A stretch of 64,000 nucleotides of DNA, from assembly GCA_951406725.2 (NCBI GenBank), contig OX597816.1, forward strand, positions 17,484,001 to 17,548,000. The letters are read 5' to 3'. Origin of the DNA: Octopus vulgaris (taxonomy: Eukaryota). Positions within the stretch are counted from its first letter, which is position 1. Each line of letters opens with the position of its first letter. Made by a program: the position numbers and the translations under genes. This document shows, one piece after another, positions 1-64,000 of this stretch. The notes beneath the pieces are model-generated. The model searched no databases, had not been told where the DNA came from, and was given only the letters and a program-made list of their open reading frames with translations.

Positions 1-98
1 GTGTGCTTTGTCTGAATATTTGAAAGCATAGATATGCCGTTAAAATCGTGACTCGAAACTGTTTTTTTTTTTGGATAATACGGTGTAAAACTTAAATG

Positions 99-509
99 GG
101 ATCTTTTCAGTTTGAACGGCAGTTTTTTCTAGGTGTGTCATATGAAATTGTCACCCATAATTATGACCCTAGTATCGATCTATTGCATTTCAATCTGTTT
201 TAGGGTTAGGAGTTGGGGTAAGGGTATCTTTTTTTCTTCACAAATGTAAATAAATCCAATCTGCTTCTTAAACGAGGGACATATTCATACGGCACATAAT
301 GTTTTTTTACCTCAATAGACGTCAGTGATTGGTTGAAATTGCAGAAACTGAAGAAAAAAACAACAAATATCTTACAAACTATAGAATTTTCTCAATCAAG
401 CTAAGAGAAAAAGATGTTTTATAATCACATTCTACCAGTATACGAAGTTTAAAATTTTTTAGTTACCTAGAAATTATGTTAAAAGCTGCCGTTCAAACCG
501 AAAAGATCC
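99..509. mobile_element. Non-autonomous DNA transposon (MITE) with ~28-bp TIRs and 8-bp TSD
   Basis: GGATCTTTTCAGTTTGAACGGCAGTTTT at 99 and AAAAGCTGCCGTTCAAACCGAAAAGATCC ending 509. CTTAAATG lies on both sides (91-98, 510-517). A second copy is at 23566-23856. Confidence 0.9.
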
Positions 510-1069
510 CTTAAATGTAGTGTTATTGTCTAGACGTACCTTAGTGTAATAAAGAAAATACTTTCAAAAGGCAATAGCCATGGAGATGATAATTATGTAA
601 ATCAATGCAATTCTATGCTGACAAACAGACAAAACATTTGGTTTTGTAGAACTATTTTGAAATGAAATGCTTAACTAAATGCTTCAACTAAAAATATCAC
701 GGCCTTTGGGATTCGTCAGAAAATGAACCGAAATTAAATTTGAAATTCTTCGGAAATGTTTTGTTTTGCATTCAAAATAAAGGCTGTGTTATACCAGACA
801 TATTTCTTGGTTTACCCACACACTTTTTGACATTGCAACAATTAGTATTTTGAATTTTATATGAAAAGCGGTTATTGCGGAGTTTAGACTGCATCCAAAG
901 AGAGACTATTAAATAAATTAAGTGAAATAAAATTACTCATCATAGAAACTATCAAGTTTTTGGTACAAAGACGTACACCGTCTCCTCTTTATATTTGTTC
1001 TACAGATAATTTAACGGCCACTATATTTCTGGAGTAGGCTGGTTTGTGTTATTTCTCGTCAGTCACTTT

Positions 1070-1240
1070 CGACACACACGTATATCGTCTGCCCATCATC
1101 CAAGCTGCGTTCAACCCCTCTAAGTCCCACGCTAAATATTACAGCTCCCTCTACTTAACAACAGCTGTTTTCTGGAATTTTAACACTGCTCACGACTTTT
1201 GCTGCAGGTTCGAACTAATAGCAATTTAAGCGGCATGTTG
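1070..1240 (+). pseudogene. Possible decayed 3' end of a CR1/L2-group LINE ORF2
   Basis: Translation KYYSSLYLTTAVFWN resembles the (Y..SF..RT...WN) C-terminal LINE motif; weak match. Confidence 0.25.
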
Positions 1241-1343
1241 AAAAACAGCAGTTTCACCGGCCTCCGAGGGAAATTATTTCTACAGACCCAGTAAATGAAA
1301 TTATGAATGCTCATATTTGCGAGTGTCAGAAGCCGTAGTTTCT

Positions 1344-1944
1344 TATTTCTTTATTGACCAAAAGGGGCTAAACATAGAGGGGACAAACAAGGTCAGACAA
1401 ACGGATTAAGTCGATTATATCGACCCCAGTGCGTAACTGCTACTTATTTAATCGACCCCGAAAGGATGAAAGGCAAAGTCGACCTCGGCGGAATTTGAAC
1501 TCAGAACGTAAAGACAGACGAAATACCTATTTCTTTACTACCCACAAGGGGCTAATCGCAGAGAGGACAAATAAGGACAGACAAACGGATTAAGTCGATT
1601 ATATCGACCCCAGTGCGTAACTGGTACTTATTTAATCGACCCCGAAAGAATGAAAGGCAAAGTCGTCCTCGGCGGAATTTAAACTCTGAACATAGCGACG
1701 GGCGAAATACCTATTTCTTTACTACCCCACAAGGGACTAAACGCAGAACGAACAAACAAGGACAGGCAAACGGATTAAGTCGATTATATCGACCCCAGTG
1801 CGTAACTGGTACTTAATTTATCGACCCCCGAAAGGATGAAAGGCAAAGTCGACATCGACGGAATTTAAACTCAGAACGTAACGGCAGACGAAATACCGCT
1901 ACGCATTTCACCTCGCGTGTTAACGTTTCTGCTAGCTCGCCGCC
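1344..1944 (-). mobile_element. SINE family A2 (tRNA head, Meta-like core), trimer with one head
   Basis: Three ~185-bp bodies joined at AAGAAATA|GGTATTTC, with one GGCGGCGAGCT head at 1944. TSD AGAAGCYGTAGTTTCT at 1328-1343 and 1954-1969. Confidence 0.9.
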
Positions 1945-2921
1945 ATAAGTGCGAGAAGCTGTAGTTTCTGTAAACATCTCATTAGATGAGACATTTTTAT
2001 GAGCAATCACTCACAGATATAAACTCTGATAATTTCGTACAAATTTACGCCACTGCATACTATTTTAGGATCATCAAACAATTTCACTCTGTTTTTGTTA
2101 TGGCCCAGGATGAATATTCAAGAACGCAAAGTGATTTTCTTGCATGCATAATTATTTTCATATCAGATTCGCTGATTGGTAACGATGATGTTGGCGAAGA
2201 CTAAAGCTTTGAGAAGCAGCGGTTTAGTTATCAAAAGATAGAAATCAATAATATCGAACCGAGTAAATTTACGCTCTTGCATATCGCTTATACTACTAAA
2301 CCGTTTTATTAGACACTCTATTATTCCATAAAAGAATAGAAATAATATTCCTTTTATTCTAATCACAATAGAACCATAGATAAGCTTGTTAAATAGTCCT
2401 AATGCAGAAGACTGCATTTTTTCCCCCCACAATTTCGATTTAGCCCCTTCGCTGCCATTTTTTGACGCAATCTTCATTTGCTTAGATTTCTCTTTTGTAC
2501 AGTTTAGATTAACTTACACGCGCGGAATTTTCATCTCGTATCTTAAAAAATATTTAAAATCCTATTTTCTTCCCTTTATGCTCGATATTTTTTTTTAAAT
2601 GTTATCTATCGTTCATTTTGTTATATGTCCTTTATTTCTCTATACTTTCGTATATTCAATACATATTTTACTCGCTTATTTATACACATCCCCTCCTATC
2701 TTTTTATTATCAAATAAAATCTTTATTTATTGTCAATGTGCATATTTATGTATTCGCATATTTACATATTTGCTAATTCTCTTAATCTCTCTTTTCCCTT
2801 GGTTATAATTTCTTCTTTTCTGAAACCGGTAAAAACACAATCAAGCCAGCCATTTATTTGAATACAACTATATGGTCAACTAATGAGATTATTTTGTCCC
2901 ACATTAATCCCTTTAAAACGC

Positions 2922-2997
<76 letters not shown>

Positions 2998-4381
2998 GTA
3001 TGTATAAATACATGCATGTATTATGAATATTTATTCATATTTATATTTTTACACATATACACACATAAAATAGAATATAATTATATAAATATGAATATAT
3101 ACTTTCATAATACGCGCATATACATTCATATAAATATATATACACAAAATATATGTATGTTCAATATATACTACATGTTTATAAAAATTTGTAAAAATCA
3201 ACCTAGCATGGCCGCGGCCTTCAGGCTAAAAGATTTTAAAGAATTTTAAGGAATTATATGTGTGCATACACATATATGTATGTAGATATATACATTATAG
3301 ATACTCATAGGCGACGTATACATAGAAAATGCGTATATACATATATATGTATATACACCATTCACATTACAGATCTACATCTACCCTATTTGCACCAAAT
3401 CCAGAACTACTTACCTCTTTTACTCATAATCTTTTTACTCAGGGACCAGTAGACCTGACACCATTCATTAATCGGTGTGCATTCAAAGCAATGATTAGTA
3501 ATTTTACAAAACCGGTATGCTTTTGAATCTCTCTAACAATTAACAATAATGACTTTTATTACTTTTATTCCTACCTCAGTTCATCTAATTGTATATATAT
3601 CTATCGTTACTTTTCATAAAAGTCCTTTACTTCTTTTGATTTCCAATGTGCATTTTCACTTATTTTTCTTCTTACTTTCCCCCTACATTTCCACGTGTAG
3701 TTTCTATTTTCTTTCTGTAACATATTTCTGGTTTCCTTTTCTTCCACCTTACTGTCTCCCCCCTCTATCTCTCTCTCATTCTTCATTCTTTCTGGTTTCC
3801 TCACAACCATTCCCTTTTTTCTCTCCTTTTCTCTTGCTCCTCCTCCCTCCCGTCGTTGACAGCGACGAGAGCTCTGCTACTGTCTTTCTGACCTGGCTTC
3901 CTTGAAGTGTTGACGGCATTTTGTGTTGCTCCTTCGCCGTTCTTAAAAATAGCGTTCGTAATACTTTATCTCGCTCGGCTTAACAGCCCTTCTTGTCTTG
4001 TTATTCTCCTTGTCCTGTCTTTTACTGTTTATATTTTTGACTGTCGTTACTGTCATGTTTTTGTTACCATTTTTACTCCTCCGCAAAAAGATCTCAAATT
4101 TTATTTAATTTGCTTTTCGCGGGAAGGAAAGTTTCTATCGAAGATGCGTATCGCCTTCACCTTCGAAACGCAGAGAAGATGAAACCATGGCGACGGAAGA
4201 AGGGGAATTTTCCTTGTGTTATTTGTCCTGTACTCCAGTTTCTTGGTTTTGTGTTTATGTTTTCGCTTCTCATTGTGTTCGACGTTTTTTTGGTGTCCTG
4301 TACCCATATATGCATATATATATAAATGTAGAGATAGGTACGTACATATATGTATATATGCATATATTTTATTTATTAATT

Positions 4382-4434
<53 letters not shown>

Positions 4435-5042
4435 GAGACAATGAGACAATAATATCCTGTGCATGAAGTCAAGATACAAGGTATCTTGATTCAATGTACA
4501 CTATTAATGACTAAATATCTTATTTAGATTAAACTAAAACGCTGGTAGTTATTTTCCATTACATCTTTCTACTATTTAGATCCTGACTCTTATTTAAGCA
4601 TTGCCACTTACCATAGGATATTATAGTAAAATACTCTGATGGTATTTTATCTACTTCTCCAAGACAGTAATTGTTTGTCATTGATATCAAACTATTCTGC
4701 CCTTTTGTGTGTGTCAACTGACACACTGTATGATTAAACGTGTAAAAGTTTTTAATGCAACAACGGCTGACGAAATGAATTCTCACAAAATACGCCATAA
4801 GGTTATATTCCAAAAGTTACCTCGCTGGCACGTCATAGTATGTATTGCATATTTTCTCCCTGTAGTGCAGTTGAAATTCATTTTCGTGCTTTATTAATTC
4901 ACTTGGATGTAAAATTTAGCGCTGGTTAACGGTTGAGATATTGTTTACCGTGAATGATTTAAATATCACGTTTAGATAACCTTGGGTATACTCCTCTGTT
5001 CCTATGCATCTCTTTCTCCCCCCCCCCTTTGTGTCTCTCAGT

Positions 5043-5112
5043 ATATATATATATATCAATATATGTATATATATATATATATATATATCAATATATATAT
5101 ATATTTATATAT

Positions 5113-5155
<43 letters not shown>

Positions 5156-5233
5156 ATATATATATCAATATATATATATATATCAATATATATATATATA
5201 TATATCAATATATATATATATATATATATATAT

Positions 5234-5283
<50 letters not shown>

Positions 5284-5332
5284 TAAATACATACATACAT
5301 ACATACATACATACATACCTACATACATACAT
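5043..5332. repeat. (TA)n/(CATA)n microsatellite, representative of dozens of (TA)n/(CA)n tracts in the window
   Basis: Direct observation. Confidence 0.95.
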
Positions 5333-5792
5333 AACCTCTAATTATTGGGGCCCCGGGATACGTAACACACTGCCTGTATACCTATCTTGAGAAATTAGTC
5401 TTCTCAAAACCAGAAAGGAGAAAGCTAATTCGAAGACTACAGATCCAATCCATCTCTGATACTGTGATAGTCTGTAAAACTTTCCAGAAGTTTATCATTT
5501 AAATATATATGAGCATGTCCTGTCCAGATATGCAACTATATGCACGAGAATACATTCGTAAAAGAAAAGATATAAATCTACACATATACATGCATGCTTA
5601 CATACAATCAAAAATACCCTTTTGTTGATGCCGAAATTTCAATGAACAAACCTTGGATCTAGTTTAGAAACCGGCTCTATTTCTATTGGCAAGAAATCTT
5701 AAAACAAACTGAACAATGACACACACGCACACACACACACATACACATACACGCACATATATACACACACACACATACACATGTAAGGTGTT

Positions 5793-6035
5793 GAAGGCGC
5801 GTGGCCAAGAGGTTAAAGTATTGCAGTCACAATTAATAGCTCTTCGCTGGTAGTTAGCTATAAATGGTTAATCCTGCGACAGAGTAGCTTTCCGATCGGG
5901 AGGCGGGGAAATGTTGGCCTGCTCACCTAGCCAGCGGGGTGGTGTCATTCCAAAGCTAAAACGATGCAAAGCTCACTGTAACTAGCGATGTATAACAGTA
6001 TCTGATAGTCTGGTCGATCACATGATCACACGATG
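5793..6035 (+). mobile_element. tRNA-derived SINE, internally deleted; tail shared with family E
   Basis: Head GAAGGCGCGTGGCC..GGTTA; tail is the reverse complement of 21427-21550. Confidence 0.65.
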
Positions 6036-6407
6036 TATAAGGTGGTTAGAGGAACATCGATCGTAGTAAATATGTCTCTAGCTTCCAGCATTCGATTGAT
6101 TAGTAAGATATTCCATGGGAAAATTAACAAATTAAATAGTTAAATAATCAATTAATAATCTTGCATGCTTCCGTTACAAAATTTGAAAGAATTTTGAAAA
6201 GATAATTATTTCACTCCTCGAAGTTGCAAAAGTTACGTATAGCATGAGGCAAATGTGTACAGATATTAAGAGACAATAGCAGATCATTTTCTGTCATATG
6301 TTTCGGTAGCAAGGCAATTTATTTATTATATGCGTATTATGTCACGGGATACGCCTGTCAGGTCTTCAAGTCACCGGACTGCTTACGTCATACAATTCGA
6401 TTTTTAA

Positions 6408-6620
6408 GGCGGCGAGATAGCAGAAACGTTAGCACGCCGGGTGAAATGCGTAGGGATATTTCGTTTGTCTTTACGTTCTGAGTTCAAATTTCACCGAGGA
6501 CGATTTTGCCGTTCATCCTTTCTGGGTCGATAAATTAAGTACCAGTCGCATACTGGGGTCAATCAAACCGACTGGGCCCCCTCCAGCAAAATTTCGGGCC
6601 TTGTGCTTAGAGTAGAATAG
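6408..6620 (+). mobile_element. SINE family A1 (older tail variant)
   Basis: GGCGGCGAG A-box head, GAGTTCAAATT B-box, core ..CATCCTTTC.GGGTCGATAAATTAAGTACCAG, tail GGCCTTGTGC..GTAGAA. Confidence 0.85.
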
Positions 6621-6741
6621 AATATAATTCGATTTTTTCTTCCTAGTACGGTTTGAACTGCTTTTGTTCGTACTATATATATATATATATGTGTGTGTGT
6701 GTGGATGTGTGTGTGCGTGTGTATGTGTGTATAAATATACA

Positions 6742-6828
<87 letters not shown>

Positions 6829-7037
6829 ATATATATATATGTATGTGTGTATATATTTATGCCTGAGCAAAAATACAATCGCGTAATTCATCATTTTGAA
6901 GTAGACGCATTAATATACGACGGTGTGTGTATATATTCATTTGTCCATGTATACGCATGCAAGCAGCATAATTATGATTCGGATGAACATATATGTATAA
7001 CCATATGCATATACGTTAATATATGTATCTATGTATG

Positions 7038-7119
<82 letters not shown>

Positions 7120-7186
7120 CACGTTCATATGTGTATGTATATACATACATACACATATATATACGCACATACATACATAGATACAT

Positions 7187-7241
<55 letters not shown>

Positions 7242-7925
7242 TACATGTGCAAATAGATACATAAACACATATATATATACATAAGTATATTTGTATACAT
7301 ACACACACACACACACACATATATATATATGTATATACATACATACACATACGTTCATATATACATATACATACACACATACATATACATACATACACAC
7401 ATATATATATCAATGGCTTATTCGTGCATATAAAATACATGTATATACGCAAAATGCAATAATACGCACAGATACGACCACACACGTACACAGAATCACA
7501 ACTGCACAGATGCCCAACCAAATACACGTGGGACATAGATGCAGATAAAAACAGAGTAACGGACTATTTACTCAGAACTGATCGGTTATCATGTAAATCT
7601 GAGATGGCTATGTGTCACGGTGGCTATCAACTGCGATGCATTGGTGGTAACTCATCTATCTTATTCTCTAGTCGACAAATTTGCTAATGCCTCCACTTGT
7701 AGATGATAGCCGTATGTAATGCTGTAATGAATATTATGTAGATGCTGATAAGAAATGTAATCTGGATTGGCTTAAAAGGTTATAAATCACAAGAAAATAA
7801 TTGAACTGCACCATGCCATGAAATAAATAATATATAAATATATATATATATTTCTCATTTTTTATCCTTCAATTGTTATTTTAACATGGGTAATCTTACA
7901 GAGATATATTTTCACTCACATATTC

Positions 7926-8479
<554 letters not shown>

Positions 8480-9051
8480 GGATGAATGAATATGTGAGTG
8501 AAAAATATATTTATGTCAGATTACCCATGTTAAAATAACAATTGAAGGATAAAAAATGAGAAATGGTCGAGAGACAGGGTGATAGAAAGGACAGACATTT
8601 GAGTTGTAGGGGTGGTAGGATTGAGAGAAGGAATATGAGATACAGAGTGAATTCAAAGCAAAGAGGGGAATAGAGGGGGTGAAGAAATAAGGGGTCGGGT
8701 TAGGGAGAGTGAGAAGAGAAATCAGAAAGACACATGTAGCATTAATAAGAGAATTCTTTGAGGGTGACGAAGAAGAAAAATTCGTACAGACTGTGTAAAT
8801 GCCATGGGTGTGAAGCAAAGATATATGTATGCATGAATGCACCTACAGACCACGCGCGCGCACGCACAAGCACGTACATAGACGTAAATGCATAAATATA
8901 TGTATGTATATATATACATATACTTACAGAATACAACCATACAAACATAAATACATACATACTGTTCCTTATAGTATGTAAGGCGACCTGTTAAGGCTCA
9001 CCTCTTTTGTGTTTAAATGTACACTAATTTTTATATATATATGTGCATAAA

Positions 9052-9116
<65 letters not shown>

Positions 9117-9121
9117 TTATA

Positions 9122-9863
9122 CTAGCAGAGATACCCGGCGTTGCCCGTGTTACATACAATTGAAGAATTAGACTTTTCTGTTATAATTTCGAATCCGCTT
9201 TGTGACGCTCTATTTGCTGCCAACAACCGGTAAAGGGTGGGCTACGGATGCCTTGGCTGATGATGCGCAGGCACCCGCAGAGGATGAGGCATCTGTGGCT
9301 TCATCTGGATGGTCATCGAGCGTGGTCTCCGCTGGCGAAACAGTTGTTTCTCAAGTTCACTTACTTCGGTGTATTGGAGATCTGGTTCTATCGTAGATCG
9401 AAGTTGTGTACATGGTGTACGAAGTGTCATAAGGCTCTCCGGATATTCGATCTCTCGGGCAATACCTGCGGTAGTGGTTCTACCACATTCTTCTATAGAG
9501 GGTTGGTAGAGGCGAAATGTGACGATAGCTTGGGGAAGCCCGAGGTCTCGACAATAATCAGCTGGCCAATCTGTTCCATCGTACATTCGGGCCGAAGACA
9601 CTGGATAACTTCCAGACGTCTTTGGCATGGCAATGTTACCGAGGAGCCTTACCCGTCCGGGACAAACTCGCAATCATGGTGGCCCTAACCCAATATGTGG
9701 GCGAGTCAGGGAAACCGTCCCGCATGCTATTGTTCAGTGTTCGGTGGTTTCAGATGTGTGGGTTTATGCCGAACAACTAAGCGTACAGTTATCGACTGAG
9801 TCAATAGTAAAAATTGACACAGAGAGACAAACACACATTCTCAGTCTTATATATAGAGAGAGA
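9122..9863 (-). mobile_element. Non-autonomous Helitron
   Basis: Minus strand reads A|TCTCTCTCTATATATAAG at the 5' end and hairpin CGGGCAACGCCGGG..CTAG|T at the 3' end; AT insertion site. Confidence 0.8.
9200..9815 (+). pseudogene. L1/Tx1-clade LINE ORF2 internal fragment (post-RT region and zf-RVT-like CCHC)
   Basis: Frameshifted translation: CCQQPVKGGLRMPWL ... [15 protein letters not shown] ... [24 protein letters not shown]. Confidence 0.8.
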
Positions 9864-9951
9864 TATGCATATATATACGTACATATATATATATATATAT
9901 ATATAAATATATATATATGCAGAAATATATATATATGCATATATATATATA

Positions 9952-9992
<41 letters not shown>

Positions 9993-10005
9993 ATATATAT
10001 ATATA

Positions 10006-10041
<36 letters not shown>

Positions 10042-10071
10042 TATATATATATATACACACACACATTATAT

Positions 10072-10134
<63 letters not shown>

Positions 10135-10188
10135 TATATATATATATATATATATGCAAAAATATATATATATGCATATATATATATA

Positions 10189-10233
<45 letters not shown>

Positions 10234-10244
10234 ATATATATATA

Positions 10245-10282
<38 letters not shown>

Positions 10283-10709
10283 TATATGTGCATATATACA
10301 CATCCATTCATACGGAGATATAGAATAACTGAGAAACAAAATATGGAAAGAGAAAGAAATAGATAAGTATATATATATATATATATATTGATACGGAAGG
10401 AGAGATGGAGAAAGGGATGGAAAGGGTGAGAAAGAGAGGAGAGGGAGAGAGAGACAGAGAAACACAGAGAGAGAGAGAGAAAGAGAGAAAGAACTTATGT
10501 TTGAGTTAAGAAGTTTGAAGGAAAACATTTGATTCTGTCGAAGGAAATGGATTGTTGGTCTATTTAATAGAACTCATTTCTGGAACTGGGATACAGAGAA
10601 CGGAGACGACAACAGTGTCAAGAGCAACAACAACAACAACAACTACAGCTAACAGATGCATCAGAAGCAAAATGTACCAGTGATAATAATGAAAATGATA
10701 TTAACAAGA

Positions 10710-10725
10710 ATGAAGATGATGACGG

Positions 10726-10774
<49 letters not shown>

Positions 10775-11455
10775 ATTAATGACAATAGAGATAATAATAA
10801 CGATTACAACAGCAACATCAATAAAGATGATGACGGCGACGATGATGATGATGATGAGACGACGATTTTGATGATGACGATGACGACGATAGTGACGAAG
10901 GTGATGATGATGACGATGACCATGTCGATGATGATTATGATGACGATGACGATGATGATTATGGTGAGGATGATGATGATGATGAGACGACGATGGTGAC
11001 GAAGATGATGACGATGATGATGATGATGATTATGAGACGACGATTATGATGATGACGATGACCATGACGACGATGATGATGAAGATAATGATGACGACGA
11101 TGATGATGACGATGATGATGATTATGGTGAGGACGATGATGATGATGATGAGACGACGATTATGATGATGACAATGACGACGATGATGATGATGATGAAG
11201 ATGATGATGATAATGTTGATGACGATGATGATGAAAACATCAATAACAAGAACAATAGCAGCAACATTATTATTAATAATAATAATAATCATAATAATAA
11301 TAATAACAATGATAATAATAATGATAATAATAATAATGATGATGATGATAATAGCAATACTAGTAACAGAAGCATCATTACCATCACCACCACCACCAGC
11401 ACCAGCACCACCATCATCATCATCATCATCATCATCACCATCATCATCATCATCT
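10710..11455. repeat. (GAT/GAC)n, (AAT)n and (CAT)n trinucleotide tracts
   Basis: Direct observation. Confidence 0.95.
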
Positions 11456-11984
11456 ACTGCAGTGGTAAACAAAAAAAACATATTGCTTTCTGCCATGCAG
11501 AAAAAAAAAAGAAAAACAGAAAAAAACAAGAAGAGAAACAAAAACAACAGCGAAAATAACACAACAGCAACAACAACAATAACAACAAAAACAACAAACA
11601 TAGCCATTAATGTCATTCGGTGACATTCCAGGAGTAAAGAGTAAAAAAAAACAAAACAAATGCAATGATTCTGGATATATTTGTATTAGTTTTCTGCAAC
11701 AGAAATAAATGCGAAAATAAAACAAAAAATAACAAAAGAATAATAAAAAAAAAAAAACAGAAAAAAATGGATGGAAAATAAAATAAAAATAACAAAAAAA
11801 AAAGGACAAAAAATGAAAAAAAAAAATGGATGGAAAGTATAAAACAAAAAATAGAAAAAAAAACGGATGGAAAGTAAAAAAAAAAAAGCAAGTGAAACGG
11901 ATCAATATACTGATTAAGTAATGGATCGTATATCAATTGTTATTTGTCATCATGTACAGCATCATCCGCATCGTGAATGTCACC

Positions 11985-12007
11985 ATCGCCGTCGTCGTCG
12001 TCGTCGC

Positions 12008-12039
<32 letters not shown>

Positions 12040-12285
12040 GTATCCTCTTCCTCCTCCTTATAATCATCATAGGTATCATCTTCATCATCGTCGTCGTCGC
12101 CGTCATCATCATCATCCTCGTCATCATTATCCTCATCATCATCATCATTGCAGTCATCATCATCATCATCGTCATCAGTATCCTCCTCCTCCTTATAATC
12201 ATCATAGGTATCATCTTCTTCATCGTCGTCGTCGCCGTCATCATCATCATCGTCATCATTATCTTCATCATCATCTTCATTGCAG

Positions 12286-12317
<32 letters not shown>

Positions 12318-12442
12318 GTCATCATCATTGCAGTCATCATCATCATCATCATCATCATCGTCATCATTATCCTCCTCCTCATCATCGTCATCATCGTCAT
12401 CATCTTTACGGGTATCATCATCATCGTCGTCATCGTCATCGC

Positions 12443-12495
<53 letters not shown>

Positions 12496-13000
12496 GTATC
12501 CTCCTCCTCCTTATAATCATCATAGGTATCATCTTCATCATCGTTGTCGTGGCCGTCATCATCATCGTCGTCATTATCCTCCTCCTCGTCGTCGTCATCA
12601 TCATCATCATCATCATCATTGTCGTCATCATCATCATCGTCATCATCTTTACGGGTATCATCATCATCATCATCTTTACGGGTATCATCATCATCATCGA
12701 CGTCGTCATCGTCGTCATCGTCATCATCGTCATCATCGTCATCGTCATTATCATCGTGATCATCCTCGTCATGGTAGTCGTCGTCGTCATTGTCCTCCTC
12801 CTCCTCATCATCATCATCAACATCATCATCATCGTCATGAGCATCACCATCACCATCATCATCGCCATGGACATCATCATCCTCAACCTCAACACCCGTC
12901 GCCTCCTTCTCCTGCTCCTGCTCCTACTCCTCCCTTCAACCTCTTCCCTCTCCTCCTCCTCATTATCATCACCATCACCATCACCATCACCACTACCATC
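11985..13000. repeat. Degenerate (CAT/CGT/CCT)n array with higher-order duplicated blocks
   Basis: Block CAGTATCCT..CCTTATAATCATCATAGGTATCATCTT occurs three times; TTTACGGGTATCATC occurs three times. Confidence 0.9.
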
Positions 13001-13477
13001 CATCCAAATTCAATGCAATGCTTTTCCCCCCCCACCTCTTCTTCTGCCGGGTTTTGCTTGCATTAATAAGAGACTGACAACACTCAAATGCTGATCACCC
13101 TTACCAACTGTTGAATTAATAGGTTATTTGCGAGAACATATGTGTGCTTAGCTATAGCTGTCCAACCTTCTCGTTGTAACGGTCACATTATTCTCATTAG
13201 CTTGTCCTCTGTGGTATCTTTAAAATGTGTGGAATTCAGTTTAAACACATGCATTAAATTTTTAAACTTTAGGATAGCTTAATCTCTTAAAAGAGAATAC
13301 AGAGACAGTCAGAAAATCTCCACAAAGGCGTCATTTTATCAGTAAACTTAATTCTTTTTTCACTGCTATGGCAGACTAGACCAGTTTTTATGGACAACGA
13401 AAGTTGCGATATATCTCTGCATAAGAAAGTATGATGGAAGCTGCAACATGCCGATATCACTGTTTGTACCACCATAA

Positions 13478-15300
13478 GGTGGCAAGTTAGCAAAATGGTT
13501 AGCACGCCAGACGAAATGCTTAGCGGTATTTTTTCAGGGCGGCAAGCTGGCAGAAACGTTAGCATGCCGGGCGAAATGCTTAGCAGTATTTCGTCTGCGG
13601 TTTACGTTTTGAGTTCAAATTCAGCCGAAGTCGACTTTGCCTTTCATCCTTTCGGGGTCGATTAATTAAGTACCAGTTACGCACTGGGTTCGATATAATG
13701 GACTTAATCCGTTTGTCTGTCCTTGTTTGCCCTCCCTGTATATAGCCCCTTGTGGATAGTAAAGAAATAGGTATTTCGTCTGTCTTTACGTTCTGAGTTC
13801 AAATTCCGCCGAGGTCGACTTCGCTTTTCATCCTTTCGGGGTCGATAAATTAAATACCAGTCGAGTACCGAGTGCTCTATGTAATGAACTTGCTCCCTTC
13901 CCACAAATTTTAGGTTTTGTTCGTGAAGTAGAAAGGTTTATTATCACAGGCAGCGCGATGGCAAAATCGTTACCGGACAAAATCCTTAGCGGCATTTCGT
14001 CCGTCTTTACGTTCTGAGTTCAAATTTCGCCGGGGTTGATAAAAAAAATACCCTTTGAACACTGGGGTCGATGTAATGCACAAAATGCTTTGAAGCATTT
14101 CTTCAGGTTGAACGTTCTGAGTTCAAATTTCTCTGAGGTCGACTTTGCCTGTTATTCTTTCACGGTCGTTCAAATAAGTACCAGTCATGTGCTTGGGATC
14201 AGTGTAATCAACTTGCCCCATCTCCCCACATTTGAGGTCTTATTCCTTCAGTAGAAAAGGTAATCATTAGGGGTGGCGAGCGGGATAAAACTGTTGCCAA
14301 GCCTGACAAAATGCGTAGCGGTATTTCGTCTGCTGCTACGTTCTGAGTTCAAATTCGGCCGAGGTCGACTTTGCCTTTCATCCTTTCGGGGTCGAATAAA
14401 TAAGTACCAGTTATGCACTGGGGTCGATGTAATCGACTTAATCCGTTTGTCTGTCCTTGTTTGTTCCCTCTGTGTTTAGCCCCTTGTGGGTAGTAAAGAA
14501 ATAGGTATATCGTCCGTCTTCTCGTTCTGAGTTCAGATTTCACCCAAGTCGTCTTTGCCTTTCATTGTTTCACTGGGGCCTAACTAATTGACTTAGCATC
14601 TCCTCTGAAAAGGCTAACCATGAGCCAATATTTGAAACCAGTATCATTCATGCAGTTAAGGCAGTGAGCTGGCGGAATCGTTACCGCATCGAGCAAAATG
14701 CTGAGCGACATTTCGTCCGTCCTTACGTTCTAAGTTCAAATTCCGCCGATGTCAGTTTTGCCTTTCATCCTTCCGGGGTCAATAAAATAAGTACCATTTG
14801 AGTACTGCGGTCGATGTAAACGACTTGCCCCCTCCACCTAAATTGCTGACCTTGTGCCAAAATTTGGAATCAATATCATTCATACAGTTAAAGTGAGACG
14901 CTGACAGAATCGTTACCGCGCCCAGCAAAATGCTTACCGGCGTTTTGTCCGTCTTTACGCGTTGAGTTCAGATTCCGTTGTAGTCGACTTTGTCCTTCAT
15001 TCTTTCGAGGTCGATAAAACAAGTTGTAGTTGAACTGACTAACACTCTCCTCAAATATTGCAGGCTCTGTGCCTACAGTATAGAGTAATGTTATTCATTC
15101 TGGTGTATTGTTTTTGTGTTCTGTTCTAAGGACAGTCGATTGGTAGATGCTTTAGAACGCCCGACAAAATGCCATGAATTTAATTTCTGCTTAACGTTCC
15201 GAGTTCAATTCTTTCGGAGTCAGCTTTGCCTTTTATTCTTTTGGAGCCAATAAAATTAAGTACCAGTTAAGTACTAGGGTCAATATATTCAAATGCTCGT
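13478..15300 (+). mobile_element. Head-to-tail cluster of about ten family A1/A2 SINE copies and fragments
   Basis: Repeated GTTCTGAGTTCAAATT and GTCGACTTTGCCTTTCATCC cores, all on the + strand. Confidence 0.9.
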
Positions 15301-15720
15301 CTCTCTTACAATTCCAAGCAGTGTGGCTGTGTAAAAACGATTGCTTCCATAATCGTTTTACCACTTCTTTGATTATCGTAACGTTAAATAACAGCTTTGA
15401 TTTGAAACTCTCTGAAACAATATTATTCAACGACACCAAAATGGATAACAATGATGTTAAAACCATCTGTATTTCCAATTATTGCTGCTTCAGATCTGCG
15501 GATGTAGGTCAGTTAGTGCTGGTCTGATTATTTAAATATCAATAAAGTAAGAGATAAATACCCAAACGCTGACATATTTTCGAACATGTTGGCTCATATT
15601 TCATTGCACTTCTGTTGGAATTCAGAGAATACTAATGCCATGCCTATTCTCGACAACAAATTGATGCAAAGAACTACTTTCTCTTCTCTTTTCCCTGTTC
15701 TTCATATCCAACGCCATATA

Positions 15721-15787
<67 letters not shown>

Positions 15788-15788
15788 A

Positions 15789-15951
15789 GGCACAGGCGTG
15801 GCAGTGTGGTAAGAAACTTGCTTCCCAAGCACATCGTTCTGCGTTCAGTCTCACTGCTTGGCACCTTGGGTTAGTGTCTTCTATTGTAATCTTGAGACGA
15901 CCAAAGACTTGTGAATGGATTTGGTAAACGGAAATTTAAAGAACCCCGTCG

Positions 15952-16030
<79 letters not shown>

Positions 16031-16249
16031 AAATACACACACACACACATATATATATATAGGGAGAATTCACAAAAAGAAAAACAAAAGACGAAGACAG
16101 GTGGTGTAGACAACGAACAAATGTATTAGTATAACGCTCGGGAAGTTAAAAAGTCTAAGGTTTCGAGCCTACGCTCTTCCACAGAAAGGAACACAGAAAG
16201 AAACAAGGAGAGAAAATATAGAATGTATAGTGGCTACTGATCTATCATG

Positions 16250-16320
<71 letters not shown>

Positions 16321-16545
16321 GTGTGTGTTTGTGTTTGTATATCTGCTTTTGTCCCGCTCACCATCGCTTGACAACCGATGTTGGTGTATTTACGTCCCCT
16401 TAACTTAGATTTTCGGCAAAAAGACCAATAGAATAAGTACTAGGGTTACAAAGAATAAGTCCAGAGGGTCAATTTGTTTGACAAAAGGCGGTGCTCCAGC
16501 ATGGCTGCAGTCAAATGACAGTAACAAATAAAAGAATAAAGGAAT
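15789..16545 (+). mobile_element. SINE family B (tRNA head, CORE-like, internal TA/CA microsatellite) with nested insertion
   Basis: GGCACAGGCGTGGCAGTGTGGTAAG head, CCTTGGG core, tail GGTGCTCCAGCATGGCTGCAGTC..AAAAGA. Confidence 0.85.
16061..16252 (-). mobile_element. Short Penelope-like terminal fragment with degenerate hammerhead motif
   Basis: Flanked by (TA)n and (CT)n. Minus strand CTTT-CTGTGGA-A-GAGC-GTAG-GCTC-GAAAC. Homologous copy at 28480-28675. Confidence 0.65.
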
Positions 16546-16728
16546 ATATATAACTTGTTTTTAATCTCTCAGCGACAGATATACAATAACAGCACCGGAT
16601 AATAAAGTTTATTTGCCACCAGAATGTGGCTGTCCTCTAAAGGACGATGCTACTGTTGTTTAATCCCCAGGAAAACATCTTTTCCAGCTGGCTATCGACA
16701 CACAGTCGATGATGATGATGATGATGAC

Positions 16729-16766
<38 letters not shown>

Positions 16767-16809
16767 CTACGACGACGACAACCACGACTATGTTGATAAC
16801 AGCAACAAC

Positions 16810-16925
16810 AGTGCGATCACCTGACCAGACATAGGAAACTGGACACTGTTGTAGTGAATAAAAAAGAAAGAACGTATGATTATCGACATAGCATGCCCCG
16901 GTGACAAGAAGATCAATGTGAAATA
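16810..16925 (+). pseudogene. R4/Dong-clade LINE restriction-like endonuclease fragment
   Basis: QCDHLTRHRKLDTVVVNKKE..IIDIACPGD; near-identical reverse complement of 19385-19498. Confidence 0.8.
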
Positions 16926-16942
16926 ATAAATAATAATAAATG

Positions 16943-17492
16943 TCCTGATGCTGTACCAGGCAGTGGTTCTCATGGCTTCTGATCTTAACTGATTTACATT
17001 TTTTTTGTCTTGGTATAAAAGATGGGCTAAAGCAAATATTCTGCTCAATACCACAGATTTGCTTGTCAGTTGTTTGACCTTAACCAGTTGAGCTTGTCCC
17101 TTAGTGGCTGACGATATGTGCATCTCTGATCACGAGAAGAAGTAGTGGGGGAGCATCATAGCCATGTGTTGAGAGGGATTCTTTGAGGTTTGAATAATTC
17201 ACCCCTGGAAACATGGGTATTTTGTTCAACGTCCTTAGGCAAACCTTATCCAGGGATCTTTTTAACAGGATAGGCTACTCGACCTGACGAAAATTCTAAT
17301 TGGGTCCCACTTGCAGGGTCATGCGCTATTTAACTTGATATGAGATCACCATGTCAAGCATGTGATGCATGTGCCAGGTGTACCCTTATCAGACGGGTGG
17401 TCATGATGGGTATATTGGGCTTCGTATATTTTACTCCAGTGTCACTTTGATGGCATGCACTGCTCTCTCACTCAATAAAAATAATTATTATT
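16943..17492 (+). mobile_element. Retroposon 3' segment ending in (TAA)n, probably a Dong-like 3' UTR or dependent SINE
   Basis: Ends CTCACTCAATAAAAATAATTATT; an inverted homologous copy lies at 18160-18610. Confidence 0.75.
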
Positions 17493-17493
17493 A

Positions 17494-17695
17494 TGTAAGA
17501 TTGGTGAATCGATCGTGGTCAAAAAGTCGATTAGAGTCTAGCATAAACAAGACTTGTATAGAAAACACAACTGAATCGATAATTGATCAATAAAGTTTAT
17601 TAATCAATGCACCAACTACACTTCGTCCCATACCGAGATTAGACGGGAAATTCCGATAAAATGACAGATGCTATACAACTCCATTTAGAAAGCAA

Positions 17696-17697
<2 letters not shown>
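17494..17697. mobile_element. Possible solo LTR
   Basis: TGT...ACA termini, internal AATAAA/TTTATT, inserted within (TTA)n so the TSD cannot be resolved. Confidence 0.3.
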
Positions 17698-17750
<53 letters not shown>

Positions 17751-17807
17751 AATATCATCAGCATCAGCATCATCATTATCATTATTATTATTATTATAAG
17801 AATCGAT

Positions 17808-17858
<51 letters not shown>

Positions 17859-17867
17859 TATTATTAA

Positions 17868-17899
<32 letters not shown>

Positions 17900-17901
<2 letters not shown>

Positions 17902-18152
17902 TTATTGTCTTTGCACAGCTTCTGACTGACGCTGGAGATACACTACCGTGTCAACTGTTAACTTCTAGTGAACTAAGGTAACACCCCTTAGTTTTCGAGT
18001 ACCAGCCGGAGTATTCGAGTGGTTCCAAGCTGTGCTGTTTTCTGCAAGTGCTCCACCCTTATTGCAGCCCCTATTTGTTCTATGTACTTCTCGAGATTTT
18101 TACTCACAACAATTATTGATGCTATTACCACCATTTCCAGCGACCACAATTG
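17900..18152 (-). pseudogene. R4/Dong-clade LINE 3' end (family 1)
   Basis: LEKYIEQIGAAIRVEHLQKTAQLGTTRILRLVLE, then a short UTR and (TAA)n. Confidence 0.85.
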
Positions 18153-18159
18153 CTTCTTC

Positions 18160-18606
18160 TTATTATTATTGAGTGAGAAAGCAGTGCATGCCATCAAAGT
18201 GACACTGGGGTAAAATATACGAAGCCCAATATACCCATCATGACTACCCGTCTGATAAAGGTACACCAGGCACACAACCATATGTGCGCGACATGGTGAT
18301 CTCATATCAAGATAAACAGCACATGACCTTGCAGGTGGGGTCCAGTTAGAATTTTCTTCAGGTTGAGTAGCCCATCCCGCTCAAACGGTCCCTGAATAAG
18401 GGTTGTTTAAGGATGTTGAAAGAACCACCCATGTTTCCAGAGGTGAACTATTCAAACCCCAAAGAATCCCTCTCAACACATGGCTATGATGCTCCCCCAC
18501 TACTTCTGCTCGTGATCAGAGATGCACATATCGTCAGCCACTAAGGGACATGCTCAACTGGTTAAGGTCAAACAACTGACAAGCAAATCTGTGGTATTGA
18601 GCAGAA

Positions 18607-18610
<4 letters not shown>
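18160..18610 (-). mobile_element. Second copy of the (TAA)n-tailed retroposon segment
   Basis: Reverse complement of 17035-17480. Confidence 0.8.
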
Positions 18611-18698
<88 letters not shown>

Positions 18699-18701
<3 letters not shown>

Positions 18702-18926
18702 TAGTTTTATTTTTATAGCGTGCTTTCACTTCACTACCGAGCGCAGCTCTGTGTGCCTTGGGTATGTGCTGTGATTTGTTGTGATGCTCTGGTGGTTATT
18801 GTATGGAAAGTGTTCTGCGTAGGATGTGTGCAATGCCTTGTAGTGCAATTTTCTGTATGTTATATGTGTTTGTAAGTCCTGGTGTTTTTGTTATGTATTT
18901 GTCTGAATATTTTTTTATCATGCCTA
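18699..18926 (-). pseudogene. R4/Dong-clade LINE 3' end (family 2)
   Basis: GMIKKYSDKYITKTPGLTNTYNIQKIALQGIAHILRRTLS, with (TAA)n on both sides. Confidence 0.75.
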
Positions 18927-19011
<85 letters not shown>

Positions 19012-19071
19012 AATATTGTTATTATTGTTGTTGTTGTTGTTATTATCATCATCATTATTATTATTATTATA

Positions 19072-19562
19072 CGAAAACTCAGTGCTTATTTTGCTGCGTT
19101 CGATGGAAAGTGTCAGTTGCCCACAACCAACAGACTAAGGTGACACTTGTTTACTGGTCATGCTTCAAGAACCCTGCAAAGAATTCTTGCAGTTCCAAGC
19201 AATGCTGATTTTTGTAGGTGTTTTACCTTCACACTTGCACCGATCTTTTTCAGCCATGCTGGTAGATGAGTGCTGATACTTCCAAGTGCACCGAGTACTA
19301 TTGGTATCACGTCAACTCTTTTCAATGACCACAACATTCGTATTTCCGATTTAAATCGTCGTAGTTGTTTATTTTTTTCTTCTTTCACTTTGATCTTGTT
19401 GTCACCGGGGCATGCTATGTCGATAATCATACGTTCTTTCTTTTTTTATTCACTACAACAGTGTCCAGTTTCCTATGTCTGGTCAGGTGATCGCACTGGA
19501 TCATTACATCCCACAGGATTTTGTAATTCTCATTTTCGGTGACTCCTTCTAGTGTTCATACT
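19072..19562 (-). pseudogene. R4/Dong-clade LINE 3' end (family 3) with RLE domain
   Basis: ENENYKILWDVMIQCDH..IIDIACPGD..LWSLKRVDVIPIVLGALG..LQKSALLGTARIL, followed by (TAA)n. Confidence 0.9.
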
Positions 19563-19654
19563 ATGTTTTGCTCTGACCTTAAAGGTGTCACGAAAGGCCT
19601 AGTTGGTGATCTAATCTTCCAAATTCTTCTACGGGGCTTAGAAAAAAAAAAAAA

Positions 19655-19772
19655 AGGACCGCTGCAATAAGTGTGTGCATGTGAAAGGGAAATATGTTGA
19701 ATTAAGTCATAATTAACTGATTCTCCTGTATTTTCTTTTACGCAAAACCAGGAACTTTTCAACACCTCTTGA
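19655..19772 (+). mobile_element. Mariner 3' end remnant
   Basis: RCNKCVHVKGKYVE-like transposase C-terminus followed by TIR-like CCAGGAACTTTTCAACACC. Confidence 0.6.
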
Positions 19773-19900
19773 ATGAAAAGAGTAACCTTCACAATTTTAT
19801 TGAATTAGGTGCATATTTTGCCATAAAAGGAACACGCTACTATCGTTTTATTTTATCCATGGTAGGCACTGCCTACCTTGACTAGCTAGGCGGTATGTCC

Positions 19901-19950
<50 letters not shown>

Positions 19951-19970
19951 TAATTTAAAATAATTAAAAT

Positions 19971-20022
<52 letters not shown>

Positions 20023-20167
20023 TTCACCATATATATATATATATATATATCTAAATTAGAAAAAAAACACCTTTTATCAGTTCAATAACGGAAAAATTAA
20101 ATATAAGATAAAAACATATACCAATGATTAAGTAAAGTACAAGATGATAAATATAATGTATATAATC

Positions 20168-20229
<62 letters not shown>

Positions 20230-20395
20230 GGCGCAGGAGTGGCTGTGTGGTAAGTAGCTTGCTTACCAACCACATTGTTCCGGGTTCAGTCCCACTGCGT
20301 GGCATTTGGGCAAGTGTCTTCTACTATAGCCTCGGGCCGATCAAAGCCTTGTGAGTGGATTTGGTAGACAGAAACTGAAAAGAAGCCCGTCGTAC

Positions 20396-20456
<61 letters not shown>

Positions 20457-20690
20457 TGTGTGCGTGTATGTTTGTGTGTCTGTGTTTGTCCCCCTAGCAT
20501 TGCTTGAGAACCAATGCTGGTGTGTTTATGTTCCCGTCACTTAGCGGTTCGGCAAAAGAGACCGATAGAATAAGTACTGGGCTTGCAAAAGAATAAGTCT
20601 CGGGGTCGATTTGCTCGATTAAAGGCGGTGCTCCAGCATGGCCGCAGTCAACTGACTGAAACAAGTAAAAGAGTAAAAGAGTATAAGAGT
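20230..20690 (+). mobile_element. SINE family B, full length
   Basis: Head GGCGCAGGAGTGGCTGTGTGGTAAG, internal (TA)n, tail (GTAAAAGA)n. Confidence 0.9.
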
Positions 20691-20760
20691 ATATATATAT
20701 ATATAAATTCATAAGTAAAAGAGTCAAACGGAAGAGCAAGTACGGTTTGGCAGCTTTTTA

Positions 20761-20882
20761 ATCGCTACAAATGTTTCGATACATACATATCCTCTTATAT
20801 ACAGGATTTTAAGTTGATTTTAAATTAAATTATTTAGCGATTTACCTGTATAGGAAGATCTATATGTATCTCCTCAGGCAAT
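20761..20882 (-). ncRNA. Type I hammerhead ribozyme motif with extended stem II
   Basis: Minus strand: ATTGC-CTGAGGA-GATACATA..TATGTATC (93-nt stem II domain)-GAAACATTTGTA-GCGAT; GUA cleavage triplet. Confidence 0.75.
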
Positions 20883-21149
20883 ACTCACTCGCTGTCTCTG
20901 TAAGCAAATTTAGATTTCCATGCTACAACATCCATGGCTTCTTTGAAACTAACAAAACACTGACGGTTTCAATTCGTTCGGTATGAGTGTATTATCACGT
21001 TCGACATGAGCTGCAATGTGCACTTTGTCTGTTAATTTATTCCGTTTCAACCTGTTTACGAAAAATACATTCATCGAGCTCTATTTGTACACTTATACAT
21101 TCTTAACAGAACACACCTCAACTGACTATATTCATACATATGTGTGTGT

Positions 21150-21345
21150 GTGTGTTTTACATTGGAATGTGAAGACGCAAGCTGGAAAGCAGAGCATTTT
21201 CCAATCGAAGTTGGATGTAGAGTGTTTGTTGGGCACAGTGTGAGACAACTGTTGTTATCGTTAGGCCTAACTCATCGTAAAGTCAGACCAATATCCAAAC
21301 TACAGTGGAGAAGGTTAGCCACTGGATTTGGTTAAAAAAAAGACG
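21150..21345 (+). pseudogene. RLE-bearing LINE (HERO-like) endonuclease fragment
   Basis: LECEDASWKAEHFPIEVGCRVFVGHSVRQLLLSLG matches the P(V/I)EVGCRGF motif. Confidence 0.75.
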
Positions 21346-21426
21346 ATGAGCAATGGCTAGAGAAATAGTGAGCTTTATCTAATAACCAGCTGATCTAGCA
21401 AGTGGGGCCTAATATATATATATATT

Positions 21427-21716
21427 ACCGTGATTACCGTGACCGACCAGGCCATCAGATGTTGTTATACATCGCTGGTCACAATGCGCTTCGCATTGTT
21501 TTAACCTTCGAATGACGCCACCCCGCTGGCTAAGCGAGCAGGCCAACAGAAGGAAGAGTGAGAGAAAGTTGTGGTGAAAGAGTACAGCAGGGATCACCAC
21601 CCCCTGCCGGAGCCTCGTGGAGCTTTTAGGTGTTTTCGCTCAATAAACACTCACAATCGAAACCGCGATCCTACGACCGCGAGTCCGCTGCCCTAACCAC
21701 TAGGCCATTGCGCCTC

Positions 21717-21719
<3 letters not shown>
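21427..21719 (-). mobile_element. tRNA-derived SINE family E
   Basis: Head GTGGAGGCGCAATGGCCTAGTGGTTAGGGCAGCGGACTCG..GGTTTCGAT; partial copy at 48290-48460. Confidence 0.85.
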
Positions 21720-21756
<37 letters not shown>

Positions 21757-22289
21757 CACACACACATATATATATACACATACACACAGAGTTTCCGTGT
21801 AGTAAATTAACTCACAAGACATTAGTCATGTCGTATCTATAGCATAAGAAACACACTTGTCCAAGACACAGCACGTAGTGGGACTGAAACCGAAAGCATA
21901 TGATTACAAATCGAGCTCAGCATAAATTAATTACTTCACTACGTCTTCATGGGATGGATTTTAAGTCTGCTACAAAGCTTTCAACCAGTTTATCTTTTAC
22001 TATTTATGTCCGCAGTATTATTAGAATACAAATTGATATTCAAAACTATAATGTTATTTTGAATATAGCCACATATCTATTAGTAGAAATAAATATCTTA
22101 GCTCCGCACAAATCAATAAAGATAGATACTGGTTGAGAAGCAGGACTGCCAGAATATATCCGATATTCAAGAGAATCTTTCACAGTTTTTCCTCTAATGA
22201 GGATTGATCGTTGTCCATATTTTCTGATTATCTTACCAAATCATTACAAGCAATCAAAATTAAATCACTCACACTATCTTCAACAGATC

Positions 22290-24215
22290 GTGAATTCAAC
22301 TGTAATGAAATTAATTACCTCTAAGAAGAAGGTATAATTGAGCCTTTACATTTACTCTGGCGTGCGTAAGTTCTTGTCATAAAGAACTAATAAACCTCGC
22401 TTAGTGATAGTCGACTGACAAACTGTCAATAGTTACTCTCAGTTCGATGCTTACCATTCTGGCTGACATCCAAAATATTTGAAATGCTGCTACTAAAAAT
22501 AAAATTTTCTCCAAAATAAACCTGAAACCGAAACGTACTAATTTGTTGTGTTGATAAAACCTATCTCGCATTTAAAGGCTAATAAGAAATTGCGAATTTT
22601 GTCTATTGCCTTTTGGTTGTCACACAAGTACTTCCATTATTTCAAAAACTAATTGTTTGAGATGCATAGCCCGATGGCAACATTCTCGTATAATAACTTT
22701 GAGGTGACAAAAGACTCGCTGCTTTTATTAACATTATTAAAGAAATTAATCTTACATTGAATAATGACAAATATTGTAATTAGTTTTAAGAAATTTGTCT
22801 TACTTGGTCTTTACTTGGAAATTGTAGCAAACATCTCGAGCTGCCTGGTTAATACCTTTGATAGATTCTGTCCATTCACTTCGTTTTGCCCGTCTTTTTA
22901 GGATATTTTGCTTAGAACGCTAACTGGATCGAAAATTACTCTAATAAAGTTAAACCTTTGTTAATTGCACAGCATGAAAAGTGATTTCCATTGAATGCAG
23001 ACGAATTACCATTTATTGCTACACACATTAAATGCCAATATCGTTACATCGTCTCTGGTCACATCAGATGAAAAAAGGGGACTATTAATTATTGAGACTG
23101 ATGCTTGTAGTAAAGTTATCAGTCAAGAACACTATAGCGAACTGAACGAGGACAAACTGCCGTGAAGTTAGACTCATTGGCAATCATTGAAGCTTTTCGG
23201 AAATGAAGTTCTTTCATTGAAGTGTTTCATACACTTGTAAAGACGGACCAACAAGCCGTGGCATTTCCTTTTTCAAATGGAAAATTAATTTGATGGCGAC
23301 TCCTACTATGTTGATTGCTACGAAATGACCTTTAAATGAGGTTCTGATAATGGAACAACAAATTCAATTTCTCGTACAGTTGGAATAATGAATGGTATGA
23401 ACAAATGTTATTAACAAATTGTTATCTCAGCAGGATTCAATCGGCCATCCATGTATGACTACCGTCAGCAGATAAATATATAAGCACCATTAACCATTTT
23501 CATTGATAGAAGGGAGTCATTGCGTTCTAAATTTCATAACTTGTACAAACAACAAACCGAGATTTGGATCTTATCGGTTTGAACGGCAGTTTTTAAAAAT
23601 AATTTCCACGTAACTAAACACTTTTAAACTTCGTATACTGGTAGAATGTGTTCATAAAACATATTTTTCTCTTGGCTTTATTGAGAAAATTCTATAGTTT
23701 GTAAGATATTTGTTGTTTTTCTTCTTCAATTTCTGCAATTTCAACCAATCAGTGACATCTATTGAGGTAAAAAAAACCATTCTGTGTCGTATGAATATGT
23801 CCCTCCTTTAAGAAACAGATTGGGAGAAAAAACTGCCGTTCAAACCGAAAATATCCGAGATTTTTCAAATCCGAAACAAGTGAACAGGTTTTAAAGGTCT
23901 CTAATGCTAGTAAAAATTTTGGCAGAATTATAAATCCGTGACAAGGATTACAGCAAAGACCATCTGGTAACTACTACCAGCTAACTATTATTGATGAATA
24001 GGAATTTCTATATGAATTTTCACTGAAAAAGATATCATTTTTCATCTGTTTTAAACTATATTTATTTTCATCTTCAACATCTCTGAATTTATTCATTCTG
24101 ACAGGGGCACTCAACTTTGTGAAGAGTTTATTTCATTATGTCTCCAAGAAAAATCTATCTTTTCCTGTTATATAACCATTTAAGCATCGGAGGAACAGAA
24201 GCGCACAAGATACCT
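22290..24215 (+). pseudogene. Decayed Ty3/Gypsy pol (RT-RNase H-integrase)
   Basis: EEGIIEP..LWRA.VLVIK, KPRLVI, TVNSYSQFDAY, IETDAC, LAIIEAFRK, TDQQAVAF, LTIIDE and FIHSDRGTQ in Gypsy order, with many stops and frameshifts. Confidence 0.85.
23566..23856. mobile_element. Second copy of the 99-509 MITE, inverted and internally deleted, inserted in the Gypsy fossil
   Basis: Same TIRs; GAGATTT direct repeat on both flanks. Confidence 0.9.
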
Positions 24216-24545
24216 ACACTCTCACCTGAATCATATTCGCGATTTAGCATTATAGCTTCTACACAGTATTGCATTTCCATCTGTTATGAAATAATTCTTA
24301 AATGATATAAGATTTCTTTACGAAAGTTGCCGTAGTTTGCCATAGTTTTATTAAACCAAAAGTCTGGCGCAAGAATGGGTTATTTTCTACTCAGTGGTAA
24401 ACATCTGTACAAAAAATATATCGAGATTAGTAAGCATAGAAAACCATTTCTAAGGAGGTTAAAAATAAATATTACACAAATTAAAGCATAATATAAAATA
24501 CGTGAGACACAATAAATGGTTATCTTTCCCAAATCTACGATCGAA

Positions 24546-24946
24546 TACTCTTCTACTCTTTTACTTGGACTGTGGCCATGCTGGAGCACCGCCTTAGTCG
24601 AGCAAATCGCCCCCAGGACTTATTCTTTGTAAGCCTAGTACTTATTCTATCGGTCTCTTTTGCCGAATCGCTAATGTTACGGGGACGTAAACACACCAGC
24701 ATTGGTTGTCAAACGATGTTGGAGGGGGGGGCAAACACAGACACACAAACATATACACACACATACATATATATATATATACATATATACGACGGGCTTC
24801 TTTCAGTTTCCGTCTACCAAATCCACTCACAAGGCTTTAGTCAGCCCGAGGCTATTGTAGAAGACACTTGCCCAAGGTGCCACGCAGTAGGGCTGAACCC
24901 GGAACCATGTGGTTGGTAATCAAGCTACTTACCACACAGCCACTCC
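24546..24946 (-). mobile_element. SINE family B
   Basis: Reverse complement of 20230-20690. Confidence 0.9.
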
Positions 24947-25645
24947 AGACAGCTGTGCGTAATTTGAAGGAGATTTCGCTATTGTTTCTTGCAGCTCAAT
25001 CTTCATTGACTCATACAATGTTTATATTTCAAACCACGATGGTTAGTTATATTAACGTTTCCACGTGTTAGAAGGGAGTTGGTTGATTCGGTGAAAAGCT
25101 ACCGACATCTATTAGTATGGAACCGGGTTTCTAGGTAATTTATGCAAAACAGTGAAATTGTTGTGCAGCTGTGTCAAAAGAATGGTACCAGGATATGACT
25201 ATGATGTCATCTATTTTTTTGTGGCAATATGAATATTTCGTGGAAGTGGGTGAAAGCCGTGTACTTATAACTTGACAAGACTGATCGTTTGGTATATCCA
25301 TTCAGAAAATCGCAGCTTGTACATCTGTTGTACACTACATCGGCTTGGCATGCCAACGTAGAAACATAGTAAGCCACTTAGCTTTTTTGTGTTGTTTTTA
25401 AGGAGGTGTTGAATTCTTTGTGAATAAATGGGTTGCGAAGAGAATATAGTCGAAAGATTTGTTGATGTTAATTATAGTTAAGAAAGTAGCGAGTGTAGAT
25501 TCTAGTTAAGATGTTGCGTGTGTGTGTGTGCATCGTGGAAGGTTTCCTGTAGTCTGTCTAAAGTTTAGGATTAATGAGGTGACTGAGTGTAGAGGTCTAA
25601 GTCTATGCAGAAAGAGAACTGCATCGACCAGTGATTATAAGACAT

Positions 25646-26066
25646 TACTCTTTACTCTTTTACTGGTTTCAGGCATTTGACTGTGGCCATGCTGGAGCAC
25701 CGCCTTTTAGTCGAGCAAATCGACCCCAGGACTTATTCTTTGTAAGCCTAGTACTTATTCTATCGGTCTCTTTTGCCGAACCGCTAATGTTCCGGGGACA
25801 TAAACACACCAGCATCGGTTGTCAAGCGATGTTGGGGTGAGGGGGTGGGGGCAAACAGAGACACACAAACATACACACACACACACATATATATACATAT
25901 ATACGACAGGCTTCTTTCAGTTTCCGCCTACCAAATCCACTCACAGAGCATTGGTCGGCCCGAGGCTGTAGTAGAAGACACTTGCCCAAGGTGCCACGCA
26001 GTGGGATTGAACTCGGAACCATATGGTTGGTAAGCAAGCTACTTACCAAACAGCCACTCCTGCGCC
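25646..26066 (-). mobile_element. SINE family B
   Basis: Reverse complement of 20230-20690. Confidence 0.9.
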
Positions 26067-26169
26067 TATTCGTTTACATTATTTGATATTTCGTTTCTTT
26101 CTTGTTTGTTGCTGAGTTTTACTAGGAATATCATTATTGTTTTTATTACAGTTGCTGTAAAAACCCAAG

Positions 26170-26575
26170 GAGCACACACAAATTCAAAGACTTTCCAGCT
26201 CTGACCACCTCATATTTTTCCAGACTACATTAGCACTACATTAGACTACATTACGTGCTTTTAGATGCTTTAAGACGATAGTGTGATTTGACAGAAATTC
26301 AGCTTCTAAATCCAACCAAATTTTTGCTAAATTGAGTCTCTTTGGATGAAAGACACCGAGTTCATATATGTCATATTCTGCAACCTGAATCTGGTGCCTT
26401 GTGAAAATGTCTTTTATTCTGTTCTTGCAAGTGAAGTTCAACGACAATGAAAATGTCCTTTCTTTAATGAAGCATTTAACACTTTCTGAATGCGACAGTG
26501 CAGTAAAATGGCTATTTCACGTTTTCCTACTGCCGTTGCTTTTCTGTAGGAGCTATTCTTTCGGTTTTCGCCATT
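26170..26575 (-). pseudogene. Possible decayed mariner transposase N-terminal (HTH) region
   Basis: LEAEFLSNHTIVLKHLKA..AGKSLNL resembles the mariner ELA..HTTV..HL..GK motif. Confidence 0.35.
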
Positions 26576-26964
26576 GATGTATGTATGTATGTATGTATGT
26601 ATGTATGTATGTATGTATGTATGTATGTATGTTCGTACGTATGCATGTATGAATCCTTGTATGTATGAGTATTTATGTATGTGCATGTATATGTATGTAT
26701 CTTTCTAGGTATGTATATATATATACATATATATTATGTAAATAGAAAGATGAATAATCTATGTAGTAGATTAATCAAAAGTTTAACCGATACCTTAGTA
26801 GCAAAAATCACAGCAGTAAAACAGCACGGTTGGAGGTACAACCATATGGTGTTGCAACCGTGCGTTGGTGCGGATATAGAACATTATTGGTGTATACATA
26901 TATATATATATTGGTGTATATGTATATATATATATATATATACATACATACATATATATATATA

Positions 26965-27006
<42 letters not shown>

Positions 27007-27093
27007 CATATATACATATATATACATACATATATATATATATACACATATATATACATATATATACATACATATATATATATATATGTGTAT

Positions 27094-27144
<51 letters not shown>

Positions 27145-27649
27145 CATATATATATATATACATACATACATACATACATATATATAGATGTCTATATATA
27201 TATATACATACATACATATATATATACATATATATATATACACACACACACATATATGTATATCATTATTACATACGCACATACACAAATGTATCTATAT
27301 ACAAGTATACGCACACACATACGCACATAATATTAAGAAGTTTTATTCTTATCGATGTTCATTGTGTGATCATAGACAGATAACTCGCTGTGTAACAATA
27401 GTTAATGGTTACATCAGGCGCACGCACACGCACACACACATGAAGTAAGGTGCCTTTAACTTCGAGTAACAATTATTACGAAAACTGATAAAGCGGTAAA
27501 GTGTTGAGTGAGAATTCAACGGAATTCAACAGAACCGAATTTGAAATACAATAAAATAGGAAACGTGTAGTTAGTTATTTTGACCCTTATATCAAAGACA
27601 TTCCAGCCGTGACTATTCCACTTATTTATATATTTATTACCAGATTAAA

Positions 27650-28265
27650 GGTGGAGAGCTGTGATGTGAGAGTCGTTAGCACGCCGGGCTAACGATTCTC
27701 AAAAATGCTTACCGGCATTTCGTCTGTCCTTCCGTTCTGAGTTCAAATTCCGCTGAGGTCGACTTTGCCTTTTATCCTTTCGGGGTCGATAAATTAAAGT
27801 ACCAGTCGAGCACTGGGGTTGATGTAATCAACTAGTCCACTCCCACCTAACTTCAGGCTTTGTGCCTTTAGTAGAAAGGGTTATCAATGCTAAAAAGGTG
27901 GCGAGCTGGCAGAATGGTTAGCACGCCAGGCAAAGCATTTAGCTGCATTTCGTCTGTTTTCACGTTCTGAGTTCATATTCCGGTGAAGTCAACTTTCCCT
28001 TTCGCTGGGGTTGGTGCAGTCGACTTACCCACTTCCCGAAATTGTCAGACGTGTGCCAAAATATGAAATCAATATTTATTAACACATTGTCCCACGTGCC
28101 TTTATATATTCAAATGATAGTATGAGTTCATATACCGTCGAGGTTATCTTTAACTTTTATCCTTTCGAGGTCGATATGATAAAGTACCAGTAAAGTACTG
28201 GGGTCAATGTAATCGACTTGTCAATCCCCACTCAAAATTACTGGTCTTGTGCTAAAATTTGAAAG
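27650..28265 (+). mobile_element. Cluster of family A1 SINE copies
   Basis: Three to four tandem heads and cores. Confidence 0.85.
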
Positions 28266-28479
28266 AAAATTTCAATCTATATTTAACCGGCAGAGTATGA
28301 TCTCAAGTAGTTCTACGGTTGCTATCTCTAGCAACTGTGTAGAAGTTTTCTCCTTGATTCAAGGCCCCTCAAAACAAAGCCCTCTCGGCATGATGTACTA
28401 TGCACATTCCCAAATCTACGAACGGTCAGTCACACCTATAAAGTAGTCATGAGACTACTTTATAGATGTGAAGGCAGGC

Positions 28480-28675
28480 TGCTTGGTGGTTATCATTGAT
28501 CGCTAGCCACTAAACCTTTATATTTTCTCCCTCTGCTTATTTCTGTGTTCCTTTCTGTTGAAGAGCGTAGGCTCGAAATGCAAAAGACTTTCTCACTAAC
28601 CGTGCATTAAACTAATACGTCTGTTTGTTGTTTATACACCCGTCTTCGTCTTTTGTTTTGTAAATTCCAACTACT
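28480..28675 (+). mobile_element. Penelope-like terminal fragment with degenerate hammerhead (homolog of 16061-16252)
   Basis: CTTT-CTGTTGA-A-GAGC-GTAG-GCTC-GAAA-TGCA-AAAG at 28551-28586. Confidence 0.65.
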
Positions 28676-28944
28676 TGACTAACGTTCGATTTCCGGCGGC
28701 GCATTGTGTCTTTGAGCAAGGCACTTTATTTCACGTTGTACTATCCACTTAGCAGCCAAAAGAATGACAAGTATTTCAAAGGGACAGCCTTGTTACATTC
28801 TTTGTCACGCCACGCTGAATCTTCCCGAGAACTACGTGTGTCTGTTAATTTCTCGAGCAGGTTGTTCCATTGATCAGATCAATTGGAACGAGTGCCAGTT
28901 ACTTTAGTGGTTAAATGTATAAGTAATATTCTATGTAGGAAATG

Positions 28945-30005
28945 AGGCAGCGAACCGCAAGAACCGTTAACACAGCAGACAAAATGCTTAGCGGTATTCT
29001 GCGGGCTGGCAGAAACGTTAGCAAACCGGGCGAAATGCTTAGCGGTATTTCGTTGCCGCTACGTTCTGAGTTCAAATTCCACCGAGGTCGACTTTGCCTT
29101 TCATCCTTTCGGGGTCGATAAATCAAGTACCAGTTACGCACTGGGGTCGATATAACTGACTTAATCCATTTGTCCGTCCTTGATTGTCCCCTCTGTGTTT
29201 AGTTCCTTGTGGGTAGTAAAGTAATAGGTATTTCGTCTGCCGTTACGTTCTGAGTTCAAATTCCGCCGAGGTCGACTTTGCCTTTCATCCTTTCGGGTCG
29301 ATTAAATTAAGTACCAGTTACGCACTGGGGTTGATATAATCGACTTAATCCTTTTGTCTGTCCTTGTCTGTCCTTGTCCTCTCTGTGTTTAGCCCCTTGT
29401 GGGTAGTAAAGAAATAGGTATTTCTTCCATCTTCACGTTCTGAGGTCAAATTCCGCCAAGGTCAACGTTACCTTTCATCCTTTTGGGGTCGATAAATTAA
29501 GTATCAGTTGAACTAATCGATTTATCCCCTCTACCGAAATTGCTAGCCTTGTACCAAAATTTGAAACAATATTCTATGTAGGAACAAAGCAATGCGCTGA
29601 TAGAATCTTAATCGCGCCAGACAAAATGCTGAGTGGTATGTTTTTTCGACTTTGCGTTCTAAGTTCAAATGCCGCCGGTGTCAACTTTGCCTTTTGTTTT
29701 TCGGGGTCTATACAAAAAATACCAGTTGAACACTGGGGTCGATGTAACTGATTTACTTTGAAATCAATATTTTATGCAGGAATAAGGCAATGCGTTGGCA
29801 GAATCATTACCGTGCCGAACAAAATGCGTAGTGGCATTTCTTCCGACTTTATGTTCTGACTTTAATTTCCTCCAGAGTCGATTTCGTCTTTTATCCTTTC
29901 GAGGTCAGCAAAATAAAATCCCAGTTGAGCCCTGGGGCCGATGGAATCGCCTTACCCGCTATACCCCGAACTTGCAGGTCTCGTACCAAAATTTGAAACC
30001 AGGAA
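28945..30005 (+). mobile_element. Cluster of A1 SINEs with a nested A2 dimer
   Basis: An A1 head is interrupted at GGTATT by two A2 bodies; the A1 body resumes at ~29418; two more A1 copies follow. Confidence 0.9.
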
Positions 30006-30423
30006 TTGGCCGTATTGAGGGTCTTGGTCTGATGGGCGGGAAATTGAAATAAACCATAACTTATGGCTTATTCTCAAAACCAGACTCTTGGCTACTTGCA
30101 ACAGAGTGGATACCTCTAAACGGACCAGTGAACCAGGAGATTGTGTTAAGCCGAGCGAGAAATTAACTCTACCACTTTTTTTTTCCATTTTGATCTTCCA
30201 TAACTTTATGATATGCACATTAGCATTTTTTTGTTTTTAGTATTTTTGTTGCTGGTTTTTATTTATTCTATTGTCATTCGTTAATATTAAAGCGTTTATT
30301 GACGAGATGTCTGCTAAGCACTCCCACTGCGTTTGCGATCGTACAGTCTGAAAAGCGAAAGAAAAAGAAGTCTCCATCAGAGCCTGCGCGCGCGCGTAGA
30401 TTCAATGTTTACAACCAGTGAAA

Positions 30424-30445
30424 CTACTACTGCTGCTGCTGCTGT

Positions 30446-30489
<44 letters not shown>

Positions 30490-30599
30490 ATAATAATAAT
30501 AATAATAATAATACTACCACCACCACCAGTACTACTACTATTACCACCACCACAACCACTGCTATTACTACTACCATCATCACCACCATAACCACCATC

Positions 30600-30671
<72 letters not shown>

Positions 30672-31009
30672 GCTACTACCACCACCACCACCACCACCAC
30701 CACCACCACCACCACCACCACTACTACTACTATTACCACCACCACCACTACTATTACTACTATTACCACCACCATTACCATCACTACTATTACTACTACC
30801 ATCATCACCACCACCACAATCTCCAACATCACCACCACTACTACTACTACTACTACCACCATCGCCACCGCGGCGGCTGTCGCTGCTGCTGCTGTTGTTG
30901 CTGCTACTGCTGTTGCTAACTGCTGCTCGTGTGTGTGTGTGTGTATGTGTGTACGTGTGTGTGTATACTTGTGTGTACATACATATACACATACACACAG
31001 AGATACATA

Positions 31010-31050
<41 letters not shown>
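30424..31050. repeat. (ACT)n/(ACC)n/(AAT)n/(GCT)n and (GT)n/(CA)n tracts
   Basis: Direct observation. Confidence 0.95.
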
Positions 31051-32327
31051 ATACACACATTAAAGATTTACATAACGCTGTGTATTTATATTTGAAAATA
31101 AGACGTTTATGAAATATAAATGTAAATAATTTTGAATTCTGAAAAAAGATTTGGTTAGAATTTCTAAGAGCCGTGGTATCTCCTCCATTTCAGAAGACAC
31201 CAACTGATTGGAGAGATGGAAAGCAAAAGTATCATGCAACGTTTAGCTATAAATGAGCAATTTAAGACGATCACTCTGGAGAGTGTCAATAGTCTAACAA
31301 CCATGTTTTGGTAAAGTACCAAAAACAGGAACTGAAAAAGCTATCAAACAGAAATAAAAATGGAATAAATTCAAGATGTATAAGAGAAAGAAAATGAAAG
31401 AAAACCAAAAAAAAAAAAAAAAAAAAGCTGAAATACAAAAAAAAAAATTATAGAAAAATCAAATAGCGTTAGCAATTGATTATATTTGTATCTAAGAGTA
31501 ATCTGTTAAAAACACTGTAGTGAAGCAAAAGAACAGCTTTTAAGAAAACTAAAACATAAAGCCTATATCTTTCAGCTTCGCTAGCTCCGATTCTCATTAA
31601 ACAACCAGTGCGATGTGTCTGTATTGTTAAGGTAAGGCAAAACTGAACGTCGCTCTGTGTCGTTGTTGACGCCGAACGGGTTGATTCTGTGTGAAATGTT
31701 TTATAACGTGGAAAAGGTTCGGAGTCATTGCTAAGTAACCCAAACAAAAGTCTCTGTGGGTAATGAGATCAACTGGAAACTCATTCATATCTTAAGCAAA
31801 CTCTAAAATTCTCAGTACGAACACTTCCTACACTTAAATGCTAAATGGAAATAATTCTATTTGATTTTATGTAAAATAAATAAAAAGAATATATAAATAA
31901 ATAAAAATAAATGAAAGATAAAAAATAAAAAAAGTTAAATAAAAATATAAAATTCTAATTTTAGAAAGTAAAGAATTTCTCTGTTTGTCTCAGGCCTAAT
32001 AAATATATTTTTTCAAACATTTAACAGGAATTTTATTACATCAAATTACCCCGTAAACCTCATAAATTAATGCGTAATGTGTTAGTGATGGTTTAAGTAG
32101 TATAGTAGTCTTAAACCAAAGTGTTAGCTGCAATACGATCTTTCTCTATTAGTTATCCTTCGATTAGCTCACAACCCAATAATATTGGTGAGAAAGCAGG
32201 AGCTATTATAACATATATGCTATTATAATAAGCACTAGATGCGTGGGTAAAGCTAAAAAACCTCAGATGCATTCTGGAATCAGATTATAGATTCTACTCT
32301 CTTTTAGCTTATCGATTTACTCCAGAC

Positions 32328-32669
32328 CAGGAGTACTCAACTATTTTTTATCTATCGACCCCTTTGATTACTGTTTCATTCTGGTTGACCCCTACCATAG
32401 CCATTCGATGTTTAAAAACTAGTTTTATAGAAGCTTCTTTCAAGATTCCAGTTTTGTTTTCCACACATTCACTTGTGTAGGTTGAGCTTTGTTAAAATGT
32501 TAGAGAAAGAAACCCAGCTGTTTCTTGCAATACATACGTCTAAAGCAAAGATTTTTCAGGGCCCCTTAAAATACTATTGTGGATCCCATATTTACTATTT
32601 TGTTACGCGGACCTCAAAAATCCTATATCGCCCCTTAGTGGCCATATGGACCCCAGTTTTGAACCACCG
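32328..32669. mobile_element. hAT (Charlie-like) MITE
   Basis: Degenerate TIRs CAGGAGTACTCAAC / GTTTTGAACCACCG with subterminal GGACCCC motifs. Confidence 0.6.
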
Positions 32670-32729
32670 CTCTGATCAATTGCCACCCTGAGATCAATAC
32701 AAATTCAATGTCTTAGGCCATTATTATTA

Positions 32730-32910
32730 CCGTAATTACTCGAGTATAAGTCGCATTTGTGTATAAGTCGCGCTCTTGTATAAGTCGTACCCCTAATTTA
32801 GAGCTAAATCCCCTTCATATTTCTATCTTTGATCGAGTATAAGTCACCTCCAGTTTGTTTCAGTTAAAATCAAGTACGGAGTAATGCGACTTATAGACGT
32901 GTAAGTATGG
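32730..32910. mobile_element. Tc1/mariner-superfamily (pogo-like) MITE
   Basis: TA|CCGTAATTACTCGAGTATAAGTCGCA ... TGCGACTTATAGACGTGTAAGTATGG; internal TATAAGTCG repeats. Confidence 0.75.
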
Positions 32911-34001
32911 TTATTAAACGAATTATTCAAAAATAACCGCAAAGCAACCTCAAATTCCGGCAATCTCTCAACCCATTGGATTGTAATGGCGCATCTGGAA
33001 AATATATTATTCTCTTGTGCATGTTATAAACAAACCGTTCTAGTATACTCCGCCCTCTGTTAGCTATAGACAGGAGGAGTATAGCTCGGTATTTCAAGTA
33101 GTAAACTACTTCACGTTACCGTTGCTGTATAGAGTTATATATACCATGTTAATCGATGAGTATATTTAAGAATTGAATGCCCCAGACGCGTATTAATTCA
33201 GTTATATGTAATAAAAATTGTCAGCAGATTGATTTTATGACACTGTTTTATGAACAAGGAAATATAAAAAGGAAATGATATATCACTGTTAAATCGTCTT
33301 TTTACTTGTCTATAGTCAATGCAGTCAGCAGTTGGCATTGATATTATTGTGTTGTGTTTATAATATTCCCGATTACACAACACAACACAACACACACATA
33401 CGCTTATGAGCCAGAGTGTAAGAGTGACAGGATCATAAAATGTTTGCTACAAACTCATAAGTTTAATTTTGCCGGTAAGCATGATATTGGCTTCTCTAAG
33501 ATGACATGTTACTAGTGAATATTCCATGTTTAAAACGATATCAGTTTGAACCAAGGGATTAAGTGTCTCTCCGTAATGGCATTAAAATTGCTGCTAGTTT
33601 TGTCAAACTCCAGGTCAACATAGATCGTGTGGATAAATGTTCAAAGGCATTTCAGCTACTATTATAGATTACTCTATTAGTTTCTATCATCCAATAATTC
33701 TGGTGAAGAAGCCCGAGGTATTGTTGCGTTCTTGCAATTCTAACAAGCACTGAATGTGTAGATAAAGCAAAATGGCTATTAAGACTTATCTTCTCCTCCT
33801 TGCGTCACCAGATCGATGAACCATTTCTGGTAAATTCCTTACTAAGTTGTTATGAAATTCCGTGGGAAAAGGCTAAGAAATCTGTCTTTCATATTTTTCA
33901 AGCGTTTTTCTTTTTTTTTTAAGAGACTTTAGTGTTAATCACTTCGAGGGCTCTCAGCTCTTTGATGGAGTCAAAAAGGCATCGGTGTGTAGTGTCTATA
34001 A

Positions 34002-34232
34002 GGCGGCGAGCTGGCAGAAACGTTAGCACGCCGGATGAAATGCTTAGCGGTATTTCGTCTGTCGTTACGTTGTGAGTTCAAATTCCGCCGAGGTCAACTT
34101 TGCCTTTCATCCTTTCGGGGTCGATAAATTAAGTACCAGTTACGCTCTGGGGTCGATATAATCGACTTAATACCTATGTCTGTCCTTGTTTGTCCCCTCT
34201 ATGTTTAGCCCCTTGTGGGTAATAAAGAAATA
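34002..34232 (+). mobile_element. SINE family A2 monomer, full length
   Basis: TSD GGTGTGTAGTGTCT at 33984-33997 and 34233-34246. Confidence 0.95.
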
Positions 34233-34532
34233 GGTGTGTAGTGTCTTCGATACTTTAAGAACCCATGCGTTCTAGAGAGAAGGGAAAAGAGATAAAGAGA
34301 AGGAGAGAAAGGGAGAGAGAAAGAGAGAAAAAGAAAGCGAGAAAGAGGGAGAGGGGTGGGAGATAGAGGGGGAGGTGAGAGAGGAAGGTGAGAAAGAAAG
34401 AGAGAGATGAGAGAAAAAGAGAGAAGAAGAGTGAGAGAGATGTGGGTGACAGACGAAGAGAGACAGAGAAAGGGAGATAGAGAGAGGTGAGAAAGATGCG
34501 GCAGAGAGAGGTGGGAGAGAGAGGGAAAGAGG

Positions 34533-34770
34533 GAAAATTCTCTGAGGTCGACTTTGCTTTTCATCCTTTCGGGGTCGATAATATAAGCATCAGTTGAGTA
34601 CTGGGGTCGATATAATCGACTTAATCCCTTTGCCTGTTCTTGTTTGTCCCCTCTGTGTTTAGCCCCTTGTGGGTAGTAAACTAACTCCCTCTCCGAAAAT
34701 TGCTGCCTTTGTGCGACTAACTCTCTCTCCGAAAATTGCTGGCTTTGTGCCAAAATGTAAAATCAATATT
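34533..34770 (+). mobile_element. A1/A2 chimeric SINE fragment
   Basis: Core plus A2 tail followed by A1 tail. Confidence 0.75.
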
Positions 34771-35109
34771 TAAACGGTATTATTGACAACTTTATTTGCT
34801 TTGAGATCCAACTTTCCAAACAATTTCAGAAGCATTTTTGTAGGTATGTAGATTAAAGTTGTAATTAATTATGGTGAATGAGTATTGAGGATTCAAGTGA
34901 GAGAGAAAATAAGTAGTGGTCGGGTAATAAAAGGTAAAAAAAAAGGAGTTAATATCCAACCCCAGGTTAGGGCTATGGCCCGTCAGTCCAAAGGTTTCTT
35001 TTTGTCTGTTTGTTTTTCTAGACAGATTCAGCATCCATCACCGGCTTGTCAGGCCTGTGGTGTCTTCACCATATTGCAAAGTTTTGCTAGCTCAGTAACC
35101 TGTAGGAAC

Positions 35110-35717
35110 GGGAAATACAGTGTTTTGTTCAAGAATACAATGCATCGCCCGATCCAGGAACCGAAACCACAATCTTATGATTACGAATCCAACAACTATA
35201 ACGACTAAGCCACGCACCCTTTTTAAAGCCTAGCCAGGTTCATGGTCCCGATTTCCCGGTTTCTATGGCATATGTGTTCCCCAGCTGGACAGGACGCCAG
35301 TCCATCGCAGCGTTACTCATTTTTGCCAGCTGAGTGGACTGGAGCAACGCGAAATGAAGTGTTTTGCTCAAGAACACAACGCGTCGCCCGATCCAGGAAT
35401 CGAAACCACAATCTTACGATCATATGCTGACACCCTAACCACTAAGCTACGTGCCTCCACTAAATAAATGTGCCCTTTTAAAGCATAACCAGGCTCATGG
35501 GCCCAGTTTCCCGATTTCTATGGCGTATGTGTTCCCCAGCTGGACAGGACGCCAGTCCAGCGCAGCGTTACTCATTTTTGCCAGCTGAGTGGACTGGAGC
35601 AACATGGGATAAAGTGTTTTGCTCAAGAACACAACGCGTCGCCCGCTCCAGGAATCGAAACCACAATCTTACGATCATGATGCTGACACCCTAACCACTA
35701 AGCCACGCACATCCACA
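35110..35717 (-). mobile_element. Tandem copies of SINE family D (tRNA head, CORE-like and V-like domains)
   Basis: Two near-identical ~240-bp copies plus an older head; CTTGAGCAAAACAC and GCGATGGACTGGCGTCCTGTCCAG motifs. Confidence 0.85.
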
Positions 35718-36696
35718 AGCTGGTCATGTGTTGAAGTCAATTAATAGCGACTCTGCCTTTTCGGAAGTGTTGGCGTCATGACAAGGCATCACCATTATTA
35801 TCCACGGACGATGTTGTATGCGCGTAGTAATGAAAGAACAAGGTGAAATATTTTTCCCATGTTTCCTTATCGGAACTATAACATGTCATAATAGCTCATG
35901 CACACTTGAAAAAGTAAACAAATTGTATTCCGAGAGGAATTGTTACACATTTTTATCAATAATTCTGACAAGATATTTACCGATTCTACATCACATCTAT
36001 AAACACATGAAACTCCAACGAATGAAAATATAGATTACAAAGAAGAAAACCAAACAGATGAGCATGAAAAAAAAAAAAAAAAAAAAAGGTGGGGGAGGAG
36101 AGAATGGAAAATTTTAAATAAAATAAAATACGATACACCACAATTTATTTTATGCAGAATCTGGAGTCGATATCTGCACAATAAAATACAGAAATTTAAA
36201 AAATATATTCTGGTTTTATTGGAAATTCGAAATATACATTAGTAACAGAATTATAAAGTGCTTTATGGAGCTCAATATCTGAATAAATGGCTGTGTGATT
36301 TAACCAAGTGTATTACACATTTGCGAATGTGAACCAAACAACGTCTATACGTTACCACATGCGCTAACGCACAGACACATGCGTTTGTATGTGTGTAGGT
36401 ATACGTTCACACATATATGTATATAAATGCATAAGCATGCGTATAGCTTATTTTGGCCGAATCAGTCGGGTGTTGCTCTAGAGTTTCCTGTGGTGACCTA
36501 TTTATTGAACCACCCATCCTTACAGATTCATGGAAGAAAATAGTCGATCGGCCATCATGGAAAAAAAAAACTGGAGTAACAACCAACTCATTTGGCCGGA
36601 ATCAATTATGGTACTCTGCCACGTTATTTAGTACTCTATCTCAGGTTCCACTTTCTTTCCTACTCTATCTCTGTCTCTGTTTTTCTTTCTACACAC

Positions 36697-36763
<67 letters not shown>

Positions 36764-36786
36764 GACATACATAAGCATAAACACAC

Positions 36787-37185
36787 TGGCTTCCCAACAA
36801 CATGGTTCCAGGTTCAGTCCATTCGTGGCACTTTGAGCAAGTGTCTTCTGCTATAGCCTCGAATCAATCAAAGCCAGTGAGGGGATTTGGTAGACGGAAA
36901 CTGAAAGAAGCCTGTCATATATATGTGTGTGTGTGTGTATGTGTGTACATATGTGTATACATATATATATATATATATATACATATATGTGTGTGTGTCT
37001 TTGTGCCTGTGTTTACATCACCGTAACTTAGCGATGTGGCAAAAGTGACCGGTAGAATAATTCTAAGCTTAAGAAATAAGTCCTGGGGTGGGGTCGATTT
37101 GTTCGACTAAAACCTTTGAAGGTGGTGCTCCAGCATGGCCGCAGTCACCTGACTAAAACAAGTAAAGAGAATAAAAGAATAAAGA
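36787..37185 (+). mobile_element. SINE family B
   Basis: Homology to 20230-20690. Confidence 0.85.
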
Positions 37186-37281
37186 ACACACCCACACATA
37201 CATACACACAATCACGCACACACACACATTCATTCACGCATGTGTGTGTGAAACGCCCGTGTCTGTGTATATATACGTGTG

Positions 37282-37351
<70 letters not shown>

Positions 37352-37559
37352 CGTATATATATATATATGTGCCTGTATGTGTATGTGTGGATAGATGTAC
37401 AGACATCATGGATAAATTGGATAAATTAGTGACTTTTTTTATCTTTTTTTCTTTCTTTTTAGCTTTACATTCAGAGTTTCGTTGTATGAGGATCCGACAA
37501 CCATTTTTATGTTCTGTTATCCATATTATTTTTACGAAATTTGAATCTAGCTAACGATT

Positions 37560-38052
37560 TCGAAGCAAATTCTACATAAATGTGGATTGTTCTATAAAGC
37601 AGCTGAATCCTGACATTGACTTTACTTTTGATTCCTTAAGTCGACCCAGGAGGTTTAGCTGCTACTTTAATAGTTTCATTTAGCAAGTTAACCATCATTC
37701 ATTGCGATTCACTGCAGGTTTTCCAAATATTTCTGGCTATACATAAGGACTTTTGGAATTTTGCTGAGTTTCAGTTTGATGACATAATTATTCTATTTTA
37801 ATTGGAATCGCAAAAGAGAGGATTCAACATCACCGATTTTACATTAAGAGAATAGGTCAATATTCAAAATCCTGTCATTCAGCCTGTATCCGTAAATGGT
37901 CTGAAAACTCCATGTATTAAAAGGTATCAATCTGGTTGGTATGTCTTCGTTAGGGCATTCAAGATTCTGATCAGAGCAGGAGAGTAGAAAGGATTTCATC
38001 CAGGCAGACATTAATTTTTGCAGCCGATGAGATTCTTCGTTTATCCCATAGA

Positions 38053-38055
<3 letters not shown>
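37560..38055 (-). pseudogene. Decayed RTE-clade LINE ORF2 C-terminal region
   Basis: LWDKRRISSAAKINV..ILSTLL..SES..RRHT..IDTF, DRILN and KIPKVLMYSQ resemble RTE-BovB motifs. Confidence 0.65.
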
Positions 38056-38139
<84 letters not shown>

Positions 38140-38144
<5 letters not shown>

Positions 38145-38439
38145 AAAACAAGTGGATGTATTCCACCGAAACTAGGTAAATAAAACCATCGAACAGAGAT
38201 TGTCAGAAGCGACACCTACTGGTCTGGCTACGCTGCATTGAAAAGGGGCAATACCCCGAAACGCGTCTGTAGCTGCCGGTCAAGTAGTGTGGAGCGACTG
38301 ACCTCCCTTGTTCGAAGGTTATATGGATACAGTTTGTGTATCAAATAGCTAACTTAAGGCGATGGCCTCATGGAGCCAATAAGCGGACAGCTTTATTCTT
38401 ATTTTTATAAGAATGCCATATTAGTATGGCGATAACTAT

Positions 38440-38440
<1 letters not shown>
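38140..38440 (+). mobile_element. ~300-bp Penelope-like element between (TA)n tracts
   Basis: Unique segment bounded by (TA)n on both sides and carrying a hammerhead motif. Confidence 0.6.
38232..38273 (+). ncRNA. Minimal type I hammerhead ribozyme motif (U3-A8 core variant)
   Basis: GCTGCA-TTGAAAA-GGGG CAATA CCCC-GAAA-CGCG-TC-TGTAGC; stems I and II pair fully and stem III is the palindrome ACGCGT. Confidence 0.8.
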
Positions 38441-38516
<76 letters not shown>

Positions 38517-38531
38517 GCACATACACATATT

Positions 38532-38576
<45 letters not shown>

Positions 38577-39724
38577 ATATATATGTATATATATGCACAT
38601 ACACATATTTATGTATATGAAATATAATATATATATATATTTATATATGTGTGTGTGTGTATGTGTGAATATTTATATATATATATGTATATGTATACAT
38701 GCATACACACACATACACACATAAATGTGTGTGAATGCATATATATATGTCTATATGTACATGTCTCTGTGTGTGTTAATATGTGTACATATATATTCAC
38801 ACGTATATGTAAGCTTGTGTATATGTGTGTATGTATGCATGTATGTATGTACGTATGTACGCACAATGCAGTTTAAGAGCCTCTTTCCAAAATGAGCGAT
38901 AATCTTCAAACACGAAAATTCGTTTTCAGCTGACCGAGTAAAATTTATTATAAGCTGTGGAAAAATTTTTGCAAATATTTGCTAAGTCAATTGAAATGTT
39001 CTCGTATAGGCTGCAACAGGGAGAAGTAATAATTTAATATAACAAATTAGATGCGATAGAATATAAAAACAAAAAAAAATATCCTACAACAAAATGGAAG
39101 CAATAATTTATGATGATAAACTCCGAAGAATTTAGCATCAAACAGCATTAATTATATAAACTCAAACAGAAATACAACGGTTTTGTAGCATGCAGATACT
39201 AGGAATGGTGCACTGAGAATTGCGTTAATGGAAAGAGCAAAAGGAAAGAGCGGGATTTGCAAATGGCTGATAAACAAGGCAGCCAATTGACTTTCACTTA
39301 GTTTATTATACTTCTCTCGTTTGTAAATTATAAACCTTCTACAAATACAAGAGAGGGAAAGTAAGTATAAATGCACTCGATCTCTCATATGCACACATAC
39401 CTATACGCATGCGCAGAAAACCACATATAAGCATAGATGTCTTTCTAACCATATATTTCTGTGTGCGTGCATGTAGCTGTTTATCATTATATTACATATA
39501 CAGACAAACACACAGACACGCGCACATGTAAACAGACAGATGCATACGTATATACGCACGCCCACACATACATAGAAATAGATCGATCAATAAATAGATA
39601 GGTTGGTACATAGGTGGATATATAGATAGATAGATACATATATATATACACATATAAATAAATCGATCGATAGATATGTAGGTAGAGAGATAAATAAATA
39701 GCTAGCTAGATAGATAGATAGATT

Positions 39725-40290
39725 CATGCATGCATACATACATACATACATACATACATACATACATACATACATACATACATACATACATACATACTAC
39801 ATATTTACATACATACTTACATGCATACATATATAAATCAATCGATCGATGGATGGATAGGTAGGTAGAGAGACTACTAGCTAGTTAGCATATATACATA
39901 CATACATGCATGCATACATACGTACATACATACATGCATACATACATACATTCATGCATACATACATACATACATATATACATGCATGCATACACACACA
40001 CATACATACATGCACGCATACATACATGCATACATACATACATATATGCATACATACATAATACATACATACATAATACATACATACATACATACATACA
40101 TGCATGCATACATGCATACATACATGCATACATACATGCATACATACATACATATATACATGCATATATACATGCATACATACATACATACATGCATGCA
40201 TACATATATTCATACATACATAATACATTCATACATGCAAGCATACATACATGCATACATACATACATACATACATACATACATGCATAG
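39725..40290. repeat. (TACA/TGCA)n tetranucleotide tracts
   Basis: Direct observation. Confidence 0.95.
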
Positions 40291-40371
40291 ACAGACAGAT
40301 AGCTAGCTAGACAGGCAGACAGATAGACATACAGACACACAGATACATGTCTGGGCGTATCTAGTAACATT

Positions 40372-40555
40372 TCATGCAGAAAGGAAGAATTTCAATCGAG
40401 TGCCTTTGATTACCATTTCCGTTTTATCCATGCAGCATATGGCTTCCAGCATTGTTTCACAAACATTGCCGTAAGGAGTATCAAGTGCATCCAAAATAGA
40501 ATTCCAGCCTTTGGAAAATCTATACAAACGTCTGAGAGTCTTGATAAACATGCTA
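40372..40555 (-). pseudogene. Possible LINE RT fragment
   Basis: RFSKGWNSI..YGN..LEAI..M resembles DFSKAFDSI..YGIP..AI..LY. Confidence 0.35.
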
Positions 40556-40654
40556 TTCATAATTATGATATTTATAATTAGGATTAATAAAAAAAAAACG
40601 GTAAAACCCCCTCAAATTTATGTTGTTTTTTATGAAATTTTAATTTATGTTTTA

Positions 40655-40930
40655 TATTCTATTCGTTTCAGCCATTGAACTGCGGCCATGCTGGAGTACC
40701 GTCTCAAAGAGTTTAGTCGATCATATTGAAGCCAGTTCTTATTTTAAAAGCTTGGTACTTACTGTATCGGTTGTTTTCGCCGAACTGCTTTGTCACTTGG
40801 ACGTAAACAAACCGACATCGGTCGTGAAGATGTGACGATAGACAAACACACAACACACACACACGTATGTATGTATACACACACATATATGAGTAGATTT
40901 AGAAGACGGAAACTGAATAAAGTTTGTCGT
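40655..40930 (-). mobile_element. SINE family B, degraded
   Basis: GCGGCCATGCTGGAG tail and CCGACATCGG motif. Confidence 0.7.
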
Positions 40931-40935
40931 GTGTA

Positions 40936-41000
<65 letters not shown>

Positions 41001-41003
<3 letters not shown>

Positions 41004-41337
41004 GGCGCATGACTCAGTGGTTAGAGCGTCTACCTTACGATAGTGAGGTTGTGAGCTCGAATCCCGGATCGGGCTGCGTGTTGTGTTCTTGAGCAAGATA
41101 CTTTATTTTACGTTGCTCCAGTTAACTCAGCTGTAGAAATAAGTTGTGACGTCACGGGTGCCAAGCTGTATCGGCTGTTGCCTTTCCCTTGGTTAACATC
41201 GGTGACATGGAGAGGGGAGGCCAATATGCATGGGCGACTGCTAGTCTTCCATAAAAACCACTTTGCCCAGACTTGTGACTAGGAGGGTAACTTTCTAGGT
41301 GCAATCCCATGGTCAGTGTCGTGACCGAATGGGGTCC
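41001..41337 (+). mobile_element. SINE family C (tRNA head, CORE-like)
   Basis: GAAGGCGCATGACTCAGTGGTTAGAGC head, GCTCGAATCCC B-box; homolog at 55678-55982. Confidence 0.85.
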
Positions 41338-41339
41338 CG

Positions 41340-41381
<42 letters not shown>

Positions 41382-41461
41382 GACGTGGACCACAAGATTA
41401 AAAAGATTAAGAGCCACTGGTTTAGAGATTCCTAAATCATATTTGCATACATTTTTACATT

Positions 41462-41902
41462 GTGAGGGTGCATGGCTCAGTGAAGTAAAGATGCATGGCT
41501 CAGTAAAGTGAAGGCGCGTGACTCAGTAAAATGAAGACATATGGCTTAGTGAAGTGAAGGCGTGTGGCTCAGTAAAATGAAGACGTATGGCTCAGTGAAG
41601 TGAAGACGTATGGCTCAGTGAAGTGAAGGCGCATGGCTCAATGATGTGAAGGCGCGTGGCTCAGTAAAAGGAAGACGTATGGCTCAGTGAAGTGAAGGTG
41701 CGTGGCTCAGTAAATTGAAGACGTATGGCTCAGTGAAGTGAAGGTGCGTGGCTCAGTAAAATGAAGACGTATGGTTCAGTGAAGTGAAGACGTATGGCTC
41801 AGTGAAGTGAAGGTGCGTGGCTTAGTCAAGTGAAGGCGCATGACTCAGTGAAGCGAAGGCGCATGACTCAGTGAAGTGAAGGTGCATGGCTCAGTGGTTA
41901 GA
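41462..41902 (+). repeat. 23-bp minisatellite (~19 units) derived from the family C SINE 5' end
   Basis: Units TGAAGGCGCGTGGCTCAGTAAAA and TGAAGACGTATGGCTCAGTGAAG; the array ends in GGCTCAGTGGTTAGA plus SINE tail. Confidence 0.9.
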
Positions 41903-42802
41903 ACCTCGGAGAATAGCTTTCTAGGTGCAATCCCATGGTCATTCATAACCGAAAGGGGTCTTTACCCTTTGCGCTTTATGCGTAAATTTACCACTGATTT
42001 ATATTATGCTCAGTAACATCCATGTCTTTTGTTAAACCACAATTGACTGTGTATTGACCTCAGAGATAACGGATAGTATGACGCTTATAAGAACTGAAAC
42101 GGAAGAGAGATTATGGCTGACGTTCAACTCTATTCCTCCTGTATAATAACGATTTTCGCACCAATGTTGCCTTACGTGAATTCGGTTTCAGCGCTAATCC
42201 TAAATTTATCCACTATTCAAATTCTTAAGCATAATCGATATCGAACCTCAATTTTCGTAACAAGTGTGTCAAGAAAATGCTATTTGTTTGCTCCACATCA
42301 TCCTAATCTGGTTGATCAAATCTGTGATTAAATGTTTCCCAAGTGATGCCTTCGCGTTTTTTCAGAGCAAATTTATCTAGGATCATATTTTTCAGATCTA
42401 TTCCTCTCATAAAAAAAAAAAGAAAAACAGTAGGATATGATTTGAGGACAGTTTAGTTGTTATCTTTTGCCGATTGATCAACTTCGTAGACCTTCCCCCG
42501 TTGGATCTCTAAAACTTTTCACTTTCATGGTGTCTTTAAACTGTTCTATGTCTGAGACAATTATATTTGAAATTGATACTTTATCATTCATTTGATATGA
42601 AAATATTACTCTGTATTGTTTTTTAAATATTCATCCATCCATTTCTGTCGCTCACTTTTTATGGGGAGGGTCACGGTGGAAAAGTCCTCATCCTCCATGG
42701 GTCCTATCAGAAACAACCATCATTAAACTAAATTCCCAAACGTGACCTTCTGAGGCCATGGATATTATCCAGCCATCTCGGTTACGGTATCCTAGATCCT
42801 AA

Positions 42803-43220
42803 GGCGGCGAGCTGGCTGAATCGTTTGCACGCCGGATGAAATGCTTAGCGGTATTTCGTCTGCCGCTACGTTCTGAGTTCAAATTCCGCCGAGGTCCACT
42901 TTGCCTTTCATCCATTCGGGGTCGATTAAATAAGTACCAATTACGCACTGGGGTCGATATAATCGACTTAATCCGTTTGTCTGTCCTTGTTTGTCCCTTC
43001 TGTGTTTAGCCCCGTGTGGGTAGTAAAAAAAAAAAGGTATTTCGTCTGCCGTTACGCTCTGAGTTCAAATTCCACCGAGGTCGACTTTGCCTTTCATCCT
43101 TTTGGGGTCGATTAAGTAAGTACCAGTTACACACTGGGGTCGATGTAATCGACTTAATCCCTTTGTCTGTCCTTGTTTGTCCCCTCTAATGTTTAGCCCC
43201 TTGTGGGCAATAAAGAAATA
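42803..43220 (+). mobile_element. SINE family A2 dimer
   Basis: One head and two bodies joined at GGTATTTC. Confidence 0.9.
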
Positions 43221-44159
43221 AGAAACCTATGATCTTTTGTTAAAGCTAGATCCCGACTTAATATTACTCCACCAAGTAACGATTAGAGATTTGAAGTAAA
43301 CCGTAAACACATTCGCGTATTCCTTCCCAAACAGTAATTAACGCTGTCACCCAAACAAACAAATGAAAAAACGGCTTCAAACAAAGGATCGTAAATGAAT
43401 TGTGAACTTTTCTTTATGCGACGGAAATCGCCACTAGTTGAAGAAAATTCGTTCATATGTTTACTTGAAATAAGAAAAAAAATATTTTTAATTCCTTATT
43501 TGTATTTTTATGGATTTATTCGTCTTTCTGTTTTTATATCTTCTTTTAATATCAAAGATTTTGTAGCGGATCTTTATTACAATACGATTGCTAAGAAAAT
43601 GATGAAAGACTCTTGTTTCTTTTGTTTCTTCTCTGTTTTTTGTTTTTTTTAAATTTATTATCATCCACCTAGAAATTGACTTTTAAATTTATTCAGCTCA
43701 AGCTGTCAGCACCCTTTTGCTAATTATGTTTTTGTAACATTTTTATTTCGCTCCGTCGACATTTTTAACAAAGATGTTTTTTTTCCAGTGCGCAGAGCGC
43801 AAAACATGTTAGATGTTAGACGCTCGAGAGAAACGGTGTCAGCTGAAACACATTGGTCTGTGAGTAATTACATGTTATTAGTAAAGCTATTGTTCGAGAT
43901 ATTGTTTATTCGCCTGTGAAATGCTATTATGAAATGCAGTTGTTGGAAGAAAAAAAAAGAAAAGAATCTTCTTTTAAGTTTAATACACAGGAAATAATTG
44001 AAAAGAAAGTTGAAATAAAGATCTGTGGGAAACATGACAAGCGAAATAATTCTGAAGAATTGTCTTTAAAAAAATGTCACCTTCATCAGTAATTTTGTTA
44101 CAGAGAAAGTCAGGGTTAATATTCAAGACAGGAGTATCCGTTCTTCTCAAGGCTGAAGG

Positions 44160-44755
44160 CTTGAAATTTTGGGGAAGGTGGCTAGTTGATTACATCGAAC
44201 GCACTACTTGACTGGCAGAAACGGTAGCACGCCGGGCGAAATGCGTAGCCGTATTTCGTCTGCCGTTACGTTCTGAGTTCAAATTCCGCCGAGGTCGACT
44301 TTGCCTTTCATCCTTTCGAGGTCGATAAATTAAGTACCAGTTACGCACTGGGGTCGATGTAATCGACTTAATCTGTGTGTCTGTCCTTGTTTGTTCTCTC
44401 TGTGTTTAGCCTCTTGTGGGTAATAAAGAAATAGGTATTTGGTCTGCCGTTACGTTCTGAGTTCAAATTCCGCCGTGTCGACTTTGCCTTTCATCCTTTC
44501 GGGGTCGATTAACTCAAGTACCAGTTACGCACTGGGGTCGATATAATCGACTTAATCCCTCTGTCTGTCCTTGTTTGTCTCCTCTGTGTTTAGCCCCTTG
44601 TGGGTAGTAAAGAAATAGGTATTTATTTTATCGATTTCGAAAGGATGAGAGGCAAAGGTGACCTCAGCGAAATTTGAACTCAGAACATGAAGACAGACGA
44701 AATGCCGCTAAGCATTTCACCTGGCGTGCTAACGAATCTGTCGCTTCACCGTCTT
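44160..44755. mobile_element. A2 dimer (+, 44212-44617) inserted into an antisense A1 SINE
   Basis: The minus-strand A1 copy is split at CTGGTATTTATTTT. Confidence 0.85.
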
Positions 44756-44819
44756 CAGGAAATCGTTATACAGAAAAACTACATGTGTTACAACAAGCCA
44801 GCCAAGATATCTTTCTTTT

Positions 44820-45260
44820 ATTATTTTATTCTTTTCTTTTACTTGTTTCAGTCACGTGACTGTGGCCATGCTGGAGCACTGCCTTTAGTAGAGAAAATCG
44901 ACCTCAGGACTTATTCTTTTGTAAGCCTAGTACTTATTCTATCGTTCTCTTTTGCCGAACCGCTAAGTTACGGGGACGTAAACACACCAGCATCGGTTGT
45001 CAAGTTGGGGTGACAAACACACAAAACACACAAACAATCACACAAAAACAAACACAAAACAATCACACATATATACATATATACATATGCAAATATACGG
45101 CGGGCTTGTTTCAGTTTCCGTCTACCAAATCCAGTCACAAAGCTTTGGTCGGCCCGAGGCTATAGTAGAAGACACTTGCCCAAGGTGCCACGCAGTGGGA
45201 CTGAACCCGGAACCATGTGGTTAGTAAAAAAGCTACTTACCACACAGCCATTCCTACGCC
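44820..45260 (-). mobile_element. SINE family B
   Basis: Reverse complement of 20230-20690. Confidence 0.9.
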
Positions 45261-45396
45261 TATGTACGGTGCCGTATCTCTGTACGGTGTCGTTTAACAG
45301 GCTAGAAATATCAACTAAACGCTCCTCAAATTATATCACATCATCATAAATAAAAGGAGAAGAGGGACGTAATGAATAGTATTCTAGCCGATGCAA

Positions 45397-45627
45397 GGCG
45401 GCGAGCTGGCAGAATCGTTAACACGCCGGGCGAAATGCGTAGCCGTATTTCCTCTGCCGCAACGTTCTGAGTTCAAATTCCGTCGAGGTCGACTTTGATT
45501 TTCATCCTTTCGGGGTCAATTAAATAAGTACCAGTTACGAACTGGGGTCGATATAATCGACTTAATCCGTTTGTCTGTCCTTGTTTGTCCTCTATGTGTT
45601 TAGACCCTTGTGGGTAGTAAAGAAATA
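45397..45627 (+). mobile_element. SINE family A2 monomer
   Basis: TSD AGTATTCTAGCMGAT at 45378-45392 and 45628-45642. Confidence 0.95.
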
Positions 45628-45658
45628 AGTATTCTAGCAGATACATCTTACCCACCAC

Positions 45659-45875
45659 AAAAAAAAAAGAAAAAAAGAAATGAAATGCCCGGGTGATCAC
45701 AGCCAAAGTGGCTTTGGATCTGTGGCGCAGCTAGAGTGTGCTCCGCTCGTGGGAGACCTTGAGCGTGCCGCCCCCGGGCGCCAAAGCCTATCCTGGCTTA
45801 TACAGCAGAACCAAAAGCGCTGTCCCTATAAAGACGTCGCCGTGAGCGGACCTCCCTCCCCGCCTCAACCTAGCA
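45659..45875 (-). ncRNA. GC-rich structured Pol III-like RNA fragment; candidate 5'-truncated 7SK copy
   Basis: Minus strand: ..AGGCGGG..TCCGCTC...GAGCGGA..CGCC-ACAGATCCAAA-GCC..GGCTGTGATCACCCGGGC, then a T-run. Confidence 0.4.
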
Positions 45876-46042
45876 ATGCTAATGCTTTGAATCCTAATTT
45901 GTATCAGCGCTGACACAAACTATAACGCATTAAACAGGACAGCATAACTTAATAAAAGTATTACAAGATTTATTGTTATTCTTCTGTTGTCTGAGTTTAA
46001 AATCAATCGGAGCCGGATTTATTTTTCATCTTTGGTGGACGT

Positions 46043-46228
46043 AGTGGTGGTGGTGGTGGTGGTGGTGGTGATGTGATGGTAGAGGTGGTGGTTGTGGTGG
46101 TCGTGGTGGAGGTGGTGGTGGTAGTGGTGGTGGTGGAGGTGGAGGTGGTGGTGGTGGTGGTGGTGGTTGTGATGGTGGTGATGATGGTGGTGGTGGTGGA
46201 TGTAGTGGTGGTGGTGGTGGTGGTGGTG
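46043..46228. repeat. (GGT)n tract
   Basis: Direct observation. Confidence 0.95.
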
Positions 46229-46304
46229 ACAGTGACAAAATGAAATGCCAGTAATACAGGAAAAATTGCTTCAATTAACCGCATCATTCAGCAAAAATAA
46301 TATT

Positions 46305-47315
46305 GGTTTCAAACTGTGATACAAGGCCAGCAATTTCACAGGAGTGGAAGTTAAATCGTTTAAATCGAGAGCAGTGTTCAACTGGAACTTAACTTATCAA
46401 CACCGAAAGGATGAAAGGCAAAGACGACTCCGGCGGAATTTGAACTGAGAACGAAGAGACAGACAAAATGCCGCTCAGCATTTAACCCGCCATGCTAACG
46501 ATTCTTATTTCTTTATTGACCACAAGGGGCTAAACATACAGGGGACAAACAAGGACAGACAAACGGATTAAGTCGATTACATCGACCCCGTGCGTAACTG
46601 GTACTTAATTTATCGACCCCGAAAGGATGAAAGGCAAAGTCGACCTCGGCGGAATTTGAACTCAGAATGTAACGGCAGACGAAATACCTATTTCTTTATT
46701 ACCCACAAGGGGCTAAACACAGAGGAGACAAACAAGGACAGACAAACGGATTAAGACACCCCGTGCGTAACTGGTACTTAATTTATCGACCCCGAAAGGA
46801 TGAAAGGCAAAGTCGACCTCGGCGGAATTTGAACTCAGAACGTAACGGCAGACGAAATACCTATTTCTTTATTACCCACAAGGGCTAAACACAGAGGAGA
46901 CAAACGGATTAAGTCGAATATATCGACCCCAGTGCGTAACTGGTACTTATTTAATCGACCCCGAAAGGATGAAAGGCAAAGTCGACCTCGGCGGAATTTG
47001 AACTCAGAACGTAGCGGCAGACGAAATACCCCTAAGTATTTCGCCCGGAGTGCTAACGATTCTGCCAGCTCGTCGCCTTAATTCAGCAAAATAATAATGA
47101 TTTCAAAATTTGGCACAAGGCCAGTAGTTTCGAGTACGGGGTGGGATAAGTCAATTACATCGACTCCAGTGCTCAACTGGTACTTATTTTATCGACCCCG
47201 TAAGGATAAAAGACAAAGCCAACCTCGACGGAAATTGAACTCAGAATGGAGCGACGAGCGAAATACAGTTAAGCAGTTCCTCCAGCGTGCTAACGGTTCT
47301 GCCAGCTCGCTGCTT
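46305..47315 (-). mobile_element. A1 SINEs with a nested A2 trimer (46506-47077)
   Basis: Three A2 bodies with one head, inserted at AGAATCGTTAGC in an A1 head; a further A1 copy lies at 47099-47315. Confidence 0.9.
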
Positions 47316-47604
47316 TAATTCAGAACAATAATATTGTTGCGAAGTGACGCGGTGGAAAATACTCTCTGAAAGTGTCGAGTATTAGAAGCGCAAGGATGTT
47401 TCGCCATATTTATAGTGAAAGAGAAAGAGAGAGAGAGAGCTCAGTCCCTTATATGCTTCAGAAATCGGTGTCAGTTCCGGTCTTATGAGTTCTAAGGCTT
47501 ATGAGGGATCTAACCCTAAGTTATTGTCAATTTCGATTCAAATATGATAGGGTCCGATTTTGTTTTTCGTCTGCTTCAAGTCAATTTTATCTATACCAAA
47601 TAGA

Positions 47605-47916
47605 ATCAAAGGTCCTTTCCATAGGCTCCTGAAGCCGGTTTCCTGGATTCTTTGGTGTATGTACTATCCCCATCAACCCCAGAATGCTGGATGGGACGCC
47701 GGTCCATCCATCGGTCGGTCCATCCATCCAACCAACCAATTATGTGTATATATATAACCAACCAAGAACAACTGATTTTTAACTGTTGAGTAGACTGGAG
47801 CAACGTGAAATGAAGCGTTTTGCTCAAGGACACACCATATCATCCAGTCCAGAAATTGAAACCACAATCATAAGATCATGAGTCCAACACCCTAACCACT
47901 GCACCACGTGCCTTCA
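47605..47916 (-). mobile_element. SINE family D variant with internal (GGAT/GGTT)n
   Basis: Head and core homologous to 35220-35460. Confidence 0.8.
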
Positions 47917-48457
47917 CACACATATGTATTGTAGGGTCAATTTAATTCGCTATCCCTCTTCACTTCCTTGTGCCGACTTGGAAGTTTCAGCCTACTAGCC
48001 GCGATAAGACTGCGTTTTACTTTGGCCTTTCAGACACTGGTAGATGTTTAGTAAACCGAAACTGCGAAGTTACTGTCAGCATTTTCCTTGCAAAAATTTG
48101 TATGTACTCAAATAAAAAGCACCTTTAATTTATTATTAAATTCGACGAGTGCTTACATACCTCATACTTGCATACTTCTTACTTACATGTATTCATACGT
48201 ATATACCTCTTAAAATCTAGTAGGTAATTTATCGGTTTCTCATGTGAAATGCTGAGTTACCAAATTCAGAAGGTACAACAAAAACAGGAAGAAAGAGTGA
48301 GAGAGAGGTGTGGAGAAAGATTACAGCAGATTTCAACAACACTCCCTGCTGGAGGCTCGTGTTTTCGCTCAAGAAACACTCACAATGCCCAGACTGGGAA
48401 TTGAAACCGCGAACCTTCGGCCGCGAGTCCGCTGCCCTAACCACAGGGCCATTGCGC

Positions 48458-48557
<100 letters not shown>

Positions 48558-49247
48558 AATATATATATATATATAACTGAAATGCGTTTTTACCGCTTGG
48601 ATCGCTTTCAATGCCACTACATCCCGTCCGATTCGCTCCAAAATTTACAGGGACATGTATAATGAGGTGACGATGCCCGTGGGCTACTTTAGAAATCCCT
48701 ATCTTAAAGGGTGTGGTTGCTAGGGGCCATCTTCCTCACTCACGCTATTTCCTCCATTACCCTCTCACTCCCCTTCACGTATAACTTTGACAAGTCCACT
48801 CCTGTTATTTAATGTATCTTCCTAAACTCACTCTCGCTATTTCCTCTTTTTTTCACTCAGTCTGTTTCCTAACTTCACATCACTTCGGCGTTCTTTTATG
48901 TATCTGTCTGTCACCAACAACACACGAGCATGAGAACAAATATTATGAATCAGATATTCTTGCGTTCATTTATATGTGTGTGTGTGTTCTATATATAAAT
49001 ATGTATATATAATGTATATATACAAAGTGTATATATCTGTATTATGTATATTAAACTTTTTCATACTTTTTCATAGTTATATATATTTTAAAACAAATTA
49101 TAAATATAATTTAATAATTTTTATTTTCAACTTAAATAATTAAAATTTTTCAATTTTATATTTTATATATTCTATATTATATTTTTTTAATGTTTTTGTT
49201 TTTGGTTTTTCACTGTTTGATTTGCCTATTAGTGGTTTTATCTCTAA

Positions 49248-49609
49248 CTAGCAGTATCGCCCGGCGTTGCTCGGGTCTGTAAGTAACTATAAAGCATTTT
49301 TAGAGAGTTATAGCCAAAAAATGGAAAAAAAATGATGGTAAATTTTTTTAGTTAAAAAGGTCGAGTTGCGTCCCCTAGACAGTCTGTGGTTTGTGTTTCT
49401 GATTCTCGACCCCATGTCGAATTTATCGATTTTTTCAGAACTGGGGGAACTTTTCAAAATTTTCACTGCGTTAGTTTTGAATTATGACATTGGGCTATGT
49501 GTGTGTCAAGTTTCATCAGAATCGGTTGAAAGCAGTGGTCAGGGTGAGGTACAACCTAACAGACACACAGAAACACACACAGACAAACTGCCGTTTATAT
49601 ATAGAGAGA
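49248..49609 (-). mobile_element. Non-autonomous Helitron
   Basis: A|TCTCTCTATATATAAAC 5' end; CCCGAGCAACGCCGGGCGATACTGCTAG|T 3' end. Confidence 0.85.
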
Positions 49610-49685
49610 TTTAAGTTATATAGATATATATCTCATTTGTATACATTTGTATATATAATGCGTGCACACACACACATACACACAC

Positions 49686-49734
<49 letters not shown>

Positions 49735-50546
49735 GTGTGCATTACGTAGTCGGTCGATTCAGCTGAAAATATGCACACCTATGTTAAAAGTGCTGGCAAG
49801 TTTGCATGACAACTATTTTTTTCCTCAAATGAAAGGCGTCACCTCTAGGACAAAATTCCTTATCTTATAACATGTGGCCCCAGTAGACCCGAATGAAATC
49901 GGGTTATATTAACCAAAATGTGAAAAGGGATCTAAATGGGGCTGGAAGGGGATTAAAATTTACAGGAGCGGGTGTTTAGGAATTCTCTGTTACATCAAGC
50001 TAAAAAATTTGCGCCAGCCTTTTAATCGTCAATATGTTGCCGTCCATGATAAAGAAGTTTTGAATGCTTGCCATGGTGAGTCTACTGTCGTGAGAAAGTA
50101 TCACTTCAAAACTTGGTGTTTACAAATTTTCTGTTACATCAAGTTCAAAATTTTACGCCAGCCGTTAAACTGTCAATACGTTGCTGTCCGTCGTTAAGAA
50201 ATGCCAGCCATGGTGACTCTACTATCCTCAGATTCTATCCCTTCAAACTTTGGTTTCCAATATTTTATTCATTTTATTCAGCTCGCAAGTTCGTCTGTCC
50301 CTTTTAAATGTTAGCGTTTTGCTGTCTGCCTTGAAGCAGACCTTTCCGTTGCCACTGCCTGATATTTATGATTGATCTTTCTAAATATTTTATTTCTCAA
50401 CTTACTCAAGATCTTCTGTTGTTTATAAATGGGAGAGAGATAGATAAAGATAGAGAGTAAGAGAAAGCGAGGGAGAGTCCGAGAGAAAAGAAAAGTAAGA
50501 GAGTGGAAAAGTGAGAGAGAAAGGAGAGAGAAACAAAAACGGTGAA

Positions 50547-50842
50547 TCATCATCATCATCGTTTAACGTCCATTTTCCGTGCTAGCACGGGTTGGACAGT
50601 GTGACCGGGGTCTGGGAAGTCAGGAGGCTGCACCAGGCTCCAGTCTGATCTGGCAGTGTTTCTACCTTCCTAACGCCAACCACTCTGTGATTGTAGTGGG
50701 TGCTTTTTTCGTGCCGCCGGCACAGGTGCCAGGGGCGATCGCTGCGGCAACGATCGGTTGGTGCTTTTTACGTGCCACCGACACAGAAGCAAGTCAAGGC
50801 GGCGCTGCAATCGGCCACGTTCGGATGGTGCTCTTTACGTGC
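50547..50842 (-). mobile_element. SINE/LINE 3' part with (GAT)n tail
   Basis: Minus strand GTTGGCGTTAGGAAGG ... GGACGTTAAACGATGATGATG. Confidence 0.65.
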
Positions 50843-50910
50843 TGAAAGGAAGCAACAGAAAGTAACAACCACACTCTTACCCGCGCGTAGAGCGGGTCAC
50901 ATTCAGCTAG

Positions 50911-50942
<32 letters not shown>

Positions 50943-51538
50943 TCTGTGTGTGTGTGTGTGTATGTATGTATATATATATATATACATCACAACCTGTATA
51001 GAAAGGGAAACAAGGTTAATAATCTGTCCAATGTTTGCTAAACTTCTATATATATTCAAGTGGCATACATTTCCAGTCTCGGTCCAGCTTCGTCGGAATC
51101 ATTATAAACCGACTAATCATATTGAATCTGTGTTATGTCCATCTCATTGATCCTGTATCATTGATCGTATTCACTGTTCAGTTTTTATAAAGAAGCTCTG
51201 TCTATGAAATGGAAAACAGTTGCTAACGGGAAATAGTGATTTCCATACTGCTGGCTGTCATTAAGTGACAACATAAATGTATACAGGACAAAATACAATA
51301 TTATATGAGTATTTATATGTATGTATAATTATTTACACACCCACACACACACACACGTACACACACACACAAACACATATATATATACACACACACACAC
51401 AAACACACATATATATATTTATACTCATTCGTACATGTACATAAATATATATATATATATGCATATATGTATATGTATATAAATATATATATACATATAT
51501 ATTTACATATATACACATATATATATACATATATATAC

Positions 51539-51569
<31 letters not shown>

Positions 51570-51626
51570 CATATACATATATATAAATATATATATATAC
51601 ATACATACATACCTATATATATATGC

Positions 51627-51714
<88 letters not shown>

Positions 51715-51743
51715 ACATATTTATACGTATATATATACACACA

Positions 51744-51776
<33 letters not shown>

Positions 51777-52544
51777 GCACACATCGATATACTATTGGCA
51801 AGGAAGTTTTAGAAATATTTGATAGCATTTGTGACTAGACAGGACAGCTATATATTTTATGGGAGGAAAAACGGTAATTGCTATGGAGATCATGTGTTTC
51901 CCGATGGCATATGCAGCGTAAACGAAGTGAACTTAAAGCAAACAGGTCATAAAAATGTGTCAGTGTTGCCATGCAGATGGTCTGTAAGTGAAGGCTCTAC
52001 AATACCTTTTTTTTTATACAGGGGTCGTGGTACTGAGGTGGAAACTAGAGGAGTCTTAGTAACCCCTTATCTAATTTTCATAAAAATGGTTACGGATTTA
52101 GTCACAACACCAGCGATAATGAGGGAATCGGTGTTAGTTGATACCGTTGAATCCTAATGCTTAACTGCTACTTGCTTTTTTTATTGATTTCTAAAGGATG
52201 AAAGGCGAAGTTTACCTCGGTGAGATTTGAACTCGGAACGTAGGGAGCCGGAAGAAGCTTCGCAAATCAATTGCTTTGGCATCACTGTAATGACTCTGCC
52301 AATCGTTGACCCCGACGAAGTTGAAGTCGAAACGCAAAGTGTTGGAACTGATGACACATGTCATCTTCTACGATGCTCTAACGTGGGACTCAACCTAAAG
52401 CCATGCGGTTGCTAAGAGAGCTTACAAAGTTAATAAAGCTATTTCTCCATCGCTCTAAAGATTCTGCTAGATCATCGCCCTACTTTCAGGGAAGGGAGTT
52501 CCAGTTTAAAAGGATAAAGATCCTTTTATGAGTTATATAGACTC

Positions 52545-52849
52545 ATAAGGGCCGGTTTCCTTGTTTCTGTAGCGCATATATTTCCTCCATGGACGGAACG
52601 CCGGTTAGTTGCAGGATTACTCATTTCTGCCAAATGAGTAGACTGGTGCAACATGAAGTGAAGTGTTTTGCTTAAGAACGCAAGGCACCGCTTGGTTCAG
52701 GAATCGAAACTATAATCTTACGATCATGAAGGGTTAAGCCCCACTGCGTGGAATCTTGGGCAAGTGTCTTCCACTATCGCCTCGGGCCGACCAAAGCCTT
52801 GTGAGTGGATTTGGTAGACGGAAACTGAAAGAAGCCCGTCGTATATATG

Positions 52850-52884
<35 letters not shown>

Positions 52885-53128
52885 ATGTTTGACCCCTAGC
52901 ATTGATTGACAACCGATGCTGGTGTGTTCATGTCCCCGTAACTCAGCGGTTCGGCAAAATAGACCGATAGAATAAGTACTGGGCTTACAAAGAATAAGAA
53001 CCGGGGTCGATTTGCACGACTTAAAGGCGATGCTCCAGCATCGCCGCAGTCAAATGACTGAAACAAGTAAAAGAGTAAAAGACTAAAAAGAGAGTATGAG
53101 TCCAACATCCTAGCCCCCACCACCACGT
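52545..53128. mobile_element. Family D SINE (-) interrupted by family B SINE (+, 52724-53090)
   Basis: The D head (ATGAGTCCAAC..CCACGTG) resumes after the B tail. Confidence 0.8.
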
Positions 53129-53974
53129 GATTCCATATGAGAAGAAAGCTGACTGGTACTTTATTTGATCAACTTGGACAGAACACACGATAAGGTTTAC
53201 TTTGGTAGGATTTTCTATAAAACTAATCGTAAAGTACAATTTAATAGTATTTTAAAGTCAGGTAGCAAGGTTTATGGTACTGCAGCAGTTAGAACCCGTA
53301 AGCCGGATAGTAGTACACATAGCTAACAGAATTGGATAATTAGTAATGTTGAAATAGGTTATAGAGGTTGTACATATTTGCCTACATGGAAGGATATGTG
53401 CGTGTATGATAGATGAGGAAAATAAAAAAGTATTATTGTTTTACATTCTTTTCTATTGGTGAATACATGAGAAAAAGGATGAGCGTAATGCATATTCCAT
53501 AATGAGAACACAAGTATTGTTTTCTTTTCTTTTGAAATTTCAAAATCTTGTTGTTCTATGTTTTTAAGGATGAAAATGTTATTACAAATGTAAAAGGTTT
53601 CGAGTGCAAATGAAATATATATATATTTCTATATTTGTATTAATGTATTGATATTTATGTACCTAGGTATGATTTAAATTGAAAACATTAAGAAAAACGC
53701 TTGTACATAACGGCAAGAAAAATCGTAAGAAAGTTTCTGTAAAATTTCAGATGCTCTTACTTTATTTTTATGGATGAAAATGTCATTCCATGTACAAACA
53801 ATATATTTCTACAATTATATTCTGTGTACCTACTCGTCGCGTGAAGCGAAAATATTGTGTATTGTGAGAAAGTGACAATACTTTCATTATAGAAAGTGAA
53901 AGACTACCATACTGTTTCTGCTATTCTAGAATACTTTACTTAATAAAATTCATAAAATTATACAGAGACACTGT

Positions 53975-54460
53975 TGTAGGGAGTGGAAATTCGAACGTTT
54001 CGGATAGAGTCCATCTTCAGAGAAATGTTGGCAGGAGTAATGAGAAACAGCAAAGTTTAACAATTACTAAGTCAGAAAAGCTGACTGCAGCTGATAAGGA
54101 ACGCAGGACCACGAGATCTTTGTACGAGAAACAAAGAGTGGTTTGGAGAAAGAGCCTGTGTGAAAGAAGCAGGAAGAAAGAAGAATGGAATGAGGAAGTG
54201 ATGCGTGTGAAATTGGGAGTGAGGTGAAGGAAAGAGATGAGATGAGTGAAGTGTTGATGGATAAGAAAATGTTTAATGGACTAAGAGCTGGTATAGGAGC
54301 AGAAGGAAAAGGCGTTTAGGTATAGGAGCAGAAGGAAAAGGCGTTTATTTAAATTTGTCGGGGACATGGCACCAAGCTCGAATATGAAATGCTGTTCCCT
54401 CCATTACCTTGAGAATGTGAATCCATAGAGTGCGGAGATGCCGCATAGTGATAAGTAAGT
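53975..54460 (-). pseudogene. Penelope-like element 3' end (GIY-YIG C-terminus, pyrimidine-rich UTR, hammerhead)
   Basis: REQHFIFELGAMSPTNLN matches the PLE endonuclease C-terminal E..IF.LGT..P.GLN motif. Confidence 0.8.
53990..54024 (-). ncRNA. Minimal hammerhead motif of a Penelope-like element
   Basis: Minus strand: TTCT-CTGAAGA-T-GGA CTCTA TCC-GAAA-CG-TT-CGAA. Confidence 0.6.
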
Positions 54461-55677
54461 GTTTACAATGGAGACGTTTATTCAATTTTGGGCTTATGAC
54501 AAGTACTAGTAGCAAATGAAGAGATAAACAAGTTAGTCATATCGATTGTTAATTTATTTTTGCTTATCAGTTAACCCTTCAGACCTGAATAACTTTTTTC
54601 ATATGAAAAAAAAATTGTTTTACTGATTTCAAATACGTCATGCGATGTTAATAAAACAAAAACAGAAACAACATAATATATCATTGTGAAAAAACATCTA
54701 TACGGTATAGTCAGAATTTTAGAAAATTACCATTTCGAGATTAACCCGTATAATTATATTTTCCATGACATATCCATACTGTAACTGAGATTTGATTAAT
54801 GGTGTGTAATAAAGTCAAAAGGAACTCCAACGAAGGTATTTTGAAATGAGCCAGACAAATTTTGCAAATATGTAAAATCAATATTAGCTTTGGCTAATTT
54901 TCTTGATCAAAAGCTCTGTTAAGGTTGTTTTAAACATGAGTTTTATTAAGTAATATAACTAACAATAATAATCATGCATTGCCTTCTCCATTTCAGTATG
55001 TAGCTGCAGACACAACAATTGATAAAACATCACTTGATTCAGCTGAGGTACGTTGTTTTAGGTAAAAAGAAAAAAGTTTTAACGAATTTTAATAATTGAT
55101 ATCACAAAAGTTTTGTGGATTCAACAGAGTAAAATTTAAGAAATAAACACAAATTAGTATTAGAATCATTATTCCAGGTTTCAGAATTTAATTTACTTAA
55201 GTGTTCATATATGTAGTACAATAGAACAGAAATTGTTAAAAATCTGAATTATCAGCTTAAAATAATTTACTAAAATGTCGAATGATTCTTGTGAAAATGT
55301 TTTATTTTGTTTTAAAAACTGTTGAACAAGGTTGTTAGATAATTTCAGCTATTCTCAACGATTTCAAACAAAAGAAAAAAAAAGAATGATGCTATTTTTA
55401 GCGGTTACTGAAACAGATTGTACAATCGAAATGCAAGTGCAATCGGCGGCTATCTTGCAGTAGTTTTGGTTTCGTTGTCTCAATAAATTTTAAACATTGC
55501 GAAATACCATGGGGTCGAATGGAGGGAGCACTCTTCCAGCAGTGACAGAGATTTGGCTCCAGTTTCTCTCGTTTAAGCAAAAAAAAAAAGCAGTGGATAA
55601 ATGCAAACAGGTCACAAGGGAACAGCGACTAAGTTGTATCGATGAGGAAATCACGAACCGCCTGAATGCTAAATCTG

Positions 55678-55982
55678 AGACCCCCTTCGGTCACGACACA
55701 GACCATGGGATTGCACCTAGAAAGTTACCCTCCCAGGCACAAGTCCGGGCAAGATTGTTTGTGGAAGACCAGCAGTCACCCATGCTATCCAAGGGAAAGG
55801 CAAAGGCCGATACAGCTTGGCAGCAGTGACGTCGCAACTTATTTCTACAGCTGAGTGAACTGGAGCAACGTGAAATAAAGTGTCTTGCTCAAGAACACAA
55901 CACGCAGCCCCGGTCCGGGATTCGAGCTCACAACCTCACGATCGTAAGCTCGACGCTCTAACTACTGAGACATGCGCCTTCA
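55678..55982 (-). mobile_element. SINE family C
   Basis: Reverse complement of 41001-41337. Confidence 0.85.
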
Positions 55983-56049
55983 TGTAATTTAACGGCCATC
56001 TTTGCCTTGTACTTTCGGACAATTTGATCCTGGCAGAATATGAAGCAAT

Positions 56050-57750
56050 TCTTGAAACTGGTGAGACATACATCAACTTGAACTCGATTCCAAATTTGGA
56101 AATGCTCTTTCACACGAAAGAACAACAATAAATGATTTCTTTACAAGATATTTACATGGTGAAGTAGACACAAACTATTGCTTCGCCTGTTTGCTGACAA
56201 CTGTACCGATCCATCCAACGAAGACCAACTTTATTAAGTGTTCACTCAGTCGGAAACCTGTTCGTGGCCAATGACGAATTTCAAGGATTTATTGTTGAAG
56301 TAATATTTTTAGTTATTGGTGCATTCACAGGACTGTAAATACATTCATGTAAATATCAAGGAGTACAATTTAACGGAGTTGTGCAACATTCTTGGAAAAC
56401 TTCTGCTGTGCTTAAACGTTTGGAATCATTCGATCGAAGGCTTAAGCTATATATTGTCATGTACATTCTTTAAATGTCAGTGAATGATGGAAACTACAAT
56501 GCAGCAATACAATTTGTGACAATAATGTTTGACATGGTGAGTAACAGTCAGGGGACTTCTGCGCTAAGGAAGTATTCATCCAAGCTAGAGGATCCATTTG
56601 GTGAATTTGGAAATAAGATATGAATGCCTGAAAGCAAATCAACGCCTATTTGTATCTTAACTTTGAGTGCTTGCTTCAGGTACAATACGCGTTGTTGATC
56701 TTCAAAGAATATCTGATAGCTATTCGGTTCTGTTAGAGTGCTGGTAAGAATGCGAGCTGTCACATATGATATCGAAGTTAGAGGCTGTATAAGATGGATG
56801 TTACCCTCAAAAAGAAAAGCTTATTTCTTCATAGGGTAAAATTTGGGTCAGTTCTTATAATTATATACAGACAACAGTTAGAAATGAGTTATCCTTGGTT
56901 GGTTGGATGGTTGGTTGAATGGCTGGCTGGCTGGCTGGATAGATGGATGGATGGACTGGCGTCCCATCCAGCGTAGTGGGATTGGTGAGGATGGTAAATA
57001 CACCAAAGTAAACAGCTGAATGTGAGCAAGAGATAGACAGAAGACTGAAACTTCTAAACAAGTTTTGAAAAATAGACGGAATGAAGACTCATTTTAAAGT
57101 CTATGATGATATTGTGTGGAAGGCAGGAACAGAGTATTTCATCACAGAACCTGTATTAGTAGAGAAGAAATTGGTATTTAGAAAAATCGAAACGGGAATT
57201 GGGGAAAATAACTTTCCGTCAACAACCCAAGACCATTACAGACGCATATTTTTTAAGATAAATACTGTAAACTTTTCTATAAAGCAGCGCTTTTGAGCAG
57301 GTGAGTTTCGTGATATATTCAACTCTGGATGTTTCTCATAAAGTCGACCAACAAAAAGAAAACTTGATAAGAAATCAATTTTATTAAGGAATGATACGCT
57401 GATGACATTGATATTAATTCCTTGATAGCTGAACTTCCGGCATTTGAAGCTTCTGTGTTTGGCTGTCATTGTAGACTATCTGAATGAATAACAGCGGATG
57501 ACAAACACCTAATAACAGAGATTTGTACAACTTGCCAACTTTTACTGGTAAATCCTACAACATCTGCTGCGGCTGAACGAATATATTCCTTGGCAAAACG
57601 ATTAAAAGACATGTCTTCGGTCAAGAATGACACAAGACTGATTGAATTATCTGTCTATATTTTCATTTCACAAAGAACGGACAGACAAAATAAATCTGAT
57701 TGCAGAAGCTGCGGAATTTGCTTCCTGAATTTAGAATAGGCTTAGAATTT
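56050..57750 (+). pseudogene. Decayed hAT transposase (ZMYM1/DUF4371-like with hATC dimerisation domain)
   Basis: LFADNCTDPSNEDQL..EFQGF near 56190; LLLVNPTTSAAAERIYSLAKRLK-TCLRSRMTQ..LNYL..HKERTDKINL near 57540-57720. Confidence 0.8.
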
Positions 57751-58384
57751 CCAGAGAATCTGCCTGGTTTGATAGTAAATTAATTTGAATAATAAAGTTT
57801 TATAATTTCCTCTGTTATTTTTCTTTTCGAATGACAGTCTGTAATTGATAGCTTACTGTTTGATATGTTACAAATTTTAATGAAAACCTTTCAAACCTTC
57901 CAGGTAGAGAAATCATAGAACTGGGTTTTTTTTTCTTCTTTCTGTGCCTGCAGTTAGAATCGATATCATCTTTTAACATTAATTTAAAATTTTTGACTGG
58001 TGAAAAATAATCGTTAGAGCATCGGCCACAATGCCTGCGGTATTTAGTAACTAAACGCCTTTCTTTTTATTATTCCGAAGAAGATAAAATAGGTACCAGC
58101 GAAGGGTTGGAATCGTAATATCGATTCTTTCTTCTACCATGGTATTCTACAGACGCAAGAAATCAACGTTAGTTTACTCTTCAAGCCATAAATTTAAAAC
58201 CTGAACGTTAGTAAGCGTTTTAACAATCTTCACTTTCTCTTAACATGTTAATACGGAATTTTTATTAACCCATTCCCTTTCGACAAATAGCGCCATAGCG
58301 TCTGCGCTATATCGATTGTAACATTAACACGGCCAGAAATTTTACACAGTCGATAATGCGACTGAAGATATATTACTCTTAGAC

Positions 58385-58695
58385 TGTTACTCTTTCCCTT
58401 GCTTCGGTCATTAGATTGTGGCCATGCTGGGGCACCACCTTCAAGTGTTTAGCCGAATAAATCGACTCTGGTGCTTATTTTGTTCCGGTTTTTATTATTC
58501 TGCCCGTATATTTTGCTGAATCAGTAAGTTACGGGATTGTAAACAAACCAACAGCGATGTCAAGTTGTGGTGGTGTGGAGAAATGCAAACACAGACACAA
58601 ATGAACACGCATATATACACCTTTATGTATGTATGTATGTATGTATGTATGTATGTATGTATGTATGTATGTATGTATGTATGTGTCTGTCTGTC

Positions 58696-58736
<41 letters not shown>

Positions 58737-58925
58737 ATCTCTATATATATATGACGAGCTTCCACACAGTTTCCGCCTGTCAGATTCACTCACAAGGCAT
58801 TGGTCGGCTTAGGGGCTATTGTGAAAGAAAAAAAAATGACACTTGTCCAAGGTGCCGCGCAGTGGGAACGAACCCGAAAACAAAAGCTTGCAAAAGAACG
58901 CTTCCCAACTACACAACCATATTCA
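58385..58925 (-). mobile_element. SINE family B, older copy
   Basis: Homology to family B tail and head. Confidence 0.8.
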
Positions 58926-59234
58926 CCCATCTACATTTTATTCAGCCATTTTATAACCTTCTGCTCGCAAAGACAACATGGATGCCACTAGTCTGAAGTG
59001 GCTCGGAAAGAGACCAAGTTTACATAGATACTCGATACACTCAACAAAACAAACGACTTAGTCAGCTTAGTGTGTGATATTGAATTTGGCGGATTAGTAC
59101 TTAATAGTAATTATATCAGTTTAACACAATACTAAAATCGAAAGCAGAATATTGTCATATTGCAGAAGGAAACTTCGATAAATTCTCTTTCATCATAATT
59201 TTATTGCGAATATCAAAGTTTTAAAGGCCTATAA

Positions 59235-59565
<331 letters not shown>

Positions 59566-59680
59566 TTATCTATCTATTTATCTATCTATATATATATGGC
59601 ACAGAAGAAATTTTGGCTTCTATTTTTAGCGGTACTACCCTTGTATATGCTCCCGTACTACCCTTGTGTATATATATATA

Positions 59681-60145
59681 GAGGGCATTATTACACATAA
59701 ATGCCGCACTCTAGGAGGGACTTTTAAAGTCATAACTACTAAATATAAACAAATCGTACCGAATGCAATTCTCGAAGCGAGTCAACTCGAAGCGGTTGTC
59801 TATCTGGTTTGTTGATTTTGTTCATTAATGATATATCTTGAGTTCGCTACACTGACGAGCAAGGGACGCAGATACTGCGTTAATTGCGAAATCACAGGTG
59901 ATCTGTAGCTAAATTCTGTTTTTAAATGACTCGCTTCGAGAATTGCATTCGGTACGATTTGTTTATATTTGGTAGTTATGACTTTAAAAGTCCCTTCTAG
60001 CGTGCGGCATTTATGTGTAATAATGCCCTCTATATAATATAAATAAATATCTTCAAGTGAAAAAATTTACAGATTTTTTCTCTTATGAGGTTTTTCACGC
60101 TAACTACTTGATAATTTCTTATTAAGATTTTATTCTATTTTTTAA

Positions 60146-60147
<2 letters not shown>
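59681..60147 (+). mobile_element. Penelope-like element with inverted duplication, between (TA)n tracts
   Basis: 104-bp inverted arms at 59681-59784 and 59927-60030 enclose a hammerhead. Confidence 0.75.
59846..59909 (+). ncRNA. Type I hammerhead ribozyme, canonical core
   Basis: GCTACA-CTGACGA-GCAA..GACGCAG ATA CTGCGTT..TTGC-GAAA-TCAC AG GTGA-TC-TGTAGC; cleavage predicted after AUC (59903). Confidence 0.85.
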
Positions 60148-60230
<83 letters not shown>

Positions 60231-60234
60231 TATG

Positions 60235-60268
<34 letters not shown>

Positions 60269-60498
60269 CATATACATATATACATCTATATATATATCTT
60301 TTATATTTTATATATTCAAATAAAGGTTATAAACCTCATTAAGGGATAGTAAAACCCAATGAAAATACTGGTTAGTTACCAATCCATAGAAAGTTCAACT
60401 ATAAACCGTGGTTCATATATTTATATATTTAAAGAATAAGGAGAAAATGGAGAAGCAATTAATAAAATATCATTTATTAATTATAAAATATGACAACA

Positions 60499-60585
60499 TC
60501 TCTGACAGCTGTTTCGATTCAGAAATCTTTAGATAATTAATTTATAAAATTAAAATCATTATAAGATGAATCTCCTAAGCGGTAG
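60499..60585 (-). ncRNA. Degenerate hammerhead motif
   Basis: Minus strand: CTTAGGA-GATTCA...TGAATC-GAAACAGCTGTC; G5 mutated and stem I weak. Confidence 0.55.
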
Positions 60586-60639
60586 TGAAGATATACCGAT
60601 TAGAAATACATGTTGAGGTAACAGTTAGAAACTTTCATA

Positions 60640-61038
60640 TCTTTATACATAAAAGTGAAGTTGTGTGTCTGTCTCCTACGATTTAGATTCCTAACTACTG
60701 CCACATTTTGCGGTGCAGTTTAACCAAAACCGGGTATCTTATAGTCGTGATTCATTCGAGCCCTTCAGGGTATTAGCGCACGTCTACGATGAGTCTACGA
60801 TTTAAAAAAAAATTTACCATTTTTTCCCATTTTAATGCATTATTTTCGCTATTATATAAGGGCAGTAACTCTCTAAAAATGTCTACGATGAGTCAACGAT
60901 TTAAAAAAAAAATTTACTATCATTTGTTTTCCATTTTTAATGCATTTTTCTTGCTATTTTTTTTTGCTATAATTCTCTAAAAATGCTTATATAGTTATTT
61001 CCCTTACAAACCCGAGCAACGCCGGACGATACTGCTAG
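60640..61038 (+). mobile_element. Non-autonomous Helitron, full length
   Basis: A|TCTTTATACATAAAAG ... CCCGAGCAACGCCGGACGATACTGCTAG|T; internal ~100-bp direct repeat. Confidence 0.9.
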
Positions 61039-61055
61039 TATATATATATATATAT

Positions 61056-61207
61056 GGCTGTGTGGTAAGTAGCTTGTTTACCAACCACATGTTTCCAGGT
61101 TCAGTCACATTGCGTGGCACCTTGGGCAAGTGTTTCTACTTTAGGCTCGGGCCGATCAAAGACTTGTGAGTGGATTTGGTAGAGGGAAACTGAAAGACAC
61201 CCGTCGT
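61056..61207 (+). mobile_element. SINE family B, 5' half
   Basis: Head and CORE-like segment running into (TA)n. Confidence 0.85.
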
Positions 61208-61237
61208 ATATATGTATATATAACTCATTTGTATATG

Positions 61238-61324
<87 letters not shown>

Positions 61325-61358
61325 ATATATGTATATATAAAGATACATATATATATAT

Positions 61359-61402
<44 letters not shown>

Positions 61403-61431
61403 TTATATGCACGAACGTATTCATATTATAC

Positions 61432-61481
<50 letters not shown>

Positions 61482-61489
61482 GCAAAATC

Positions 61490-61528
<39 letters not shown>

Positions 61529-62857
61529 GTGTGTATGTGTGTGTGCGTGTGTGTGTGTGTGTGTGTGTATGCCAGTTTGAGCTTCAGCCTTTCTGAGAAA
61601 TAATGAATGCATGTTTTTTTTTTTCTGCCTTTCAACAACCGCATCTCCTACCCGCATCACAAAACTCATATACACGTAATTTGGCAAATGCTGTCAACCC
61701 GCACACATCGAGATTTTATTCAGCAAACTTATTTAGCGTAAGAAAACAAATATGGCGTGCTGTGATTAGTTCATCCCGTCGTCATTTTGTCCCATGGTTG
61801 AGGCGTCGATGTGGTGTTTAGTTGCCATTCTTAAAATTCTAGTTACTGACATGGAAGGGTAAGATTTATCAATGTTCATCTTACTACATTTTCAAGTGCG
61901 TAGTATTTGAAATTCATTGTTCACACGGGAAAACGTTAAATGCAAATTTCTTCATTGACAAGAAGCTTTTCCACATGTGAAAAAACAAAAAGCAAAAAGA
62001 AAAACAGCTGAAGACAAAAAAAAAATGAAAAGAAAAAACGATAAAAGAAAGAAAAGAAAATGAAAGAAGTGAAAGAAAAAAATAGTAATACAAAAATAAA
62101 TGACAACGAAAACATACAAAAGTAGATCAAATATCAATAAAAGGAAAAAAAGAGAAGAAAAATAGAAAAAAAGAAACAAAAAGCAAAGGAATACAAAATA
62201 AAATGTAAAAGAAGAAAAATGATGTTTTTAGTTTGAAGAAATAATAATATAATGAAAAACGGTAAAATATGGTGCTAAGAAACTGTATAACGTCTGTTTT
62301 CTCAATGGTGTTTTCGAGCCTCGGAGGCAGCAGCCAATTCGCAGCCGCTGCTTGTACACATGTGTCTGTCTACAAACGAAATTTAAATCACCATCAACAA
62401 GTATCTCATATATATAGAAATAGAAGAACAGAAGGAAGAAAAAGAGAGTGAAGGGAGAGAGTGGGGGAGAAATGTGATAGAGAGGTAGAAGGATAGAGAG
62501 ACAGAAAGAGAGAGTGAGAGGGAAAGAGTTATACAGAGAAGGAGAACGTGTAAAAGAAAAAGAGGTGGGAGAGAGTGGAAAGGAAAAAAAATATTATGTA
62601 AAATGATATTCTAAGGGGAGAAGAAATTCAAGTAGGAAGACATGGTACACACAGACACACATTAACGCACACATTAACGCACACATACACGCGCGTGTAC
62701 GTACACAAGCATGAATAAATATATACATCCATATATGTATGTATATATATATAAGTGCATATATATATATATATATATATGAATATATGCATATGAATGT
62801 ATATATATGTATATGTATATATGCATGTATCTATCTATCTATCTATCTATCTATTTA

Positions 62858-62890
<33 letters not shown>

Positions 62891-63061
62891 GTGTGTATGT
62901 ATATGTGTGTATATATATATATGCATATATGTATATATGTATATATATATGTACGTATGTATATATATTTATATGCATGTGTAGGTATGTATTTATGTAT
63001 CTATTTGTCTATTGTATATGTGTGTGTATATATATAGAACATACATACATATATATATATA

Positions 63062-63275
63062 TTTCTTTTCTTTTATTTCTTTCAGTCATTTAACTGCGGC
63101 CATGCTGGAGCACCGCCTTTTAGTCGAGCAAATGGACCCCGGGACTTATTCTTTGGGAGCCTAGTACTTACTCTATCGGGCTCTCTTGCAGAACCGCTAA
63201 ATGACGGGGACATAAACAAACCAGCATCGGTTGTCAAGCGATGTTGGGGAGTGGGGACAAACACACAAACATATA
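63062..63275 (-). mobile_element. SINE family B, 3' half
   Basis: Tail homology. Confidence 0.85.
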
Positions 63276-63311
63276 CATACACACACACACACACACAGAC
63301 ACACAGACACA

Positions 63312-63373
<62 letters not shown>

Positions 63374-63698
63374 ATTAGATATTCATCTTTTACTGGTTTC
63401 AGTCAAACTATTGCCGCCATGCTTGGAGCATCGCCTTCAACAAACTCCAGTCAATCACATAATCGTTTTGTTCTTGTTTTATCGAATCACTATGTTACGC
63501 TTTTGGAAACGATACCAGATTATTTTTACCGGTCAGATTGGAAACAGACGCACACTACTAGCATTCACGCACACACAAACACACACACACACACACACAT
63601 ACGTGCACACAGTCTCTCTCTAACGGACACGCATACACACACATACGTACGCACATACAACCACAAGTACACTCTTCTGCATACAAACATATTTATGT

Positions 63699-63893
63699 AG
63701 GAATGGCTGTGTGGTAGGTAGCTTGCTTACCAACTACATGGTTCCGGGTTCAGTCCCACTGCGTGGTATCTTGGGCAAGTTTCTTCTACTATAGCCTCGG
63801 GCCGACCAAAGCCTTGTGAGTGGATTTGGTAGACGGAAACTGAAAAAAGTCTGTCGTATATATGTATGTATATATATATATATATATATACAC

Positions 63894-63924
<31 letters not shown>

Positions 63925-64000
63925 TATGTATTTGTGTGTGTATATATATGTATGTATATATGTTTGTGTGTCTGTGTTTGTCCACCCAACATCGCTTGAC
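63699..64000 (+). mobile_element. SINE family B, runs off the window end
   Basis: Head, core and internal (TA)n. Confidence 0.9.

What the first reader, a model, noticed from the sequence alone, without database searches (positions are those of the whole stretch)
59681..60030. Canonical hammerhead enclosed by a 104-bp near-perfect inverted repeat
Seen: arms at 59681-59784 and 59927-60030 differ at only about three positions. The 142-nt loop holds a complete hammerhead, CTCGAAGCG is duplicated at the left junction, and the unit is bounded by (TA)n. Established: PLE insertions often have inverted partial pseudo-LTRs. Inference: a transcript would form a long dsRNA stem (an ADAR or Dicer substrate) with a self-cleaving loop. 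The low arm divergence suggests a young insertion.
Basis: partly seen in the sequence, partly recalled or inferred. Interest (0 to 1): 0.75.

Follow-up and report, generated by a model that had tools for sequence, protein, structure and literature searches.

The report
Head-to-head Penelope insertion with hammerhead
The hairpin and the self-cutting-RNA motif inside it are really in the sequence, but they are likely an ordinary leftover of a common Penelope-type jumping gene, whose insertion put a short reversed copy of its end in front of a longer copy; cutting is untested.

Summary
Observation confirmed: 104-bp arms with 3 mismatches, an intact type I hammerhead (59846-59909, predicted cut after 59903), a duplicated 9-mer. 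One correction: the unit does not end at 60030. Related contigs run colinearly from 59794 through the right arm to 60140 (end of the stretch laid); (TA)n starts at 60149. So this is a ~355-bp sense piece of an abundant repeat with an inverted 110-bp copy of part of its 3' region in front, joined by a 9-10-nt filler absent from relatives. Other copies invert at other breakpoints. This is the published layout of Penelope-like elements (PLEs); siRNA production and editing are also published for Penelope repeats. Across relatives 0 of 11 core bases vary and helices covary, so the ribozyme is likely under selection in the family. Its anatomy fits the Hydra clade, but no ORF was linked. Inside the hairpin the active fold is predicted rare (~1e-4); a dimer folds well. 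No transcription, editing or cleavage was shown. The scan noted near-identical layouts elsewhere in this genome. Ordinary; small extras are a longer covarying helix II and a readable junction.

The parts
59669..59680 (.). (TA)6, left target tract; its last 6 bases also match the element's own TATATA at 60031-60036
59675..59784 (-). Left arm: inverted copy of 59927-60036 (104-bp core 59681-59784 plus TATATA)
59785..59794 (+). Junction filler: A plus a second copy of CTCGAAGCG; relatives do not carry it; G59794 is shared with the sense piece; 59778-59789 is a near-palindrome (10 of 12)
59794..60148 (+). Sense piece of an abundant repeat family, colinear with relatives from 59794 to at least 60140
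   Evidence: X11 record 59794-60049; X9 records 59942-60101 and 59968-60140
59846..59909 (+). Type I hammerhead: helix I 6 bp (predicted extension 59840-59844/59912-59916), helix II 4 bp + 2x2 purine loop + 7-bp hairpin, helix III ATCAC-AG-GTGAT (self-complementary); predicted cut 59903/59904
59927..60036 (+). Right arm: an ordinary internal part of the sense piece, with no junction on either side
60037..60148 (+). One-sided extension ('tail'); many relatives stop near 60050 and go into (TA)n, others continue to 60140
   Evidence: tables 7 and 8
60149..60315 (.). (TA)n, right target tract

Best explanation
This is one copy of an abundant repeat in which an inverted 110-bp piece sits head to head in front of a ~355-bp sense piece carrying an intact type I hammerhead, all inside a TA tract, and it is likely the product of a single insertion by a Penelope-like retrotransposon enzyme (likely Hydra clade). 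Inferred mechanism: both target strands were nicked in (TA)n and each primed reverse transcription at an internal site of the RNA. The top-strand cDNA started at the element's own TATATA (60031-60036) and stopped after 110 nt at 59927. The bottom-strand cDNA started near 60148 and ran through the uncut ribozyme to 59794. The short cDNA then likely slipped back, or briefly folded back, at the small CTCG-CTT-CGAG hairpin, re-copied 9 nt, and was joined to the long cDNA over one shared G. The hairpin is therefore a by-product of insertion. The ribozyme likely works in the parent element's RNA, possibly as a dimer, and is predicted to be mostly misfolded in this locus's closed hairpin.
For: Shown: the family is abundant (1839, 230, 2128 and 27 contigs laid in runs X1, X2, X9, X11) and colinear across loop, right arm and tail. 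Three contigs from three runs stop matching at exactly 59794, and two loose ends there end in CGAT rather than the filler. Other copies invert elsewhere: of 13 joints listed, 5 jump from the inverted arm to the sense strand (59743->59915 in both X1 and X9), 7 change strand and 1 goes back. Loose ends behind 60050 run into (TA)n in 22 X9 and 3 X2 contigs. Both arms share alleles that are the minority in X1 (59932, 59942, 60005). In 26 variant rows at >=10%, 19 of 64 ribozyme positions vary but 0 of 11 core positions (p=0.014); 4 pairs vary on both sides with letters that keep a standard or wobble pair (59847/59908, 59849/59906, 59867/59879, 59871/59875). From papers: inverted 5'-truncated copy, one-sided tail and (TA)n targets (PMC8557442); palindromes at inverted junctions (PMC3846280); both strands nicked and extended, internal initiation, uncut RNA as main template (PMC11167929). 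Hydra hammerheads in File S2 have a 3-4-bp helix III with a 1-3-nt loop and often A at the cut site, as most relatives here (59903 C>A).
Against: No reverse transcriptase or GIY-YIG frame was linked: none of 148 of 337 candidate frames of the window reached a Pfam cut-off, no genome is held, and the repeat is not one of the published consensus sequences by five short motif look-ups. The tail here (about 112 nt; 14-20 nt in other copies) is not the 30-40 bp of the literature. Each joint rests on one contig per run, with 24-53 letters on the shorter side. Covarying letters are mostly not phased within single contigs; two changes break pairs (59851, 59862), and 59871/59875 is broken in the X11 contigs. 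Family depth falls off at 59795-59805, which may be the natural start of a non-coding unit. Rfam hammerhead models do not match.
Confidence: 0.84

Rival explanations
1. Variant of the best reading: the repeat is a non-coding, retrozyme-like unit of about 255-355 nt that borrows a PLE enzyme, not the end of a protein-coding PLE. The insertion mechanism would be the same. (Counted inside the 0.84; this number is its share.)
For: Family cover begins near 59795-59805; one X9 contig goes back from 60137 to 59919, a tandem-like joint; no ORF linked; animal retrozymes are reported to derive from PLE terminal repeats (bioRxiv 10.64898/2026.07.22.740005).
Against: No tandem unit at this locus. X11 contigs carry 107 to 1194 further bases upstream whose nature I could not read. 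A single go-back joint also fits a partial PLE tandem.
Confidence: 0.35
2. The inversion arose after insertion, by DNA repair or replication template switching at the small hairpin, not during reverse transcription.
For: A short templated filler with 1-nt microhomology is also typical of repair junctions (own knowledge); the arms share minority alleles, as a local duplication would give.
Against: Several other copies show inverted arms over the same outer region but with different inner ends, and the layout is the published PLE norm. The left arm ends at GCCCTCTAT, much like the last bases of the Hydra-2_Amil consensus (GCCACTCTAT, compared by eye).
Confidence: 0.07
3. A dedicated fold-back or viroid-like element: the hairpin plus ribozyme loop is the unit that moves or that is selected to make dsRNA.
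For: A transcript is predicted to form a 110-bp stem (-221.8 kcal/mol), and the ribozyme core is intact.
Against: No other contig shares this junction (59760-59787 covered by 1 X1 contig); other copies break elsewhere; the element extends past the right arm; the loop's rod-like fold is no better than shuffles (z=-0.06); active fold predicted at about 1e-4 in the hairpin against 0.06 alone.
Confidence: 0.05
4. Assembly artefact (fold-back chimera).
For: Only one contig bridges the junction, with 21 letters on the arm side (30 up to the native boundary), under the tool's 31-letter guide; X1 may be the sample the window came from.
Against: That contig (59764-59897) is 134 of 134 identical at depth 80; the arms differ at 3 sites; similar inversions occur in a second organism's run (X9).
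Confidence: 0.03

Closest known systems
Inverted 5'-truncated pLTR insertions of endonuclease-bearing Penelope-like elements (Craig et al. 2021 PMC8557442: passages, section 11, supplement parts 2, 52, 53; Arkhipova et al. 2013 PMC3846280: passages)
   Same: Head-to-head inverted partial copy at the 5' end, one-sided extension, junction palindrome, sense hammerhead near the 3' end, (TA)n target.
   Different: No ORF at this locus; extension about 112 nt instead of 30-40 bp; a 9-nt re-copied filler at the junction.
Hammerheads of Hydra-clade PLEs (PMC8557442 File S2; includes Hydra-1_Obim of Octopus bimaculoides)
   Same: Type I, helix III of about 4 bp with a very short loop and self-complementary, A frequent at the cut site, T-rich run just downstream, (TA)n insertion.
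   Different: Helix II region is 29 nt with a 2x2 purine internal loop, against simple 3-7-bp stems with 3-10-nt loops in the Hydra rows of File S2; not the same sequence as Hydra-1_Obim; clade-defining protein motifs could not be tested.
Animal non-LTR retrozymes (Cervera and de la Pena 2020 PMC7229834: passages; bioRxiv 10.64898/2026.07.22.740005: part 1 of 5)
   Same: Short, AT-rich, non-coding repeat with a type I hammerhead, in a likely mollusc genome.
   Different: Not in tandem at this locus; no unit-length or circular RNA shown.
Penelope inverted repeats as dsRNA sources (PMC3681739 passages: siRNAs match inverted regions in transformed D. melanogaster; PMC5625713 passages: lizard Penelope massively edited, octopus rich in near-perfect dsRNA)
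   Same: A read-through transcript would give a long near-perfect stem.
   Different: Nothing shows transcription, editing or small RNAs at this locus.

Membership tests
Type I hammerhead ribozyme | Core CUGANGA / GAAA / UH with three helices, helix I open | tested here: met
   4 of 20000 shuffles give a loose hit
Type I hammerhead ribozyme | Conserved core and covarying helices among relatives | tested here: met
   0 of 11 core positions vary, 19 of 64 overall; 4 pairs vary on both sides; mostly unphased
Type I hammerhead ribozyme | Match to a curated Rfam hammerhead model | tested here: not met
   the long helix II is a likely reason (inference)
Type I hammerhead ribozyme | Self-cleavage at the predicted site | not testable with these tools
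   folding only:
EN+ Penelope-like element insertion | Inverted 5'-truncated copy adjacent to the 5' end | tested here: met
EN+ Penelope-like element insertion | One-sided tail of 30-40 bp | tested here: inconclusive
   one-sided extension present but about 112 nt here, 14-20 nt in copies ending at 60050
EN+ Penelope-like element insertion | AT-rich or (TA)n target | tested here: met
   loose ends into (TA)n
EN+ Penelope-like element insertion | RT plus GIY-YIG ORF in full-length copies | not testable with these tools
   no genome; none found among 148 of 337 window frames
EN+ Penelope-like element insertion | Partial tandems forming pLTRs | tested here: inconclusive
   one go-back joint 60137->59919 in X9
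Hydra clade | RWK and DKT motifs, no CCHH, CxCX5C linker | not testable with these tools
   no protein linked; definition
Hydra clade | Canonical sense hammerhead near the 3' end and (TA)n insertion | tested here: met
   compared by eye with File S2
Non-LTR retrozyme | Tandem units each with a hammerhead | tested here: not met
   single unit at this locus; other loci not seen
MITE or fold-back element | Fixed terminal inverted repeats at both ends, shared by copies | tested here: not met
   element runs past the right arm; breakpoints differ among copies

The most novel reading that the evidence does not exclude
Head-to-head insertions that keep an intact hammerhead in the loop act as self-opening hairpins: on read-through the ribozyme cuts co-transcriptionally or as a dimer, leaving a ~105-bp duplex that feeds octopus ADAR or small-RNA silencing of the family, and the covarying helix II extension with its 2x2 purine loop is an undescribed tertiary module of Hydra-type hammerheads.
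Probability: 0.06. Interest if true: 0.55.

Novelty: new member of a known kind. Interest (0 to 1): 0.17.

Why it matters
Little as a single locus: the layout and its dsRNA consequences are in print. It is useful as one clean data point on the unsolved question of how PLEs make inverted ends, because the junction keeps a re-copied 9-mer and the two arms start at different sites, which fits two-strand priming seen in vitro. The family's longer, covarying helix II, missed by Rfam, would make a simple bench test of what the extra arm does.

Tried and rejected
Own-genome search: none held. Exact 25-nt pattern in metagenome contigs: 0 hits. Earlier findings by sequence, relatives and near: nothing relevant. 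Run search: no RNA holder listed; X11 and X15 are only guessed to be RNA, hold relatives, and do not cover this junction, which is no evidence on expression. Editing signature: rejected; at 59996 the family has C (48358 of 50218 depth in X1), so that is C>T on the right arm; 59971 has both A and G among relatives (loose ends), so at most 1 of 3 mismatches could be A>G; 60001 is not among the rows shown (45 hidden). Copies starting at the cut site: summed depth rises about tenfold over 59893-59913 in X1 but earlier (59865-59892) in X9, and loose ends there look like diverged ribozymes; not claimed. Upstream strand as a built-in off-switch: z=-0.06, rejected. Kinship of the neighbour 60316-60640 with the sense piece: score 30, reached by 23 of 500 shuffles, rejected. 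ORF start after the ribozyme: no long frame. Co-transcriptional series failed and was not rerun; one nascent length (59675-59916) gave 0.031. Empty-site test in the second organism was not done (both read-laying runs used). Published Hydra consensus ends were compared by eye only, so that link has no score. Literature searches; none listed a paper on this family; subscription papers, Repbase and bioRxiv supplements were not seen.

Full report
Observation. The arms 59681-59784 and 59927-60030 differ at 3 of 104 positions and extend 6 bp as TATATA. The 142-nt loop holds the window's only hit to a loose type I hammerhead scan; 4 of 20000 shuffles of the loop give such a hit. Helix I is GCTACA/TGTAGC with a predicted 5-bp extension beyond a small internal loop. 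Helix II is 4 bp, a 2x2 purine loop and a 7-bp hairpin. Helix III is ATCAC-AG-GTGAT. The predicted cut is after C59903. CTCGAAGCG stands at 59771 and 59786 (25 of 20000 shuffles). Rfam gave no hammerhead match. The window is microsatellite-rich animal DNA; none of 148 of 337 candidate frames reached a Pfam cut-off, so no host gene or retroelement ORF was placed. That the host is an octopus comes from earlier scan notes on this genome and my recall of the repeat types; I did not test it.

What the relatives show. No genome is held, so I laid public contigs on the stretch (runs; 5 of 24 runs laid). On 59600-60140, 1839, 230, 2128 and 27 contigs were laid in X1, X2, X9 (a second organism) and X11; summed depth is no copy number, but the repeat is plainly abundant. 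Relatives are colinear from 59794 through loop and right arm (X11 record 59794-60049, 21 other letters, 1 gap) and on to 60140, the end of the stretch (X9 records 59942-60101, 59968-60140). Loose ends behind 60050 run into (TA)n in 22 X9 and 3 X2 contigs. On 59760-59960 only one X1 contig covers 59760-59787: 59764-59897, 134 of 134 identical, depth 80. It bridges the junction with 21 arm letters, under the tool's 31-letter guide, and X1 may be the source sample. Three contigs from three runs stop matching at 59794, and two loose ends there end in CGAT, so 59785-59793 is filler private to this copy. Of 13 joints, 5 go from the inverted arm to the sense strand at other places (59743->59915 in X1 and X9, with 20 letters between that resemble the arm's continuation), 7 change strand, 1 goes back; each rests on one contig per run with 24-53 letters on the shorter side. 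Inversion is thus a family habit with variable breakpoints.

Ribozyme. In the 26 variant rows, 19 of 64 hammerhead positions vary and 0 of 11 core positions (p=0.014; biased by the 82% laying threshold). N7 and the cut-site base vary (59856 C>A, 59903 C>A). Four pairs vary on both sides with letters that keep pairing (59847/59908, 59849/59906, 59867/59879, 59871/59875), three more change on one side to a standard or wobble pair (59865, 59869, 59870), and two changes break a pair (59851, 59862); most are not phased, and 59871/59875 is broken in the X11 contigs. This points to selection on the ribozyme and on the helix II hairpin in the family. For this copy, nearest-neighbour folding gives the active form 0.059 alone, 0.031 in a nascent chain ending at 59916, and about 1e-4 in the closed hairpin; such models omit tertiary contacts. 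The competing rod fold is chance-level (z=-0.06). Two copies fold by themselves into the strand-swapped active dimer (-54.8 against 2 x -22.0 kcal/mol). Helix III is not shorter than that of invertebrate retrozyme ribozymes that cut well alone (PMC7229834 passages), so monomer cutting is not excluded; PLE hammerheads tested so far are weak, dimeric or protein-assisted (PMC4209133 outline and results; PMC11167929 parts 1-2 of 4).

Age and editing. Both arms carry alleles that are the minority in X1 (59932 C, 59942 A, 60005 C), while 960 of 1839 X1 contigs are under 95% alike, so the arms come from one template or one subfamily and the insertion is young relative to the family. At 59996 the family has C, making that a C>T change on the right arm; 59971 is A or G among relatives; 60001 was not shown. 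There is no editing signature, and two template RNAs could explain part of the difference.

Mechanism (inferred). PLE protein nicks both strands of AT-rich DNA, extends both, starts inside the RNA at two sites, and mainly uses uncut RNA (PMC11167929). Applied here: the top-strand cDNA began at the element's TATATA (60031-60036), which pairs with a (TA)n primer, and ended at 59927; the bottom-strand cDNA began near 60148 and ran through the ribozyme to 59794. The RNA has a small hairpin CTCG-CTT-CGAG at 59930-59940; slipping back 14 nt, possibly after a short fold-back that explains the near-palindrome 59778-59789, re-copies the 9-mer, and one shared G joins the two cDNAs. Arkhipova et al. describe palindromes at such junctions and prefer self-priming on an antisense template (PMC3846280 passages); my data do not separate the two models.

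Comparison with what is known. Inverted 5'-truncated copies, a one-sided tail and (TA)n targets are standard for EN+ PLEs (PMC8557442). Earlier scan notes pointed me to the Hydra clade. File S2 shows Hydra hammerheads with a self-complementary 3-4-bp helix III, a 1-3-nt loop and often A at the cut site; by eye the Hydra-2_Amil consensus ends in GCCACTCTAT, close to GCCCTCTAT where the left arm ends, and has a similar ACTT-AAAAGT hairpin upstream. This is a resemblance without a score, and the clade's protein motifs were not testable. Differences: helix II region of 29 nt with an internal loop, and a longer tail. siRNAs from Penelope inverted repeats (PMC3681739) and heavy editing of lizard Penelope (PMC5625713) are in print. 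Six searches listed no paper on this family; Repbase, subscription papers and preprint supplements were not seen. The scan noted near-identical layouts on other pieces of this genome; those notes are unchecked and not counted as support.

Verdict. Real, PLE-type, ordinary: new member of a known kind, interest 0.17. The functional hairpin-with-self-cleaving-loop reading stays possible (0.06) but has no support beyond the sequence.

Noticed in passing
window 60490-60530, minus strand: Half hammerhead: GAAAC-AGCT-GTC with a self-complementary helix III and flanks that could pair as helix I, but no CUGANGA in canonical order; lies in a separate AT-rich piece after the (TA)n. May be a deleted ribozyme or the rewired type described in earlier scan notes.
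   Followed up: partly
window 60782-60985 and 49256-49356: A ~100-bp direct duplication (80% alike) with short matches to a piece at 49.3 kb on the opposite strand; likely another repeat family.
   Followed up: no
window 59632-59644 and 59655-59667: Exact 13-bp direct repeat just left of the TA target; unexplained.
   Followed up: no
window 17034-17484 and 18160-18611: 453-bp inverted pair (90% alike) around (ATT)n tracts; the frame at 17988-18380 (-) ends in a motif I recall from the C-terminus of restriction-endonuclease-type LINEs (no Pfam hit). Probably two neighbouring copies of one retroposon.
   Followed up: partly
window 7850-7930 and 8480-8564: About 80 bp of unique inverted sequence plus (ATCT)n/(AGAT)n tracts, enclosing a ~240-bp segment; looks like a local inversion-duplication.
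   Followed up: partly
window 1344-1897, 29044-29509, 42850-43218, 44251-44624, 46506-47030: Several short tandem arrays of one 173-190-bp repeat family, in both orientations.
   Followed up: no
run contigs over window 59859-59887: A subfamily with a different helix II sequence seems to keep the same plan (short stem, purine internal loop, 6-bp hairpin), read from loose-end consensus only.
   Followed up: partly
window 60056-60100: Predicted 9-bp hairpin in the tail; 60075-60130 has higher summed depth than its neighbours and may be shared by several subfamilies.
   Followed up: no
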